64,000 nucleotides of DNA from an uncultured Actinomycetes bacterium (GTDB taxonomy: Bacteria; Actinomycetota; Thermoleophilia; Gaiellales; JAICJC01). Below the pieces are notes generated by a model that was not told where the DNA came from, did no database searches, and saw nothing but the letters and a program-made list of their open reading frames with translations. This document shows positions 1-64,000 of the stretch, piece after piece (position 1 is the stretch's first letter; every line of letters starts with the position of its first letter). The DNA is taken from the NCBI GenBank assembly GCA_963706075.1, contig CAVPLP010000002.1, forward strand, positions 345,626 through 409,625. The letters run 5' to 3'. A program made the translations under genes and the position numbers.

Positions 1-726
1 ATGCTCTTCGAGTTCGACACGCCCCGGGTGATGCGTCTCCTGGCGGCCGCGGGCGCGGACTTCGCGCTGTTCGACCTCGAGCACACCGCCTGGGACGTGG
101 AGTCGCTCCGGCACGCCTACGCGGCCGGCCGCGGCACGGGCGTCCACCCGATCACGCGGGTGGTGCGGGCCCAGTACACCCACGTCGCCCCGGCGCTCGA
201 CGCCGGCGCGCGCGGGATCATGGCGCCGATGATGGAGTCGGCGGACGAGGCCCGCGTGCTCGTCGACTCGGCCAGGTATCCGCCGGAGGGGAAGCGCGGC
301 TTCGGGGTCATCATGCGCGACGAGCTCGACGGGGGGCCGGCGGCGGCCGCGGAGCGGGCCAACCGCGACAACGTCCTGATCGCCCAGATCGAGTCTGAGG
401 CCGGCATCGAGCACGCGGCCGAGATCGTGGCCGTGCCCGGGATCGACGCCGTCTGGCTCGGGCAGTTCGACCTCTCGCTCTCGCTCGGCGTCCCCGGCGA
501 CTTCGGCCACCCGCGGTTCGACGAGGCGGTCGACCACCTGCTCGGCGTGTGCCGGTCGGCCGGGAAGCCACTCGGCCAGCTCATCGGCTCGGCGCAGGAC
601 GGCGCGGCCGCCGCCGCCCGCGGCTTTCAGATCCTGGCCTACGCCGACGTGTGGGTCTTCGAGAACGCGCTGCGCGAAGGGCTGGCCGCGCTCCGGGAAG
701 CCGCTACAACACCGCGATCGGGTTGA
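1..726 (+). CDS. HpcH/HpaI aldolase family protein (possibly 5'-truncated at the window edge)
   Basis: Motifs DLEH, LDAGARGIMAPM, RYPPEGKRG, QIES, GQFDLSLSLG. Confidence 0.9.
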   Translation: MLFEFDTPRVMRLLAAAGADFALFDLEHTAWDVESLRHAYAAGRGTGVHPITRVVRAQYTHVAPALDAGARGIMAPMMESADEARVLVDSARYPPEGKRGFGVIMRDELDGGPAAAAERANRDNVLIAQIESEAGIEHAAEIVAVPGIDAVWLGQFDLSLSLGVPGDFGHPRFDEAVDHLLGVCRSAGKPLGQLIGSAQDGAAAAARGFQILAYADVWVFENALREGLAALREAATTPRSG

Positions 727-1657
727 ACGGCGACCCCGTCCCGCCCTGGATGCGGAGCGGCGAGCACATGACGAGGAACTCCCAGCGCCCCTCCTCCTCG
801 CACGCCTTCGCGACGTCTTCGAGCTGGAGGCTGTCCGAGACGACCATCCCCATCGCCGTCACCTGAAGCGGGTGGATCGGGTAGAGGAGGCCGTCCACGG
901 TGCTCGGGACGGTCTCGCCGTCGCCGTCGGGCAGGAACGCGGCCACCCCGCGCTCGTGCATCCAGGGGATCGTGTCGACGTGGAGCCCCGCCTTGCCCTC
1001 GCCGTCGTAGCCGTTGTCCCAGGCCCCGAGCTCGACCCGGCGGCGGTGATGGCCCGTGCGAAACACGAAGATGTCGCCCTCCTCGACGCGCAGCCCCTGC
1101 GCCTCCTCGATCTCCTCGAGCTCGGCCCGCGCGACCGCCTCGCCCGGCTCGAGCCACTTGACGCCGCGGTGCCGCGGGACGTCGTAGAGGACGCCCCGCC
1201 CGATCACGCCGGCCGAGTAGTCGTCCATGTCGAGCGCCTGAGCGCCCTTGCTCTTCACGATGTCGACGGAGCGGCCGCCGTACAGCTTGCCGCCGTAGGA
1301 GACGTGGTTCAGCGCATCGATGTGGGTGTGGCAGTCGCCGTGGCTCTCCATCCCGAGGAAGCACATCGAGAACCGCAGCTTGCCGCCGCCGAAGTCCCAG
1401 TCGTGCATCTGCGTCATGTGGTGGATGGCGGGACTCGGGTTGTCTGGACCGGAAACGGTGTTGATGGGGATGGCCATCGACACGTGGCGGCCCGACTTCA
1501 CGAGGCCGCTCGCACGCTTCACGTGCTCGGGCGTGAGCAGGTTCAGCGTGCCGCGGACGTCGTCGTCACCCCACCGCCCCCAGTTCTTCACCGACTCGAA
1601 GATGGCCTCGAATTCGTCGAGAGACACGTCGGTGGGTCGACGTTCGGTGGTGCTCAT
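704..1657 (-). CDS. Cyclase / kynurenine formamidase-like metal-dependent hydrolase
   Basis: NWGRWG..DVRGTLN, HGDCHTHIDALNH, GGTGSPFNP; ATG at 1657 has a GGGGAG RBS. Confidence 0.9.
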   Translation of the reverse strand: MSTTERRPTDVSLDEFEAIFESVKNWGRWGDDDVRGTLNLLTPEHVKRASGLVKSGRHVSMAIPINTVSGPDNPSPAIHHMTQMHDWDFGGGKLRFSMCFLGMESHGDCHTHIDALNHVSYGGKLYGGRSVDIVKSKGAQALDMDDYSAGVIGRGVLYDVPRHRGVKWLEPGEAVARAELEEIEEAQGLRVEEGDIFVFRTGHHRRRVELGAWDNGYDGEGKAGLHVDTIPWMHERGVAAFLPDGDGETVPSTVDGLLYPIHPLQVTAMGMVVSDSLQLEDVAKACEEEGRWEFLVMCSPLRIQGGTGSPFNPIAVL

Positions 1658-1741
1658 CCGGCCACTCCCCTTGCTGTCGATGTCCGTCCCCGATCTGGGA
1701 TCGAACAGCACAGCGCCGGAGCCTGTCAAGCGCAGAGGCGG

Positions 1742-2189
1742 CTACGCACGGGTCGCGCGGGCGCGGAGCGAGAGCTTGAACGTCGCTCCCTGACACGCGT
1801 TGGCGACGGTCGTCGGCATCGTGACCTGGAGGACGACGGTCTTCGACTTGTGCGCAGGGATGACCAGGCGGCGCGTGCTCGTCGAGATGAGGCCGAGGTT
1901 CGCGGGGGCGCCCGGTGCAGCCGGCCTTGGTCGTCTTCGCGGCGGCCTTGCCCGTCGGGGTCGCCACCCGGATCGCGAACGCATACGTGTTCGTGATCTT
2001 GACCCTGAGCGGGCGGGTCGCGCCGGGGTAGAGGCCCGTGACGGGCACGCCCTTGATCCCGAAGCCCTTCTTGACCGACGCGATCAGCTCGATGTCGCGG
2101 CCGTCCCCGCCGGGATGCCTGGCGTGCGTCACCGAGGCGACGGCGGCCGAGGCGGCGACGAGGGCGATGAGCGGGGCGAGGAATCGCAT
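1742..2189 (-). CDS. Small secreted TasA/CalY-like fibre subunit, split by a frameshift near 1910
   Basis: Signal peptide, GLYPG, KAGCTG, then continues in another frame as APANL...NACQGATFKLSL; shares motifs with 4466..4951. Confidence 0.7.
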
Positions 2190-4455
2190 GGTATGGCGAG
2201 AAGGTGAAGGTGGTGGACGTGGTGGCGGTGTTGCCGGCCGAGTCGGTCACGAGCGCGCGGAGCGTGTAGCCGGTCGCGTTCGTGAATGCAGCCGCCGCCA
2301 TCGGGAACGACCAGGACGGCAGCGCGAGCGTCGTGTTCGAGAGCACCTCGGTGGCCGACGAGAAGGTCGCAGGGCCGGGGTTCCAGTAGAGGCTCGGGGC
2401 CGCCGACTGGCGGAAGCTGACCTGCACCTTGGCGACGCCGGCGGTCGCGTCGGTCGCAGTGCCGCAGACGTCGGCCACAAGCGCCGTCGAGCAGCCGGCC
2501 GCCCAGCCGCCGGCGTACCCCGCCGTCGGGAACGTGATCGCGACGGTCGGCGCGGTGTTGTCGACCGTGACCGTCTGGTTCGACGTCGTGGTCGCGTTCC
2601 CGGCGTTGTCGGTCGCCGTCAGCGTGTAGGTCTTGGAGCCTGCGCTCAGCGTCGCGTTGGCGGTCGTCGCCGCGCTGGTGAACCCGTGGGCCACTCCGCC
2701 GGCGCTGCACGACGAGACGCAGGCCGGCATGACGAGCGCGGTCTGGCCGGTGGTCAGGTTGCTCGCCTTGGCGGTGAGCTTCCAGATCCCGCTCGCCGCG
2801 TCGCTCGTGTCGCCGTAGACGATGTAGTCGCGGGCCTGGCTCAGATAGCCTGGGACGTTGGTCACGACCGTCGCAACCGCCGCCGACGAAACGGTCGGAG
2901 CGGTGTTGTCGGCCGTCGCGCCGCCCGTAGTCGTGCCCGCGTTGTTGGCGTTGTCGGTCGCCGTGACGGTGAAGCTCACGGCGCCCGCTGCCAGCGACGA
3001 GCTCGCGGTCTTGTTGGCGCTCTTGTAGGCGTAGGTGACGCCGCCGATCGTGCAGCCGGTGGTGCACGCCGACAGAGCGAGCGCCGTCTGCCCGCTCGTG
3101 ATCGTCGAGACGTTCGCCTTGACGGTGAGGATGCCACTCGCCGCGTCGGTCGCGTTGGCGTACACGTTATAGGAGCCGCTCTTTCGCAGCCAGCCGGGCA
3201 CGCTCGTGGTGGTCGTCGCAACGGCGAGCGCGGTCACGGTCGGCGCCGTGTTGTCGACCGCCACCGAGAACGAGCCGGTGGTCGCCCCCGAGGCCTTGTC
3301 GGTGGCCGTCACCGTGAAGGCGATCGGGCCCGCGCCGAGGGTGCCGGCGGTCTTGCTCGAGCTCTTGTAGCCATACGTGATGCCGGCGACGGTGCAGCTC
3401 GACGTGCAGGCGCTGAGCGTGAGGGCCGTCTGGCCCGAGGTCAGCGCGCTCACGTCGGTCTTCACGGTGGTGATGCCGCTGGCGGGTGCGCCGCCGTCGG
3501 TGGCGTTGGCGTACACGATGTAGGTGCCGCCCGACTTGACGAAGCCCGGCGTGGTCGACCCACTCGTCAGCACCGTGGCCGCGCTCACCGTCGGGGCGGT
3601 GTTGTCGACGGTGCCGGAGACGCTGAACGTGCCGGTTCCGCCGGCCTTGTCGGTCGCTGTGACGGGGACCGACAAGGCCCCCTGCGCGACGGGAGACCCG
3701 GCGGTCGTGACGGCACTCTTGAACCCGTAGGTCGTGCCGCCGATCGTGCAGCTCGACGTGCATGCCGGAAGCGCGAGGGCGGTCACGCCGGCGTTCAGGG
3801 TGCTGACGTCGGCCGTGACGGTGGCGATGCCGCTCGCCGGCGAGCCTCCATCGGTGGCGCTGGCGTACACCACGTAGGTGCCGCCCTGGCGGACGTACCC
3901 GACGCCCGAGGTCGCCGACGCGACGATAACGCCCGCCGAGACGGTGGGGCTGGTGTTGTCGGCGACGACCGAGAACGACGTCGGCGAGCCGGTGTTCGAG
4001 GCGTTGTCGGTGCCCCAGACCGTGAACGACGTCGTGCCCTGTGTGAGGCCCGCATCCGCCGTGATCGGTGCGCTCGACCACGTGTAGGTCGTCGCCCCGA
4101 TCGTGCACGACGAGACGCACGGGCTGAGGACCACCGAGGAGGCTCCGGCGGCAAGGGCCGAGACGTTCGATCGGGCAGACGCGACGCCTGTGCCACCCGG
4201 ATCCGTGATCTTGGCGTAAACAATGAACTGCCCGCCCGCCCGCACGCCGCCGCCCGCCGCGGTCATCCCGACCGGGGCGATCGTGGCGCTGTTCACGCTC
4301 GGGGCGTGAAAGTCGGGGCTGGCCTGCGCCACGCCGCTCCCGGTGCCGGGAACGGTCCACGACGCCACCGCCGGCGCCACCGCGGTCACGAGGACCGCGG
4401 CGGCGACGACGAGGAATCGGGGGCGGGCCACGCCCCTGAGGCGGGCCGGCAGCAC
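2190..4455 (-). CDS. Large secreted Thr/Ser/Ala-rich protein with five ~117-aa Ig-like CxxxC repeats plus a terminal Ig-like domain (candidate adhesin)
   Basis: Signal ending AVASWT; repeated DNTAPTV...VYANATD...CTSSCTIGG..Y...TATD; the ORF runs on into low-complexity sequence after TFTFSP, so the stop near 2190 is probably lost. Confidence 0.8.
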
Positions 4456-4465
4456 GGCGGCGGGC

Positions 4466-4951
4466 CTAGCTGCTCGCGGCGGTTGCGGTCAGGTGCAGCG
4501 TGAAGGACGCGCCCTGGCAGGGGTCGCCGGCGGCACCGCTCATCGACACGGCATCCGTCGCGTCGACGTCGAGGGTGTCGTTCGCCGGAACGTCCCAGCC
4601 CGAGCCGCCGTTGTTCTGAGCCACGAACGAGAGCGTGCTCAGATCGCAGCCGCTGTGGCCGGCGTCGACCGAGAAGCCGTTCGTGCCCTGGCCGGTGTCG
4701 AGCGCGATGGCCGACACGTGGACGGGGAACGGGTTGTCATTCGCGATCGTGGTCGCCACGTCGGCGCTGCCGTTCGGGTACAGAGCCGAGGCGGGCGAGC
4801 CGGGCGTCAGGGTGAGGTTGGTCGCGCTGGCCGCCGAGGCCGAGCCGGTGCCGCTACCGCTGACGGTCCAGGCGCCGTACGCCGCTACACCGGCGACGAG
4901 CAGTCCGGTCACCGCAACAGCGACGAGGCGTGAGATATGAGTGCGGGTCAT
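4466..4951 (-). CDS. Small secreted TasA/CalY-like fibre subunit with SipW-class signal peptide
   Basis: RBS AGAGGA; signal ending AAYGAWT, ALYPNG, NDNPFPV, two Cys, C-terminal CQGASFTL. Confidence 0.8.
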   Translation of the reverse strand: MTRTHISRLVAVAVTGLLVAGVAAYGAWTVSGSGTGSASAASATNLTLTPGSPASALYPNGSADVATTIANDNPFPVHVSAIALDTGQGTNGFSVDAGHSGCDLSTLSFVAQNNGGSGWDVPANDTLDVDATDAVSMSGAAGDPCQGASFTLHLTATAASS

Positions 4952-5088
4952 GAGAGAGTCCTCTTGGGGGGAAGGGGAGCGTTGTCCGCTCGGGCAGCGG
5001 ACTACTCTCAAGATCGGGCATTTTGGGGATCTGCGCATGACGCAGAAAGGGGATCCGGCGAGCGCCCAAATCGAACACGACGTCACGG

Positions 5089-6231
5089 TCAACGCTGGGT
5101 ATGGCCGAGTATCCACTGTGCCAGATGCCCGGCGTGCTGCGCGGGGGTGCTCCCCGAGGGCGTCCGCAGGGGCTTCGGCTTGGCCGGCTGGCTCGAGCCG
5201 GACGTGAGCACCAGCGCAACCACCAGCGTCACGGCGGCGGCCACCGCCAGCGCGACCGCCGCGGCAACGGCGCGTCGAGCCTGACCACTTCGCGTTCTGA
5301 ACGTTCGCCGCCGGCCGGGGAGTGCGACCGTCCGGGCGTCGGCGGTGGACGACGCCGCGTGGGTCACGACGGTGGAGTGTCCTCTTTCGCCGGCACTCGA
5401 AAGCCGGGCGGCGAGCTCCTCCGCGGTTGGACGATCGGCCGGCGAGACGGCGAGGCAGGCGAGCACCGCGGCCTCGAGATCCGGCCCCGTTTCGGGACGC
5501 AGCTTGCGGAGCGGTGGGACGGGCTTCGTGCGCTTGGCGAGCATCAGGTCGGGAAGCGAGTCTCCGGGATGCGGCGGGCGGCCGGCAAGAAGCTCGTACA
5601 GCACGACCCCGAGCGCGTAGACGTCGGCTGCTGCCGTAACCGGCTCGCCACCAGCGTGCTCGGGCGCCAGGTAGCGGGCCGTGCCGACGATGCTGCCGGT
5701 GAGCGTGAGCCGTGTCTGGTCGAGCGCGCGTGCGACGCCGAAGTCGGCGATCTTGACCGCTCCGCCCGTCGTGACCAGCAGGTTCTGAGGCTTCACGTCG
5801 CGATGGACGAGACCGGCGGCGTGCGCGCAACCGAGCCCCGAACACGTCTGCTGCCCGATCTCGAGCACGCGCTGCGGTGCGAGCCGTCGTTCGCGGCGCA
5901 GAGTGTCGCCAAGCGATTCGCCCGCGACGTACTCCATGACGATGAACGGCCTGCCGGCCTCCTGGCCGACGTCGAACACCTGGACGATGTTCGGGTGGCT
6001 GAGCCGGGCGGCGATCCGCCCCTCCCGCGCGAAGCGGGCCCGAAACCCGTCGTCGCCGGCAACATGGTCGGCGAGGAACTTGATCGCCACGGGCCGGCCG
6101 AGCTCGGTGTCGTGAGCCAGGTACACGACGGCCATCCCGCCACGCCCAAGCGTTCCGTCGATCCGAAATCGACCGAGTGCGGTGGGTGCGGTGCTAATCC
6201 TCGCCTCCGTCTCCGCCGTGGTCGTGGCCAT
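5089..6231 (-). CDS. Hanks-type Ser/Thr protein kinase with C-terminal TM helix
   Basis: LGRGGMAVVY, VAIK, HRDVKPQN, DFG, GTARYLAPE; start approximate. Confidence 0.93.
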   Translation of the reverse strand: MATTTAETEARISTAPTALGRFRIDGTLGRGGMAVVYLAHDTELGRPVAIKFLADHVAGDDGFRARFAREGRIAARLSHPNIVQVFDVGQEAGRPFIVMEYVAGESLGDTLRRERRLAPQRVLEIGQQTCSGLGCAHAAGLVHRDVKPQNLLVTTGGAVKIADFGVARALDQTRLTLTGSIVGTARYLAPEHAGGEPVTAAADVYALGVVLYELLAGRPPHPGDSLPDLMLAKRTKPVPPLRKLRPETGPDLEAAVLACLAVSPADRPTAEELAARLSSAGERGHSTVVTHAASSTADARTVALPGRRRTFRTRSGQARRAVAAAVALAVAAAVTLVVALVLTSGSSQPAKPKPLRTPSGSTPAQHAGHLAQWILGHTQR

Positions 6232-6649
6232 GGCCGTGGCCACGGCCGGGCCCGTTCCCTTGCCCCTGGTCGTGACCGGGAGGCTTGTGGTCATTCTTCG
6301 GCTTCGCCGCCGGCGGCGGGACACAGGTGATCTCGTCCACCAGCGAGCCAACCGACGCCGAGAGCGGCGTTCGCAGTGCAGAGGGCACGTCCCCGGAGGT
6401 GATCGCGCTGTCGACCATCAGTCGCAGCTGGGCGGCCTCGGCCGCCGCTCCACAGGCGTCGCCACGGTCGAGGCTGGCCTGAACCGTGCTCGCCGTCTCG
6501 GCCAGCCGGGCGCCGAGGGCATGCGGCAGCCTCGGGGGATCCGAGGATGACCCGCTGCCCCCGCATCCCGCAGTCACGACGACGAGCACAACGCCGCCGC
6601 GAGCAGTCCATCCGATCAGCCGTCGCATCCCGCGCTGATGAATGCCCAA
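6194..6649 (-). CDS. Putative lipoprotein with Gly/His-rich tail
   Basis: Lipobox-like VTAGC; tail GHGHGHDHGG; overlaps the kinase start. Confidence 0.65.
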   Translation of the reverse strand: MGIHQRGMRRLIGWTARGGVVLVVVTAGCGGSGSSSDPPRLPHALGARLAETASTVQASLDRGDACGAAAEAAQLRLMVDSAITSGDVPSALRTPLSASVGSLVDEITCVPPPAAKPKNDHKPPGHDQGQGNGPGRGHGHGHDHGGDGGED

Positions 6650-6701
6650 GCCTCCTCCCGCCTACTCCGCGCACCTTAGCCGCCCGGCGCCGCCGGGATC
6701 C

Positions 6702-8675
6702 TCAGAGCTCGACGTACGCGCCGACCTCGAACACACGGTCGGGCGGGATGCGGTACCAGCGGGCGACCGGGATCGAGTTCTGGTGCAGGAGCGCGAAGAG
6801 GCGCTTGCGCCACGGGGCCATGCGGGCGCGGCCGGTGGGCAGGATCGTCACATGGTCGACGTAGTACGACGTGTGGTCGAGGTCGATTTCGAGGCCCTGC
6901 CGACTGGCCTGCTCCAGCGCCGCCACGACGTCGGGCTCGTCCTGGTAGCCGTAGGTCGCGGTGATCGCGACGAAGCCGAGCCGGAGCATCTCGATCGAGA
7001 CGCGTGCGGCCTCGTCGACGTGAGGAACGGCGACGGTATGGACCTTCACGAGGACGACCTGCTCGTGGACGATGCCGTTGTGCTCGGCGTTGTTCAGGAG
7101 CGCGGTCGGCACGGTGTCGAGCGACGTCGTCAGGAAGACGGCGCTTCCCGGGATCCTGTTCGGCGGGTCGTCGATCATCCGGTTGATGTACCGGCGCAGC
7201 GAGACGCGCCCCTCCCGCATGGCGCGCGCCAGCGTGATGCGGCCGCGGTGCCAGGTCGTGAGGATCGTGAAGAAGACGGCTCCGACCACGAGCGGGAACC
7301 AGCCGCCGCTCAGGATCTTGGTGAGGTTGGCGGCGAAGAACGTGAGCTCAATCGAGATGAAGAACACCGCGCCCGGGATGACGACCTTGAGCGGCTTTCG
7401 CCACAGCGTCCGGAACACGACGAATGCGAGGAACGTGTTGGAGGCGAAGATCGCGCTGAGGGCGATCCCATAGGCGTTCGCGAGGCCGGTCGGGGAGCGG
7501 AACGTGAGCACGAGCACGATCACCGCAAACAGGAGGAGCCAGTTCACGATGGGGATGTAGATCTGCCCGATGATCTTCTTCGACGTGTGCCGGATGCTCA
7601 TGCGCGGCAGGAATCCGAGCTGGATCACCTGCTGCGTGACCGAGAACGCGCCCGAGATGACGGCCTGCGACGCGATCACGGTGGCGATGGTGGCAAGCAC
7701 GACCATGGCCTTCTGACCCGTCTGCCCTCCGGGCACCAGGAAGAAGAACGGGTTCACGATCGTCGCGGGGTGCGCCAGGATCAGGGCGCCCTGGCCCATG
7801 TAGTTCAGGAGCAGGGCCGGGAAGGCCAGCAGGAGCCAGGCGCGGGTGATCGCCTGCCGGCCGAAGTGGCCCATGTCGGCGTAGATCGCCTCGGCGCCGG
7901 TCACCGCCAGGAAGACGGATCCGAGGGCGAAGAACCCCATCTTCGGGTCGTCGGCCAGGAACTGCCCGGCGTAGGTCGGCGAGAGCGCCCGGATGATGCC
8001 GGGATGCGCCGCGACCTCCTTCGCGCCCAGGGCGCCGAGGACCAGGAACCACACCACCATGATCGGCCCGAACAGCCCGCCCACGGCGCCGGTGCCGAAC
8101 CGCTGGAGCGCGAACAGGCCGATGAGGATCGCGAGCGAGAACGGCACGATCTGGGACGCCAGGGCGGGCGACGCCACCTGGAGTCCGGAGACGGCCGACA
8201 CGACCGAGATCGCGGGCGTCAGCATACCGTCGCCATAGAAGAGCGACGCACCGAGCACCCCGACGATGACGAGACCGGTCTTCCGGCGGGTCTTGACGAC
8301 GCGCTCGATCAGGGCGACCAGCGCCATGATGCCGCCCTCGCCGTGATTGTCGACGCGCAGGATCAGGAGCACGTACTTCAGCGTGACGATGAGCATCAAC
8401 GCCCAGAAGATCAGCGACAGGGCTCCATAGACGCGCACCGGCGAGGGCGCCATCGGATGGTCGCCGCTGAAGAGGAGCTGCACCGTGTACAGCGGGCTCG
8501 TACCGATGTCGCCGTACACGACGCCGAGCGCGCCGAGCGACAACGCCGTCGCTCCCCATCGAGTCGAGCGTCCGGCCTCCTCGTGACCAGCGGCGACATC
8601 TGCCTTCGCCCGTCGCGCGCGCGACGGCGCCGCCAGCGTGCCCTCCGTCGCGGCCATGCTCACGTCAGCGCTCAC
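6702..8675 (-). CDS. kup: KUP/HAK/KT potassium transporter
   Basis: LGVVYGDIGTSPLY, GEGG, YGDGMLTPAISV, GAEAIYADMGHFG. Confidence 0.97.
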   Translation of the reverse strand: MSADVSMAATEGTLAAPSRARRAKADVAAGHEEAGRSTRWGATALSLGALGVVYGDIGTSPLYTVQLLFSGDHPMAPSPVRVYGALSLIFWALMLIVTLKYVLLILRVDNHGEGGIMALVALIERVVKTRRKTGLVIVGVLGASLFYGDGMLTPAISVVSAVSGLQVASPALASQIVPFSLAILIGLFALQRFGTGAVGGLFGPIMVVWFLVLGALGAKEVAAHPGIIRALSPTYAGQFLADDPKMGFFALGSVFLAVTGAEAIYADMGHFGRQAITRAWLLLAFPALLLNYMGQGALILAHPATIVNPFFFLVPGGQTGQKAMVVLATIATVIASQAVISGAFSVTQQVIQLGFLPRMSIRHTSKKIIGQIYIPIVNWLLLFAVIVLVLTFRSPTGLANAYGIALSAIFASNTFLAFVVFRTLWRKPLKVVIPGAVFFISIELTFFAANLTKILSGGWFPLVVGAVFFTILTTWHRGRITLARAMREGRVSLRRYINRMIDDPPNRIPGSAVFLTTSLDTVPTALLNNAEHNGIVHEQVVLVKVHTVAVPHVDEAARVSIEMLRLGFVAITATYGYQDEPDVVAALEQASRQGLEIDLDHTSYYVDHVTILPTGRARMAPWRKRLFALLHQNSIPVARWYRIPPDRVFEVGAYVEL

Positions 8676-8678
8676 CGT

Positions 8679-9131
8679 CTACTCCGGCAGAGCCTTGGGA
8701 TGAGATGACGGGATCGCCTGCCGGCGGCGCGCGGCGCGCCTCGCCGGAACGATCGCCACATCGGGCGCCACTCCGCGGGCGGCACGACGCACGCCCCACG
8801 ACGCACTGCCGACCAGGACGAGGGCATCGACCGGCCACGCCGCCTGGAGCAGCGCGGCGACGCTCCTGCACGGCACGATCTCGACGCGTGCCGGCGGGGT
8901 GAGCGAGCCTCCGATCTCGTCGGCGGCGTCGCGCAGCCGCTCGAGCCGGGCGGCGAGCCGCTGCGGCCAGGCGGTGATCGGGAGCGTCGCCGGAAGCACC
9001 GCCGGGATGAGGACGCGCACGACCTTGATCTCGTTTCGAGGCGCCGCCCGGAGCGCGTCGGCGAAGGCCCCGGTCAGGAGCTGGGGCTCGATGCGGGAGT
9101 CGGTGCAGACGATCAGGATGTGGCGTCTCAT
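8679..9131 (-). CDS. Hypothetical protein, degenerate USP-like alpha/beta fold
   Basis: Coupled to the APC gene (ATGA overlap); RHILIV start and DALVLVG motif resemble USP. Confidence 0.6.
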   Translation of the reverse strand: MRRHILIVCTDSRIEPQLLTGAFADALRAAPRNEIKVVRVLIPAVLPATLPITAWPQRLAARLERLRDAADEIGGSLTPPARVEIVPCRSVAALLQAAWPVDALVLVGSASWGVRRAARGVAPDVAIVPARRAARRRQAIPSSHPKALPE

Positions 9132-11047
9132 GTCCCGACCTGCTCTGGCCGCACGATCATGACGCGCTGGCGAGCCTCGGCGATGACGCGGCGCACGACG
9201 TGGTCGTACGACGGCCGCCTGAGCTCGACGCGCTGGGGCTCCGCCGCACGGACGAGGATCAGCTGGGAGTCGCGCCGGGTGGCCTCGGCGAGGATCGACT
9301 CGGCCGGGTCACGGGTGCGAAGGTGCGTGGTGAGGACGCGAATGCCGTATTGCTCGCCGATCGCGCGCCCGGACGCGGCGAGGCCCTCCACGACCTCATC
9401 GAGATCGTCGATGTCCATGTCCATCTCCTCTCCGAGAGGGATCTCCGTGAATGCGAGCAGCACCAGCGACGCCCGGCGCTCGGCGGCGAGCTGCGCCGCC
9501 ACCTCGACGAGATCGGCCGGCAAGCCCGTCGCGGCCGTAGAGACCGGGATCAGCATCGTCTGGAACTCGACCTCGAGGGCCGGCCCGGTCCGGGTCACGA
9601 CCTCGCGGCGAGTGCGCTCACCGAGCGAGAGCCCGAGCCGCGCGCGGTAGGCGGCGTACCCCGCGACTCCGGCGATCATCCAGGCCGTGCCCAGATATCG
9701 CGCGTCGCCCTCGAGCACCAGGACCGCCAGCCACGCGGACGTGGTGCACACGGCCCCCAGAACCGAGACGACGGGAATCCGGCGGCCGTCGAAGGCGATG
9801 TTCACGGGCGCTTCGACCGGCCGGTAACGGCCTGGATCTCGCCATCGGAGCGCGATCACGGCGAGCTGGACGCTCGTAAACGCGATCAGCGCGCCGTACA
9901 CGTAGGTGCCGGCGAGGAAGCTCGGGTCGCCGACGGCCCCCTGGAGGATCGCCAGCAGCGCCGCCGCGGCGGCCGAGGCGCCGATCGCCACGTAGGGAGT
10001 CTCCCGGGCCGGGTCGAGCTCGGCGAGGCGGGCCGGTAGCTGGTGATGCTGCGTCTGCCAGACGGCGAGCCGAGAGCAGCTCCTGAGGGCGGCGTGGGCG
10101 ACGAGCATCAGGAGGCCCGCCACAAGCAGGCCGACGATGTAGGAGAGGCCGGTCGAGAGCACGTGGAGCGGGACTGCGGCGACGATGCCGAGCACCGTCG
10201 GGCCGGCGGACGGGGCGCTCGAGATGGGCGTCGCCATCAGCGCCACGAGCGAGATCGCGGCGCTCAGCGTGATGGCAGACGCGATGACACCGGCCGACGT
10301 CGCTGCCAGGTCGCGATCGGGATCGCGCGCCTCGGCCGCCATGTCGCCGATCGCCTCGACGCCCGTGTAGGCCACCATCGCAAGCGCGCACGCCAGGATC
10401 ACCTGGCTGAGCGAGGGCGCCGTGCCGAAGTGCACGCTCTGCTGGATCACCTCGGGCCGGAAGACGAACACCAGGCCCAGGAGCACCAGCAGGAGCTGGA
10501 CCACCAGGTCGAGAAGGCCCGCGAACACCGCCAGGTTCGCCGAGAGCTCGAGGCCGCGGATGTTCGCCGCCGCCACGATCACGATGACGGCCAGCGCCCC
10601 TCCAACGGACCACCAGCCCGATGCGAGCGGGCTCCAGAAGACGCTCAGATACCGCGCGGCGAACAACGCCGAGAGTGCCGCCGTCGCGACCAGCGCCAGC
10701 GTCATGGCCCAGCCGGTGACGAAGCTCGCGAGCTCGTCGAAGGCATGGCGCGCCAGCGCGGCGGAGCCGCCCGCCTCGGGGAAGAGGGAGACGCCCTCGG
10801 CGTACGCGGCGGCCACCGCGAGCACGATGAGCCCGCCGACGACCAGCGCGACCGGCGCCAATCCCAGCCCGTGGATCGCGACGACGCCCAGCGCGAGAAA
10901 GATCCCTGACCCCATGCGCGGGTATGCCGAGGCGAAGAGCCCACCGCGCCCACGAGCGAGCCGGCCTCGCACCTGACGCCGGCGGACGACCGGCGAACGA
11001 GACTGACGCGGAACCATGTGGGGTGTCGACCATGCGGCCATACCCAC
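9128..11047 (-). CDS. APC-family transporter fused to a C-terminal universal stress protein domain
   Basis: GSGIF, YAEG..FPEAGG, AYTGVE, ~12 TMs, then TMLIPV...VIAEARQRVMIV; start uncertain. Confidence 0.85.
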   Translation of the reverse strand: MGMAAWSTPHMVPRQSRSPVVRRRQVRGRLARGRGGLFASAYPRMGSGIFLALGVVAIHGLGLAPVALVVGGLIVLAVAAAYAEGVSLFPEAGGSAALARHAFDELASFVTGWAMTLALVATAALSALFAARYLSVFWSPLASGWWSVGGALAVIVIVAAANIRGLELSANLAVFAGLLDLVVQLLLVLLGLVFVFRPEVIQQSVHFGTAPSLSQVILACALAMVAYTGVEAIGDMAAEARDPDRDLAATSAGVIASAITLSAAISLVALMATPISSAPSAGPTVLGIVAAVPLHVLSTGLSYIVGLLVAGLLMLVAHAALRSCSRLAVWQTQHHQLPARLAELDPARETPYVAIGASAAAAALLAILQGAVGDPSFLAGTYVYGALIAFTSVQLAVIALRWRDPGRYRPVEAPVNIAFDGRRIPVVSVLGAVCTTSAWLAVLVLEGDARYLGTAWMIAGVAGYAAYRARLGLSLGERTRREVVTRTGPALEVEFQTMLIPVSTAATGLPADLVEVAAQLAAERRASLVLLAFTEIPLGEEMDMDIDDLDEVVEGLAASGRAIGEQYGIRVLTTHLRTRDPAESILAEATRRDSQLILVRAAEPQRVELRRPSYDHVVRRVIAEARQRVMIVRPEQVGT

Positions 11048-11054
11048 AGGGTCG

Positions 11055-11137
11055 TCCCTATCGCGTCACGACCGCATCACGATTGCGGCGCCGGGCCTGC
11101 CGATCACATCACGATCGCCTCACGGCGATATCACGAT
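11055..11137. promoter_or_regulatory. Two triplets of TCACGAT-like direct repeats at 11-bp period (OmpR/KdpE-type operator candidate)
   Basis: Heptamers start at 11055, 11066, 11077 and 11109, 11120, 11131. Confidence 0.65.
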
Positions 11138-11142
11138 GGCGA

Positions 11143-11586
11143 TCAGGCCGAGCGAGCCGGGTCAGGGACGATCATGACCGGGCAGCGCGCATGCTGAACG
11201 ACGTGCGCCGCGACGCTTCCGACCAGCGCCGCCACGAGCGGGCCGTGGCCGCGCGACCCCATGATGATGAGGTTCGCGCCGCGCTCCTCGGCGAGGCGGC
11301 AGATCTCGGTCGCCGCGTCGCCGCCGACGAGATGCGTCTCGGCCGTGACGCCGGCCTCGCGAGCCCGATCCATCGCCGCGTCCAGGATCAGCCGGGTGGC
11401 GTCGCGGCCGGCGTAGAACGTCTCTTCCGACATGTAGGCCGGTGCCCCGAGCGCGCCGTTGGGCGGCGCCGACCACGCCCCGACGAGGTCGAGCGTGGCG
11501 CGTGAGGCCCGCGCCTCGTGAAGAGCCCGCTCCAGAGCTGCGTTCGCGGATGGGGAGCCGTCGGTGGCTGCGATGATCGTGGGCAT
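11143..11586 (-). CDS. Universal stress protein
   Basis: IIAATDGS, LIIMGSRGHG, GSVA..VV.HARCPV; RBS AAGGAGG. Confidence 0.95.
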   Translation of the reverse strand: MPTIIAATDGSPSANAALERALHEARASRATLDLVGAWSAPPNGALGAPAYMSEETFYAGRDATRLILDAAMDRAREAGVTAETHLVGGDAATEICRLAEERGANLIIMGSRGHGPLVAALVGSVAAHVVQHARCPVMIVPDPARSA

Positions 11587-11615
11587 GACCGCCTCCTTGG
11601 TACGCGGATCGTAGA

Positions 11616-11712
11616 TGGCCGCCGCCGGGGAGTCGAACCCCGAAACGCCGGGTCATGCCGACGTCGACCGCGATCAGCGGGCACTCGGAGGATGCCGAAC
11701 CAGGCGGTGGCC
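11616..11712 (-). ncRNA. Non-canonical tRNA-like cloverleaf with long variable arm
   Basis: Hand-folded acceptor, D-like, anticodon-like, 8-bp variable and GGGG-TTCGACT-CCCC arms, ending GCCA. Confidence 0.5.
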
Positions 11713-11818
11713 CGGCATCAGCGTGAGGACGGATTTCGCGTGCGGGGTTCTACGGCACGAGCCCGATCGGGGATGGGGGCGCACACCGATGCCGATCCGC
11801 GAGTCGCCGCCGTAGGGT

Positions 11819-12205
11819 GTGAGCGTGTTGGGGTCTCGGGACATCCGCTCGTCGGCGCGTTCCGGTCACACGAAGGACGTCGTCGGCACACCGCGCGACG
11901 TTGTCGCGCCACCGCAGCGATCCGGCCCCGAGGGCATCGGGGCGGTGGAGGGATTCCGGGTGGACGGGCCCGACGGCAGGATCGGCGTGGTGACACGCGT
12001 GTCGTCGAGCTCGGCCGGCGAGGCTCCCGACACGATCCACGTCGTCACGGGCCTCTTCATCGTTCGCGTCGTGCCCGTCGCCGTCTCCGAGATCGTCCAG
12101 ATCGACGCCGAGAGGCGGCGGCTCCTCGTCCGATCGATGGTGCGGCTCCCGCGCTCGAAGCACGTCGCGCGGATGCTCCGGCGCTACCTCGCGTCAATCA
12201 CCTGA
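11819..12205 (+). CDS. PRC-barrel-like protein
   Basis: EGFRVDGPDGRIGVV ... GLF..RVVPV..I..ID. Confidence 0.6.
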   Translation: MSVLGSRDIRSSARSGHTKDVVGTPRDVVAPPQRSGPEGIGAVEGFRVDGPDGRIGVVTRVSSSSAGEAPDTIHVVTGLFIVRVVPVAVSEIVQIDAERRRLLVRSMVRLPRSKHVARMLRRYLASIT

Positions 12206-12233
12206 TCCTCGGCTCAACGGGGTCGCAGGACGC

Positions 12234-12608
12234 TCAGGCAAGTCTGTGCAGGCGCCATCGGTAGACGGTGCGGCATGCGAAGACGCGGGCGTAGTCCTCG
12301 TTCGCGCTCATCACGTGGAGCGACCGCGGGGCGAGGCAATCGACCAGGTGCGTCCCGACCGAGCGATGGTCGATCCGAAGATCCACCACCCCGTACGAGC
12401 AGCCGCCCTCCTCGTCACACGGCACGGCGCTGATCCCGCCGACCAGCTCGACGGTGACCCGCTTCCCGTCCACGAACACCTTCGCGCCGGCGGCAGGCAC
12501 CAGGACAAGCCCGACGACGAGGCCGACGCCGATGCCGGCGGCGAGCCGCACCGCGGAGCGGCGACCCGACCGTACGACCGGCTGAGACCATGCCGTGGCC
12601 CACGACAT
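12234..12608 (-). CDS. Hypothetical secreted Cys-containing protein
   Basis: Hydrophobic signal segment ending PAAGA, four Cys; start inferred. Confidence 0.5.
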   Translation of the reverse strand: MSWATAWSQPVVRSGRRSAVRLAAGIGVGLVVGLVLVPAAGAKVFVDGKRVTVELVGGISAVPCDEEGGCSYGVVDLRIDHRSVGTHLVDCLAPRSLHVMSANEDYARVFACRTVYRWRLHRLA

Positions 12609-12630
12609 GGCCGAAGAATCGCCAAGCCCC

Positions 12631-13458
12631 TCACGCACCGGCATCGGGGGATCCACGTAACGCGGCGCCCGAAACGTGGTAGCCGGCGCCGGGCGCGCCC
12701 GGCGGCCCGTACTCGAGAAACCGGCCCAGATCCCGGAAGCCGACGGCGGCGTACACGCCCTCGGCCATCTCGGTCGACTGGACGCTCGCCGTCTCGCATC
12801 CGCGGTCGCGCGCATCGTGGAGGGCGATGGTCGTAAGGGCCGTGCCCAGGCCGCGCCGCCGGGCGTGCTCCAGGGTGCCGACGTTGTAGATCCCGCAATC
12901 GGAGCCGAGATCGAACGCCAGCGCGACGGCGACGTTCTCGCCGTCGAGAGGCGCGACGAGGACGTGAAACCTTGCCGGATCGGCGCCCGCGAGGAGGCCC
13001 GGCGGAAACCCGCTGGCGCGCAGATACTCGCCCCAGTCCGCCGGCGCGAGCTCGATCTCGGGTCGCGGCAGGCGGATGTCGTCGAGCGCCATGCCCATTG
13101 CACGCGTCGTCTCCTGGAGCGTGTAGCCGCGCTGCTCGAGATCGCCCCTCATGGGCGCGTCGCTCTCGTGCACCCAGGCGGCAAACTGCGTGACGCCGCC
13201 GGCCGTGTACGCGGCCTCCATCGCCTCGACGGCATCGGCTCGCTCGGCGGCCCCGAGGTCGCGCTCGAGGAGGGCGTTGTTGTAGAACGCGCGCTCGGGG
13301 CCGCACGGGAAGACCCCTGCGGTCACACCGGGCAAGCGCCGGACGGCAGCATCGGCTGCGCCGCGCGCGTACTCCTCCCACGCCGCGAGCATCGTCTCGG
13401 CTCCACGGGCGTAGAGGTCGGAGTCGGTCAGCGCGGTCACCGCACCCAGTCCGACCAC
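12631..13458 (-). CDS. GNAT family acetyltransferase
   Basis: IYNVGTLEHARRRGLG, VY..VGF; true start probably GTG at 13440. Confidence 0.9.
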   Translation of the reverse strand: MVGLGAVTALTDSDLYARGAETMLAAWEEYARGAADAAVRRLPGVTAGVFPCGPERAFYNNALLERDLGAAERADAVEAMEAAYTAGGVTQFAAWVHESDAPMRGDLEQRGYTLQETTRAMGMALDDIRLPRPEIELAPADWGEYLRASGFPPGLLAGADPARFHVLVAPLDGENVAVALAFDLGSDCGIYNVGTLEHARRRGLGTALTTIALHDARDRGCETASVQSTEMAEGVYAAVGFRDLGRFLEYGPPGAPGAGYHVSGAALRGSPDAGA

Positions 13459-13631
13459 GTCGTGATCCCGGCGTCGGGCCGAGCGGGCTCGTCGAGCATG
13501 GCCAGGTACTCGAGCATGTGGTCGTGCAGCCGCATGCTCATGGGCGCGGTTCCCAGCGACCAGAGGCCGAGCATCGCGCCGCCGGGCTCGAGGACGATCC
13601 CACGCAGACCGGTCACGATGCTTGAGCTCAC
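13437..13631 (-). CDS. Small hypothetical protein
   Basis: Fills the gap; stop overlaps the GNAT GTG (GTGA). Confidence 0.4.
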   Translation of the reverse strand: MSSSIVTGLRGIVLEPGGAMLGLWSLGTAPMSMRLHDHMLEYLAMLDEPARPDAGITTWSDWVR

Positions 13632-13699
13632 GATGGGAACCGACGCGTTGGGCGCCGGCTGAGTGGGAGAGCCGAGGCAGAGGAGCTTTCCCTGGGCGA

Positions 13700-14584
13700 T
13701 CAGCGGTCGGGAGCCGGGTCTTCCAGCGGTGCGGTGCGACGTTCCCAGAGCACGGCGTTCGTGACGGCCGACAGGACCACCAGCCGGCCGATGACGAAGA
13801 GGCCGAGGAAGAGCGCAGCGGCGATCCCCAGCGGGCCGTACGAGTGCTGCAGGCTGGGCACGCGCGAAGCCAGGAAGTAGACGGTGAAGAACCGCAGTCC
13901 CTCGAGCCCTGCGGCGAAAAGCACGGCCCCAGGGAGTAGGGCCGGCCACCGCGCGTCGCGGTGGGGGAGCCGGGCCGAGACGACGAGCCAGAACCCGGCG
14001 TACGGCACCACGACGATCAGCGAGGCCAGAACCCCACCCACCGATGACCACGCACGTACGGCGCTGACGAGCCCCGAGATGACGGGGAAGCTGAGCAGGA
14101 GCACAAGCGTCTCGAGGGTCATGCGCACTGTGGGCCGCGGCGTGGCGCGGCGCGTATGGACCCAGACGAGCCTGTGAACGACGATCAGCGAGCGGAGGAG
14201 GGTTCGCGTCGCATACAGGAGCACGGGCACGCCGATCACGAGCGCATACCAACGGGTGGAGCCCCTCGCTGCGGCCGCAATCGAGTTCGAGACGATCCCC
14301 GCCACGCCCATGGACCGCGCCACCGCGCTCGGCGACTCCGACGACGCGTCCGCATAGAACCCGAGGCCGGCGACGGCGACGAAGAGCAGCGGAAGCATCC
14401 ACACGAACAGCCTGTATGCGAGGGCACCGGCCAGGATGCCGCCTCCCACCTCCGCATCGCGATCCACCGCGCGGAACACCACGTCGACCGATACGTGGCG
14501 CTCCCGCTCGTCTTGAAGGCGCGCCTTGACCCGAAGGCTGTACGCCTCGAACCTGGCTGCGAGGGCGCCGAAGCGTCTGGTCAC
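13700..14584 (-). CDS. YihY/BrkB family membrane protein
   Basis: LAGALAYRLF, ALLPGA, YGPLGIAA. Confidence 0.85.
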   Translation of the reverse strand: MTRRFGALAARFEAYSLRVKARLQDERERHVSVDVVFRAVDRDAEVGGGILAGALAYRLFVWMLPLLFVAVAGLGFYADASSESPSAVARSMGVAGIVSNSIAAAARGSTRWYALVIGVPVLLYATRTLLRSLIVVHRLVWVHTRRATPRPTVRMTLETLVLLLSFPVISGLVSAVRAWSSVGGVLASLIVVVPYAGFWLVVSARLPHRDARWPALLPGAVLFAAGLEGLRFFTVYFLASRVPSLQHSYGPLGIAAALFLGLFVIGRLVVLSAVTNAVLWERRTAPLEDPAPDR

Positions 14585-14589
14585 CGCGA

Positions 14590-15056
14590 TCAGCCCGCGG
14601 GCTGCTGCGGGAGCCTTTGCTCGATCCTGTCGAGGCGCTCGCTGTGTCGCTCGAGCGCCTCGAGGAGCGCCTGCGACTGGTCGGCCCGCGCGGCGTCATC
14701 CTGGCGTCGATGCTGGGCCAGGAGCACAGACACGACCACGCTCGTGAGCACGGGGATCAGGCTGATCCCAAGCAGCGCCAGCACGGCCGTGACGACGCGG
14801 CCCGAGGCGTTTGACGGGACGACGTCGCCGAATCCAACCGTCGTGACGGTCATGACCGAGAGCCACGCCGAGTCGCCGAAGCTCGGGAGCGCCGCCGGAT
14901 TCACCACACGAAGCACGAGCGCGCCGAGCGATCGTTATCCGCGACGGCGACGGTGATCACGAGACCGATCGCCCGGCCGGGCGAGATCTGCGCGATAAAC
15001 CGCTCGATGCGCGGACGCTCTCGGGCCGGGTGGCCGGTCCCTGTTGGGGCACTCAT
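14590..15056 (-). CDS. KcsA-like two-TM potassium channel, frameshifted near 14930
   Basis: Selectivity filter TVTTVGFGD; N-terminal TM lies in another frame from ATG 15056. Confidence 0.8.
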
Positions 15057-15108
15057 GCAGCCGGAAGTGTCCCACACGCCTCCGCCGGACTCGCGGCCGG
15101 CGCCCCGG

Positions 15109-15483
15109 TCAGGCTGTGGACGGCTTGCCGAACACGGCGCTCAGGATCGCATCGATCACCACGGCGGAGACCGCCAGGATGATCGCCGCCCAGATCGCCG
15201 ACCAGAAGAACGAGTCGATCGTCAGGTGGCTCGTGATCGCATCGGTGATCTCGAGCACGACCGCGTTGACCACGATCGCGAAGAGGCCGAGCGTCAGCAC
15301 GATGAACGGGAGGGTCAGGATGCGGAGCAGCGTCCCCAGGATGGCGTTCACGAAGCCGAACACCAGCGACACCCAGAGGTAGGCGAAGAAGCCACCCGAG
15401 ACGTCGACGCCGGACAGAATCCACGTCGTCACGGCGAACGCGAGCGCAATACCGGCCCAGCTGATGAGGAGACGTCGAAGCAT
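15109..15483 (-). CDS. 4-TM phage holin superfamily IV (YvlD/DUF360-like) membrane protein
   Basis: FGFVNAIL..LLRILTLPFIVLTLGLF..VVNA. Confidence 0.9.
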   Translation of the reverse strand: MLRRLLISWAGIALAFAVTTWILSGVDVSGGFFAYLWVSLVFGFVNAILGTLLRILTLPFIVLTLGLFAIVVNAVVLEITDAITSHLTIDSFFWSAIWAAIILAVSAVVIDAILSAVFGKPSTA

Positions 15484-15536
15484 CGGGGCGCGAGCGTACC
15501 ACCCGGGCTGGCCGGAGCAGTCCGGCCCAGGCGAAG

Positions 15537-16442
15537 CTACAGCCAGGTCCTCGCCGTGAACCCCTGCGACGAGTGGAAGAACTCGATCCGCCAGGTCAGC
15601 TGCCGGGCGACCCAGAGGCCCCTCGCGATCCCGCCTCGAGGCGGGAGATACCCGGCCGTCGGGTCGTCGAACCCGCTCCCGCGATCGACGACCTCGCACA
15701 CGAACCGCCCCCGGTCGCGCCCGACCCGGACATCCTCCACCCCGCCGCCGTACCTGACGGCGTTGTCGACGATCTCCGTGCCGGCGAGAAGCATGTCGAG
15801 CGCCTTCGCCTCGGGCACGCCCTCGGCGACGAGCGCGCGGGCCAGCTCCTCGCGAAAGCTCTCCAGAGTCCGGCCGGCCGGGATCGACCGCAGGCCGGGC
15901 AGCGGCTCGAGGCTCCCCGTGATTCCCCTCAGGAGCTCGGCCGGGCTCTCGAAGCGGTCGCTGTCGGTGAGCCTGTCGTCCGTCAGGACCTCGGTGTGGG
16001 TCTGCCAGACCCCCTCGAGCATCCGATCCGGGAGGCCGTTGGCGTCGTAGCTGCACATCACCCACGCCGGCAGATGCTCGAAGGCCCGGTTGAAGACCGC
16101 CTCGTAGCCCACCCATTCGTCCCACTCGCCGGGCTCGGGGCCGAGCTGGACGTCGGCCACGGCGCGAAGCGAGCCGACCGATCGAAGCTCGTTGACGTAC
16201 ACCGCGTGATAGGAGGCCAGCGTGCGCGCGGGCCGCGTGTAGGCGGCCGAGACGTCGACGAACGTGACCCGCGCGGCGTCGGTCCCGAGCGCCTCGCGCA
16301 TCGCGGCGAGCCCCGGGCGCGTGTTGGCGACGATCGCGCCCTCGCCCGCCTCGAGACCCTCCCGGAGGAACGCGACCGACCGCTCGACGTACTCGTCGGT
16401 CGAGTCGTAGACATAGGCGTTATGGCGCAGCGCGTCGCTCAT
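15537..16442 (-). CDS. MEDS sensor domain plus RsbW-like HATPase (putative anti-sigma factor)
   Basis: HNAYVY..FLREGLEAGE, YEAVFN, CSYD; TEIVDNAVRYG, DRGSG, RGLWVARQL. Confidence 0.9.
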   Translation of the reverse strand: MSDALRHNAYVYDSTDEYVERSVAFLREGLEAGEGAIVANTRPGLAAMREALGTDAARVTFVDVSAAYTRPARTLASYHAVYVNELRSVGSLRAVADVQLGPEPGEWDEWVGYEAVFNRAFEHLPAWVMCSYDANGLPDRMLEGVWQTHTEVLTDDRLTDSDRFESPAELLRGITGSLEPLPGLRSIPAGRTLESFREELARALVAEGVPEAKALDMLLAGTEIVDNAVRYGGGVEDVRVGRDRGRFVCEVVDRGSGFDDPTAGYLPPRGGIARGLWVARQLTWRIEFFHSSQGFTARTWL

Positions 16443-16461
16443 CGCTCCCAGATCAAGTAAG

Positions 16462-17277
16462 TCACGAGCATCCGGATTCAAGCGGCTGAAGCGCGGGCTC
16501 GGCCAGTCCGGCGCGCAGCTTCGCGAGCGCGGCGCTCTCGATCTGGCGGGCCCGCTCCGCCGTGAGCCCCAGGGCCGCACCGATCTGGGTCAGCGTCTGC
16601 GCCGACTGCCCGAGCCCGTAGTGCGCAGACAGCACGGTGCGCTCGCGGTCGTCGAGCCGGTCGGCCAGCACGCGCACCTCCTCGACCTCGATGCCGCTCA
16701 GGACGTCGTCGTACTCCTGCTCGGCGACGGGGTCGGCGATCGTGTCCGCGAGCGTCCCCGTCGCCTCGTCGTCGCCGCGCAGGGGCTCCTCGATTCCGCG
16801 CGGGGTCTGCTCGGTCGCCAGCAGGCTCTCGACCTGCGACGGCGTGAGGCCCGTCGCGCGACCCAGCTCCTCGATCGTGGGCTCGGCGCCGTGGGCCTGC
16901 TGGTGGTCGCGGCGGGCGGCCCGGATCTGCGCGAGGCTCCGGACGGCCCGGTCCGAGAGCGCCACCGGCCGTGTCAGCTCGGCGACCAGCTCCTGCATCG
17001 CCTTCCGCACCCAGAACGACGCATACGCCCAGAACGGCGTTCCCAGGCCGGCGTCGTACCGGCGGACGGCGAACAGCAACCCGGCGACTCCCTCCTGGAT
17101 CAGCTCGGTGCGCTCGACCCCGCCGCCGCGGTCGTAGCCGCGGGCGATCCCGGCGATGGCCGGCAGGAAGGCCTCCACCAGCTGCCGGCAGGCCGACGCA
17201 TCGCCCGCTTCGGCCGCCACGATGAGATCCTGCTCCCGCCGTGAGCTGAGGGATGGATGGCGTCCCACGCCCGTCAC
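16462..17277 (-). CDS. Alternative sigma-70 factor (regions 2, 3 and 4)
   Basis: ELIQEG..GLLFAVRRYD...F.AYASFWVR; TLTQIG..LGLTAERARQIE. Confidence 0.93.
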   Translation of the reverse strand: MTGVGRHPSLSSRREQDLIVAAEAGDASACRQLVEAFLPAIAGIARGYDRGGGVERTELIQEGVAGLLFAVRRYDAGLGTPFWAYASFWVRKAMQELVAELTRPVALSDRAVRSLAQIRAARRDHQQAHGAEPTIEELGRATGLTPSQVESLLATEQTPRGIEEPLRGDDEATGTLADTIADPVAEQEYDDVLSGIEVEEVRVLADRLDDRERTVLSAHYGLGQSAQTLTQIGAALGLTAERARQIESAALAKLRAGLAEPALQPLESGCS

Positions 17278-17522
17278 TACGGCGGCGAGTATCGCAGGCC
17301 GGCGCGTCCGCGGATGCAGGCCTTTTCCGATCGTTCACCGGAATGCTCTTGGGTTCGCGGAGCGGCGGCTTACTGGGGGAGTGACCGGATACCTCGAGCA
17401 GCGGTAGCGATGGGGCCCTCAGGGCCGCGGGGACATCCGGCGTTCTCGGTCACCCCTGTACTGGCGGACGGCGGGTTCACCGTGCCTGCCCGTCCGTCGT
17501 CCACCGACGACGGAGGATCAGC

Positions 17523-18023
17523 ATGAGCACTGTCAAGACCGAACGTGAAGGCTCGAGCGCGGCCGGCGAGGCGCAGATCATGGACATGAAGCTCGAGGTG
17601 ATCGTCATCCCGGTGTCGGATGTCGATCGAGCCAAGGCCTTCTACAAGTCGATGGGGTGGCGGGAGGATGCGGACTTCGCCACCGGCGCCGACTTCCGCG
17701 TGGTGCAGCTCACGCCTCCGGGATCGGGGTGCTCGGTCATCTTCGGCACCGGGATCACGACCGCCGATCCGGGCTCGGCGCAGGGCCTGCACCTCGTCGT
17801 CGCCGACATCGAGGGGAGCCGTGCGCAGCTCGCCGACCGCGGCATCGACATCAGCGGCGTGTTCCACGACGCCGGCGGCATCTTCCACCGCACCGGGGAT
17901 GAGGGGCACGTGCCGGGGCCCGATCCGGAGCGGCGCTCGTACGCCTCGTTCGCCTCGTTCAGCGACCCGGACGGCAACGGCTGGGTGCTCCAGGAGATCA
18001 CGACGCGGCTTCCCGGCCGGTGA
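17523..18023 (+). CDS. VOC/glyoxalase family protein
   Basis: IPVSDVDRAKAFY, FSDPDGNGWVLQE; GGAGG RBS. Confidence 0.93.
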   Translation: MSTVKTEREGSSAAGEAQIMDMKLEVIVIPVSDVDRAKAFYKSMGWREDADFATGADFRVVQLTPPGSGCSVIFGTGITTADPGSAQGLHLVVADIEGSRAQLADRGIDISGVFHDAGGIFHRTGDEGHVPGPDPERRSYASFASFSDPDGNGWVLQEITTRLPGR

Positions 18024-18256
18024 CCGACGAGCGCGAGTGGGTCACGGTCTCGACCGCCCCGAACGAGTGGGAGGCCGAGGTCACCCGGCAGCGGCTCGAG
18101 GCGGCCGACATCCCGGCCCTGCTCGAGCCGGGAGACGCGAGGGCGTACATGGGCGCGAGCTCAGCCTTCGCGGTCAAGGTGCCCGCCGACCGGGTGACCG
18201 ACGCTCAGGATGCGTTGCAGGTGACGAAAGGAGACTCCGATGCAGACGACGTTTGA
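18020..18256 (+). CDS. DUF2007-like small protein
   Basis: WVTV..A.NEWEAE....LEAADIP, V.VP; GTGA coupling. Confidence 0.7.
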   Translation: MTDEREWVTVSTAPNEWEAEVTRQRLEAADIPALLEPGDARAYMGASSAFAVKVPADRVTDAQDALQVTKGDSDADDV

Positions 18257-18407
18257 ATCCGCGACCGACCTGGCGCAGGCGCTGAAGCGCGCGTCCGAGG
18301 CGCACGGCGAGCACGAGAAGCGCACCGGAGAGGCCGACCCGGACTGGCCCGCCTGGTACGCCGAGTACATGGTGCGCGAGCGGGCGGGCGAGGAGCTGCC
18401 GACATGA
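18240..18407 (+). CDS. 55-aa protein absent from the ORF track ([55 protein letters not shown])
   Basis: RBS AAAGGAGA; stop overlaps the next ATG; resembles the C-terminal extension of actinobacterial glyoxalases. Confidence 0.85.
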
Positions 18408-19765
18408 CGACCGACTACGACGTCATCGTCCTCGGCGGCGGCTCGCCGGGTGAGCACTGCGCCGGAGCGCTGGCCGAGGGCGGCCTGCGGGTCGCCGTGG
18501 TCGAGCGCGAGCTGGTCGGAGGCGAGTGCTCGTACTGGGCCTGCATCCCGTCGAAGACGCTGCTTCGCCAGGGCGAGGCCGTCCAGGCCGCACGCGACGC
18601 GACGGCGAGTGCCGAGGTCGACGTCGAGGCGGCGCTCGCCTGGCGCGACTTCATGGTCTCGGACTGGTCCGATGCCGGTCAGGAGCGCTGGCTCGCAAAC
18701 GCGGGCATCGACCTTCTGCGCGGCAGCGGCCGCCTGGCGGGCCCCGGCGCGGTCGAGGTCGACGGCGTCCGCCACACGGCCGAGCACGTCGTCCTGGCAA
18801 ACGGGGCCGATCCGTTCGTGCCGCCCGTGCCCGGCCTGCGCGAGCTCGACGGCGTCTGGAGCAGCCGCGACGCGACCAGCATGAAGGCGGTCCCCCGCCG
18901 CCTCATCATCCTGGGCGGCGGGCCGGTCGGCGTCGAGATGGCACAGGCCGTGCGGAGCCTGGGCGGGGAGGTGGTGCTCGTCGAGGGCGCCAAGCACCTG
19001 CTCTCGAAGGAGCCGGCGCTCCTCGGCGAGGCGCTCGGCGGTGCCCTCGAGCGCGAGGGAATCGAGCTCGTCCTCGGGGCCAGGGCGGCCGCGGCCCGGC
19101 GCGACGGCGACGACTACGTCCTCGAGCTGGACGACGGCCGCGAGCTGCGCGGCGAGCGCCTGCTCGTCGCCACGGGCCGGCGGCCGCGTGTCGAGGGGAT
19201 CGGGCTCGAGACGGTCGGCATCACGGCCAACGGCCACGGCATCCCCGTCGACGCGCACCTGCGGGCCGGCGAGGGGCTGTGGGCCATCGGCGACGTGACC
19301 GGCATCTGGCCGCTGACGCACGTCGGCAAGTATCAGGGCGACATCGTCGCCGCCAACATCCTCGGCGATCCGCAGGAGGCCAACTACGAGGCCGTGCCGC
19401 GGGTCGTCTACACGAGCCCGCAGGCGGCGTCGGTGGGCACGGCGGAGGCCCGCTTCGGCGCGACCGCCGTCCTGCCCGAGGTGGCGAAGACGGCCACGTA
19501 CACACGCAGGTACGCCGAGTCCAACGGCTTCCTGACGCTGCTCAGCGACGGCGAGCGGCTGACCGGCGCCTACGCGCTCGGCCCGGAGGCCGGCGAGTGG
19601 CTCCAGCAGGCGACGCTCGCCATCCGCGCGCGCGTTCCCTTGAACGTCCTCCGCGACACGATCCAGCCGTTCCCCACGTTCTCGGAGATCTACGTCGCGG
19701 CGCTGAAGTCGCTCGCAGGCGAGATCCGGGGGCGCACGGGAGCGGAGAAAGAGGCGTACGCATGA
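18404..19765 (+). CDS. Class I pyridine nucleotide-disulfide oxidoreductase (Lpd/MerA-like)
   Basis: [13 protein letters not shown] redox disulfide, GGGPVG.E, ATGRRP, WAIGD. Confidence 0.92.
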
Positions 19766-21315
19766 ACCGGGGGACGGTCGGCGGCACGAACGTCGCCGGC
19801 TCCACGGCGGTCGATGAGGACGTGGTCGCCGCGCCGTCAGCGGGCGGCGCCGGGGCCGGGCTGATCGCGGTTCGCAGCCCGGCCGGCACGGCGCTCATCG
19901 TGGCGACGACGCTCGCGTCGACCGTCGGGTTCTTCGACGCCAACGTCGTCACCGTGGCGGTCCCGGCGATCAGCCGCGACCTGCACGCGAGCGTCGCGTC
20001 GGTGCAGTGGATCCTGACCGGATACCTGCTCGCCGTCGCCGGCCTGCTGCTCGTGGCGGGGGCGTTCTCCGACCGGTTCGGCCGGCGGCGGATCCTGGCC
20101 GTCGGGCTGACGGTGATGCTCGTCGCGTCGCTGCCGTGCGCGCTCGCCCCGTCGTCGGGATTCCTGATCGCGGCCCGCGTCGCACAGGGAATCGGAGCGG
20201 CCATGGTCGTCCCGTCGAGCCTCGCGCTCCTGAACGGCACGCTGCGCGTGTCCGACCGCGCTCGCGGCATCGGCGTCTGGGCCGGCCTCGCGACGCTCGG
20301 GACGACGTTCGGCCCGTTCGTCGGCGGCTGGCTCGTCGACCACGCGTCGTGGCGGTGGCTGTTCGTCGCCAACGTCCCGCTGATCCTCGGGGCGCTGGCC
20401 GCGCTCGCCCGCGTGCCCGAGAGCGGAGACCTCAGCCGCCGGCTCTCGCCCGACGTCCTCGGCGGGCTGCTCGCGGTGCTCGGGCTCGGCGGCGTCATCT
20501 ACGCGCTGACCGACGGCGCGGCCAACGGCTGGTCAAACCCCCGCGTCCCCATCTCGCTCGCCGTCGGGATCGGCTCGCTGATCGCCCTCGTGCCCGTCGA
20601 GCGCCGGCTGCGCTCTCCGATGCTGCGGCTCTCACTTTTCAAGTCGCGCCAGTTCGACGGGATCAACGCCATGACCGTCCTCTACTACGGCGCCCTGGCG
20701 GCGGCCGGTTATCTCGTGGTGCTGCAATGCCAGCTCCAGCTGGGCTACACGCCGACCCAGGCCGGCGCAGCCCTGATCCCGGCGTCGGCGGTGTTCCTGG
20801 TGCTCTCCCCGGTCAGCGGGGCCCTCACCGCCCGCCTCGGGCCGCGGCGCCTGATGGTGGCCGGGATCCTGGCGTTCGCGGTCGGCCTCTTGTGGCTGTC
20901 GACCGCCGAGTCGGGCTCGGGCTATGTCCAGACGATCCTGCCGGGAGCGCTGCTCTGGGGGCTCGGGATCGGGCTCGCAGTCACGCCGTTGACCGCTGCC
21001 GTCCTGGCCGCGGTCGGAGACCCCGACCTGGGTGAGGCGGCGTCGATCAGCGATGCCGCCTCACGGCTCGGCGGCGTTATCGCCATCGCAGCCGTGCCGG
21101 CGCTGGTCGGCGCGACCGGAGGACTCAGCCTGGGCGACGCCCTGGCTGACGGGTACCAGCCGGCGATGATCGCCGCCGCGGTCGTCTGCGTGCTGGCGGC
21201 CGCCGTCACGTGGATCTTCGTCTCCGACGACTCCGAGGAGCCGCCGCGCTTCGCGCCGCCGCCGCCTCAGGGCTGCATCCCGCCGAATCTCAACCGACCG
21301 CTGGAGGAGTCATGA
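19762..21315 (+). CDS. MFS transporter, DHA2 (14-TM) type
   Basis: [33 protein letters not shown]. Confidence 0.93.
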
Positions 21316-22070
21316 CCGTCGAATCCGCTTCCGCTCCCAGCCTTCGTGGCCAGGGGCTCACCGGCCAGACCGCCGTGATCATCGGCGGCAGCTCGGGCAT
21401 CGGGCTGTCCACCGCCGAGGCGGTGCGCGCCGCCGGCGGCGACGTCGTCCTCACGGGGCGCGACGCCGGCCGGCTCGCCGAGGCCGCCGCCCGGACACAG
21501 GCGGTCGGCACGGAGGCGTTCGACGCCACTGACCACGACGCGCTCGTGGCGTTCTTCGAGGGCCTCGAGACGCCGATCGACCACGTGATGGTGAGCGCCG
21601 GCGGCTCGTACTACGCCCCGCTCGCCGAGATCGACTTCGAACGGGCACGGCGCGAGGTGGACGAGCACGTCTTGCTCGCCTTCGACGTCGCCCGCCAGAT
21701 CGCCGGCCGCGTGCGCCCGGGTGGGACGCTGCTCCTCATGAGCGGCACCGGCGCGCGCCGGCCCGGGATCGGCCTGGGAGTGGCGTCGGCGATCACGGCC
21801 GCGATGCCGGCGGTCGTCGCCAACCTGGCGCTCGAGATCGCCCCGATCCGCGTCAACCTCATCGCCCCGGGGTTCGTCGACACGCCGCTCTCGGCGCGGT
21901 TGTTGGGCGACGACCTCGATGCGCGCCGCGCCGAGCTCCGCGAGACGCTGCCGACCGGCCGCGTCGTCGGGCCGGCGGACGTGGCGGCGCTCGCCGTCCA
22001 CCTCATGGTCAACACCGCCCTGACCGGCGCGGTCTACGACATCGACGGAGGCCAGCAGCTGGCCCGGTGA
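21312..22070 (+). CDS. Short-chain dehydrogenase/reductase (atypical, no YxxxK)
   Basis: GGSSGIG, IRVNLIAPG, DGG. Confidence 0.9.
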   Translation: MTVESASAPSLRGQGLTGQTAVIIGGSSGIGLSTAEAVRAAGGDVVLTGRDAGRLAEAAARTQAVGTEAFDATDHDALVAFFEGLETPIDHVMVSAGGSYYAPLAEIDFERARREVDEHVLLAFDVARQIAGRVRPGGTLLLMSGTGARRPGIGLGVASAITAAMPAVVANLALEIAPIRVNLIAPGFVDTPLSARLLGDDLDARRAELRETLPTGRVVGPADVAALAVHLMVNTALTGAVYDIDGGQQLAR

Positions 22071-22086
22071 CGATGACACGACCGTG

Positions 22087-22401
22087 TCAGGTGCGGCGCG
22101 CCAGGCGGTCCATCTCGCGGTCGATCTCGGCCTCGGTGATCGGGTGGCGGACATAGACGTCCCAGGCGTTGAAGACCACGCCCAGGCCCCAGGCGAGAGT
22201 GATCCAGAGCGGCCATGGCTCCCAGCCGCCGGACGTCGTCGCGCCGATCACCGCCCAGATGCCCCAGATGACCAGGTTGAACGCGAGATAGACGAAGGCG
22301 TGGGCGTGGAAGTCACGGCGCTTCTTGAGCTGGCGAAGCGCCTGCTCCCGCAGCACCTCCGGACTCGTCCCAACGATCTCGTCTGAATCGAGCTTCTCCA
22401 T
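22087..22401 (-). CDS. 2TM domain protein
   Basis: F..HA.VY..FN..IW, WPLW..LAWGLG, ITEAEIDRE. Confidence 0.85.
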   Translation of the reverse strand: MEKLDSDEIVGTSPEVLREQALRQLKKRRDFHAHAFVYLAFNLVIWGIWAVIGATTSGGWEPWPLWITLAWGLGVVFNAWDVYVRHPITEAEIDREMDRLARRT

Positions 22402-22476
22402 ATCCTTAGCTGAGCACCGATCGCCGCCGGCCGCATCGGGGCAACCGCCTAACTGCAGGTTCGGGATTCGTGCAGC

Positions 22477-23614
22477 TCAGTCGACCACGAAGAGCGGCTC
22501 GCCGAGCCTCTCGAGGTCGACCTCGATGCCGAGCCCGGGGCCCGTCGGCGCCGCACCCACGCCGTTTGACGACCGAGGCTGGTACCCGGCGACGTGCTCG
22601 TTCGTCCAGTCGTTCATGAACGAGACCGTGAGCAGGTGCTCGGGCCGCGTGCTGGCCGCGAGATGCGCGACGGCGGCGGTCGTGACGTCGCCGCCCCACG
22701 TGTCCTCCAGCGTGACCCGCAGGCCGAGGTCCTGGGCCAGGTCGCGCATGAGGCGGGCATTCGTGAGCCCGCCCACGCGGCTGATCTTCAGGTTGAACGC
22801 CTCGAGCGCGTTCGCGGACGACGGCACGGAGGAGCGAGGGGACGTCGAGGATGATCTCGTCGAGCACCATCGGCAGGGTCGTGTGCCTGCGCACGGCCAC
22901 GCACTCCTCGAGCGTGCGGCACGGCTGCTCGAGGTAGACGCGGTCGAGCGGGTCGAGCAGGCGCGCGGCGACCACGGCGTCCTGCGGGAGCCAGCCGCAG
23001 TTGGCGTCGGCGATCAGGAGGCCCTGGTCGCCGACCAGGCGGGCGACCTCGGCGGCGCGGGCCGCGTCGTCGTGGGGGTCGGCGCCGAGCTTGAGCTGGA
23101 AGTGGCGCACGCCCTCGGCCATCCGCTCTCCGACGAACCGGGCCATCTCGTCGACCGGTGCCAGCGGCACGGCGACGTAGAGCGGGAAGCTCGCGGCCCG
23201 GAGGCCGCCCAGCAGGGCGTACAGGGGCAGCCCGGCGCGGCGGCCGAGGATGTCCCAGCAGGCGACGTCGACCGGGCTCTTGGCGTAGGCATGGCCGAGG
23301 AGCGCGCCGTCCATGGCGGTCCCGACGGCGGCCAGGTTCGCCGCGTCGACGCCGATCAGCGCCGGGCCGATCTCGCGCAGCGCGGCCCGCGCCCCCTCGG
23401 CGAACGCGGGCAGGTAGCGCGTCCCCAGCGGGCACACCTCGCCGTAGCCGGCCGCGCCGTCGGCCGTGACGACGCGGACGATCGTGCTCTCGAGCGCGTC
23501 CAGGACCCGGCCCTCGGACATCGCGTAGGAGCCGTGCGCGTAGGTCAGCTCGTAGCCGTAGACCTCGACCCGCTCGATCGTGCTTGCGGCCGCGGGCTCA
23601 GGCAAAGAGCTCAC
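22477..23614 (-). CDS. Enolase superfamily (mandelate racemase/MLE) enzyme, hydroxyproline-betaine epimerase / cis-3-hydroxyproline dehydratase-like; frameshift near 22815
   Basis: GYGEVCP, QLKLG, DANCGW, EQP, LDE, then NLKISRVGG and EDTWGGD in a second frame. Confidence 0.85.
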
Positions 23615-24821
23615 GCAGGTGGTCGTTCAGGAAGACGCCGCGTGGGTCGAGCTCGCGGCGCAGGGCGACGAAGTCGGCGGCCCGCGGGTAGCGGGCGTGG
23701 AGCTGCTCGGCGGTCAGGTAGTGGAGCTTCCCCCAGTGGACGCGCGCGTCGAACTCGCCCAGGAGCCGGTCGACGTCGCGCAGGTACGGCTCGTAGTCCG
23801 TCCCCGGCATGCCCGACACCGAGATGACGACGCTCGGGCGTCCGTAGGAGTGCGAGAGCCAGCTTTCGTCGGCGGCGACCGTGCGCACCTCCATCGGGAA
23901 GATGGAGTCGGGCAGCCGGGCCAGCATCAGCTCGCGCATCGCCGCCACGGCCTCGGCGCCGCGGTCATACGGGACGAAGTACTCGAGCTCGTGGAAGTTC
24001 GGCTCGAAGGTCATCGGGTAGATGCGGTAGCTGCGGTCGACCCGCTGACCGGCCACGGCAGAGTCGGGCACGGAGCCGCCCGCCTCGTCGTAGATCTTGA
24101 CGTAGCAGCTGTCGGCGAGGGCGGCGCCCTCGGGCGCGGTCAGGCCGTAGAGCTCCGCGGAGCCCTCTGCGGGGATCCAGAAGAACGAGTAGTGACGGTG
24201 CGCGCGGGCCATCTCGTCGAGCCGGCCCCACGCCTCATCCCACGTCCAGTGCTCGATCCGCTCCGCGAGCCGGTGGGCCGGCACGGCCTGGAGCTCGACC
24301 TCGGTGATCACGCCGAGCATGCCGAGGGCGACCTGGGCCGCGGGCAGCCGCGGATCGTCCTCGCCGAGCTCGAGCACATCTCCGTCGGCGATCACGAGGC
24401 GCATGCGGCGGACCGTCGCCGAGAAGGACTGGAGCCCGAGGCCCGAGCCGTGGGTCGCCGTGGCGACGGCGCCGGCGATGCCCTGCGTGTCGATATCTCC
24501 CTGGTTCTCGAGCGCCAGCCCGGCGTCCCAGAGCGGCGGCCCGAACGCGGCGACCGGCGTTCCCGGGAGCGCGGTCACCCGGCCGGTCGCCGAGTCGATG
24601 CCCGTGACGCCGGTCATCCGGTCCGTCCGAAGGAGCGTCCCGCCGGTCAAAGAGATCGGGCTGAACGAGTGGCCGGTCGCGGCGCAGCGGACGTGGGAGG
24701 CGCCCCGCACCACGGCCTGGATCTCGGCCTCGGACGCGGGCGACTCGACCGCGCGCGGCTCGCACGTCTGGTTCCCGGCCCAGTTGGTGAAGCGGTGCGC
24801 GGTCTGCGATCCGGCGGACAA
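23598..24821 (-). CDS. FAD-linked oxidase (ALO/alditol oxidase family)
   Basis: NWAGN, GHSFS, TATHGSG, R.HWGK, LDP.GVFLN; TTG start inferred. Confidence 0.9.
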   Translation of the reverse strand: MSAGSQTAHRFTNWAGNQTCEPRAVESPASEAEIQAVVRGASHVRCAATGHSFSPISLTGGTLLRTDRMTGVTGIDSATGRVTALPGTPVAAFGPPLWDAGLALENQGDIDTQGIAGAVATATHGSGLGLQSFSATVRRMRLVIADGDVLELGEDDPRLPAAQVALGMLGVITEVELQAVPAHRLAERIEHWTWDEAWGRLDEMARAHRHYSFFWIPAEGSAELYGLTAPEGAALADSCYVKIYDEAGGSVPDSAVAGQRVDRSYRIYPMTFEPNFHELEYFVPYDRGAEAVAAMRELMLARLPDSIFPMEVRTVAADESWLSHSYGRPSVVISVSGMPGTDYEPYLRDVDRLLGEFDARVHWGKLHYLTAEQLHARYPRAADFVALRRELDPRGVFLNDHLRELFA

Positions 24822-24842
24822 GACGACGAGCTTACCGTGCCG

Positions 24843-24875
24843 AAAAGGGTGGGCCGGGGCGACCCCGGCCCACCC
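24843..24875 (-). terminator. Intrinsic terminator
   Basis: 13-bp perfect stem GGGTGGGCCGGGG/CCCCGGCCCACCC followed by TTTT on the minus strand. Confidence 0.85.
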
Positions 24876-24887
24876 GGTTGGCATGGA

Positions 24888-25286
24888 TCAGAAGGTCCCG
24901 CTCGCGATGAGCGTGCCGCCGAGCGTGCGCACGCGAACCGTCGAGCCGGCCTTGATGGTCGGCACGGCCTGACCCGCGCCCGTGTTCCGGTTGACGGTGA
25001 AGTGCCCCAGGCTATTGACCAGCGGCGTCGCGAGCAGGTGGCCGTTCACGTTCACGTTGACGCGCTTGCCGGCCAGCGACCGAATGTGCTGGACGTCGAC
25101 CTCGAGCTCGCGCTCGTTGCCGTTGACCTTGGAGACCGCCTTGCCCGTGGCGTTGGGGAACGACACGCTGCCCTTGAGGCTGATGGTGCGCTGCGTGCCG
25201 CCGCCCTTGGCCGAGGCCGCCGGTGCGATCGCCACCGCCAGTGCGAGACAGGCGATGAGTGCAGTGATGAATGTGGTGCGCCGCAT
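24888..25286 (-). CDS. Secreted beta-rich hypothetical protein
   Basis: Signal peptide ending ASA-K; GGGAGGG RBS. Confidence 0.8.
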   Translation of the reverse strand: MRRTTFITALIACLALAVAIAPAASAKGGGTQRTISLKGSVSFPNATGKAVSKVNGNERELEVDVQHIRSLAGKRVNVNVNGHLLATPLVNSLGHFTVNRNTGAGQAVPTIKAGSTVRVRTLGGTLIASGTF

Positions 25287-25362
25287 GTGGTTGACCCTCC
25301 CGAGTCGGTTCTGGTGTAAGGCCATGGTGCGTGGAGCCGCGTCGCGGCCGCAACGCGACATT

Positions 25363-25374
25363 GGTCCTAGGACC
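25363..25374. promoter_or_regulatory. Palindrome GGTCCTAGGACC, candidate NarL-family operator
   Basis: Perfect 12-bp palindrome between the divergent secreted gene and the two-component system. Confidence 0.45.
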
Positions 25375-25436
25375 GTGGCGGTCCGCGCGCTGGCGAGGCA
25401 TGCTGGACGCGTGCACAACGCCGGCCCGTTCACGTC

Positions 25437-26738
25437 ATGAGGCCCGACCGCGGAGCGATCCTGCGCCCGGTCGCCGTCTTCGCGCTCTCGGGCCTCGCCG
25501 TCCTTGCGCTGGTCGCCCTGGCCGGGACGCTGGCGCTCCGGAGCCTCAGCACCTCGGAGGCGGTGCGCGATGCGCGACGGCTGGCGACGCTGACCGGCCG
25601 GGGCATCGTCGAGCCGGCGCTGACGACGGCCGTTGTGCGCGGCGACCCTCACGCGATCGCACGCCTCGACCGGATCGTGCGCCGCCGAGTGCTCGCCCCC
25701 GACGTCGCGCGCGTGAAGGTGTGGAACGCCGAGGGGACGATCCTGTACTCGGACGACCCGTCGCTGATCGGCCGCCGGTACTCGCTCGCGCCGGAGGACC
25801 TGCGTGCGCTCCGCACCGCCACGGCGTCGGCCCGGAAGACCGACCTGTCGGAGCCGGAGAACGCCCACGAGCGCACCCTCGGCGATCTGACCTCGGTGTA
25901 CCTCGGGCTCCGCGCCCAGGACGGAACCCCGGTGCTCTATGAGGAGTACCTGCGATCGAGCGCGATCGCGGGCCGGAGCGGAAGGCTGGTGCGGCTGTTC
26001 GCCCCGGTCGGGATCATCGCGCTCCTGGTGCTCGCGGCGCTCCAGATCCCGCTGGCGTGGCGGATGGCGTCGCGGATCCGCAAGGCGCAGCAGGACCGCG
26101 AACGGCTGCTCCAGCGCGCCATCGAGGCATCCGACCGGGAGCGCCGGCTGATCGCCGCAGGGCTGCACGATGGCGTCGTCCAGGAGCTCGCCGGCCACTC
26201 GTTCCAGATGGCCGCGGCGTTGGAGCAGGATCAGTCGAACGCACAGCTGCGGCGGGTGCTGAGCGACGCCGCCGCCGGGACGCGCAACGCGATCAGGCAG
26301 CTCCGGTCCATGCTGCTCGAGATCTATCCTCCGGCGCTTCGCGACCACGGCCTGGCCTCGGCGCTGCCCGACGCCGTCGCACCGCTCGTCGCCCGCGGCG
26401 TCAACGTCACGGTCGATGTGGAGGATGGCCTCGAGATGCCGGCCGAGATCGAGCAGCTGGTCTTCCGGACGGCGCAGGAGGCGATTCGCAACGCCGGAGC
26501 GCACGCCGCCGCGTGCAACGTCACCGTCCGCGTCACACAGACCGGCGACACGGTGAGCCTGCGCGTCGCCGACGACGGCCGGGGGTTCGACGACGAGGAC
26601 GTGCAGACCAGCCGCACCGGGGGGCACCTGGGCCTTGCGCTGCTCCGAGACCTGGCCGAGTCTGCGGGTGGGACGCTGACCGTGACGTCGAAGCCGGGCT
26701 CAGGCACGGACGTCGATCTGGAGGTGTCGGCGACGTGA
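25437..26738 (+). CDS. Sensor histidine kinase (HisKA_3)
   Basis: Two TMs, ERRLIAAGLHDGVVQ, QEAIRN, DDGRGF, GHLGL. Confidence 0.95.
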   Translation: MRPDRGAILRPVAVFALSGLAVLALVALAGTLALRSLSTSEAVRDARRLATLTGRGIVEPALTTAVVRGDPHAIARLDRIVRRRVLAPDVARVKVWNAEGTILYSDDPSLIGRRYSLAPEDLRALRTATASARKTDLSEPENAHERTLGDLTSVYLGLRAQDGTPVLYEEYLRSSAIAGRSGRLVRLFAPVGIIALLVLAALQIPLAWRMASRIRKAQQDRERLLQRAIEASDRERRLIAAGLHDGVVQELAGHSFQMAAALEQDQSNAQLRRVLSDAAAGTRNAIRQLRSMLLEIYPPALRDHGLASALPDAVAPLVARGVNVTVDVEDGLEMPAEIEQLVFRTAQEAIRNAGAHAAACNVTVRVTQTGDTVSLRVADDGRGFDDEDVQTSRTGGHLGLALLRDLAESAGGTLTVTSKPGSGTDVDLEVSAT

Positions 26739-27352
26739 TCCGCGTCGCAGTCGTCGACGACCACACCATCGTCCGAAACGGGCTCGTGGCGCTGCTCGGT
26801 GCGCATGCCGATCTCGAGATCGTCGGCGCTGTCGGCGACGGCGAGGCAGCCGTCGCGCTCTGCGTCGAGCAACGACCCGACGTCGTGCTCATGGACCTCT
26901 CGATGCCCGGCGTCGGAGGCATCGAGGCGACCCGCCGGATCGCGGCCGAGGCTCCCGGCGTCCAGGTGGTCGTCCTGACCTCGTTCATGGACCGGGAGCG
27001 GATCGTCGAGGCGTTGAGCGCCGGCGCGATCGGGTATCTGCTGAAGGACGCCGAGCCCGAGGAGCTCATACGCGGCATCCACACAGCCGCCCGCGGCGAA
27101 TCGCCGCTCGATCCCCGGGCGGCGCGGACGATGCTCGGAGCCCAGCGCGCTCCCGACCCGCTGGATGTCCTCACGGATCGCGAACGCGAGGTGCTCGTGC
27201 TCGTGGCGGAGGGCCTGCCGAACAAGCAGATCGGACGCCGGCTCGAGATCAGCGAGAAGACCGTCAAGGCCCACCTGACCAGCATCTTCCGCGCGATCGG
27301 GGTCACCGACCGGATGCAGGCCGGGCTCTGGGCCCGGCGTCATGGGCTTTGA
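26735..27352 (+). CDS. NarL/LuxR family response regulator
   Basis: VVDDH, MDLSMP, LTDREREVL, SEKTVKAH. Confidence 0.95.
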   Translation: MIRVAVVDDHTIVRNGLVALLGAHADLEIVGAVGDGEAAVALCVEQRPDVVLMDLSMPGVGGIEATRRIAAEAPGVQVVVLTSFMDRERIVEALSAGAIGYLLKDAEPEELIRGIHTAARGESPLDPRAARTMLGAQRAPDPLDVLTDREREVLVLVAEGLPNKQIGRRLEISEKTVKAHLTSIFRAIGVTDRMQAGLWARRHGL

Positions 27353-28142
27353 GCGCCGACTGCGTCTCGCCGCAGTGGGCTGTGCGCTCATCGTTGCGCT
27401 GACAAGCTGCAGCGGGTCTTCGGCGGGTGGCAACGTCCAGTCGCCCGGCGGCTCCACATACACGCTCATGCAGATGAACCTGTGCCTGTCCGGTCTTGCC
27501 GACTGCTACATCAAGGTCGCATATCCGGCCGCGGTGGAGGAGGCCGCGTCGCTGATACGTGACGTCCACCCCGACGCGGTGACCATCAGCGAGGGGTGCC
27601 GGGGCGACATCTCGCGGATAGCCCGGCGGACCGGTTATCACCTGCGCTTCTCAACCGTGATCTACGGCGGCGAGCCGTTCAGCTGCATCCACCCCGGCGG
27701 CCGCGGGGTCTTCGGCGACGCAGTGCTCACCGAGGCGCGGATCGTGAGCACCGACAACCAGGAGTTCACGGCGCAGGCGGGCATCGAACGGCGCCGGTGG
27801 CTGTGCGTCACCACCCGCGTCGACGTCGACGTGTGCACCACGCATCTGAACACCCGCTCGGCGGTCGAGGCGCCCGGGAACGACGCCCAGTGCGCCGAGC
27901 TCGCGGCCATTCTGGCACGTCGCTCGGCCGCTCACACCGTCATCTTCGGTGGTGACGTCAACCGCCGCACCACGTGCGCTCCCGCCGGCTTCTGGACACG
28001 GAACGACGCGTCTGCCGACCAGGCTCCCGGCCTTCAGCAGATCTATGGGAGTGGCGGCCTTCGCTCACCCTCAGCGAGGGTGGTGCCGTTCACGCACAGC
28101 GACCACGACGTCCTGATCGTCCGCGCGGCGCTCAGGCGATGA
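27342..28142 (+). CDS. Endonuclease/exonuclease/phosphatase family lipoprotein
   Basis: Lipobox LTSC; QMN, THL, GGDVN, SDH. Confidence 0.85.
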   Translation: MGFERRLRLAAVGCALIVALTSCSGSSAGGNVQSPGGSTYTLMQMNLCLSGLADCYIKVAYPAAVEEAASLIRDVHPDAVTISEGCRGDISRIARRTGYHLRFSTVIYGGEPFSCIHPGGRGVFGDAVLTEARIVSTDNQEFTAQAGIERRRWLCVTTRVDVDVCTTHLNTRSAVEAPGNDAQCAELAAILARRSAAHTVIFGGDVNRRTTCAPAGFWTRNDASADQAPGLQQIYGSGGLRSPSARVVPFTHSDHDVLIVRAALRR

Positions 28143-28159
28143 TCGAGCCAATACGCCGA

Positions 28160-28181
28160 AACCCGCCCTTGCGAGCGGGTT
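28160..28181. terminator. Hairpin between the convergent EEP gene and tRNA-Leu
   Basis: AACCCGC/GCGGGTT stem. Confidence 0.55.
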
Positions 28182-28191
28182 CCGACCGAGG

Positions 28192-28277
<86 letters not shown>

Positions 28278-28314
28278 AGGCGGTGCGGCCCGTAGTCTAT
28301 CCGCCGGATCGCGG

Positions 28315-28539
28315 CTAGAGCAGGAAGCCGAGCGCGATCACGTTGGCGGTGAAGAGCACGGCCACGAAGATCGTGAGGCGGGTGAGATTGCGCTCCATCA
28401 CGGCCGTTCCGCCGTAGCTCGACCCGCCTGGGTTGAGCATCCCCGAGAGGCCCGTGTCCTTGCCCGAGTGCATGAGGACGAGGACGACGAGCGCGACGCC
28501 GAGGATGACCTGAAGCCCCGAGAGGATGTGGGCCGCCAT
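28315..28539 (-). CDS. secG: Preprotein translocase subunit SecG
   Basis: LVLMHSGK..GLSG, ERNLTRLT; followed by tRNA-Leu. Confidence 0.95.
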   Translation of the reverse strand: MAAHILSGLQVILGVALVVLVLMHSGKDTGLSGMLNPGGSSYGGTAVMERNLTRLTIFVAVLFTANVIALGFLL

Positions 28540-28545
28540 GGCCGC

Positions 28546-29559
28546 TCAGTGTACCAGCACGGTCCCGGCCGGCCCGGCGCCGAGACGGCCGATGACCGGC
28601 CATGGGAGCGCCTTCGCGCGCTCCGCCGGGAGCGCCACGAGCAGGCCCCCTGACGTCTGCGCGTCGCACGCCAGCAGCCGGTCGGCCTCGTCGAGCCCGT
28701 CGCCGAACTCGGCGTAGGCGGCGGCCAGTTCCAGGTTGGTGCGCGTGCCTCCCGGGATGTGGCCCTCGGCGATCAGCTCGCGCACGCCGGGAAGGAGCTC
28801 GACCGCCGCGAAGTCGATCTCGGCCCGAAGGCCCGCCCCCTCCGCGACCTCGCGCGCGTGGCCGACGAGGCCGAAGCCCGTCACGTCGGTGACCGCGTGC
28901 GGGCGGGCGCCGCGGACGATCTCGGCGGCCTCCGCGTTCAGGGTCGTCATCGAATCGACCGCGGCATCGACGACCTCCGGGTCCGGCGTCCCCCGCTTCA
29001 CCGCCGTCGCCACGATCCCGGTCCCGATCCGCTTCGAGAGGACGAGCACGTCGCCCTCCCGTCCGCCGCCGTTCGTCCACACCTCGTCCGGGTGCACGAA
29101 CCCGGTGACGGCCATGCCGTACTTGGGCTCGGGATCGTCGATCGAGTGACCGCCCGCCACGACGGCCCCCGCCGCGCGGGCCACGTCGGCGCCGCCGCGC
29201 AGGATCTCGCCCAGGAGCTCCATCGGGAGCGTCTTCGGGAACGCGACGACGTTCAGGGCGAACGCCGGCCGCGCGCCCATCGCGTAGATGTCGGAGAACG
29301 CGTTCGTCGCCGCGATCCGCCCGAACGTGTACGGGTCGTCGACGAGCGGCGTGAAGAAGTCGATCGTCTGCACGACGGCCAGGTCGTCGGACACGCGCCA
29401 GACGGCCGCGTCGTCAAGGCCGGTGTGCCCGACGAGCAGGTCGGCCGCCTCGAAGCTCGGAAGCGCGGCCAGCACCTCGCGCAGCGAGCCCGCCGGCAGC
29501 TTGCACGCGCAGCCCGCGCCGTGGGAGAGCTGGGTGAGCCGGACGGCTGCCGTCGCCAT
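28546..29559 (-). CDS. selD: Selenide, water dikinase (Cys form)
   Basis: SHGAGCACK, DDAAV, QTIDFFTP, GGHSIDD.EPKYG, TDVTGFGL, QTSGGLL. Confidence 0.97.
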   Translation of the reverse strand: MATAAVRLTQLSHGAGCACKLPAGSLREVLAALPSFEAADLLVGHTGLDDAAVWRVSDDLAVVQTIDFFTPLVDDPYTFGRIAATNAFSDIYAMGARPAFALNVVAFPKTLPMELLGEILRGGADVARAAGAVVAGGHSIDDPEPKYGMAVTGFVHPDEVWTNGGGREGDVLVLSKRIGTGIVATAVKRGTPDPEVVDAAVDSMTTLNAEAAEIVRGARPHAVTDVTGFGLVGHAREVAEGAGLRAEIDFAAVELLPGVRELIAEGHIPGGTRTNLELAAAYAEFGDGLDEADRLLACDAQTSGGLLVALPAERAKALPWPVIGRLGAGPAGTVLVH

Positions 29560-29590
29560 CCCTTAACTCTAGAGGCCCTATCCTGCCGGC

Positions 29591-29812
29591 ATGCCCGAGG
29601 TCGACCCCGACGTCGCCGCCGAGCGCATCCGCAAGCTCATCATCGTCGGCGACAACCGCCTGAAGCAGGGCGGCGACGACAAGTACGCGAAGGCGCGCGG
29701 GACGTACGAGCAGGCTCTGCGCATGGCCGAGGAGGTCGGCCTCGGCGAGCGCTTCCGGCCGTTCATCGAGCGGCGGCTGGAATCGATGGACGATCTACAA
29801 TCCCACCCGTGA
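29591..29812 (+). CDS. Small helical (TPR-like) hypothetical protein
   Basis: High-GC codon usage; leaderless TATCCT -10; coupled to the next gene. Confidence 0.75.
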   Translation: MPEVDPDVAAERIRKLIIVGDNRLKQGGDDKYAKARGTYEQALRMAEEVGLGERFRPFIERRLESMDDLQSHP

Positions 29813-30795
29813 AGACGCGTACCTTCGGCACGTCGGGCATCCCCGCCTCCGAGGTCGGCTTCGGCCTCTGGACCGTCTCGACGGGCTGGTGGGGCGAGCA
29901 TTCCGACGAATCCGCCGTCGCGCTTCTGCGCGAGGCGTACGACCTCGGGATCACCTTCTTCGACACCGCCGACACCTACGGCGAGGGCCGCGGCGAGACG
30001 CTGCTCGCGCAGGCGCTCGGCGACGTCCGCGACGACATCACGATCGCGACGAAGTTCGGGTACGACATCTACTCGCCGTGGGAGCGCAAGGGCCACGTCG
30101 AGCGGCCCCACGACTGGTCGCCGAAGTTCATCCGCTACGCGCTCGAGCAGAGCCTCGCCCGCCTCGGCACCGACCACATCGACGTCTACCAGCTGCACAA
30201 CCCGCGCATGGACGCGATCCGCTCGGACGCCGTGTTCGAGGTGCTCGAGGAGGCGCGTGACGCCGGCAAGATCCGTGCCTACGGCGTCGCCCTCGGCCCC
30301 GCGATCGGGTGGCGAGACGAGGGCATCGAGGCGTTCTCGCTGCGCCGGCCGGCGGCGGGCCAGATCATCCACAACCTGCTCGAGCAGGATCCGGGACGCG
30401 AGCTCATCGAGACCGCGCGCGAGAACGGCGTGGGGCTCATGGTGCGCGTCCCCCACTCCTCGGGCATGCTCGAGGGCAAGTACACCAAGGACACCGTCTT
30501 CGCCGAGAACGACCACCGCCGCCACCGCCCAAAGGAGTGGCTGGAGCAGGGGCTCCGCAAGGTCGAGCGGCTGGGCTTCCTCACCGAGGAGCGCACGCTC
30601 GGGCAGGCCGCGATGAAGTGGCTCCTCGCCGAGCCGGCGGTGACCACCGTTCTCCCGAACATCTACGACTCGGCTCAGCTGCGCGAGTTCGCGGCCGCCC
30701 CGGCGACCGCCGACCTCTCCTCAGCCGAGCTCGAGCGCGTCGCCGACCTGTACGAGAACGGCTTCTACCTGGAGCCGGCCGCGACCGGCGCCTGA
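29809..30795 (+). CDS. Aldo/keto reductase
   Basis: FFDTADTYG, ATKFG, SLARLGTDHIDVYQLH. Confidence 0.95.
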   Translation: MKTRTFGTSGIPASEVGFGLWTVSTGWWGEHSDESAVALLREAYDLGITFFDTADTYGEGRGETLLAQALGDVRDDITIATKFGYDIYSPWERKGHVERPHDWSPKFIRYALEQSLARLGTDHIDVYQLHNPRMDAIRSDAVFEVLEEARDAGKIRAYGVALGPAIGWRDEGIEAFSLRRPAAGQIIHNLLEQDPGRELIETARENGVGLMVRVPHSSGMLEGKYTKDTVFAENDHRRHRPKEWLEQGLRKVERLGFLTEERTLGQAAMKWLLAEPAVTTVLPNIYDSAQLREFAAAPATADLSSAELERVADLYENGFYLEPAATGA

Positions 30796-31187
30796 TCCGG
30801 CGGGCCCAGGAGCTCGGCCAGCTCGGCGCGCTCCGGCGGCTTCGTCCATCGTCGCTGCACGGCGCCGCTCGAGTCGACGAGGAACACCGTCGGCGCCGAC
30901 CGGACGCGCAGCATCGACGCGGTCGGGCTGTGCGAGGGAAGCTCGACGACGGTCACGCCCGGGTGGTGGGCCACGGCCTCGGCCAGCCGGTTCAGCGCGA
31001 CCCGCGATGCGGGGCTCGGGTTCGAGAACTGGACGAGCGCGCCCCCGGCCGGAAACTCCTTGAGACCCAGCGTCGCCGGGGCAAGCCGCTCGGGCGGGCG
31101 GGCCCGGGCCGCACGGCGCCGCGCGCGCAGCCGCTGCGCCCCCACCCCGGCGGCGGGCACCGCCACCACCAGCCACCACACGCTCAT
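30765..31187 (-). CDS. Membrane-anchored thioredoxin-like protein lacking CxxC
   Basis: N-terminal hydrophobic segment, LVQFSNPSPASR, VRSAPTVFLVD. Confidence 0.7.
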   Translation of the reverse strand: MSVWWLVVAVPAAGVGAQRLRARRRAARARPPERLAPATLGLKEFPAGGALVQFSNPSPASRVALNRLAEAVAHHPGVTVVELPSHSPTASMLRVRSAPTVFLVDSSGAVQRRWTKPPERAELAELLGPPDQAPVAAGSR

Positions 31188-32215
31188 GGCCGAACGATAC
31201 CGGCCGCACGGGCCAGCACGGCCTCGATGCGAGCGGCCTGGTGCGCGAGCGCGTGCTCCTCGGCGACGCTGACGCCGGCGGCACACGGCACGGGCAGGGC
31301 GGCGGCGGCGCGCATGCCGGCCGCGATCGCCTCCTCGTCATAGGGATCGACGAGCGCTCCGCAGGCCGGCGTCAGGATCTCGGGCGGGCCGCCGACCCTG
31401 GTGGCGACGACGGGCCGGCCGCACGCGAGCGCCTCGAGCATCGCCTGGCCCTGCGGCTCCTCGAGGCTCGGCAGGCACACGACGTCGTGCTCGCGGAGCG
31501 CGAGGAGGACGCCCTCCGGCGTGCGCCGTCCGGTGAACCGGACGCCGGCGGGCGCGGCGGCGCGCAGCTGGGCTTCGAGCGGCCCCGCCCCGATGATCGT
31601 GAGCGAGCCCTCGCGGAGCCGCGCGAACGCCCGCATCAGCCGGCCGACGTTCTTGCGCTCGGTGAGGGAGCCGACGAAGAGGAACCGGGGGCCGCCGTCG
31701 CCTGGCGCGCGCGGCGTCGGCCGGAACCGGTCCGTGTCGACGCCGCAGTCGATCACCTCGGCCGGGGCGCCAAGCCGGTCGCGCACGTACTCCGAGACAC
31801 AGATGACGGCCCGGGCGCGGCGCACGACGACGCGCGTGAGGAGGCCGATCGGGACGCTCGACCGGGCATTTCGCACGTCGCCGCCATGGGCCGTCACGAC
31901 GAACGGCCGGCCTGCGGCGGCGGCGATCAGGCCGGGCGGCACGAGGTAGTGGGCGTAGACGACGTCGGGCCGTGTTCGCCGCGCCGCCGAGAGCGTCCGA
32001 CCGAGCAGGCCGGCGTAGGCGACGGGCGACGCGATCCGCCCGCGCCGGCCGCTCCGCAGCACGGCCTCGTCGACCTCGTGCCCCCGCGCCCGGAGCGCTC
32101 CGGCGAGCCGTTCGACGAAGACGCCGTACTCCGGACGATCCGGCGAGGGGTACATGCCTGAGACGAGCAGGATGCGCAATGCGCAAGCGAGCCTACCGCC
32201 TGAGGCGTCAGACAC
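31184..32215 (-). CDS. Glycosyltransferase family 4
   Basis: ILLVSGMYP, TAHGGD, FVGSL..RKN, EPQG..MLEALACG.PVV. Confidence 0.93.
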   Translation of the reverse strand: MSDASGGRLACALRILLVSGMYPSPDRPEYGVFVERLAGALRARGHEVDEAVLRSGRRGRIASPVAYAGLLGRTLSAARRTRPDVVYAHYLVPPGLIAAAAGRPFVVTAHGGDVRNARSSVPIGLLTRVVVRRARAVICVSEYVRDRLGAPAEVIDCGVDTDRFRPTPRAPGDGGPRFLFVGSLTERKNVGRLMRAFARLREGSLTIIGAGPLEAQLRAAAPAGVRFTGRRTPEGVLLALREHDVVCLPSLEEPQGQAMLEALACGRPVVATRVGGPPEILTPACGALVDPYDEEAIAAGMRAAAALPVPCAAGVSVAEEHALAHQAARIEAVLARAAGIVRP

Positions 32216-33020
32216 CCTCCAGCCGCCGCTCGGCGCCGCGCCGCCCGATCTCGGCCACGATGACGAGCGTCAGCGAGACGGCGATCACGAGGCCGGCGAT
32301 GGCCACGGTCTGCGGCCGGAGCGCCGGAGTGCGCGCGTTCGAGTAGAGGAAGATCGGGAAGGTGTCGTGCCCGGGCGGCACCAGGAACGACGCGATCGCG
32401 TACTCGTCGAACGAGATCGTGAACGCGATCAGGTACGACGAGAGGATCGCCGGGATGATCAGCGGCAGCGTGACCCGTACGAAGGCGGTGATCTCCCCCG
32501 CCCCCAGGTCACGGGCGGCCTCCGCGATCGCCGGATCGAGCGTCTGGAGCCGGGGCAGGATCACGAGGACGCCGTAGGGCACCGAGACGACGACGTGCAC
32601 GAAGAGGACGGAGGACAGCGACTGCTCCAGGCCGAGCGTCTTCAGCAGCACGAGCATGCCGACGCCGAGGACGACGTACGGCACGACCAGCGGCAGCATC
32701 ACGAGCGCCGTCACCGCCGGCCGGGCAAACACGCGCGGCGCCGAGAGCGCGAGCGACGCGAGGATGGCGAGCACCGTCGCCAGGACGCCGTTCAGCGCGG
32801 CGATGGCGGCGCTCCGCTTCACGGCCGCAAGCAGGAGGTCGTTCCCGAGGGCGATGTGGTACCAGTGCGTCGTGAACCCGGCGAGCGGCAGCGTCGGCGT
32901 CGTGTTGTCGTTGAACGAGAAGATCACGAGCACGACGATCGGGGCGTACAGGAACACCACCATGAGCAGGAAGTAGCCGCTCAGGACCCCGCGGGCGATG
33001 CGTCCGGCGGCGGCGTTCAT
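32208..33020 (-). CDS. Polyamine/opine-type ABC permease (PotC-like)
   Basis: FLYAPIVVLVIFSFN, EAARDLGA, SFDE. Confidence 0.93.
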   Translation of the reverse strand: MNAAAGRIARGVLSGYFLLMVVFLYAPIVVLVIFSFNDNTTPTLPLAGFTTHWYHIALGNDLLLAAVKRSAAIAALNGVLATVLAILASLALSAPRVFARPAVTALVMLPLVVPYVVLGVGMLVLLKTLGLEQSLSSVLFVHVVVSVPYGVLVILPRLQTLDPAIAEAARDLGAGEITAFVRVTLPLIIPAILSSYLIAFTISFDEYAIASFLVPPGHDTFPIFLYSNARTPALRPQTVAIAGLVIAVSLTLVIVAEIGRRGAERRLEGV

Positions 33021-33940
33021 CGACCCGCACCCCGGAGGTCGGCGGTGAGGTAGCGCGACGAGAACGCGATCAGGACGACGACGATCGCCATGAGCCACAT
33101 GGCCATGACCGCCCCGAGCGCCCAGTCGGTGGTGTTCACGAACGAGTCCTGGATGAAGTTGCCGAACATGCTGTCGTCGGAGCCGCCCACCAGCGACGGC
33201 GCGACGAACTCGCCGGTGGTCGGGATGAGGACGAACACGAACGCCGCGATGACGCCCGGGACGCTCAGCGGCAGCGTCACACGCAAGAACGTCGAGAACC
33301 GGTTCGCGCCCAGATCCTGCGCGGCCTCGAGGATGCGTTTGTCGAGGTTCTCGAGCACGACGAAGATCGGAAGGGCGACGAACGGGATCCACGAGTACGC
33401 GAGCACCAGACCGATGGCGAACTTGGAGTGGAAGAGCCACTCGACGGGATCGCCCTTGCTGCGGCCGAGCTCGACAAGGATCGAGTTGATCGTCCCGTCG
33501 GACGAGAGCATGACGGTCCATGCGTACACGCGGAGCAGATAGCTCACGAAGAACGGAGCGAGCAGCACGAGCAGGAGGGTGTAGCGGCGGCGGTGGGCGA
33601 CGAACGCGAGAAAGAATGCGAGCGGGTAGGCCGCCAGGACGGCGACCACCGACACGATCAGCGTGATCACCATCGACGTCTTGAACCGGTCGAAGTACAC
33701 CGAGCTGCCGTCGTGGAGATACGGCAGGAAGCTCTTCCATGTGTCGACCGAGAACTTGGCCGGCGGGAAGATCAGGTTCGTGAGCAGGTGGACGCTGTAG
33801 AGCGCGATCAGGATGATCGGCACGATCAGACCGGCCAGCAGGTAGGCGGTCACGGGCACGGAGAGCCATGCCCGGCCGGGGCGCCAGCGGCGCCGGAAGG
33901 GGAACCCCCTCCGGCGCCCGACGCTTCGTGCCTCGCTCAT
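33017..33940 (-). CDS. Polyamine/opine-type ABC permease (PotB-like)
   Basis: AYPLA, LLRVYAW, EAAQDLGA, LPLSVPG. Confidence 0.93.
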   Translation of the reverse strand: MSEARSVGRRRGFPFRRRWRPGRAWLSVPVTAYLLAGLIVPIILIALYSVHLLTNLIFPPAKFSVDTWKSFLPYLHDGSSVYFDRFKTSMVITLIVSVVAVLAAYPLAFFLAFVAHRRRYTLLLVLLAPFFVSYLLRVYAWTVMLSSDGTINSILVELGRSKGDPVEWLFHSKFAIGLVLAYSWIPFVALPIFVVLENLDKRILEAAQDLGANRFSTFLRVTLPLSVPGVIAAFVFVLIPTTGEFVAPSLVGGSDDSMFGNFIQDSFVNTTDWALGAVMAMWLMAIVVVLIAFSSRYLTADLRGAGR

Positions 33941-33947
33941 CGAACCG

Positions 33948-35138
33948 CTAGCTGGCCTTGACCTCTTCCCACGCGGCCTGGTACGCGGCCCGCTGTGGGA
34001 TGAACTGCTCGAGGTGCACCGGTGCGGCGAGCCGGTTGGGATCGCCGATGCGCAGGGCATCCGCCGCGGCCGGAAGCGCGTACGCCTTCGGATCGTCCGG
34101 GCCCTGGATCGCGAGGTCGCTCTTCTTGATGGTCGTGTTCGCGCTTGCGTACACGAACGAGTTGAAGAGGTCGACGCACGCGGCGTGCCCGATGAACGAG
34201 TCGACGTACTTGTGGTTGTGGAAGTAGTTCTGCGAGCTCTTCAGCATGATGAACCCGCAGTACCACGCCAGCCGCCCCTCGGACGGGTCCATGAAGCCGG
34301 TCTTGAGCCCGGCCGCCAGCATGTCGTTGTAGTCGTTCGGCCAGGCGTACGTCACCCAGACGTCGCCCGACTTGAATGCCGGCTGCATATCGTCGTACTC
34401 GAGCTTCCAGTAGAACTTGTTGACCTGCTTCTGCTCGATCAGCTTCTGCTTGGCCGCCTCGATCTCGTCGGTCGACATGTTGTACGGATCCGCGACCCCG
34501 TTCACGAGGCCCGCGATCACGAGCGGCGTCGTGAACCCGTCCCACATCGAGATCTTGCCGGCGTACTTCGGGTTCCAGAAGAGGTTCCAGCTGGTGGCGT
34601 CGGCCGGGTCGATCTTGTCGGTCCGGTACATGACGCTCGAGTAGCCGGAGTCCCAGGGGATCCAGTACTGCTTGCCGTCGACCTGGCCGGCCTTCACGAC
34701 CTCGGGGTCGAGCTGTGAGAAGTTCGTGAGGAGGCTCGGGTCGAACGGCTGCACGAGGCCCTTGTCGACCCAGTCGCGGACGTAGGAGATGCATGGGTGC
34801 GCCAGGTCGTACTGCGCTCCTGCGAGCACCTTGGCGACCGCCGCATCGTCCGACTGGAACGCGGTGTAGTTGATGGTCTTGGCCCCGAACTCGTCGACGT
34901 ACGACTTGCCGGGGACCTTCATGTAGGTCTGGGCCTTGGTGCCTGCGGCCTCGTAGCCCTGCCACTCGTAGACGCTCAGGCTGCCCGGCTCCTTACCGAT
35001 CGCTGGGTGCGCCGCGCCCGAGTCGCCGCCCCCTCCTCCTCCGGAGCTCGATCCGCCGCCGCAGGCGGAGATCAGCGCCGTGCCGCCCGCCGCAGCGGTG
35101 CTCGCCAGAAAGCGTCGTCTATCCATGCGCCGCGCCAT
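33948..35138 (-). CDS. PotD/PotF-like substrate-binding Tat lipoprotein
   Basis: DRRRFL, ISAC lipobox, YEWQGY, IPWDSG, P.EG..AW. Confidence 0.92.
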   Translation of the reverse strand: MARRMDRRRFLASTAAAGGTALISACGGGSSSGGGGGGDSGAAHPAIGKEPGSLSVYEWQGYEAAGTKAQTYMKVPGKSYVDEFGAKTINYTAFQSDDAAVAKVLAGAQYDLAHPCISYVRDWVDKGLVQPFDPSLLTNFSQLDPEVVKAGQVDGKQYWIPWDSGYSSVMYRTDKIDPADATSWNLFWNPKYAGKISMWDGFTTPLVIAGLVNGVADPYNMSTDEIEAAKQKLIEQKQVNKFYWKLEYDDMQPAFKSGDVWVTYAWPNDYNDMLAAGLKTGFMDPSEGRLAWYCGFIMLKSSQNYFHNHKYVDSFIGHAACVDLFNSFVYASANTTIKKSDLAIQGPDDPKAYALPAAADALRIGDPNRLAAPVHLEQFIPQRAAYQAAWEEVKAS

Positions 35139-35185
35139 GGTTCCTCCTTGGGCTGGGGGTGAGCGCACGTGCGAACATACCGGGC

Positions 35186-35749
35186 GTGGCCCGGGGTGTC
35201 CAACTTGCGACCATGGCAACGCTCTTCGTACTATCGGCGGCTGCCTGCGGCGGCGGCGGCGGCTCGGAGGCTGCGCCGGCGACCACGAATCTGCCGGTGC
35301 TCCGCACGGTTCCAGGCCTGGCGAGCGAGGATCGGGCCCTCGACGTCGACGCCCTTTCGCACGATGCGCCGGTCGCCGGCCTGGCCGCGAACCTCGAGCA
35401 GTGGGGGTTCCTCGGGGGCCACGAGCGCGAGTTCAAGGGCGCCTCGAAGACGTTCACCGACGTCATTTCGCGGACGCTCGTCTTCCGCAATCCATCCGGA
35501 GCGCGCGCGTACGTCACGTTCATCGCCGACCACGCCGCGAGCTACTACGGCCCGGGCTCCGTCGTCCACCCGGCGACGTCGGCCGGCCGGGCCGGCTACT
35601 TCGTCCGGGGCGCGAGCTGCGGCTGCCACCGCGAGAGCCCCATCCTCGTGACCGTCGTCTCGCAGCGCTCGCGGGTGAGCTGGCTTCTGGTGAACGGCCC
35701 GGGCGCCACGCGGGCGCGCGCGCAAGCGCTCGCCGCCCAGATGCCCTAG
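35186..35749 (+). CDS. Putative lipoprotein with SCGCH motif
   Basis: AAAC lipobox plus Gly linker; start approximate. Confidence 0.7.
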   Translation: MARGVQLATMATLFVLSAAACGGGGGSEAAPATTNLPVLRTVPGLASEDRALDVDALSHDAPVAGLAANLEQWGFLGGHEREFKGASKTFTDVISRTLVFRNPSGARAYVTFIADHAASYYGPGSVVHPATSAGRAGYFVRGASCGCHRESPILVTVVSQRSRVSWLLVNGPGATRARAQALAAQMP

Positions 35750-35756
35750 CCGGCGA

Positions 35757-35791
35757 CCTGAAAGATTGGTGCCTGGCACCGTTTTTTCAGG
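35757..35791. repeat. REP-like palindrome GGTGCC-T-GGCACC inside a CCTGAAA...TTTCAGG stem
   Basis: Nested inverted repeat between convergent genes. Confidence 0.5.
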
Positions 35792-35857
35792 CTCAATTCG
35801 GACGCCGGCGAGATCGCCGGCATCGCCGGGTCTCGTCGGCCCGGCGCGCGGCGTAGC

Positions 35858-37873
35858 TCAGACGAGGTCGCGAGGGAACGTCCGCTTGAACGTCCGCTCG
35901 TAGGCGGGCTTGTCGCCCTCCCAGGCCCGGACCGTGCTCTTGACGTGGAACGAGTCCGCGTCGCAGGTCATCTCCGAGACCGTCTCGCACCGCGTGCGCC
36001 AGTCGCCGCGGCCGATCGCCCCTGCCGTCTCGGACCGCACGCGCGCCGACAGCGGGTCGCCCTCGACGATCGAGAAGACGGTGAGGTTGCGATCCTCGAT
36101 CTCGAGGCCGTTCGGCAGCCGGATCAGGCCGCCGACCTGCCAGTCGTACGAGAGCTCGACCCGGCCCGTCGAGAGGTCGTGTGTGATCGTCCGCCCCGCG
36201 GGGCCGGGCCGGAGCACCTCCTTCGGCATCGGCTCGGACTCCTCGGGCTCGCCGAACTCCGGCAGCGTGCCGTCCTCGGGCCGCGGCTCGCGGACGGGCA
36301 GCGTGAGCGTGCTCTCGCCGGCGTAGAGCGCCAGGGTCACGGGCTCCGGAGACGGCCACGCCCACGGCCAGTAGGTCGGCGAGACGCCGACGCGGATGCG
36401 GTTCCCCGGCGCGAACGCGTGCCCGGTCGCATCGAGGCGGATCGTGGCGGTGAACGGCTCCCCGGGCACGAGCGCGGCCGGGTGCTCGTCGCTCTCGCGG
36501 TGGGTCAGGTTCTGGAGCGCGCGGGTGACGACCGTCGACGCGCCGTCGGGCCACACCTCGCACAGCCTGACGATGACGAGCGCCAGCGGGCGATCGCTCT
36601 CGAGGCGCAGCGTCACCTCGGGGTAGCCGAGGATCTCGAGCCGCTCGGGAAGCGGGTCAGACGTGAACGTGAGGCTCATCCCGTCCATGGCGCGCTGGTC
36701 GCCCGGCCAGTCGGCCACCTCGCCGTAGGGGCACCACGACCCGGCGTCGAGCCCGGCGGTCTGCTGGCCCACGATCTGGAGCCGGCCGTCCTCCCCGGCC
36801 TCGTCGAGCCGGCCGTCGCCGCCGAGCACGAGCGTGCGCGCGGGGACGTCCTCACGCGGCCAGCCGTCCTCGGCCGCCCACCGGCCCGGCCGCTCGGTGT
36901 AGCACGCCGCGGGCCTGACCGGCTCGTGGATCCACGCCCGCAACATCGGCTCGTCCATGATCCCCGTCTCGGTGCCGACCAGCCAGTGGTCGAACCACCG
37001 GATGACCTCCTGAAGGAACCCGATCGTCGGCTCGGGAGGGCCGGCCTGCGGCCACGCGTGCGCCCACGGGCCGATCAGCCCCTTGCGCGGGCCCGAGAGC
37101 CCCTCGAGCAGGCGCGGGATCGCGTTGGTGTAGCCGTCCGCCCAGCCGCCGACCGCATAGACGGGCACCTCGATCCGCGAGAAGTCCTCGCACACCGACC
37201 CCTGCTTCCAGTAGTCGTCGCGGCGCTGGTGCCCCAGCCAGGGGTCGATGAACGGCGGGGCCTCGCGCATGCGTTCGAGCCACATGTCGCGCCAGCGCTC
37301 GCCGACGATGGCCGGGTCGGGCGGCCAGGCGTTCCAGCCCAGCATCGACGCCGCCCACTGGAGCATGTCCGAGGCGACGCAGCCGCCGTCGTAGTGGACG
37401 TCGTCGGCGTAGCGGTCGTCGGTCGAGCACAGCGTGACGATCGCCCCCAGCGCGGGCGGGCGGTTGGCGGCGACCTGGAGCGAGTTGAACCCGCTCCACG
37501 AGATGCCGATCATCCCGACCTTGCCGGTGCACCAGGGCTGCTCGGCGATCCACGCGATCGTCTCGCACGCGTCGGACTGCTCCTGCGGGAGGTACTCGTC
37601 CTCGAGGATCCCGTCCGACTCGCCCGTCCCGCGCTGGTCGACGCGGATGCAGGCATAGCCGTGGCCGGCGAGGTAGGGGAAGTGGTGCGAGTCGCGCACC
37701 GCCGTGCCGTCGTTCAGGCGGTAGGGCAGGTACTCGAGGATCGCGGGAACCGGGTTCTGCGCGGCGTCCTCGGGAAGCCAGATCCGCGCGGCGAGGCGGC
37801 AGCCGTCGGCGAGCTCGATCCACGTCGTCGGGATCGTCCGCACGGGGCGTGGAAACTCGGTGACGACGCGCAC
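35858..37873 (-). CDS. CocE/NonD family serine hydrolase
   Basis: EYLPY, D.RGTGESDG, GISWSG, GGWADGY, GPWAH. Confidence 0.95.
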   Translation of the reverse strand: MRVVTEFPRPVRTIPTTWIELADGCRLAARIWLPEDAAQNPVPAILEYLPYRLNDGTAVRDSHHFPYLAGHGYACIRVDQRGTGESDGILEDEYLPQEQSDACETIAWIAEQPWCTGKVGMIGISWSGFNSLQVAANRPPALGAIVTLCSTDDRYADDVHYDGGCVASDMLQWAASMLGWNAWPPDPAIVGERWRDMWLERMREAPPFIDPWLGHQRRDDYWKQGSVCEDFSRIEVPVYAVGGWADGYTNAIPRLLEGLSGPRKGLIGPWAHAWPQAGPPEPTIGFLQEVIRWFDHWLVGTETGIMDEPMLRAWIHEPVRPAACYTERPGRWAAEDGWPREDVPARTLVLGGDGRLDEAGEDGRLQIVGQQTAGLDAGSWCPYGEVADWPGDQRAMDGMSLTFTSDPLPERLEILGYPEVTLRLESDRPLALVIVRLCEVWPDGASTVVTRALQNLTHRESDEHPAALVPGEPFTATIRLDATGHAFAPGNRIRVGVSPTYWPWAWPSPEPVTLALYAGESTLTLPVREPRPEDGTLPEFGEPEESEPMPKEVLRPGPAGRTITHDLSTGRVELSYDWQVGGLIRLPNGLEIEDRNLTVFSIVEGDPLSARVRSETAGAIGRGDWRTRCETVSEMTCDADSFHVKSTVRAWEGDKPAYERTFKRTFPRDLV

Positions 37874-37990
37874 GGCGCGATTTAAGCAGGCCGCGGCCGC
37901 GCGTGGGCCGGCGAGGGGGTCGAGGCCACCCCGGGAACCACCCTGCTAGGGGGCTAGCACCGCCTCGCGCGGGGCGTCAGAGTAGACCTA

Positions 37991-38069
37991 CATCCTTGGC
38001 GCGCACCGCGACGGGGATGCCTCCCTGATATGCGCCCGCCCGGCTGGACGTCCACCACCGGGCGGGCGC
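37991..38069 (+). ncRNA. Candidate two-hairpin small RNA with CCTCCC linker
   Basis: Stem 37991-38019, CCTCCC 38020-38025, 12-bp stem 38032-38069; strand uncertain. Confidence 0.4.
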
Positions 38070-38081
38070 GGAGGAAGTCCG

Positions 38082-38453
38082 CTACGCCGCGCGGACCGCC
38101 GCCATCAGCTCCATGAAGCAGCCGACCTCCTCCTCGGAGGTCTCCGCAAGGCCGTTGAGCGCGATCTGAAGCTGGAGGCCGAACACCGAAAGCAGCAGGT
38201 CCGGACCGGTGGGCATCGCAAGGCCGAAGCTGACGTACTCAGTTCCGCTGTCCGCCCCGACGACCTTGTAGCGCCACGCGATCGAGGGGTCGCCCGGCCG
38301 GCTGCACTCCCACCCGAACACGCAGAGGCGCTCGCCGACACGCTCGGCGTCGGTCACGGGAGAACGGAGCAGCGTGCGGACGACGCGACTGACCGTGGCG
38401 TCGTCGGACGCAGAGGCGTCCTCGATGAGGGATGAGAGAAGGAGCCGGGCCAT
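38082..38453 (-). CDS. Hypothetical protein
   Basis: Plausible globular ORF; start inferred. Confidence 0.6.
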   Translation of the reverse strand: MARLLLSSLIEDASASDDATVSRVVRTLLRSPVTDAERVGERLCVFGWECSRPGDPSIAWRYKVVGADSGTEYVSFGLAMPTGPDLLLSVFGLQLQIALNGLAETSEEEVGCFMELMAAVRAA

Positions 38454-38523
38454 CGGGGGTAATGGACGGTGCTCCCAAGGTAGGACGGTGAGGGGGACGC
38501 CGCCTCCCCGGAATGGGGGGTCG

Positions 38524-39882
38524 CTACGCCGCCAGATCGATGGACGCGTCGTCGACCAGCCGGCGGAGCGCGGCAACGCTCTCGGCGTCGAGGCGCGCTC
38601 CTGCGTCGGCGTCGAGGATCGCGAGCACGCGCTCGGCGGGCATCGCGGCCCGGTACGGCCGGTCGCGGGCGAGCGCGTCGTAGACGTCGGCCACCGCGAG
38701 GATGCGCGCGGGCAGCGACAGGGCCGGCGCCTCGAGGCCCCGGTGGTAGCCGCTCCCGTCGAGGCGCTCGTGGTGCGAAGCGGCCGTTCCCGCGATCGGC
38801 CGGAGGCACTCGACCTGCGCCAGCACCTCCGCCGTGTACGCCGGGTGACGGCGCATGAGCTCCCACTCCTCCGGGGTCAGCTTGCCGGGCTTGTCGAGCA
38901 CGATGTTCGGCACGCCGAGCTTCCCCAGGTCGTGCAGGAGCCCGGCCCGGCGGAGGTCGCGAAGCTCGGCCGCATCCAGGCCGAGGATCGCCCCGATCCC
39001 GGCCGCGGTCTCGGCGACCCGCTCAGAGTGGCGCGAGGTGAACGGCGACTTGGCGTCGACGACCCGCCCGAAGGCCTCAGCGATGAGGTCGAGGCGATCG
39101 TCGTCTGCCAGGACGACCTGCTCGGGCGGCTCGAATGCCGCCACGTGGGCGGTCACGTCGGGCGCCGCGACCTGCTGCCAGAACGCGGAGTCGGCGGCGA
39201 CGTGCTCGAAGAGCCGCACGAGCGCCGGGTCGAACCAGGTGCCGCGACGGCGGCGAGCGACGTCTGCCGCTGCCTGCGGCCCGCCGGCCGCGAAGAAGAT
39301 CTCCGCCGTCTGCGCCAGCCCGACGAGCCGACCGAGCAGCGAGATCTCCTCGCCGCGCAGGCCGGCCGGCTTGCCTCTCCCGTCCCAGTGCTCGTCGGCC
39401 GAGGCCATCGCGACCACGGTCGCGTCGGGGAAGGACAGGAGCTGGAGGATCTGGGCGCCGCGATCGCAGCGCAGCCCGACGAGCTCGTCGCCGAGGCGCG
39501 CGCCGCTCCGCGCGACGGCCGCCACCCGGCGCGCCCGCTCGAGCGGCGAACCGGACGTCGATCCGACGATGTGCCGCACCGCCTCACTCGGGCGGTTCCA
39601 GTCGATCCGCTTCAGGCCGCCCTTGAAGCCGAGGTCGTCGCCCCCGATGATCTCCGACACGCGGGCCGCGGTGCTGGAGCAGCCCACGTCCTTCAGCAGA
39701 AGGGCGTAGAAGAGCGCCGAGCGGTCGGCGACACCGAGGCCGAGCTCACCCGCGAGCCGCATGCCGATCATGCAGCTCCGCGCCGCGTGCCCCATCGGCT
39801 GCCCCTCGGTCAGGTCGATGGCGCGCGAGAGCGCCGAGATTACCTCGGACTGGCGGACGAGCGGGGCGGCGTTGTCGGGCAC
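38524..39882 (-). CDS. Tandem HD / HD-GYP phosphodiesterase
   Basis: GHAARSC, LLKDVGC, EHWDGRG, HSERVA, LHDLGK, HHERLDGSGY. Confidence 0.93.
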   Translation of the reverse strand: MPDNAAPLVRQSEVISALSRAIDLTEGQPMGHAARSCMIGMRLAGELGLGVADRSALFYALLLKDVGCSSTAARVSEIIGGDDLGFKGGLKRIDWNRPSEAVRHIVGSTSGSPLERARRVAAVARSGARLGDELVGLRCDRGAQILQLLSFPDATVVAMASADEHWDGRGKPAGLRGEEISLLGRLVGLAQTAEIFFAAGGPQAAADVARRRRGTWFDPALVRLFEHVAADSAFWQQVAAPDVTAHVAAFEPPEQVVLADDDRLDLIAEAFGRVVDAKSPFTSRHSERVAETAAGIGAILGLDAAELRDLRRAGLLHDLGKLGVPNIVLDKPGKLTPEEWELMRRHPAYTAEVLAQVECLRPIAGTAASHHERLDGSGYHRGLEAPALSLPARILAVADVYDALARDRPYRAAMPAERVLAILDADAGARLDAESVAALRRLVDDASIDLAA

Positions 39883-39892
39883 GACACGACGG

Positions 39893-39919
39893 TTATCGGC
39901 GCGCCGTGGCGGGCGCTCA
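39893..39919 (-). promoter_or_regulatory. Sigma28 (FliA/WhiG)-like promoter
   Basis: TGAG-N15-GCCGATAA, 10 nt upstream of the GTG start. Confidence 0.65.
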
Positions 39920-40174
39920 AGCTGCCGGGCCGGCGATGACGCCCAGGCTGAGAGCGCGGTCGAGGAGATCCTCGACGCGCTCGGCCGCATGCGCCGCGGA
40001 CGGCCCGAAGGCCACCGCGAGGATGCGCTTCCACTCCCGCGTGTGGAGGTATGCGCGGATGCGCGGCTCGCCGTCCGCGAACGCCACGACGGTCAGCTCC
40101 AGGCCGCTGTGGCGGCTCGGGCGGTCGATGACGACGGCATCACGTTCTCCGAATGGCGGCGCGGGTTCGCCCAT
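39917..40174 (-). CDS. Small hypothetical protein
   Basis: RBS GGCAGAGG; plausible composition. Confidence 0.55.
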   Translation of the reverse strand: MGEPAPPFGERDAVVIDRPSRHSGLELTVVAFADGEPRIRAYLHTREWKRILAVAFGPSAAHAAERVEDLLDRALSLGVIAGPAA

Positions 40175-40237
40175 GGCCCTCTGCCTACGTTAACCGCGGT
40201 GCCGCGGGTCCGCGTTACGCAGGCTGAGGCTTCCAGC

Positions 40238-41641
40238 TCACTCGGGGCCGCCCAGCGGAATCGAGAACCACACCCGCGTGCCCTTCCCCAGCCGCGACGT
40301 GATGCTCGCGTCCCCGCCGGCCGCGCGGACGCGCTCGACGAGCGCGTCGATCCCCAGGTGGAACGCGGCGTCGGGCCGGGTCCGAGCAGCCGCGACGTCG
40401 AAGCCGAGGCCGTCGTCGCGGATCACGCCGCGCAGCGCCCCGGCGTCCTCCGCGACCGTGACGCTGATCCGCTCGGCGGCCGCGTGCTTGCGGATGTTCG
40501 CGAGCGCCTCCTGGATCGTGCGGTACACGAGCTCCTCGACGCTCGGGTCATACCGGGCCGGCTCGCAGCGCACTCGCGCCGTGGCGTTGGTCGCCCGCGC
40601 GGTCTGGTCGGCGAGCACGCGCAGCGCCGCCCGAAGGCCGTTCTCGTGGAGGATCGCGGGACGGAGCTCGAACATCAGCCGGCGGGTGCGGTCGGTGGCC
40701 TCCTCGAGCGTCGCGCGGGTGTGCATCACCGCCGACTCGAGCTTCATGTCGCCTGCCTTCCGGGCGACGAGCGCAACGCGGTCCATCGAGAGCAGCGCCG
40801 CCGTCATCACCTGCACCGTGTCGTCGTGCAGCTCCGTGGCGATCCGGCTGCGCTCGTTCTCCTCCGCCTGGAGCATCGTGATCAGGATCTCGCGCCGGCG
40901 CCGCTCGCTGTCCGCGAGGGCCCGCTCGGCCAGCACGCGGTCGGTCACGTCGGAGAAGACGCAACCGACCCACTCGACGTGCCCGGCCGCGCCGGCGATC
41001 GGAAACAGGCTCAGGAGATAGGTGTTCACGCCGTCCCCGCCGGTCGCCTCCATGTTGACGATCTGCTCACCGGTCGCGAACACCTTGCGGATCGCGTTGA
41101 CCACGACGGGGGCGACGTCAGGGAACACGTCATCCAACCGCATTCCGATGTGCGACGGCGTGATCCGCCCCATCTGCTCGACGCGGGTGTTCACGCGCAC
41201 GATACGTAAGTCGCTGTCGTACACAACGACGCCCGACCGGCGCCCGGTCGAGCACCAGGCTCAGAACGTCGGCGTCACTGGTCGTCTCGGGTGTCGGGGC
41301 CGGCGCCATCGTGGCGACGATGATGTCCTCTTCGCCCAGGGTCATCGCATGCAGTTCGATGCTCGCGAGCAGCGGGCCGTGCGCCGTCCCGATCTCACGA
41401 ACGTATCGGTATGCCTGCCCCGGCGCCGGGAGGCGCTCGAGCACCATTTCTCACGACTCCTGTCCGCGAGGCCGAACGCGGACGCAGACCGGCCGACCAT
41501 CTCGTCCCTCGAGAGGCCCATCAGCCGGCAGAACCCGTCGCTGACGTGGACAGTGATGCCGTCGCGCCGCGTGACGAGGACCGCGCGCGCCGACTCGGCG
41601 ACGTTGCCCGACCCACCCGTGGTCGGAGGCGAGGGCGTCAC
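40238..41641 (-). CDS. PAS-PAS HisKA_3 histidine kinase with two frameshifts (~41450, ~41232)
   Basis: PAS motifs VSDGFCRLMG..RDEMVG and YDSDLRIVRVN; ERSRIATELHDD, QEALAN, DDGLGF. Confidence 0.85.
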
Positions 41642-41834
41642 GATGCGGCCCTGGCGCAGGCGAAGCAGCCCCCGCCCCGCACGACATCCGGTGTCGCAGC
41701 GCGCCGCCGCACCGCCGCGGATCTTATCCGCGATCAAGGGATTTCCCCTATGCGTGGCTCCCGAGCGCCGACGTAGCCTCGTCCTATGCCGCATTTGCGG
41801 CGGCATCTCTGATCCCCACGGTTAGGAGGACGAC

Positions 41835-42866
41835 ATGCGTTCCTTGGCTCGGTGGGTTGCGCTCCTCGGCGCGACCCTCGCCTGCCTGGTGGCCTTCTCC
41901 GGATCCGCGGCTGCGTCCACGCACGCGCAGCGGCTCCTCGAGAGGTACCAGCCGGTGACCATCATGGACACCAACGAGAGCTTCACCCCGACCGCCGTCG
42001 AGGCGTTCGTCGCCGACGCCGACCTCGAGACGCAGACGGCGCCGAACACGTGGACGCTCGTGAGCTCGAGCCCATCGACGACCACGCTTCCGACGACGCC
42101 GACGGCGGCGTGCATCGCCCAGTCGCTCGAGCCGTGCTACCGGCTGAACCAGCACGACTGCACGCCCGCGACCGGTGCGGCGTCGGTATCATGTTACCGA
42201 AACGATTGGCTAAGTCCGCAACCGCGGAGTGTCGTCTATGGACGAGTTACACATACAGAACGAACGACGATCGTTCAGTACTGGTACTTCTCCTACGACG
42301 ACTTCTATAGCTACAACTACCCACCGGATGACTTCATCTGGCAGTCCCACGAGGGTGACTGGGAAGCCGTGACGGTCCTCATCCGTCGCGGCGCGAATCA
42401 CCCCCGCTGGATCGGCTACAGCCAGCACTGCACCGGTGAGCGGCGCAGCTGGAGCGACACGCCTCGCTGGCACGGCTCGCAGCATCCCGTCGTCGACGTC
42501 GGCATCGGGTCGCACGCGAACTTCTTCTCGACCGGCGACCACCCGATTGCCGTGCAGTGCATCCCGGCGCAGGCGGTGGCGTTCCTCCAGTCGCAGGGGC
42601 TCGCGCTTCCCGTCGACCACAGCCACGCCGGACAGGCCTACGGGCCCGCCGGAGCGGCCGGCGTCACGCCGACCTCCGTCTCGCGGATCACGTCGACGCG
42701 GCCCGCCTGGACGCGGTTCGCCGGCACGTGGGGCGAATACCAGTTCTTCCACGGCCCCAGCCCGATCGGCACGGTCGTCTCGGGGTTCTCGCCGGTCTCG
42801 CCACCGGCGCAGGGCCTGTGGCAGCACCCGGTGCAGACGGTCATCGGCTGGCCGCGCACCGGTTGA
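41835..42866 (+). CDS. Secreted Vps62/NPP1-like protein
   Basis: AGGAGG RBS, signal peptide, QYWYF, HEGDWE, SQH, GSHANF. Confidence 0.8.
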   Translation: MRSLARWVALLGATLACLVAFSGSAAASTHAQRLLERYQPVTIMDTNESFTPTAVEAFVADADLETQTAPNTWTLVSSSPSTTTLPTTPTAACIAQSLEPCYRLNQHDCTPATGAASVSCYRNDWLSPQPRSVVYGRVTHTERTTIVQYWYFSYDDFYSYNYPPDDFIWQSHEGDWEAVTVLIRRGANHPRWIGYSQHCTGERRSWSDTPRWHGSQHPVVDVGIGSHANFFSTGDHPIAVQCIPAQAVAFLQSQGLALPVDHSHAGQAYGPAGAAGVTPTSVSRITSTRPAWTRFAGTWGEYQFFHGPSPIGTVVSGFSPVSPPAQGLWQHPVQTVIGWPRTG

Positions 42867-42876
42867 GCAGCGACGC

Positions 42877-42906
42877 GGGAGCGGGGTCGTGGCGGGCCCC
42901 GCTCCC
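42877..42906. terminator. GC hairpin between convergent genes
   Basis: GGGAGCGGGGTC/GGCCCCGCTCCC. Confidence 0.7.
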
Positions 42907-42907
42907 C

Positions 42908-43789
42908 CTACCAGACTCGGGGGAGCGCCCTCGTCGCCGCTGCGAGGCCGAGGTGCGGCACGCCGAACCCCGCCTCGAGCGTGCGAAGCAGCGAGTAGGT
43001 CGTGCTGGGGCGGGTCAGGCGGTGGTGGAGCCTGGCATGGCGGGAGATGATGAAGAGCGGGATCCTGCCGCCGTGGATGTGCGGCAGACAGCATCCCGAG
43101 GAGTCGTTGTGCCCCTCGTCCCAGATGATGATGATCACGCCGTGGTGCCGGTAGCCGCGAGAGCGCATGACCCGCGAGACCCAGGCGGAGAGCCACCGGT
43201 CGCCGGCCCGAACCGAGCCGTCGTGCATGTTGTGGGCGTTGTTCGGGACGATGTAGGTGAGCGCCGGTGGATTGCGCAGGCTGCGCGGGAGCGCGCGCAG
43301 GTTCCTGAGGTGCCGGCGCTGGCGCGCCTTGGAGGTGACGCTTCGGAAGTACACGAACGGGTTGTGGTGGCGGACGTACGACCCCCGGTTGCCACCCACG
43401 TAGCCCCGTCGAGGCAGGCCCTCGAAGAAGCCCTGCCACCCAAGCCCACGGCCGCTCAGCTGGCTCGCGAGCGTCGGGCCGCGGAACCCGCCCTTGCAGT
43501 GGTCGCTCGAGCACCCGTGCGTCGATCCCGAGATCATCGCCAGGTAGTTGGGCAGGCTGGGATGCGCCGGCGCGTAGAACCGCGTCGCAACCTGGTATCG
43601 GCGCGCGACGCGGTTCAGGAACGGGGCCTGCCTGTTCCCCAGGATCTGGCCGAGGCTGTGGTTCTCCATCACGAAGACCCAGGCGTGGTTGAGCCTGTGT
43701 GTCCGCGCCTCCGCGGGGGACGCAGCGACGACGAGGGTTGCCGCCAGACAGGCGAGCACGCTCATCGCGACCCTCGGGCTCCGGCGCAT
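42908..43789 (-). CDS. Secreted phosphoesterase / acid phosphatase
   Basis: FVMENHS, HPSLPNYLA, RHHNPF, NMHDG, WDEG. Confidence 0.92.
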   Translation of the reverse strand: MRRSPRVAMSVLACLAATLVVAASPAEARTHRLNHAWVFVMENHSLGQILGNRQAPFLNRVARRYQVATRFYAPAHPSLPNYLAMISGSTHGCSSDHCKGGFRGPTLASQLSGRGLGWQGFFEGLPRRGYVGGNRGSYVRHHNPFVYFRSVTSKARQRRHLRNLRALPRSLRNPPALTYIVPNNAHNMHDGSVRAGDRWLSAWVSRVMRSRGYRHHGVIIIIWDEGHNDSSGCCLPHIHGGRIPLFIISRHARLHHRLTRPSTTYSLLRTLEAGFGVPHLGLAAATRALPRVW

Positions 43790-43811
43790 CCGGGGCACGC
43801 TCACAGCATTG

Positions 43812-43839
43812 CCTGAGGAAAACCTGAGAAGGGCGTAAG
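43812..43839 (-). promoter_or_regulatory. 11-bp-period direct repeats, MprA-box-like (TCTCAG-N5-CCTCAG)
   Basis: CCTGAG at 43812 and 43823, CGTAAG at 43834. Confidence 0.55.
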
Positions 43840-43893
43840 GATTCTTCGCCGGACTCACCGGCACGCGGCGGCGCCGGTGCGTACAATCCAGGC

Positions 43894-44103
43894 ATGGCCG
43901 CGAGCGGTGCACTCCGGCGACTCCACAACCCGCGCGGGCGTCAGTGCGGGTGCTCCCCGGACTGCTGGTGCCAGCGGACCCGGATCGGCAGGCTGGTGAG
44001 GTGGTGGTTCCCGGGCCGGTACTTCGGTCTGCGCCACAAGTCGGTGTCGCCGGAGTGGAAGCGCGAGATGCACGAGTCGGGCGACGAGCCGCGGGGCGTG
44101 TAA
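43894..44103 (+). CDS. Small Cys-rich protein (CGCSPDCWC), leaderless
   Basis: TACAAT 6 nt before the ATG. Confidence 0.7.
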   Translation: MAASGALRRLHNPRGRQCGCSPDCWCQRTRIGRLVRWWFPGRYFGLRHKSVSPEWKREMHESGDEPRGV

Positions 44104-44179
44104 CCAACCCAAAGGCGCCCGTTGTCTATCCGGACGATATGCGACGATCGTTTCGCTCGTTCGACTCCCGACGCAGGAG

Positions 44180-44737
44180 GTGTGGGTGCCGAAGCGCGCG
44201 GTTGTCCTCGTCGCAGCGCTTGGAATCGTCGTCGCGGTCAGCCTGGTCGGCATCGCATCGGCCGCAGGCGGATCGTCCGGCCGCACGGCGCTGCGCGCAT
44301 GGGGGTTCGGTGCCGGGCGCCCCGATCCGGCGCCCGTCCCGCACATCACCCGGGCCCGGACGATGGTGCTCCGCGCTTCGAACTTCACGATCTCCACGAT
44401 CGACAACGACCCGGCGGGAACGAGTCCGGGCGACGAGATCGTCGTGGAGGGCACACTGACCCGCGCGCACGGCGATGCGGCCGGGGGCCTCGCCGTCACC
44501 GAGGTCTTCACCGGCCTCCCGGCAGGCGGTGGCGCTCGGCTCGAGCTGACATTCACGGTGACCCTCCCCGGCGGCCAGATCTCGGCCGTGGGGCTCGGGC
44601 GCGTCAGCCAGTCGGGCTCGGTCAAGATCCGGATCCCCGTCGTCGGCGGAACCGGGAAGTACCGAAACGCCCGCGGGGTCGTGATCGTCAAGTCCTCGTC
44701 GAGCTCAGCCCGGTTGACGTTCCTCCTGATCCCCTAG
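44180..44737 (+). CDS. Secreted dirigent/allene-oxide-cyclase-like beta-barrel protein
   Basis: Signal peptide, SPGD, LPGGQI, VGGTGKYRNARG. Confidence 0.8.
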   Translation: MWVPKRAVVLVAALGIVVAVSLVGIASAAGGSSGRTALRAWGFGAGRPDPAPVPHITRARTMVLRASNFTISTIDNDPAGTSPGDEIVVEGTLTRAHGDAAGGLAVTEVFTGLPAGGGARLELTFTVTLPGGQISAVGLGRVSQSGSVKIRIPVVGGTGKYRNARGVVIVKSSSSSARLTFLLIP

Positions 44738-44762
44738 CTCCGCGCGGTGGTACGCTCAGTCC

Positions 44763-45011
44763 GTGAGCGGCTGGGTGCTCTTCACCTTCGATCTCCTGGT
44801 CACGGGCCTCGTGTGCGTCATCTACGTGCAGACGGGTCGACTCATCCGGTGGCTGTTCAAGCGAGACGCCTCCGGCGGCTCGGGCGGCGGGATGCCCTGG
44901 CGGTACTCGCCCTTCGGTCCGCATGGAGGCCCGCATCCGCGCGCCCCGGGGCGCCGGTCACCGCAGCGGAGCGCCGAAACCGCGCCGCCCGCCCGCCGGG
45001 CCGTCCGCTAG
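44763..45011 (+). CDS. Small membrane protein
   Basis: N-terminal TM; TACGCT 6 nt upstream. Confidence 0.55.
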   Translation: MSGWVLFTFDLLVTGLVCVIYVQTGRLIRWLFKRDASGGSGGGMPWRYSPFGPHGGPHPRAPGRRSPQRSAETAPPARRAVR

Positions 45012-45044
45012 CGTCCGGCAGACCGAACCCGGGAGGGAAGACGC

Positions 45045-45200
45045 ATGGCTGACCGCAAGTACGGCGGAGTGACGATCGGCGGGATCGTGGTGATCGTCGG
45101 GGTCATCATGATGCTCTTCGTCAGCCTCGTGATCGGGCTGATCGTGACGCTCATCGGACTCGTCGCATTCGGCGGCTTTGTCCGCGGCAAGTGGTACTGA
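45045..45200 (+). CDS. 51-aa two-TM protein absent from the ORF track (MADRKYGGVTIGG...FVRGKWY)
   Basis: GGGAGGG RBS, GC3-rich codons. Confidence 0.8.
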   Translation: MADRKYGGVTIGGIVVIVGVIMMLFVSLVIGLIVTLIGLVAFGGFVRGKWY

Positions 45201-45215
45201 GCCTCTGAGCGGCGG

Positions 45216-45686
45216 CTAGCGCTCTCCGTCCCAGTAGTCGAGGTCCGGGCTGCGCCGGATGATGTGGTCGAGCGCCTCGTCGTGGCGTCCCCAGATGCCG
45301 ACCTTGTCGCTGTCGGGGTACTCGATGATCCCGAACTCGTGCTTGTTTGAAAAGAGCGCGACTCGGGCGGTCTCGTCGCCGGCGTTGTGGACGCGATGCG
45401 CGCCGGCGGGCCCCACCGGGAAGCAGACGACGTCGCCCGCCTCCAGAGCCGTTTCGCCTTCAGGCGTCCGAACCGTCGGCGTTCCGGCAACGACGATCAA
45501 CCACTCCTCGTCGCCCCAGTGGAAGTGATAGGGGCAAACCGCCTGTCCCGGCGGGAGCTCGTAGACCGTCATCCCGACCCGGGCCGCCCCCAGCATCGGC
45601 CCGAGCTCCGCTGCTCGAGCGTGAAATCCCGGCGGGTCACTCTCGTCACCGCTCGTCGCACCGCGAAAGAGATTGAACGTCTTCAT
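45216..45686 (-). CDS. Cupin domain protein
   Basis: PYHFH..EEW, GDVVCFP.G...AH, EYPDS. Confidence 0.9.
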   Translation of the reverse strand: MKTFNLFRGATSGDESDPPGFHARAAELGPMLGAARVGMTVYELPPGQAVCPYHFHWGDEEWLIVVAGTPTVRTPEGETALEAGDVVCFPVGPAGAHRVHNAGDETARVALFSNKHEFGIIEYPDSDKVGIWGRHDEALDHIIRRSPDLDYWDGER

Positions 45687-45785
45687 CGAGCAAGCATAAA
45701 GCCCATCCGTGAGGAGGATCGACAGCGGTCCGGGGGTTCGGCAGTCCCGCCCGGCTCGCGGCATCGCCACCGGCCCGCGCGAGTA

Positions 45786-46469
45786 CTAGGGCAGTAATCC
45801 CGGAGCCGGCTGCCGGCGGAAGCTCTCGAGCAAGAGGTGGATACTGACCGCGAGCACCCAGAGCGGAAACAGGAGCTCGAGCCAGCCGACCACGTTTACG
45901 CCCAGCAGCAGCGCCAGCGCGGACGCGTATCCGGCGATGCCCAGCCAGCGCGGGATCACGCCATAGCGAAGGGTGATGGTGGCAGTCGAGATCATGAACA
46001 CCGCCGCCATCCGCATCCCGTAGGTGGTTAGCAGCGCGTGTGCCAGGCTGCCGCCGAAGCGCCAGCTCTGGGCGGAGTCCGCCGACGCATGGACGCCTCC
46101 GCGGAACCCGGTGACGAGGCTGCCAGTGACCGCCGCTGCACCGAACATCATCGCCACGAACAACAGGCCGCTACCCAAGAAAACGGTCGCGAAGAATCGA
46201 TCCTCACGGGCGCCCAGACGGTCGCGAATGACGCCGATGAACCACAGGAACGCGATGCCGGCGAACGGCACGAGGTTCACGGCAACCAGCACGGCGTGCC
46301 GGCGGCCCGCGTTGGTCAGCCACTCCCTGGCATCGCTCGGATCCGCAGGAACCGAGATCCGCACCAGCACCAGGCTGACTCCGAGCAAGAGCGAGAAGAC
46401 GACTCCGGCGATCGCCGCCGCTTGTGGCGTGCGCAGCTCCTTGTGGATGAACTTCGCTTCGTCATCCAT
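45786..46469 (-). CDS. Multi-pass membrane protein
   Basis: ~5-6 TMs; PFAGIAFLWFIGVIRDR. Confidence 0.8.
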   Translation of the reverse strand: MDDEAKFIHKELRTPQAAAIAGVVFSLLLGVSLVLVRISVPADPSDAREWLTNAGRRHAVLVAVNLVPFAGIAFLWFIGVIRDRLGAREDRFFATVFLGSGLLFVAMMFGAAAVTGSLVTGFRGGVHASADSAQSWRFGGSLAHALLTTYGMRMAAVFMISTATITLRYGVIPRWLGIAGYASALALLLGVNVVGWLELLFPLWVLAVSIHLLLESFRRQPAPGLLP

Positions 46470-46589
46470 GGTCGACCGTCCACCCTACTCCGGACACGGC
46501 GACGAGCACGCCGCGAACATCGCAGGCGCATGGCTGGGCGGTTTGTCGCCTATCCATCCCGTTCGCCGCCGCTCTCGCCTTGATGGGAG

Positions 46590-46662
46590 AGCCGGGAGCG
46601 GGACTCGAACCCGCGACCGTCCGATTACAAATCGGAGGCTCTACCAGCTGAGCTATCCCGGC
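46590..46662 (-). tRNA. tRNA-Thr(TGT)
   Basis: GCCGGGA acceptor, TAGCTCAGCTGGTAGAGC, TCCGA-TTTGTAA-TCGGA, GGTTCGAGTCC. Confidence 0.97.
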
Positions 46663-46874
46663 GTGATCCGAGCCTACCGCGGCGGTTCGAAGGTGGCCAC
46701 CCGACGAGCGTTGCCACGTTGGCAGGTGCGCCTGGTTGGAAGTGGCCGGCCGGCGCGGAGGGGGAGGCGTGCGCCGACCGGCCACAGTAGGGCGGCGCTC
46801 AGGAATGGGGGTACGCCGCCGCAGTCCGTACTCCCGGGAATGCTATAGCACGAGACGGCTGGTATCGAACGGCG

Positions 46875-47543
46875 CTAGGAAAGCTGGCGGCGGGTCTGGA
46901 GGTGGGCCAGCACCTTGCGCTTCACGCGCTGGAGCGCGTTGTCGACCGTCTTCGGGTCGCAGCCGATTAGATCGCCGATCGCCTCGTAGCTTCGACCCTC
47001 GAGGTAGTAGGTGAGCACCTGCGCCTCGAGCGGTGACAACGTCGAGCTCAGGCACGCCAAGAGGCTCTGGAGCTCGTCCGTCGAGATGACGCACGTCGCC
47101 GGGTCGTCGACCGCAGGACCGGGGAGCGCGTCGCCCAGCGTGCAGTCGGCGTCGACGTCCTGGCCGGCGGGCGTGTGGCTGAACGAGACGTAGGTGTTGA
47201 GCGGCGCGTGCTTGTACCGGGTCGCGGTCTTGATGGCAGTGATGATCTGACGGGTGATGCAGAGCTCGGCGAACGACCGAAATGACGTCTCCTTGTCGGA
47301 GCGGAAGTCGCGCACCGCCTTGAAGAGACCGACGAGGCCTTCCTGCACCAGGTCGCTGCCGTCGCCGCCGGCCAGGAAGTACGAGCTCGCCTTCAGCCGG
47401 ACGAAACCGTGGTAGCGGCGGATCAGATCGTCCATCGCACGCTCGTCCCCGTTCCTCGCGGCGGCGATCAGGGCCAGCTCGTGCGGTTCGCGCCAGGTGC
47501 GTGCGCCGCTTCGGGCCGCGGCCGATGCTCGTGATGTCGCCAC
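46875..47543 (-). CDS. sigH: RNA polymerase sigma-H (Spo0H-type)
   Basis: DLVQEG..GLFKAVRDF, SF.SFAELCITRQIITAIKTATR.KH.PLN, K.VDNALQRVKRK; synteny. Confidence 0.93.
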   Translation of the reverse strand: MATSRASAAARSGARTWREPHELALIAAARNGDERAMDDLIRRYHGFVRLKASSYFLAGGDGSDLVQEGLVGLFKAVRDFRSDKETSFRSFAELCITRQIITAIKTATRYKHAPLNTYVSFSHTPAGQDVDADCTLGDALPGPAVDDPATCVISTDELQSLLACLSSTLSPLEAQVLTYYLEGRSYEAIGDLIGCDPKTVDNALQRVKRKVLAHLQTRRQLS

Positions 47544-47565
47544 TTCAAACCTCCGGAGGAAGCCA

Positions 47566-47597
47566 ACCCTCGAGTCTCATAAACCTGACCCTCGAGT
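47566..47597. promoter_or_regulatory. Direct repeat ACCCTCGAGT x2, 22 bp apart, upstream of sigH
   Basis: Exact 10-mers at 47566 and 47588. Confidence 0.55.
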
Positions 47598-47695
47598 ACA
47601 GCTTTAGGGACGGTCGGGAACTCTAAGCGCACGCAGGCGATATGTCAAGTTCTCGCACCAAACCCTTCACGGCGGGTGGTGCGGTACCTGACCCC

Positions 47696-48178
47696 CTACT
47701 TGCCGCGGCGGATGCGCTCGAGCGCGGCCCGGACATCGGGGTCGAGCGTGTCGCCGAGGGTCGTCCGGCGGCCGGAGGCAGGCGGAGGCGGACGCCGAGG
47801 CGGCCCCGCTCCCAGACGGTCGAGGAACTCCCGCGCGCTCATTGCGTGGACGCCGCCGCGCTGGGCCACGTGGCGCAGGACGGCGTCGTTCGAGACGACG
47901 GTGACGGTCCCGGGAGCGGCGCTCGCGCTGCGGTGCGACAGCCGCTCGATCACGGTGTCGGCCGTCTCGCGGCCCGAGTACACCACGCGCACCTGTCCGA
48001 TCTGGCGGCCGGTACCGTCGCCGTCGAAGACCAGCACCACGTCGATGCCCGACTCCGAGGCGAAGCCCGCGACGTCGCCCACGAGCTGCTCGCGCACCCG
48101 GACGTAGTCGGATCCCGCCCCGCGGACGTGCGCGACGTTGTCGCCGTCGAGGATGAAGAGCTCGCGCTCGTCAGCCAT
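47696..48178 (-). CDS. NYN domain protein (YacP/Rae1-like)
   Basis: ILDGDN, VFDG, TADTVIE, VVSND. Confidence 0.9.
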   Translation of the reverse strand: MADERELFILDGDNVAHVRGAGSDYVRVREQLVGDVAGFASESGIDVVLVFDGDGTGRQIGQVRVVYSGRETADTVIERLSHRSASAAPGTVTVVSNDAVLRHVAQRGGVHAMSAREFLDRLGAGPPRRPPPPASGRRTTLGDTLDPDVRAALERIRRGK

Positions 48179-48869
48179 CGCCGCGCTGCCTGCGGGCCTC
48201 GAAGAGCAGCACCGCCGCCGCCGTGCTCACGTTCAGCGACTCGACCCGGCCGCCGAGGCCGATCGACACCTCCTGGTCGCACGATGCCCGCACGCGCGGC
48301 CGAAGGCCACGCCCCTCCGCCCCGAGGACGAACACAGCGCCGTCGCGGTAGTCCGCCGCGTGGTACGCCGTCGCAGCCCCCGCTGCGGCGGCGTAGCTCC
48401 AGAGGCCGGGCCGGCGCACGTCGATCACGAACTGGGCCAGGTTCTCGACCCGTGCGATCCGCAGGTGCTCGACCGCACCGGCCGAGGCGCGGCACACCGC
48501 GGCCGTCACCGTCGCCGACCTCCGGCGCGTGATCACGAGCCCATCGGCGCCGGCACACTCGGCCACCCGCGCGACGGCGCCCAGGTTGTGCGGGTCGGTC
48601 ACCTCGTCGAGGGCGACGACCAGGGGCCGCTCGCCGGCCATGATCTCGGCGACGCCCGCGTACGGGTACGGCGCGACCTCGGCCACCACACCCTGGTGCT
48701 CGTCGCTCCCCGCCCGCCCCGTCAGCCGGTCGGCCGCCTCCACGGCGGCCCGCTCGGGCAGCCATTCGAGCGTCTCGCGCGATCGCGCCGTGCACCACAC
48801 GCGCGTCACCTGGCGCCGTCCGCGGAGGGCCTCGCGCACGGGGCGCCGACCGTAGACGACCTCAGTCAC
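48171..48869 (-). CDS. rlmB: 23S rRNA Gm2251 methyltransferase
   Basis: HQGVVA, DPHNLGA, GAEGRG, ESLNVS. Confidence 0.95.
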   Translation of the reverse strand: MTEVVYGRRPVREALRGRRQVTRVWCTARSRETLEWLPERAAVEAADRLTGRAGSDEHQGVVAEVAPYPYAGVAEIMAGERPLVVALDEVTDPHNLGAVARVAECAGADGLVITRRRSATVTAAVCRASAGAVEHLRIARVENLAQFVIDVRRPGLWSYAAAAGAATAYHAADYRDGAVFVLGAEGRGLRPRVRASCDQEVSIGLGGRVESLNVSTAAAVLLFEARRQRGDG

Positions 48870-50157
48870 GGCGGACGAGGTCGTGCCCCTCGGCGGTGTC
48901 GCGCACCTCCCAGCCGAGCTCGGCGATCGCCTCCCGCAGCCGGTCTGACTCGTCGAAGTCGCGCTCGGCGCGGGCCGCATCGCGCGCCGCAGCCAGCTCC
49001 TCCACCTCGCCCGGGGCCTGCTCGGAGACCGCCAGGGATCCCAGGCCGAGCACCCCGAGCACCTCGGCGACGGTGTCGCGCGCCTCCGGCGGGGCCCGGA
49101 ACAGCACCGCGAGCGCCCGCGGGGTGGCGAAGTCGTCGTCGAGCGCCTCGCACACCGCCCCGCGCACCGCGACGTCCTCCCCGCTCCCCGATCGCAGCCT
49201 GTTTCGCAGCGTCTCGCACGCTGCCCGTGCCCGCTCGAGCGCCGCGTCGTCGTAGTCGACCGGGCTTGCGTAGTGGGCCTGGAGCATGAACATGATCAGG
49301 GTCTCGGCCCCCCAGCGGTCGAGCGCGTCGGAGAGCTGGTCGATGTTGCCCTCCGACTTCGACATCTTCTCGCCGGCGAGCCGCAAGAGCCCGTTGTGCG
49401 CCCAGATCTGCGCAAAGGGACGGCCGATCGAGCACGACTGCGCGATCTCGTTCTCGTGGTGGGGGAAGATCAGGTCGCGCCCGCCGCCATGCACGGCGAA
49501 CTCCCGTCCGAGCAGCTTTTCGGCCATCGCCGAGCACTCGATGTGCCAGGCCGGGCGGCCGTCGCCCCACGGCGAGGGCCACCACGTGTCCTCGTCGTCC
49601 TTGGTCGCCTTCCAGAGCGCGAAGTCGACCGGGTCTCGCTTGTGCTCGCCCGGCTCCGCCCGCGCGCCGGACTCGACCTCGTCGGGACGCTGGCCCGAGA
49701 GCTCGCCGTAGCGGTCGAAACTCCTGACGGCGAAGTAGACATCGCCGCCCGCCTCGTAGGCGTGCCCCGCGGCGATGAGCTCCTCGATCAGCGCGACGAT
49801 CTCGGGGATCGTCTCGCTCGCCAGCGGCTCGTCGTCGGGCCTCCCGAGGCCGAGCCGGTCGGTGTCCTCGATGAACGCCCGCGCCATCTCTGCCGCCAGC
49901 GCGTCCGATCGGACGCCCTTCGCCCGGGCGGCGACGTAGATCTTGTCGTTGATGTCGGTGATGTTCTGGACGAGGTGCACCAGCCGGCCGCGCCACTCCA
50001 GATAGCGCTTCATCTGGAGGAACACCACGACCGGCCGTGCGTTCCCGACGTGGATCCGGTCGTAGATCGTCGGGCCGCAGACGTAGACGCCGATCTTGGC
50101 GTCCGGGCCCGGCTTGACCTCGCGGAGCTCGCCCGTGAGCGAGTCGCGGAGCCTCAT
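48862..50157 (-). CDS. cysS: Cysteine--tRNA ligase
   Basis: CGPT.Y..HVGN, WHIECS, FPHHENE, KMSKS. Confidence 0.98.
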   Translation of the reverse strand: MRLRDSLTGELREVKPGPDAKIGVYVCGPTIYDRIHVGNARPVVVFLQMKRYLEWRGRLVHLVQNITDINDKIYVAARAKGVRSDALAAEMARAFIEDTDRLGLGRPDDEPLASETIPEIVALIEELIAAGHAYEAGGDVYFAVRSFDRYGELSGQRPDEVESGARAEPGEHKRDPVDFALWKATKDDEDTWWPSPWGDGRPAWHIECSAMAEKLLGREFAVHGGGRDLIFPHHENEIAQSCSIGRPFAQIWAHNGLLRLAGEKMSKSEGNIDQLSDALDRWGAETLIMFMLQAHYASPVDYDDAALERARAACETLRNRLRSGSGEDVAVRGAVCEALDDDFATPRALAVLFRAPPEARDTVAEVLGVLGLGSLAVSEQAPGEVEELAAARDAARAERDFDESDRLREAIAELGWEVRDTAEGHDLVRRD

Positions 50158-51272
50158 GCGGCCCTCCGCACGGCCTCGTCGCGCGGGAGGGCGGCGAGCA
50201 CCGCCCACAGCTCGGGCCCGGTCGTCCGCCCCGTCAGCGCGAGCCGGGCGCTGCGAAGCGGGATGCCGCGCCGGCGCAGTTCGTCGACGAGCTCACGGGC
50301 CTGCATCTCGTCGAGGTGCTCGGGGAGCCCCTGGCGCAGCTCGGCCAGCTCGGGCAGGGTCGAGCGCTCGTCCGGCGCGTCGAGCACGCACGCGACGAGC
50401 TCGGCCGCCTCGACCAGCGTGTGGGCGCCGTGCAGCGCGGGCGCCATCGCCTCGACGGCCGCGGCCGGCGTCCCCGGCCGGCAGAACGGCAGGACGGCGG
50501 CCACGAAGGCGCCGTTTCCCAAGCGGGCCAGGTGCATCGCCGAGAGCGACCGCAGCCGCGCCGGGTCGAGCCGGACGTCGCCGCGGGCGATCCGGTCGGG
50601 CTCGAACCGGTCGACGAGCTCCGGCATGTCGAGCACCTCGCCCGGCCCCGAGCTCGCCACCAGGCCCAGCATGTTCACGACGGCCGTGGGCGGATATCCG
50701 GCGGCGCGCAGGTCGGCCACCGACGCGTCCCCCTCGCGCTTCGAGAGCTTCCCGTCGCTGCCGAGGACGATGGCGTGGTGGATGAAGACCGGCGGCTCGG
50801 CGCCAAGCGCCTGGAACGCCCCGACGTGCAGATCCTCGTTGGCGCGATGGTCGCCGCCGCGGATGATGTGGGTGATCCCGAAGTCCAGATCGTCGACCAC
50901 GCTCGCCCAGTGGTACGTCGGCCGGCCGTCGCCGCGCACGATCACGAACGGCCGCACCCCCGGCGGCGCCAGGTAGAGGGCGCCGTCGCGGATCGACGTG
51001 TCGCGCGCGGTGTTCGCCGCCTCGACGTGCCGCTCGGCGCGCGAGCTCTGGCGGATCGGGCCATCGTCCCAGCCGATCCCGAGCCACTCGAGGTCGGCGA
51101 GGATCGCGTCCTCGGCCCCCGGCACCGTCCGCTCGGCGTCGGTGTCGTCGATGCGAAGCAGCATCGTGCCGCCCTGTTTGCTCGCGAACAGGCGGTTCAC
51201 GAGGGCCGTGAGGGCGCTCCCGAGATGGAGCGAGCCGGTCGGGCTCGGCGCGAAGCGGACGTGGACGGTCAC
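50154..51272 (-). CDS. gltX: Glutamate--tRNA ligase, unusually short
   Basis: RFAPSPTG.LHLG, RIDDTD, PTYH..VVDD, KLSKR, LTG...GP; sits upstream of cysS. Confidence 0.85.
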   Translation of the reverse strand: MTVHVRFAPSPTGSLHLGSALTALVNRLFASKQGGTMLLRIDDTDAERTVPGAEDAILADLEWLGIGWDDGPIRQSSRAERHVEAANTARDTSIRDGALYLAPPGVRPFVIVRGDGRPTYHWASVVDDLDFGITHIIRGGDHRANEDLHVGAFQALGAEPPVFIHHAIVLGSDGKLSKREGDASVADLRAAGYPPTAVVNMLGLVASSGPGEVLDMPELVDRFEPDRIARGDVRLDPARLRSLSAMHLARLGNGAFVAAVLPFCRPGTPAAAVEAMAPALHGAHTLVEAAELVACVLDAPDERSTLPELAELRQGLPEHLDEMQARELVDELRRRGIPLRSARLALTGRTTGPELWAVLAALPRDEAVRRAA

Positions 51273-51292
51273 GCGGGTACGTTAAATGACCG

Positions 51293-51721
51293 TCAGACGA
51301 CCGCGCGGGGCTGCGCCTCGCGCAGCCGCTCGGCGAGCGCCTTCATGATCTTGCCCTGCACGCTCGGGTACTTCGAGACGAGCGTGCGGAAGCCGCCGAT
51401 GTCGAGCACGAGGAGCCGGCACGGCTCGGCGGCGATCACCGTCGCCGTGCGCGGGCCGCGATCGATGAGCGCGATCTCGCCCATGAAGTCGCCCGGCCCG
51501 AGCTCGTTGATCTTGCGCCCGTTGCGCTCGACCCGCACGGTGCCCGAGATGACGATGAAGAACTCCCGGCCGGCCGCGCCCTCGCGCATGAGCACGCGCC
51601 CGTCCTTCACGTCGACCTCGTCCATGAGCCGCCCGACGGCCTCGATCTCGCGCCGGTTGAAGCCGGTGAACAGCGGCACCGATGCGATGAGGGTGAGCTT
51701 GGGATCGGTCTGCTTGGCCAT
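51293..51721 (-). CDS. Stand-alone cyclic nucleotide-binding domain protein
   Basis: GDFMGEIAL, PRTATV. Confidence 0.92.
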   Translation of the reverse strand: MAKQTDPKLTLIASVPLFTGFNRREIEAVGRLMDEVDVKDGRVLMREGAAGREFFIVISGTVRVERNGRKINELGPGDFMGEIALIDRGPRTATVIAAEPCRLLVLDIGGFRTLVSKYPSVQGKIMKALAERLREAQPRAVV

Positions 51722-51909
51722 CGCCCGCCGATCTTACCCTCCCGCGCCCCCTGACCTCAGGATTCCGTAAGGGATCGGAGAACTCGCTTGCTCGATCCCG
51801 TTATCCACGGGCGGCACAGTCCCCGCAGCGCTCCTGACGGCAGGTAAGCGCAGCCCGAGAACGTGTCAAGCGTTCTCACCACCGTTTCACCCCGTCGTAT
51901 CCGGATGCG

Positions 51910-51936
51910 TGCAGCTAGAGCATGTTCTGCCGATAA
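51910..51936 (+). promoter_or_regulatory. Sigma28-like promoter (-10 GCCGATAA)
   Basis: GCCGATAA at 51929-51936, 7 nt before an in-frame GTG; -35 weak. Confidence 0.6.
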
Positions 51937-51943
51937 CAACAGG

Positions 51944-54346
51944 GTGAACTCGTTCTCGCGGCCCGTGCGCGGCCGGACGCGGCGCGCGCTCCTGATCGTC
52001 CTGCCCACCGCTGCGGCAGTCGCCGCGCTGCTCAGCGTCATGACGCTGGGCGTCACGGCGGCCGAGGCCGGCGTCGTCATCGCCGCCGCCGCAGGCCTGT
52101 GGGTCTGGCTGGGAACGGTGCGGACGCGCGTCGAGGAGAGCCGTCTCCTGGCGCTCACGGACGACCTGACCGGCCTCGGCAACAGGCGCCGCCTGCTCGG
52201 CGATCTCGAGCGGGCGATCGGAGAGGGCACCGACCACTCGCCGTCGGCGCTCGCCATGTTCGACCTCGACGGATTCAAGGCATACAACGACACCCACGGC
52301 CACCCCGCCGGGGATGCGCTGCTGGCGCGGCTCGGCGAGCGGCTCGCTGCGACATTCGACGAGGCGGGTGCCGCGTACCGGCTGGGCGGCGACGAGTTCT
52401 GCGTGCTTCTCCACGGCTCGCCTGCCGAGCTCGAGCACGCCCTGGCGTCCGCGCTGGGTGCTCTGACGGAGGAGGACGCCGACGTCCGCCCGTCATACGG
52501 CTTCGCGCTCCTGCCTCGGGAGGCGCGCGACCCCTCGTCGGCGCTTCGCATCGTCGATCAGCGCATGTACGCCCAGAAGGACGACCGGCGCGCGTCGACC
52601 AAGCGCCAGGCGCGCGACCTCCTTCTCGCCGTGCTCGACCAGCACGCGCCCGACCTGCGCGCGCACTCCGACTGGGTGTCCGACCTCGCGCGGTCGGTGG
52701 CCCAGAGGCTCGGTCTCGGACACGACCAGGTCGAGGAGATCACGCTCGCCGCCGACCTGCACGACATCGGCAAGGCCGTCGTGCCGCGCGGCATCCTCGA
52801 AAAGCCCGGCCCGCTCGACAAGGCCGAGTGGGAGGTGATGCGACGGCACACGCTCGTCGGCGAGGCGATCCTGGCCGCCGCCCCGGTGCTCACGGGCGCG
52901 GCGCGGCTCGTGCGCTGGACACACGAGCGGATGGACGGCGCCGGCTACCCGGACGGCCTGCCCGGCGACGAGATCCCGCTGGGCTCGCGCATCATCGCCG
53001 TCTGCGACGCCTTCGACGCGATGACGAGCGATCGCGCTTACCGGCCCGCGATGTCGCGCCAGGACGCGATGGCCGAGCTCGAGGCCGGAGCCGGCACGCA
53101 GTTCGATCCAGCCGTCGTCGAGGCCGCGCGCGCCGCGCTCGAGCATCCGTCCGCCAAGCGCCGCGCCCCGGCGCCGACCGCCGGCCGGCGGGCCCCCGAC
53201 CTCTCACCCGTGGCCCGGATCCAGGGCCTCGTCGACATCATCCGCCTCGTCCGGATGCGCGACGAGCCCGACCGCCTGCTCGACGAGATCGCCTCGACGG
53301 TCGGCACCGCGCTCGGCCTGGACACGGTCGTCATCAACCTGTATCGCCCCGAGTGGGACGACTACGTCGTCTGCAGCGTCCACGGCAACGAGGAGGCCGT
53401 CGAGACGCTGCTCGGCTCGACGTACCCCCGCGAATGGTTCGACCCGATCATGGACCCGCAGTTCCTGCGCCGCGGCGCGTACGTCATCGACCAGGGGAAG
53501 TTCGACTGGAGCGCGCACCTCGGCGACCGGTACGTCCCGAGCGCGCCCGAGAGCACGATCCCGGGCGCCTGGCAGCCCGGAGACGAGCTCTTCGTCCCGT
53601 TCCACCACTCCGAGGGGCACATCCTCGGCATCTTCTCGGTCGGCGACCCCGCATCGGGAATGCGGCTCTCCGACGAGGAGCTCGACGTGCTGGTCGCGGC
53701 CGCGTCGCAGGCCGCCGTCCTCACCGAGGCCGCCCAGTCCGCCGCCAACTGGGCACGGTCGCAGACGGCGCTCACGGAGCTTCTCGCGGTCTCGTCACGG
53801 CTGCTCGAGTCGGGCTCGGTCGACGATGTGCTCTCGGTCGTCTGCACCGCGATCGAGTCGGCCCTCGGGTTCGACAAGGTCGTGATCCAGCTTCGCGACC
53901 CGGCAGCGGGCAACTACCCGACGGTCGCCGGAATCGGGTGGTCGGCGGGCGACGCGGCGCTCGAGACACCGACGACGGCCGCCGACCTCGACCGCCTGCT
54001 CGACGCGGAGTTCGAGATCGAAGGGTGCTACCTCCTGCCATACGAGGAGGGAGCCGCGCGCTGCTCGGCAGCGTCGGTCAGCTACAGCTCGCAGCTGAAC
54101 GGCGCGGGCCCCAACGCGTGGAACCGCCACTGGCTCCTCGTGCCGCTGCGCCAGACCGACGGCCGGCTGGTGGGCGTCATCTGGGTCGACGACCCCCGCG
54201 ACCGGCTGCTGCCGATCCCGCGCCGCCTCCAGGCGCTCCGCCTCTTCGCCAACCAGGCGACGTCAGCGCTCGCCACCGCCCGCATGCTCGAGACGCTGAG
54301 CGAGCTCGAGGGTCGCGACGACCCCGGGCTCGAGCGCGCGGCGTAG
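51944..54346 (+). CDS. TM-GGDEF-HD-GYP-GAF-GAF c-di-GMP enzyme
   Basis: D.LTGL.NRR, RLGGDEF, LHDIGK, HERMDG.GYP, two GAF-like C-terminal domains. Confidence 0.93.
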   Translation: MNSFSRPVRGRTRRALLIVLPTAAAVAALLSVMTLGVTAAEAGVVIAAAAGLWVWLGTVRTRVEESRLLALTDDLTGLGNRRRLLGDLERAIGEGTDHSPSALAMFDLDGFKAYNDTHGHPAGDALLARLGERLAATFDEAGAAYRLGGDEFCVLLHGSPAELEHALASALGALTEEDADVRPSYGFALLPREARDPSSALRIVDQRMYAQKDDRRASTKRQARDLLLAVLDQHAPDLRAHSDWVSDLARSVAQRLGLGHDQVEEITLAADLHDIGKAVVPRGILEKPGPLDKAEWEVMRRHTLVGEAILAAAPVLTGAARLVRWTHERMDGAGYPDGLPGDEIPLGSRIIAVCDAFDAMTSDRAYRPAMSRQDAMAELEAGAGTQFDPAVVEAARAALEHPSAKRRAPAPTAGRRAPDLSPVARIQGLVDIIRLVRMRDEPDRLLDEIASTVGTALGLDTVVINLYRPEWDDYVVCSVHGNEEAVETLLGSTYPREWFDPIMDPQFLRRGAYVIDQGKFDWSAHLGDRYVPSAPESTIPGAWQPGDELFVPFHHSEGHILGIFSVGDPASGMRLSDEELDVLVAAASQAAVLTEAAQSAANWARSQTALTELLAVSSRLLESGSVDDVLSVVCTAIESALGFDKVVIQLRDPAAGNYPTVAGIGWSAGDAALETPTTAADLDRLLDAEFEIEGCYLLPYEEGAARCSAASVSYSSQLNGAGPNAWNRHWLLVPLRQTDGRLVGVIWVDDPRDRLLPIPRRLQALRLFANQATSALATARMLETLSELEGRDDPGLERAA

Positions 54347-54467
54347 TACGGATCATCGCCGACCCCCTGATCGGGCTCATCGGTAGCCGCCCGCAGACCG
54401 AATCCGCGGCGTCCCCGATGCGGCCGGGCCGTGCCGGTGGCATGGTGGATTCGTCTCACAAGAACGA

Positions 54468-55184
54468 ATGGAGGCGATGACCATGGCGACCCTTGTACAC
54501 ACAAGGTCGGCAACCATCCCGGATGTCGTCCGCCAGGGAGCGTGGTTCGTCTTCGGCTCCGCCCTCGCGTTCGCGATCCCGTACGTCGGCGTGTCGCAGC
54601 TCCACCTTCAGCACGACGTCTACTACGGCGCGTACTTCACGGTCACGCTGGCGCTGCTGGGGACGTACGCCCGCGCGGAGCAGGTCGACGTGCGCGCGCT
54701 CTTCACCCGCCACTGGCTCTCGAGCCTGATCATCGGGATCCCGGTCGCGGCGTTCGTCGTCTGGAACGTCTTTCGCACCGATGACGCGACATCGAGGCCC
54801 CACGGTGCCTATTTCGCGTTCGAGCTCCTGTGGCGAGGCGTCGGCTACGGCACGGTCGACGCGCTGCTCCTGACGGTCTTCCCGTGCGTCGTGGCCTACA
54901 CCATGTTGCACGGCCGGATGACGACCGTGTTCAGGCGCGCGCGCTTCATCGCGATCGCGCTCCCGATGGTTCTCGTCATCACCGCGACGTACCACCTCGG
55001 ATACCCGCAGTACCGCCAGGACGGCGTCGCGAAGCCGGAGATCGGAAACACGCTCATCTCGATTCCGATGCTCGCCACGGCGAACCCGATCGGGTCGATC
55101 GGCGCGCACATCTCGATGCACGTGACGGCGGTGGTGCACTCCTACGAGACGCCCACGTTCCTGCCGCCTCAGTCCAAGAGCTGA
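54468..55184 (+). CDS. Membrane protein, possibly a degenerate CPBP/Abi-like fold
   Basis: Several TMs, ELLWRG, YHLGY, AHISMH. Confidence 0.7.
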   Translation: MEAMTMATLVHTRSATIPDVVRQGAWFVFGSALAFAIPYVGVSQLHLQHDVYYGAYFTVTLALLGTYARAEQVDVRALFTRHWLSSLIIGIPVAAFVVWNVFRTDDATSRPHGAYFAFELLWRGVGYGTVDALLLTVFPCVVAYTMLHGRMTTVFRRARFIAIALPMVLVITATYHLGYPQYRQDGVAKPEIGNTLISIPMLATANPIGSIGAHISMHVTAVVHSYETPTFLPPQSKS

Positions 55185-55190
55185 GCCGGG

Positions 55191-55959
55191 TCACCGGCAG
55201 GCGGTGAGGCCCCCGTCGACGACCAGCGCGTGGCCCGTGACGTACGTCGCGTCGTCGGACGCGAGGAACGTCACGGCGGCCGCGATCTCCTCCGGCGTTC
55301 CCTGCCTTCCCATCGGGACGGTCGCCTTGACCATCGCGTCCACCTCGTCGTCGCTCATCCCCTCGAGGACGGGATCGTTGAAGCCGGTCGGGATCCAGCC
55401 CGGGCACACGCAGTTCACGCGGATGCCCTGCCGCGTGTAGTCGGCGGCGAGCTGCCGCGTCAGGTTGACGACAGCGCCCTTGGAGGAGTTGTACGCCGGA
55501 ATCCCCATCTCTCCCACGAGCCCGGACGTCGACGCCGTGTTCACGATCGCGCCGCCGTTCGGAAGCATGAGCGGGATCACGGCGCGCGACACGAGGAACA
55601 TCGACCGGACGTTGACGGCGAACGTGAGGTCCCACTCGTCGACCGAGAGGTCGGTGACGCTGCCGCCGCGCAGCCGCCCCGCGTTGTTGTGCAGGACGTC
55701 GACCCGACCGTGGGCCGTGGCGATGCGAGCGCCGAGGTCGGCCACCGCCTGCTCGTCGGAGACGTCGGCGACCATCGCCTGGGCGAGTACCGCCCTCCGC
55801 GGTGATGAGATCGACGGTCTCGGCCGCGCCGCTCTCGTTCATGTCGACCACGACCACATGGGCGCCCTCGCCGGCGAACCGCCAGGCTGTGGCGCGGCCG
55901 ATCCCGTGCCCGGCGCCCGTCACGACCACGACCTTACCCTCGAACCGCATCGAGCTCAT
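55191..55959 (-). CDS. SDR oxidoreductase, frameshift near 55787
   Basis: TGAGHGIG in one frame; NNAG, YNSSKG, RVNCVCPG in the next. Confidence 0.9.
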
Positions 55960-56883
55960 CTCCCTCCCCGTCCGCGCGAACGCGCGACGATATCGGCGGC
56001 CACGTAGCGGGCCAGCCGAGGGTTTTCCTTGAACCGCCGGACGCAATAGGCGTACCAGTCCTCGCCGTACGGGACGTAGACCCGCACGCGGCTCCCCCGC
56101 TCGATGAGCGCATCGCCCAGAGGCTCCCTGACGCCGAGCAGCATCTGGAACTCGTATCCGTCGGCGCCCCGTCCATGGCGGTCGACGGCGTCGAGGGCAT
56201 GCCAGTGGATCCACTCGTCGTGCGACGCGACCGCGACGAACGCCCCGGCCGCAAGCAGCTCGTCGAGCAGCCGGACGTAGCTGCCCCGGATCACGTCGTA
56301 GTCGGAATAGGCAACGCCGGGCGGCTCGACCCAGATCCCCTTGACGAGCCTGACCCGCGGCGTGAGCGCCAGCAGCCCGCGCACGTCGTCGCGCGAGCGC
56401 CGCAGGTAGGCCTGGAGCGCGATGACGACGTTGTCGTAGCCGTCCTCTCGAAGCGATCGGTAGAGGTCGATGGTCGCGTCGGTCGTGGTCGAGTCCTCCA
56501 TGTCGAGCTCGACTGCGAGCGACCGGGCGCCAGCGTCGTCGGCGATCGCGCGGACGTTCTCGGCACAGAGCGCCGGGTCGAGCTTCAGCCCGAGCGCGGT
56601 CATCTTGAGGCTCAGCGTCGCGTCCAGGCCGTCGTCGGCGAAGGCGGCGAGCGCCCGTCCGTACTCGGCGACGAGGGCTGCGATCTGTTCACGCGAGGTG
56701 AGCTGCTCGCCGAGGACGTCGACCGTCGCCGACCGGCCGCGACGCCTCGAGGCCGCGGATCGCCGCAAGCGCGTCGGCGAGCGACGGTCCCGCGATGTAG
56801 CGACGCGAGAGCGGCCGCACGATCGCCTTCGGAACGACCGGGATGGCCTGGACGAGGACGCGGTCGAGGAGCGAGCCGGCCAT
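55956..56883 (-). CDS. Monofunctional proline dehydrogenase family protein, frameshift near 56742
   Basis: RRYIAG; DVLGE, SLK, DME, QAYL, RLVKG, EFQMLLG, YVPYG, RR.KE. Confidence 0.9.
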
Positions 56884-57464
56884 CACCAGTACGAGATGCT
56901 GCACACGGCGATCAGCGAGACCGGCTCGTCGGTGTGGTTGGCGACTCCGTGCTCGACGACTCCCGGGAAGATGACCGTGTTCCCCGCCTCGACGGTGTAG
57001 AGCTCGGAGCCGTAGATGAACGTCGGCGTGCCCGCCGTGACGATCCAGATGTCCTCGCCGCGATGCGAGCGGACATCCGCGAACCGTGCGCCAGGGGCGA
57101 GCGTGACCGCGACGAGCTGCGGGTGCTCACGCCGGATGATCCGGTAGTCGACGCCCTCACCCCGCTCGATGGCCGGCGACGAGGCGATCGTGCGGACGTC
57201 GGGAGGGGCGGGCGTCGGGTCGTCGCTCAGGAGGTCGGCCACCGACACGCCGAGGAAGCCCGTGAGGCGCGTGAAGCGGGCGAGCGACATGTCGGTCTCG
57301 CCCCGCTCGACCATCCCGAGGAACGAGGCCGAGACGCCCACGGCCGCCGCGACCTCCCTCCGCGTCAGGCCGCGCGCACGCCGGAGCGCGTGGAGCCGGG
57401 CGCCGAGCGCGCGCTGGCGGCCGTCGGCATCGACGGGAACCGAGGCGACGGGCTCGGCGCTCAC
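56883..57464 (-). CDS. XRE HTH plus cupin transcriptional regulator (PuuR-like)
   Basis: LR..RGLT..EVA..VGVS..FL..VERG; H.GED, H.VAN. Confidence 0.9.
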   Translation of the reverse strand: MSAEPVASVPVDADGRQRALGARLHALRRARGLTRREVAAAVGVSASFLGMVERGETDMSLARFTRLTGFLGVSVADLLSDDPTPAPPDVRTIASSPAIERGEGVDYRIIRREHPQLVAVTLAPGARFADVRSHRGEDIWIVTAGTPTFIYGSELYTVEAGNTVIFPGVVEHGVANHTDEPVSLIAVCSISYW

Positions 57465-58978
57465 GCCGCGGCGCCGCTGTCCGATCCGCTCGCGGGGTCG
57501 TAGGCCTCGAGCGGCCGGTCGAAGTAGTCGGACTCGTTGCGCCACTTGGCGTAGGCCATGAGCGCGACACCGAGCGCGAGCAGGACGTACAGGTACTCCA
57601 TGTTGCGCCCCGTCCATCCGCCGAGCCCGGGGATCGACCGCCAGATGACGTAACACAGGAAGAGCGCCGAGGCGACCGGGAAGACGCCGAGCTCGAGGAG
57701 GGGCCTCACCCCCTGAACCGCCAGGCGACGGTAGTAGACGGCCACCGCGAACCCGGTCGCCGCATAGAAGAGCGCGAAGAGCAGGCCGACGCTGCTCACG
57801 ACCGAGTCGAACACGGACTGCGTGCTCGAGCCGATCGCGTACAGCCAGATCCAGACGAACGCGATCGTCGCGCCGGCCAACATCGCCGCGACGGGCGTCT
57901 TGTACTTGGGATGCGTCCGGCCGAAGACCGGCGGCAGCACCTTGTCGAAGCCCATCGCGAACGTGACACGACCACCGGCGACGATGCAGGCGAGCGTGGA
58001 GCCGACCGCCGAGAACAGCACCGTGATGATCATGAGCTTCGCCAGCGCCGTGTCTCCGAGGACGCCCGCGATGTACGTGAGCGCGTTGTCGCCGTGCGCC
58101 TGAAGCGCGCCGTATCTGACCGCGCCCTGGAGCGCGAACGTGAAGACCGTGAAGAGCACGGCCACGGTCAGCACGCTCCCGATCACGGCTCGTCCCGGGT
58201 TGACCCGCGCGTCCTCGGTCTCCTCGTTCAGGAGGATCGCGGTGTCCCACCCGCTGTACATGTAGACGGCGATCAGGCTCGCGTTCACGAAGCCGGTGAC
58301 TCCGCCGAGCGTGCTCCACGAGAACCAGCTCCAGTCGAACGCCACCGAGTGCGAGCCGCCGCCGAAGATGCCCATCAGGGCGAGGATGCCCACGATCGTG
58401 ATCGCGACGTACTCGATCAGGATGAGGAGGCCCTGAAGGCGGGACGTCGCGCGGATGCCGACGTAGGCGACCGCCGTGACGAGGACGATCGCGATGGCGC
58501 CGATCAGCGCCGCGGCGACCGTCGAGTCCTCCCAGCGGTTCGACACGAGCGAGAGCGCGTACGGCCCGATCGGATAGGCGATCGACGTGGCGCCCAGGAA
58601 GTAGGCCAGGATGATGACCCAGCCGGTCATCCACCCGAAGTACGGCGAGATCGCGCGCCCGCCCCACACGTAGGTCGCGCCGCAGTTGACGTGCCACATG
58701 TTGAGGCGGCGGTAGGCCATGGCGATTCCGAGCATCGGCACGGCGCAGATGAGGACGGCGATGGGGCTCGCGTACGAGGTCGTGGCGACGATCGCCGAGA
58801 GCGTGAGCGCGATGGAGGCCGTCGGCGCCACCGACCCGAGCGCGATCACGACGTTCCCGACGAGGCTGAGCGCGTTCGCCCGGAGGTAGCCCGCGTGCTC
58901 TTGGCCTTCGTCGGCGGCGGACGTCACCGGGGCGTCCGTCGTCAGGTGAAGCGGCCCGGCGTGATGGTGCTCGCTCAT
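57461..58978 (-). CDS. APC amino acid/amine permease
   Basis: SVAPT.S, GATY.W, YSGWD..LNEE, HPKYKTP. Confidence 0.93.
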   Translation of the reverse strand: MSEHHHAGPLHLTTDAPVTSAADEGQEHAGYLRANALSLVGNVVIALGSVAPTASIALTLSAIVATTSYASPIAVLICAVPMLGIAMAYRRLNMWHVNCGATYVWGGRAISPYFGWMTGWVIILAYFLGATSIAYPIGPYALSLVSNRWEDSTVAAALIGAIAIVLVTAVAYVGIRATSRLQGLLILIEYVAITIVGILALMGIFGGGSHSVAFDWSWFSWSTLGGVTGFVNASLIAVYMYSGWDTAILLNEETEDARVNPGRAVIGSVLTVAVLFTVFTFALQGAVRYGALQAHGDNALTYIAGVLGDTALAKLMIITVLFSAVGSTLACIVAGGRVTFAMGFDKVLPPVFGRTHPKYKTPVAAMLAGATIAFVWIWLYAIGSSTQSVFDSVVSSVGLLFALFYAATGFAVAVYYRRLAVQGVRPLLELGVFPVASALFLCYVIWRSIPGLGGWTGRNMEYLYVLLALGVALMAYAKWRNESDYFDRPLEAYDPASGSDSGAAA

Positions 58979-58988
58979 TGAGACCCTC

Positions 58989-60930
58989 CTAGGACGAGTG
59001 CTCGGGGTGGCAGGCGTGCGGCGGAGGCGGCACGTCGAGGGCGGGGTTCTGGTCGAAGAACCCGTCCGGCATGAGCGTGAAGCCGATGCGGACGACCGGC
59101 ATCACGGGCCAGTCCTCGACGCGGGCGATGTGGTGGCTTCCGAACGTGTACCAGGCGACGAGGTTCGTGCCCTCGATCGAGCGGTCGGCCGCGGTCCACT
59201 CCGGGAGCCCCGCGCCGCCGGGGTGCTGGTTGGGGTACTCGCCCGCCGGGTAGCGCTCACGCGGCGCGTAGGGCGTCACCCACAGGTGCTTCGTCACGAA
59301 CCCGGCGCGCGCGCAGGCCGCTCGAGCCCTCGGCGGCGAACGGCAGCACGTTCGATCCCGGGACGAGCTTGTAGGCGACGGGGTCGCCGACCGTGTTTCG
59401 CCGGTCGGGGTTCGAGAACCGCCAGAAGCGAGCCGACAGCGGGTCGATCAGCTGCTGCGCGTCGCGCTCGCTCGAGAGCTGGGTCGCGACCGCCTTGAAC
59501 GCGTTTCCGTAGGGATTCTCGGGGCCGGCCGGGACGGACTCGGTGTGCACCTCGTGCACGTCGTTTCGGTGGCCGTCGACGGCCATGTCGAGCCGGACGC
59601 AGAAGAAGTGCTGGTGGTTCAGCGCCGAGAGGCCGGGGCTCACGAGGCGGCCGTACTCCGGCTTCTCGCCGGGGTGCACGGCGGAGGTGAGCACGATGCC
59701 GGTCAGCTTCACCTCGGTCTCGATCGTCCCGTCCTGGTACAGGTACCAGTAGAACGCGTACTCGTAGTTCGCGGCGGTGATGATCGACGAGATGACGAAG
59801 CGCCGCGAGCGGCGCACCTCCGAGTCCTCGGCCTGCCAGTCGTAGTGCTTCCAGAGCAGGCCGTAGTCCTCCTCGTGCATGCAGATCGCGTTCCCGATCG
59901 TGATGGGCTCGCCGTGGCTGTCGTGGACGACGGCGTCGAGGTAGCGGATCTCGCCGAGGCAGTCGCAGCCCAGCTCGAGCGAGTTCGTCATCGGGCCGAT
60001 GCCGTACTCGCCGATGTCGTAGGCGTTCGTGCGGAAGCGGCCCGGGCTCGGGTCGCCGTAGGGGATGACGAGCTCGGCATACGACGCCCGGTGCACGATC
60101 GGCCGCCACCGGTCCTGGTCGTGGTAGGAGATCGTGTGCAGGACGAGCCCCTCGCGCGGCGTGAAGCCGACACGGAACCGCCACTTCTGCCACCGCACCT
60201 CGCGGCCTTCGACCTCGAAGCTCGGGCCCTCGGGCTGGACGACCTCGAGCGGCCGCACGTCGTCGCGAAGCGGGCCGACCTGGTCCGGCCGGTACGCGCC
60301 GGACGCCTCCGGGACGGGGACGTCGCTCGTGTCCTCGACGCGCAGCACCTCCATCGTGTTCAGGTCGACGACGGTGTAGAGGCCCTCGATCGGTCGGGCG
60401 TACGCGTTGTCGGCGAGGCTCTCGCGGTACCAGCACGGCGTCCACGCCAGCCGCCGGCCCTGCTCGCCGGGCTCGGCATGGCCGCCCAGCGACCACGCCT
60501 CGGCCATCACGTTCTCGGGCTCGGAGATGCCCCGCCGCGCAAGCGCCTCGCGGAAGCGCGGGTCGGCGCGGACCGCCTGCTCGCACTCGACGTACTCGTC
60601 GAGGGTGATCGCGGCCTGCACGCCGGGCACGGTGTCCCAGGTGCCGATGGCGCCGTCGTCCAGCGACACCACCGCCTCGTGGGTCGTCTGTGCGGTGCGG
60701 TCGGCCACGACGACCGCGGCCTCGCGCGGGATCGGCTCGCCCGCTTCGTGCCGGGCCAGCTCGTCCTTCTCGGGCTCCCGCAGCGAGATGTCGACGAAGC
60801 GAGCCTCGTCGCCCAACCCGCGCCCCTCGCGGAGGATCGCGACCGTGCGGGCGATCTCGTCGGTGGTCAGCGGGTCGAGCGGATGGGCGACGCCCCGATC
60901 GGTCCGGGTCGCGTCGGTGGTGGCTGCCAT
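58989..60930 (-). CDS. tynA: Copper/topaquinone primary amine oxidase, frameshift near 59310
   Basis: HPLDPL, LGCDCLG, TAANYEY (TPQ site), HQH, C-terminal H..R.EDWPVMP. Confidence 0.95.
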
Positions 60931-60970
60931 GGGATCTCCTCTGCAACTGCGGCGGCACATGCCGGACGCA

Positions 60971-61010
60971 CAGAATGTTGATCCTAAGACAGTTTTCTGG
61001 ACGGTGTCAA
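60971..61010 (-). promoter_or_regulatory. Sigma70 promoter TTGACA-N18-TAGGAT overlapped by a CAGAA-N19-TTCTG inverted repeat
   Basis: -35 at 61005-61010, -10 at 60981-60986. Confidence 0.8.
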
Positions 61011-61019
61011 CCGCGCGCG

Positions 61020-61040
61020 CCGGAGCCCGCAAGGCTCCGG
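61020..61040 (-). terminator. Hairpin terminator
   Basis: CCGGAGCC/GGCTCCGG. Confidence 0.65.
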
Positions 61041-61064
61041 TAGATGTCCGCGAGCGTGCGGAGG

Positions 61065-61356
61065 TTAGGGGGTCGTGCGGCGCGCTCTTGACCGCAGGCG
61101 GTCGCGGAGGCTGATCGTCGCGGTGTCCGCGATCGACTCCTCGAACGGCCGTCGACTCGGGCTCGACCCCGTCGATGGGCTCCTCGATCACCGTCCCCTC
61201 GAGCACGATGGGCTGGTTTTCGAGCTCAGCCCGAAGCGAGTCGATCCGTTCGAGCAGCATCAGCATCGCCTTGCCCGTCGCGCGCTGGTCGGCGGCCGGG
61301 CTCTGGCACAGCGATTCGGCCCAGCTGCGAACCTCGCGTTCCTGCAGGTCATCCAT
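61065..61356 (-). CDS. Small hypothetical protein, probable frameshift near 61150
   Basis: MDDLQEREVRSW...; removing one base gives FEESIAD...TTP-stop just before the terminator. Confidence 0.55.
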
Positions 61357-61470
61357 GCGTTCATTGTCGCAGGCTCGGGCCGAGCAGGGCAAGCGCTGTA
61401 TGTGCCGTTGATTGCAGTTTCATCCGGTCTGGGTGACGCTGAACACCGGCTCCGGTGCCATCGTCGGGGG

Positions 61471-61881
61471 ATGGACACCGAGAATGGCCGGGCTCGCTCG
61501 CTGGCCGGACTGATCCAGCAGCTGAGCCAGGACGTGGCCGCCCTCGTGCGCGGCGAGCTCGCCCTGGCGACGGCGGAGCTCCAGCAGAAGGCGAAGCGGT
61601 TCCAGACGGGGATCGGGATGATGGTCGCGGCGGCCGTGCTGGTCGTGATGGCACTCGGGGCGCTCACGGCGGCATGTGTGATGGGCCTGGCCGAATTCAT
61701 GCCCGGCTGGCTGGCCGCCCTCATCGTGACCCTGGTCCTGATAGTGATCGCGGCCGGGCTGGCACTCGCCGGGAAGCGCAGCATCGAACGGGGGTCGCCG
61801 CCACTTCCGAACGAGACGATCGACGCGGTCAAGGAGGACGTCACGTGGATACGGAATCGAGCGAGGTCAGGGATCAGGTAG
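61471..61881 (+). CDS. Phage holin family (DUF1469/YqjE-like) membrane protein
   Basis: SL..LI.QL..D...LVR.E..LA..E, two TMs, P.ETI..VKED..W. Confidence 0.9.
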   Translation: MDTENGRARSLAGLIQQLSQDVAALVRGELALATAELQQKAKRFQTGIGMMVAAAVLVVMALGALTAACVMGLAEFMPGWLAALIVTLVLIVIAAGLALAGKRSIERGSPPLPNETIDAVKEDVTWIRNRARSGIR

Positions 61882-62318
61882 ATCAGGCCCGGGCCAGGCT
61901 GGGCGACACCGTCGAGGCGCTGGCCTACAGGATCAACGCACCTGCGCGAGCGCGCGATCGGATCGCGCGGTCCGTGGGTCGCGGCAAGGAGCGCGCGACG
62001 GGCGCCCGCGCCGCAGCCGTGGGCGGAGCGGCCGTCACGGCGACCGTCGCCGGCGCAGCCGGGGCGCACCGGGTGTGGGAGCGGAGCGGACGGCCCGACG
62101 TCGTCCGCACGGCGGTCGTGGTCAAGCCCGCGCTCCGCGGCACGATGCGCGCCCGCAAGGCCAAGAAGGAAGGCCGCGATGTGCGCGTCCAGCACCTGCT
62201 GGGGTACGTGGCCGTCGCGATCTTCCTCACCTGGCTGACCAAGACGCTCGAGGAGATGATCGACCGCTGGGGCGAGCCGACGACTAGCGTGGTGCTTGCG
62301 GCAATCGTCTCAATATGA
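61845..62318 (+). CDS. DUF3618 domain protein
   Basis: VRDQV..AR..LGDTVEALA; usual partner of the upstream gene. Confidence 0.75.
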   Translation: MDTESSEVRDQVDQARARLGDTVEALAYRINAPARARDRIARSVGRGKERATGARAAAVGGAAVTATVAGAAGAHRVWERSGRPDVVRTAVVVKPALRGTMRARKAKKEGRDVRVQHLLGYVAVAIFLTWLTKTLEEMIDRWGEPTTSVVLAAIVSI

Positions 62319-62386
62319 GATCATCGCCGTGAAGTGGGCCGTCAGGCGGGGGCATCCGTCTGACCGAGGGTGTTGGGGCAGGGGGC

Positions 62387-63523
62387 GTGCGTCCTGGGTT
62401 CCGGGCATGGGTCGTGGTCACGGTCGGCCTGCTGGTTGGGCTGATATCGCCGACGCGCACCAGCGTCGCGACATCCGCCGTCGTAGCCCGCGCCGCCTGC
62501 ACGATTCGGGGCACGCAGGGAGCCGACGTCTTGGTGGGCACGCCGGGCCGGGACGTGATCTGCGCCGGAGGCGGGGCCGATACCGTGAACGGCATGGGCG
62601 GACCCGACATCATCCGTGGGGGTGGCGGCAGCGACTCGCTCCACGGCAACGAGGGCGGCGACATCCTGGTTGCCGGCATCGGTCGTGACAGCCTGAGCGG
62701 TGGTCGCGGAACGGACAGGCTCGTGGCGCGCGACCGCCAACCGTTCGACCGTCTGGATGGCGGTCCCGGCACCGACCTGTGTATCGCCGACGCCGAGGAT
62801 CACCGCACCGCCTGCGCCCATCCGCGGGTGTTGTCGCACCGAACCGCGATTCCGATACTGGAGTATCACGTGATCGCGATCGCCCCGTCGACCGCTCCCT
62901 TTCCGGCGCTCTGGGTCCCTCCACGGGAGTTTGCTGAGGAGATGCGGTACCTCGATAGCCACGGGTATCACGTGATCAGCCTCCAGCAGGCGTACGACTA
63001 CTGGCACGGCGGCGATCTGCCCCCGCGTCCGATCGTGGTCAGCTTCGACGACGGTTACCGCAGTCAGTACCGCAGTGCCATGCCAATCCTGGCCCGCCAC
63101 GGATGGGCCGGCGTGCTCAATCTTGTCGTCCACAACCTCCGCTCACACGAACTGGGGCCACGGCGGGTGCGCACCATGATCTCGCGCGGCTGGGAGGTGG
63201 ACTCGCACACGCTGACCCACCCCGACCTGACGGGCCTTGGCTCCGACGCCCTCCGGACGCAGGTGGGCCGGTCGCGAACGCTCCTGCGCCGGGCGTTCCA
63301 CATCCCGGTCAACTTCTTCTGCTACCCGTCAGGCCGATTCGACGCAGCGGTGATCAGCGCGGTCCGCCGCGCCGGCTACCTGCTCGCGACCACGACGATC
63401 GCGGGGCTCGGACGTCCATCCGAGCCCGACACGCTCCGCAGGATCCAGATCTTTCCCGGCGACGGAGCCGGCGGCCTTGCAGCGAAACTGGCGCTGTTCC
63501 GCGACCTCGCGTCGCGCGGATGA
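62387..63523 (+). CDS. Secreted polysaccharide deacetylase with RTX-like Ca-binding repeats
   Basis: GGxGxD repeats, PILEYH, SFDDGY, SHTLTH, FCYPSG. Confidence 0.9.
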   Translation: MRPGFRAWVVVTVGLLVGLISPTRTSVATSAVVARAACTIRGTQGADVLVGTPGRDVICAGGGADTVNGMGGPDIIRGGGGSDSLHGNEGGDILVAGIGRDSLSGGRGTDRLVARDRQPFDRLDGGPGTDLCIADAEDHRTACAHPRVLSHRTAIPILEYHVIAIAPSTAPFPALWVPPREFAEEMRYLDSHGYHVISLQQAYDYWHGGDLPPRPIVVSFDDGYRSQYRSAMPILARHGWAGVLNLVVHNLRSHELGPRRVRTMISRGWEVDSHTLTHPDLTGLGSDALRTQVGRSRTLLRRAFHIPVNFFCYPSGRFDAAVISAVRRAGYLLATTTIAGLGRPSEPDTLRRIQIFPGDGAGGLAAKLALFRDLASRG

Positions 63524-63552
63524 GATTCCACGCACCGCGCTAGCGTGCGCCG

Positions 63553-64000
63553 ATGGCGCGGATGACACGCGAAGCGCTCCTGGCATGGTACGGCGAGAAC
63601 GCGCGAGATCTCCCGTGGCGCCATACGCACGACCCGTACGCGATCTTGGTTTCTGAAGTCATGCTGCAGCAGACGCAGGTCGTCCGCGTCGTGCCGCGCT
63701 ACGAGGAGTGGCTCGCGCGGTGGCCGACCGTCGAGACGCTCGCCGCCGCGACGCCGGCCGACGTCATCCAGGCGTGGAGCGGGCTCGGATACAACCGCCG
63801 TGCGGTCAACCTGCACCGGTGCGCCCAGGCGGTCGTCGCGCGCGGCGGCTTTCCGCGGCAGCCGGAGGAGCTCCGGAAGCTGCCCGGCATCGGGCCCTAC
63901 ACCGCCGCGGCGATCGCGTGCTTCGCATTCGGCGCCCAGATCGCCGCTCCCGACACCAACGCCCGTCGTGTGCTCGAGCGCGCCTTCCCCGGCATCGACG
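63553..64000 (+). CDS. mutY: A/G-specific adenine glycosylase (partial, runs off the window)
   Basis: Translated by hand: RDLPWR, SEVMLQQTQ, WSGLGY, LPGIGPYTAAAI. Confidence 0.93.
   Translation, partial: MARMTREALLAWYGENARDLPWRHTHDPYAILVSEVMLQQTQVVRVVPRYEEWLARWPTVETLAAATPADVIQAWSGLGYNRRAVNLHRCAQAVVARGGFPRQPEELRKLPGIGPYTAAAIACFAFGAQIAAPDTNARRVLERAFPGID

Follow-up and report, generated by a model that had tools for sequence, protein, structure and literature searches.

A conserved tRNA-like RNA module upstream of a universal stress protein gene in uncultured Gaiellales-type soil actinobacteria

Is a tRNA-shaped sequence in front of a universal stress protein (USP) gene an unusual tRNA, what is left of one, or a part of the messenger with a role of its own? 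This question is raised by a locus on the minus strand of the window, by which we mean the whole stretch of 64,000 nucleotides under analysis. The initial annotation had drawn the locus as a complete, non-canonical cloverleaf, and its letters and coordinates (minus strand, 11711-11616) matched exactly when the sequence was re-read. In that drawing, an acceptor 5′ strand GCCACCGCC (11711-11703) is followed by TG and by a D-like stem GTTCGG/CCGAGT with the loop CATCCT (11700-11683). Three hairpins come next, named H1 to H3 here: an anticodon-like hairpin GCCCG / CTGATCG / CGGTC (H1, 11666..11682), whose stem pairs are invariant and whose loop varies among homologues; a long "variable-arm" hairpin GACGTCGG/CCGGCGTT of 8 bp with the loop CATGAC (H2, 11644..11665), whose stem covaries; and a T-arm-like hairpin CGGGG-UUCGACU-CCCCG (H3, 11626..11642, with GGGG-TTCGACT-CCCC at 11641-11627). 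The drawing is closed by an acceptor 3′ strand GGCGGCGGC (11626-11618), then CA.

The element occupies the leader of the USP gene, inside a divergent intergenic region of roughly 230-310 nt; a small plus-strand gene at about 11819-12205, delimited by codon-position GC, lies upstream of it. On the minus strand, the element is followed by a Shine-Dalgarno sequence AAGGAGG (11598-11592) and the ATG start codon (11586-11584) of the USP gene (11143..11586; Pfam Usp, 8.5e-36). Further downstream are an APC permease-USP fusion (9128-11047; Pfam AA_permease_2, 9e-32, plus Usp), a 150-aa open reading frame (8679-9131), and Kup (6702-8675; Pfam K_trans, 2.1e-176).

Searching 61 related genomes at the DNA level revealed that only about 11614-11684 is conserved, with 87-96% identity in 16 genomes of the same genus and in G069; the 5′ part could be aligned only in G015 (90%) and partly in G025. 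The conserved core (11614..11682, minus strand) consists of the three hairpins and a G-rich tail, GGCGGCGGC-CAUC, and resembles the 3′ two-thirds of a class II tRNA. Among relatives it is about 90% conserved and present as a single copy per genome, and the genome of the window (G000) likewise has one copy. We found the core in 16 of 30 genus genomes, in 2 of 4 genomes of a sister genus and in none of 30 genomes from five other genera; the family count, at E up to 1e-6 and with G000 included, is 19 of 65 genomes. About half of the genus genomes are without the module, and many of those are incomplete MAGs. A covariance model of the core (R1), built from an alignment of 16 sequences, 14 of them distinct (A1), matched 14 of 151 genomes of the order, all within the same family, and none of 105 genomes from four other families of the order; it scored 92-101 bits in 12 genomes, G000 among them, and the weak R1 matches in two genomes (G036 and G086), being partial or degenerate, were not counted as members. 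Across 185,579 species genomes, one per species, the exact core pattern yielded no more than 17 loci, whose record titles all read Gaiellales bacterium or uncultured Actinomycetes MAG, and a slightly looser pattern recovered 22 soil metagenome contigs.

We then compared 33 distinct sequences with full flanks (17 from genomes and 16 from metagenomes, some of them nearly identical). Mean column identity was 0.92-0.99 from the long arm to CAUC and 0.41-0.48 on both flanks, and conservation ended directly after the CAUC tail. The 3′ tail GGCGGCGG(Y)CAUC (11614..11626, minus strand), which corresponds to the acceptor 3′ strand and "CA" of the cloverleaf drawing, is near-invariant: the homologues give the consensus GGCGGCGGYCAUC, 22 of the 33 sequences read GGCGGCGG[T/C]CATC, and the others differ by one or two letters. 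That the H2 loop (CAUGAC) and the T arm do not vary in the 22 metagenome loci is partly built in, since the search pattern contained those letters; the same invariance is also seen in the set derived from genomes by BLAST and the covariance model. At gathering score, no Rfam family was found on the element in 16 homologous loci, where only the neighboring true tRNAs passed. Among the papers listed by literature searches, none describes such an element, which is not proof that it is unpublished.

Does the core behave as a structured RNA? In A1, the three hairpins had 99.2% of their cells paired, compared to 38-59% when the 3′ partners were slid. Two pairs of the H2 stem changed on both sides among the 14 distinct rows (CG in 11 and GC in 3; GC in 8, CG in 5 and AU in 1), the arm being 8 bp long in the window and 6-7 bp in relatives, and its loop CAUGAC is invariant. 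H3 is invariant except for a stem G-C that becomes G.U in 2 of 14 rows of A1 and in 5 of 33 sequences of the larger set, a change tolerated in a T stem only if the minus strand is the RNA, which assigns the strand. The H1 stem pairs are invariant and its second pair is never formed, being always C.U or C.A; its loops, among the 33 sequences, read CTGTTCG (11), CTGATCG (10), CTGATTCG (5), CTGCTCG (3), CTGACTCG (2) and CTGATCA (1), with one not parsed. We therefore consider it highly probable that the core is a real, conserved and lineage-specific structured RNA that is like the 3′ two-thirds of a class II tRNA, and may descend from them, and that is not a tRNA gene. Folding energies are not unusual, with z of −1.12 for the 100-nt stretch, whose predicted fold is not a cloverleaf, and of −0.67 for the 181-nt leader; folds of the whole 445-nt leader disagree between loci.

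Pairings beyond the three hairpins fared differently. Covariation gave no support to a closing helix, a switch or a ligand, and the 3′ tail, being invariant, offers no covariation for a pairing with it. A long-range closing stem ACGCGAAAUC / GAUCCGCGU (ACGCG/CGCGU) can be drawn in the window, and was discarded because two relatives (L105 and L092) break 3 of its 5 pairs. Pairing of the H2 loop with the 3′ tail (AUGACC/GGUCAU) was also discarded, as the tail base varies (U, C, A) and the loop stays unchanged. A correlation between the motif CGAU(G/C/U)AU and the H1 loop probably reflects phylogeny, as the letters are not complementary. In the window, the H2 apex GGCAUGACC (11659-11651) is the exact complement of GGUCAUGCC (11590-11582), which spans the USP start codon, and the two are paired with each other in the predicted leader fold; the 9-mer occurs 61 times in the genome, both strands counted. 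This complementarity is absent from the other contexts, so we regard it as a lead and not as a finding.

The 5′ half of the cloverleaf (11683..11711, minus strand), comprising GCCACCGCC, TG and the D-like arm, is specific to USP-type copies; neither this stretch nor the D region can be aligned with homologues of other types. We replaced the native 78-nt 5′ flank by random 78-mers of the same genome, keeping the native 83 nt from H1 onwards. ARAGORN called a tRNA with the same 3′ end in 730 of 2000 such constructs, 657 of them as Ile(gat). Pairing of GGCGGCGGC with its own upstream 66 nt was no better than with 400 random genomic 66-mers: the duplex in the window has −16.6 kcal/mol (z −0.92), which 16% of the random pieces equal, and the mean z over the 33 sequences is −0.26. 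The best 5′ partner of GGCGGCGGC is found 8 to 58 nt upstream, at a distance that varies among the sequences, and at lowered thresholds ARAGORN draws different 5′ strands at different loci. The acceptor branch can be drawn as 9/4, as initially proposed, as 7/5 by ARAGORN, or as 8/4 with one base left over; the 5′ strand being at chance level, the arrangement of this branch carries no weight.

A 12-bp hairpin GAUGCCGGGCCA / UGGUUCGGCAUC (11691..11719, minus strand), described at the outset as competing with the cloverleaf, does exist, and minimum-energy folds choose it over the cloverleaf. Five USP-type copies (alignment A2) had 86.4% of acceptor cells paired with no change on both sides, 96.7% of the D stem paired, and 93.3% of the competing hairpin paired, where one AU pair has become GC by a double change. 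Pairing counts thus favor neither the 5′ half of the cloverleaf nor the competing hairpin, and close relatives keep both about equally. A1, A2 and the comparison of the window with L002 include that locus, which comes from the unpublished genome G015. Of the full cloverleaf, the 3′ part (11614-11682) is borne out and strongly conserved; its acceptor 5′ strand and D arm do not exceed chance and lack conservation, so that the signal above chance holds for the 3′ part only.

Could the element still be read by the cell as a tRNA? ARAGORN reports a 94-nt tRNA-Ile(GAU) at 11617-11710(-); of 17 homologous loci, 4 have the element called at default settings, and the identities are at odds (Ala cgc, Ile gat twice and Asn gtt); several other dubious calls of 90-94 nt were made in this genome. 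At gathering score, Rfam found nothing on the element, and only the true tRNA-Leu and tRNA-Thr of the window passed. The gathering score of canonical tRNA (RF00005), 29 bits, was not reached by the element, and in 10 homologous loci searched at E up to 1, where a reported match needed roughly 24 bits, no RF00005 match fell on it. The best match under threshold was tRNA-Sec (RF01852; 22.5 bits against a gathering score of 47, E 0.033, in a search of 351 nt), and next came a mascRNA-type match, which reached 17.8 bits in the window and 24.5 in the homologous locus L010 (gathering score 42.5).

The acceptor stem has no conserved 5′ strand. Where a decoding tRNA would keep a 7-nt anticodon loop with U33, a purine at position 37 and a stable anticodon, 7 of 33 sequences have 8-nt loops, position 37 is C, and the central triplet varies among GAU, GUU and GCU; since loop length and "anticodon" vary, the element is not a decoding tRNA and not an allo-tRNA. 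Its D loop in the window, CAUCCU, has no G18 G19 for the elbow, the D stem is 6 bp with a loop of 6 nt instead of a tetraloop, and the discriminator is C in the ARAGORN register or A in the initial one. The loop centre is GAU and not the UCA required of tRNA-Sec. A long variable arm, a hallmark of allo-tRNAs, is present (8 bp in the window) and covaries. The genome already has an ordinary tRNA-Ile(gat) and a tRNA-SeC(tca) (G000 C1:594526-594619), and its true tRNA genes have no encoded CCA, so the "GCCA" end of the element carries no weight. The proposal of a new allo-tRNA or a tRNA-Sec relative is not supported, given the variable loop, C37, the lack of D-loop GG, the C/A discriminator and the tRNA-Ile(GAU) and tRNA-Sec already in the genome, and a plain decayed tRNA gene, another early suggestion, is unlikely for a core with such conservation and long-arm covariation.

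We next consider which genes follow the module. A USP gene lies downstream in the window, in G015 and at L092, L099, L102 and L105; VIT1 at L004 and L098; a small membrane protein in seven genomes that share an upstream flavodoxin-domain gene; an AAA_21 ATPase at L009 and L014; an ABC ATPase at L094; bPH_6 at L053; and an unknown ORF at L087. In these seven contexts a co-oriented start lies 4-46 nt past CAUC, as expected of a cis-acting leader: +4 for VIT1, +19 for the unknown ORF, +20 for the small membrane protein, +22 for bPH_6, +27 for USP, +34 for AAA_21 and +46 for the ABC ATPase. YCII follows at +139 in L089, and in two contexts (L084/L101 and L013/L085) the next gene is convergent. A recurrent tie to one gene family or pathway, which would mark a riboswitch, was not seen; at least five unrelated downstream families have no common function. 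The initial link to potassium or c-di-AMP does not survive this comparison, as homologues precede unrelated genes and no potassium link exists outside the window's own clade.

At some loci the module stands upstream of an aldehyde dehydrogenase gene that has its own conserved leader of about 180 nt; this leader occurs in 15 of 31 genomes of the genus, whether the module is there or not. The arrangements form a series, from module-VIT1-leader-gene (L004/L098), through loci with VIT1 cut down (L090 and L103), to five genomes in which VIT1 is deleted and the module stands directly before the aldehyde dehydrogenase leader. G012 has VIT1, leader and aldehyde dehydrogenase without the module, and G000 has the leader alone, the module being absent at that site. 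We considered whether the "empty site" of G000 reflects a MITE-like insertion, and rejected this because the series of whole, cut and deleted VIT1 explains it better; no integrase or transposase was present among 12 neighbor families within 8 kb, the named ones being flavodoxin, aldo-keto reductase, SDR, MarR and MFS. Two further candidates at the aldehyde dehydrogenase loci were also rejected. Pairing of the upstream motif with GCAUCGGGG..CGCACGGAUC involves a partner that belongs to the gene's own leader, present with or without the module; action of the H2 apex in trans on GGUCAUGC, before the aldehyde dehydrogenase Shine-Dalgarno, concerns a motif that occurs in the module-less G012, is absent in genomes that have the module at another site, and is not enriched at gene starts.

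Semi-conserved motifs GTAGAACCCCGC, AAATCCGTCC and CTGATG (11716..11753, minus strand) lie upstream of the module, align across contexts and travel with it; they may be a promoter or belong to the RNA itself. The flanks behind CAUC diverge even where the upstream side is common (L086/L104, L089 and L101). An ECF-type promoter (consensus GAAAC-N17-CGTC) was considered for this region and set aside. A profile of the upstream motifs matched mainly the aldehyde dehydrogenase leader, in inverted orientation, and a site scan around the element found 0 sigma-70-like sites and no terminator-like site, including after the module. Four soil metatranscriptome runs, available as assembled contigs only, had pieces that cover the element. 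Pieces covering 11463-11660, 11556-11708 and 11556-11698 link the module with the USP coding region, and 11657-11794 reaches into the upstream region, a weak hint that the module is co-transcribed with the USP coding region, as such contigs give neither strand nor transcript ends and may come from carried-over DNA; uncovered bins in these runs, e.g. 11144-11265, carry no information.

The position right before ribosome-binding sites, the use of the gene's strand and the lack of a terminator make a cis-acting leader module the best single reading. We tentatively propose that uncultured Gaiellales-type soil actinobacteria have a leader module, lineage-specific and derived from a tRNA, whose action in cis affects translation or stability; this tentative grade covers the statement as a whole, cis action included, and both the cis action and any switch are what we infer. 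The module would be part of the 5′ leader of the directly downstream gene, here that of the USP-permease-Kup operon, and would act in cis on translation initiation or mRNA stability. Lying between a few and about 45 nt ahead of the start codon, a folded tRNA-shaped domain could favor expression, like tRNA-like leaders in vitro. In an off state, C-rich 5′ segments would re-pair, either as the competing hairpin or by the binding of CCGUCCUC or ACCGCCU to the ribosome-binding-site sequence GGAGGCGGU. Several observations speak against cis action: one copy per genome with unrelated downstream genes is unusual for an element of the riboswitch type, the next gene is convergent in two contexts, the module is missing from the G012 locus, and the D-loop GG for a tRNA elbow is absent. 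Of the roles suggested at the outset, a regulatory leader or processing signal remains the likeliest kind, given a conserved structured RNA that lies on the gene's strand in the USP leader and belongs to no Rfam family. A wider formulation, which we find possible but doubtful, is that of an undescribed family of portable, single-copy, tRNA-derived leader modules that exert translational or stability control before different stress, transport and detoxification genes and might sense a ligand or a tRNA-recognizing factor through their invariant loops.

The main rival, rather unlikely but kept in play by the single copy, by downstream genes that are unrelated, by two convergent contexts and by the conservation of the upstream motifs, is a stand-alone small RNA with a tRNA-like domain and its own promoter (GTAGAA/GGGAAACCCG ... 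CGTCC), trimmed by tRNA-processing enzymes and acting in trans or binding a tRNA-recognizing protein, with the downstream genes as mere neighbors. Each genome has one copy irrespective of context, the conserved unit extends to about 40-100 nt of upstream motifs that move with the module between loci, conservation stops exactly at CAUC with the flanks diverging right behind it, the next gene is convergent in two contexts, and the invariant H2 and H3 loops are as would be expected of a recognition surface. However, a small RNA does not account for a co-oriented start codon 4-46 nt away in seven contexts or for the missing terminator, and contigs from RNA libraries, as weak evidence, join the module to USP and extend upstream to 11794, past the guessed start. 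Moreover, G000 (91% complete) has no Rsr/TROVE partner gene, no target set emerges (GGTCATGC is not enriched at gene starts relative to control 8-mers), and the promoter reading presumes the ECF-type consensus. Cleavage offers another explanation, in which RNase P or RNase Z would recognize the T arm and an acceptor-like helix, cut the leader and set the 5′ end and stability of the downstream mRNA. Such a processing signal would fit a canonical T arm with, directly behind it, a strand for which a C-rich 5′ partner is nearly always available; it would also fit the location directly before ribosome-binding sites and the weak similarity in Rfam (17.8 bits in the window, 24.5 in L010) to mascRNA, which is tRNA-like and undergoes processing. 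However, the acceptor-like helix is at chance level and conserved neither in place nor in sequence, and the invariant H2 loop and H1 are left unexplained; we regard this as improbable.

Equally improbable is a relic without present function, in which an old class II tRNA gene left its 3′ part behind, for example as the attachment-site remnant of an integrative element or by decay. Integrases that target tRNA genes duplicate precisely the stretch conserved here, which runs from the anticodon arm to the 3′ end; in addition, the flank downstream varies, and the 5′ half is lost or unconstrained. Against this stand a core about 90% conserved with compensatory changes between two unalignable flanks, no intact tRNA with such a 3′ part in G000 or among the 17 loci of the species scan, and no integrase among the 12 neighbor families within 8 kb. 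Least probable by far is that the element works as a non-canonical tRNA of the allo-tRNA or tRNA-Sec kind, either decoding AUC/AUU or accepting serine. ARAGORN calls in the window and at 4 of 17 homologous loci, the long variable arm and the best sub-threshold Rfam match to tRNA-Sec are in line with it, and allo-tRNAs, in the parts of PMC5389517 drawn on here, also have very diverse anticodons. However, the element scores below Rfam thresholds, its 5′ half is at chance level, the ARAGORN identities disagree, 7 of 33 loops have 8 nt, a C follows the "anticodon" on its 3′ side, the second anticodon-stem pair is never formed, D-loop GG and tetraloop are lacking, C or A stands at the discriminator position, and genes for tRNA-Ile(gat) and tRNA-Sec are already present.

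Should the module act in cis, it would be the second natural tRNA shape used as an mRNA leader after yjdF, the first in Actinomycetota and the first with a long arm (class II), and it comes from a soil lineage without a cultured model in which almost no RNA biology is known. The locus also carries a warning: where a genome is GC-rich, any real T arm with a long arm is enough for ARAGORN to complete a cloverleaf, so "odd tRNAs" of this kind should pass a null test before being taken for allo-tRNAs or for changes of the genetic code.

How does the module compare with known tRNA-like RNAs? With mascRNA/menRNA (RF01684) it has in common a weak sub-threshold match over the T arm and 3′ strand, which brings to mind a tRNA-like processing signal within a longer transcript; in contrast, that family is mammalian, the scores are far under 42.5, and the resemblance is that of a generic T arm and acceptor. 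YrlA-type bacterial Y RNAs have a T arm at the end of a stem in which distant 5′ and 3′ segments pair, and Rsr, a TROVE protein, is usually encoded nearby. The module resembles them in its tRNA-like T arm and in being present once per genome, but there is no Rsr/TROVE gene and no Rfam match, and the long closing stem does not find support in every copy. A reading as a Y RNA was rejected after PF05731 gave 0 matches in G000 (91% complete), control genomes being matched as expected. Allo-tRNAs, as described in the portions of PMC5389517 (Mukai et al. 2017) used here, have a 12-bp acceptor branch (8/4 or 9/3), a tRNA-Sec-like D arm with a long stem and a tetraloop, and G73 or U73. The module is similar to allo-tRNAs and tRNA-Sec in its long variable arm, canonical T loop, drawable extended acceptor stem and diverse central triplet; it differs in an acceptor 5′ strand and D arm at chance level, a 6-nt D loop, a C/A discriminator and C37, and the allo-tRNA clades named in those portions of PMC5389517 do not include the Gaiellales-type actinobacteria to which it belongs.

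The nearest functional parallel is provided by yjdF (RF01764). Like yjdF, the module places a tRNA-shaped domain in a 5′ leader just upstream of the ribosome-binding site, and in both the Shine-Dalgarno sequence can be paired by a C-rich segment of the T arm or 5′ region. The yjdF family model had no match around the element at gathering score or at E up to 10, and the two differ in that the module is of class II with a long arm, has no conserved GG loop partner (yjdF has an elbow between L2 GG and the T loop), precedes no consistent downstream gene and is found in another phylum. In the sections of PMC9142559 (Trachman et al. 2022) drawn on here, the T-arm region of yjdF pairs with the ribosome-binding site in the off state, mutation of the D-loop GG elbow contact abolishes the effect, and tRNAs grafted upstream of a Shine-Dalgarno sequence raise translation 2- to 6.3-fold in vitro. 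By analogy, yjdF and the grafted tRNA leaders may serve as the best functional model for an effect of the module in cis on translation.

The apex of the long arm of the tRNA-like module that lies in the leader of the universal stress protein (USP) gene, GGCAUGACC (11651-11659, minus strand), is the exact complement of GGUCAUGCC (11582-11590, minus strand), which spans the USP start codon, and the two segments are paired in the minimum-energy fold of the USP leader. The complementarity between apex and start codon was not seen in the other gene contexts of the module, and the 9-mer of this pairing occurs 61 times in the genome.

Upstream, between the element and the GNAT acetyltransferase gene (12631-13458), codon-position GC points to two small convergent genes, one at ~11819-12205 on the plus strand and the other from 12234 to ~12560 on the minus strand; neither had a match in Pfam. 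At L008, L009, L011-L016, L095, and L097, a GCGCGGG-AAA-CCCGCGC hairpin lies between the module and a flavodoxin-domain gene, just 3′ of the latter and approximately 100-130 nt before the T arm. Compensatory changes from G-C to A-U were seen in this hairpin at L009 and L014, and its position is occupied by GTAGAAnCCCGCG in the other module contexts. The hairpin could be the terminator of the upstream gene or, alternatively, part of the module RNA.

At L103, the start of VIT1 is found directly 3′ of the module's CAUCGCACAUG, and after this start the gene itself is replaced by a low-GC stretch carrying an inverted repeat (CTGCAAAAG...CTTTTGCAG), which looks like an insertion or a rearrangement junction. 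In the related genome G036, a degenerate long arm and T arm (L051/L018), with an 8-nt T loop and an altered arm loop, are located upstream of a trigger-factor-like gene and approximately 400 nt after a tRNA-Leu. This copy scored only 38 bits with R1, the covariance model built from the module core, and it may be a member of the module family in decay.

Outside the window, elsewhere in its own genome (G000), ARAGORN called tmRNA genes at both C2:1020602-1020971 and C3:332694-333047, and their tags differ (ANDETYALAA and AESDLALAA). This could mean that a second copy is genuinely present, that a call is false, or that the MAG is contaminated. Two degenerate near-copies of tRNA-Ser genes were also present (C1:105095-105184 and C4:3890-3978); the anticodon loop is shortened in one and the T arm is damaged in the other, and an intact tRNA-Ser(tga) at C1:102140 lies near one of them. 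These near-copies may represent pseudogenes or what remains of attachment sites.

The aldehyde dehydrogenase gene has a conserved, structured-looking leader of its own, composed of a hairpin, GCAUCGGGG...CCCCGAUGC, followed by GUGCGGCCGUGCGnUUCGCGGUCA and then the Shine-Dalgarno sequence. In G000, it is found at L113 (C1:1062889-1066166), approximately 180 nt upstream of the gene's start at C1:1064522 (minus strand), and it also occurs at L106-L112 and L114-L120. The leader is present in 15 of the 31 genomes of the genus, with or without the tRNA-like module. Compared with the families in Rfam, the leader had no match at the loci scanned, and we regard it as a candidate RNA motif distinct from the tRNA-like module.
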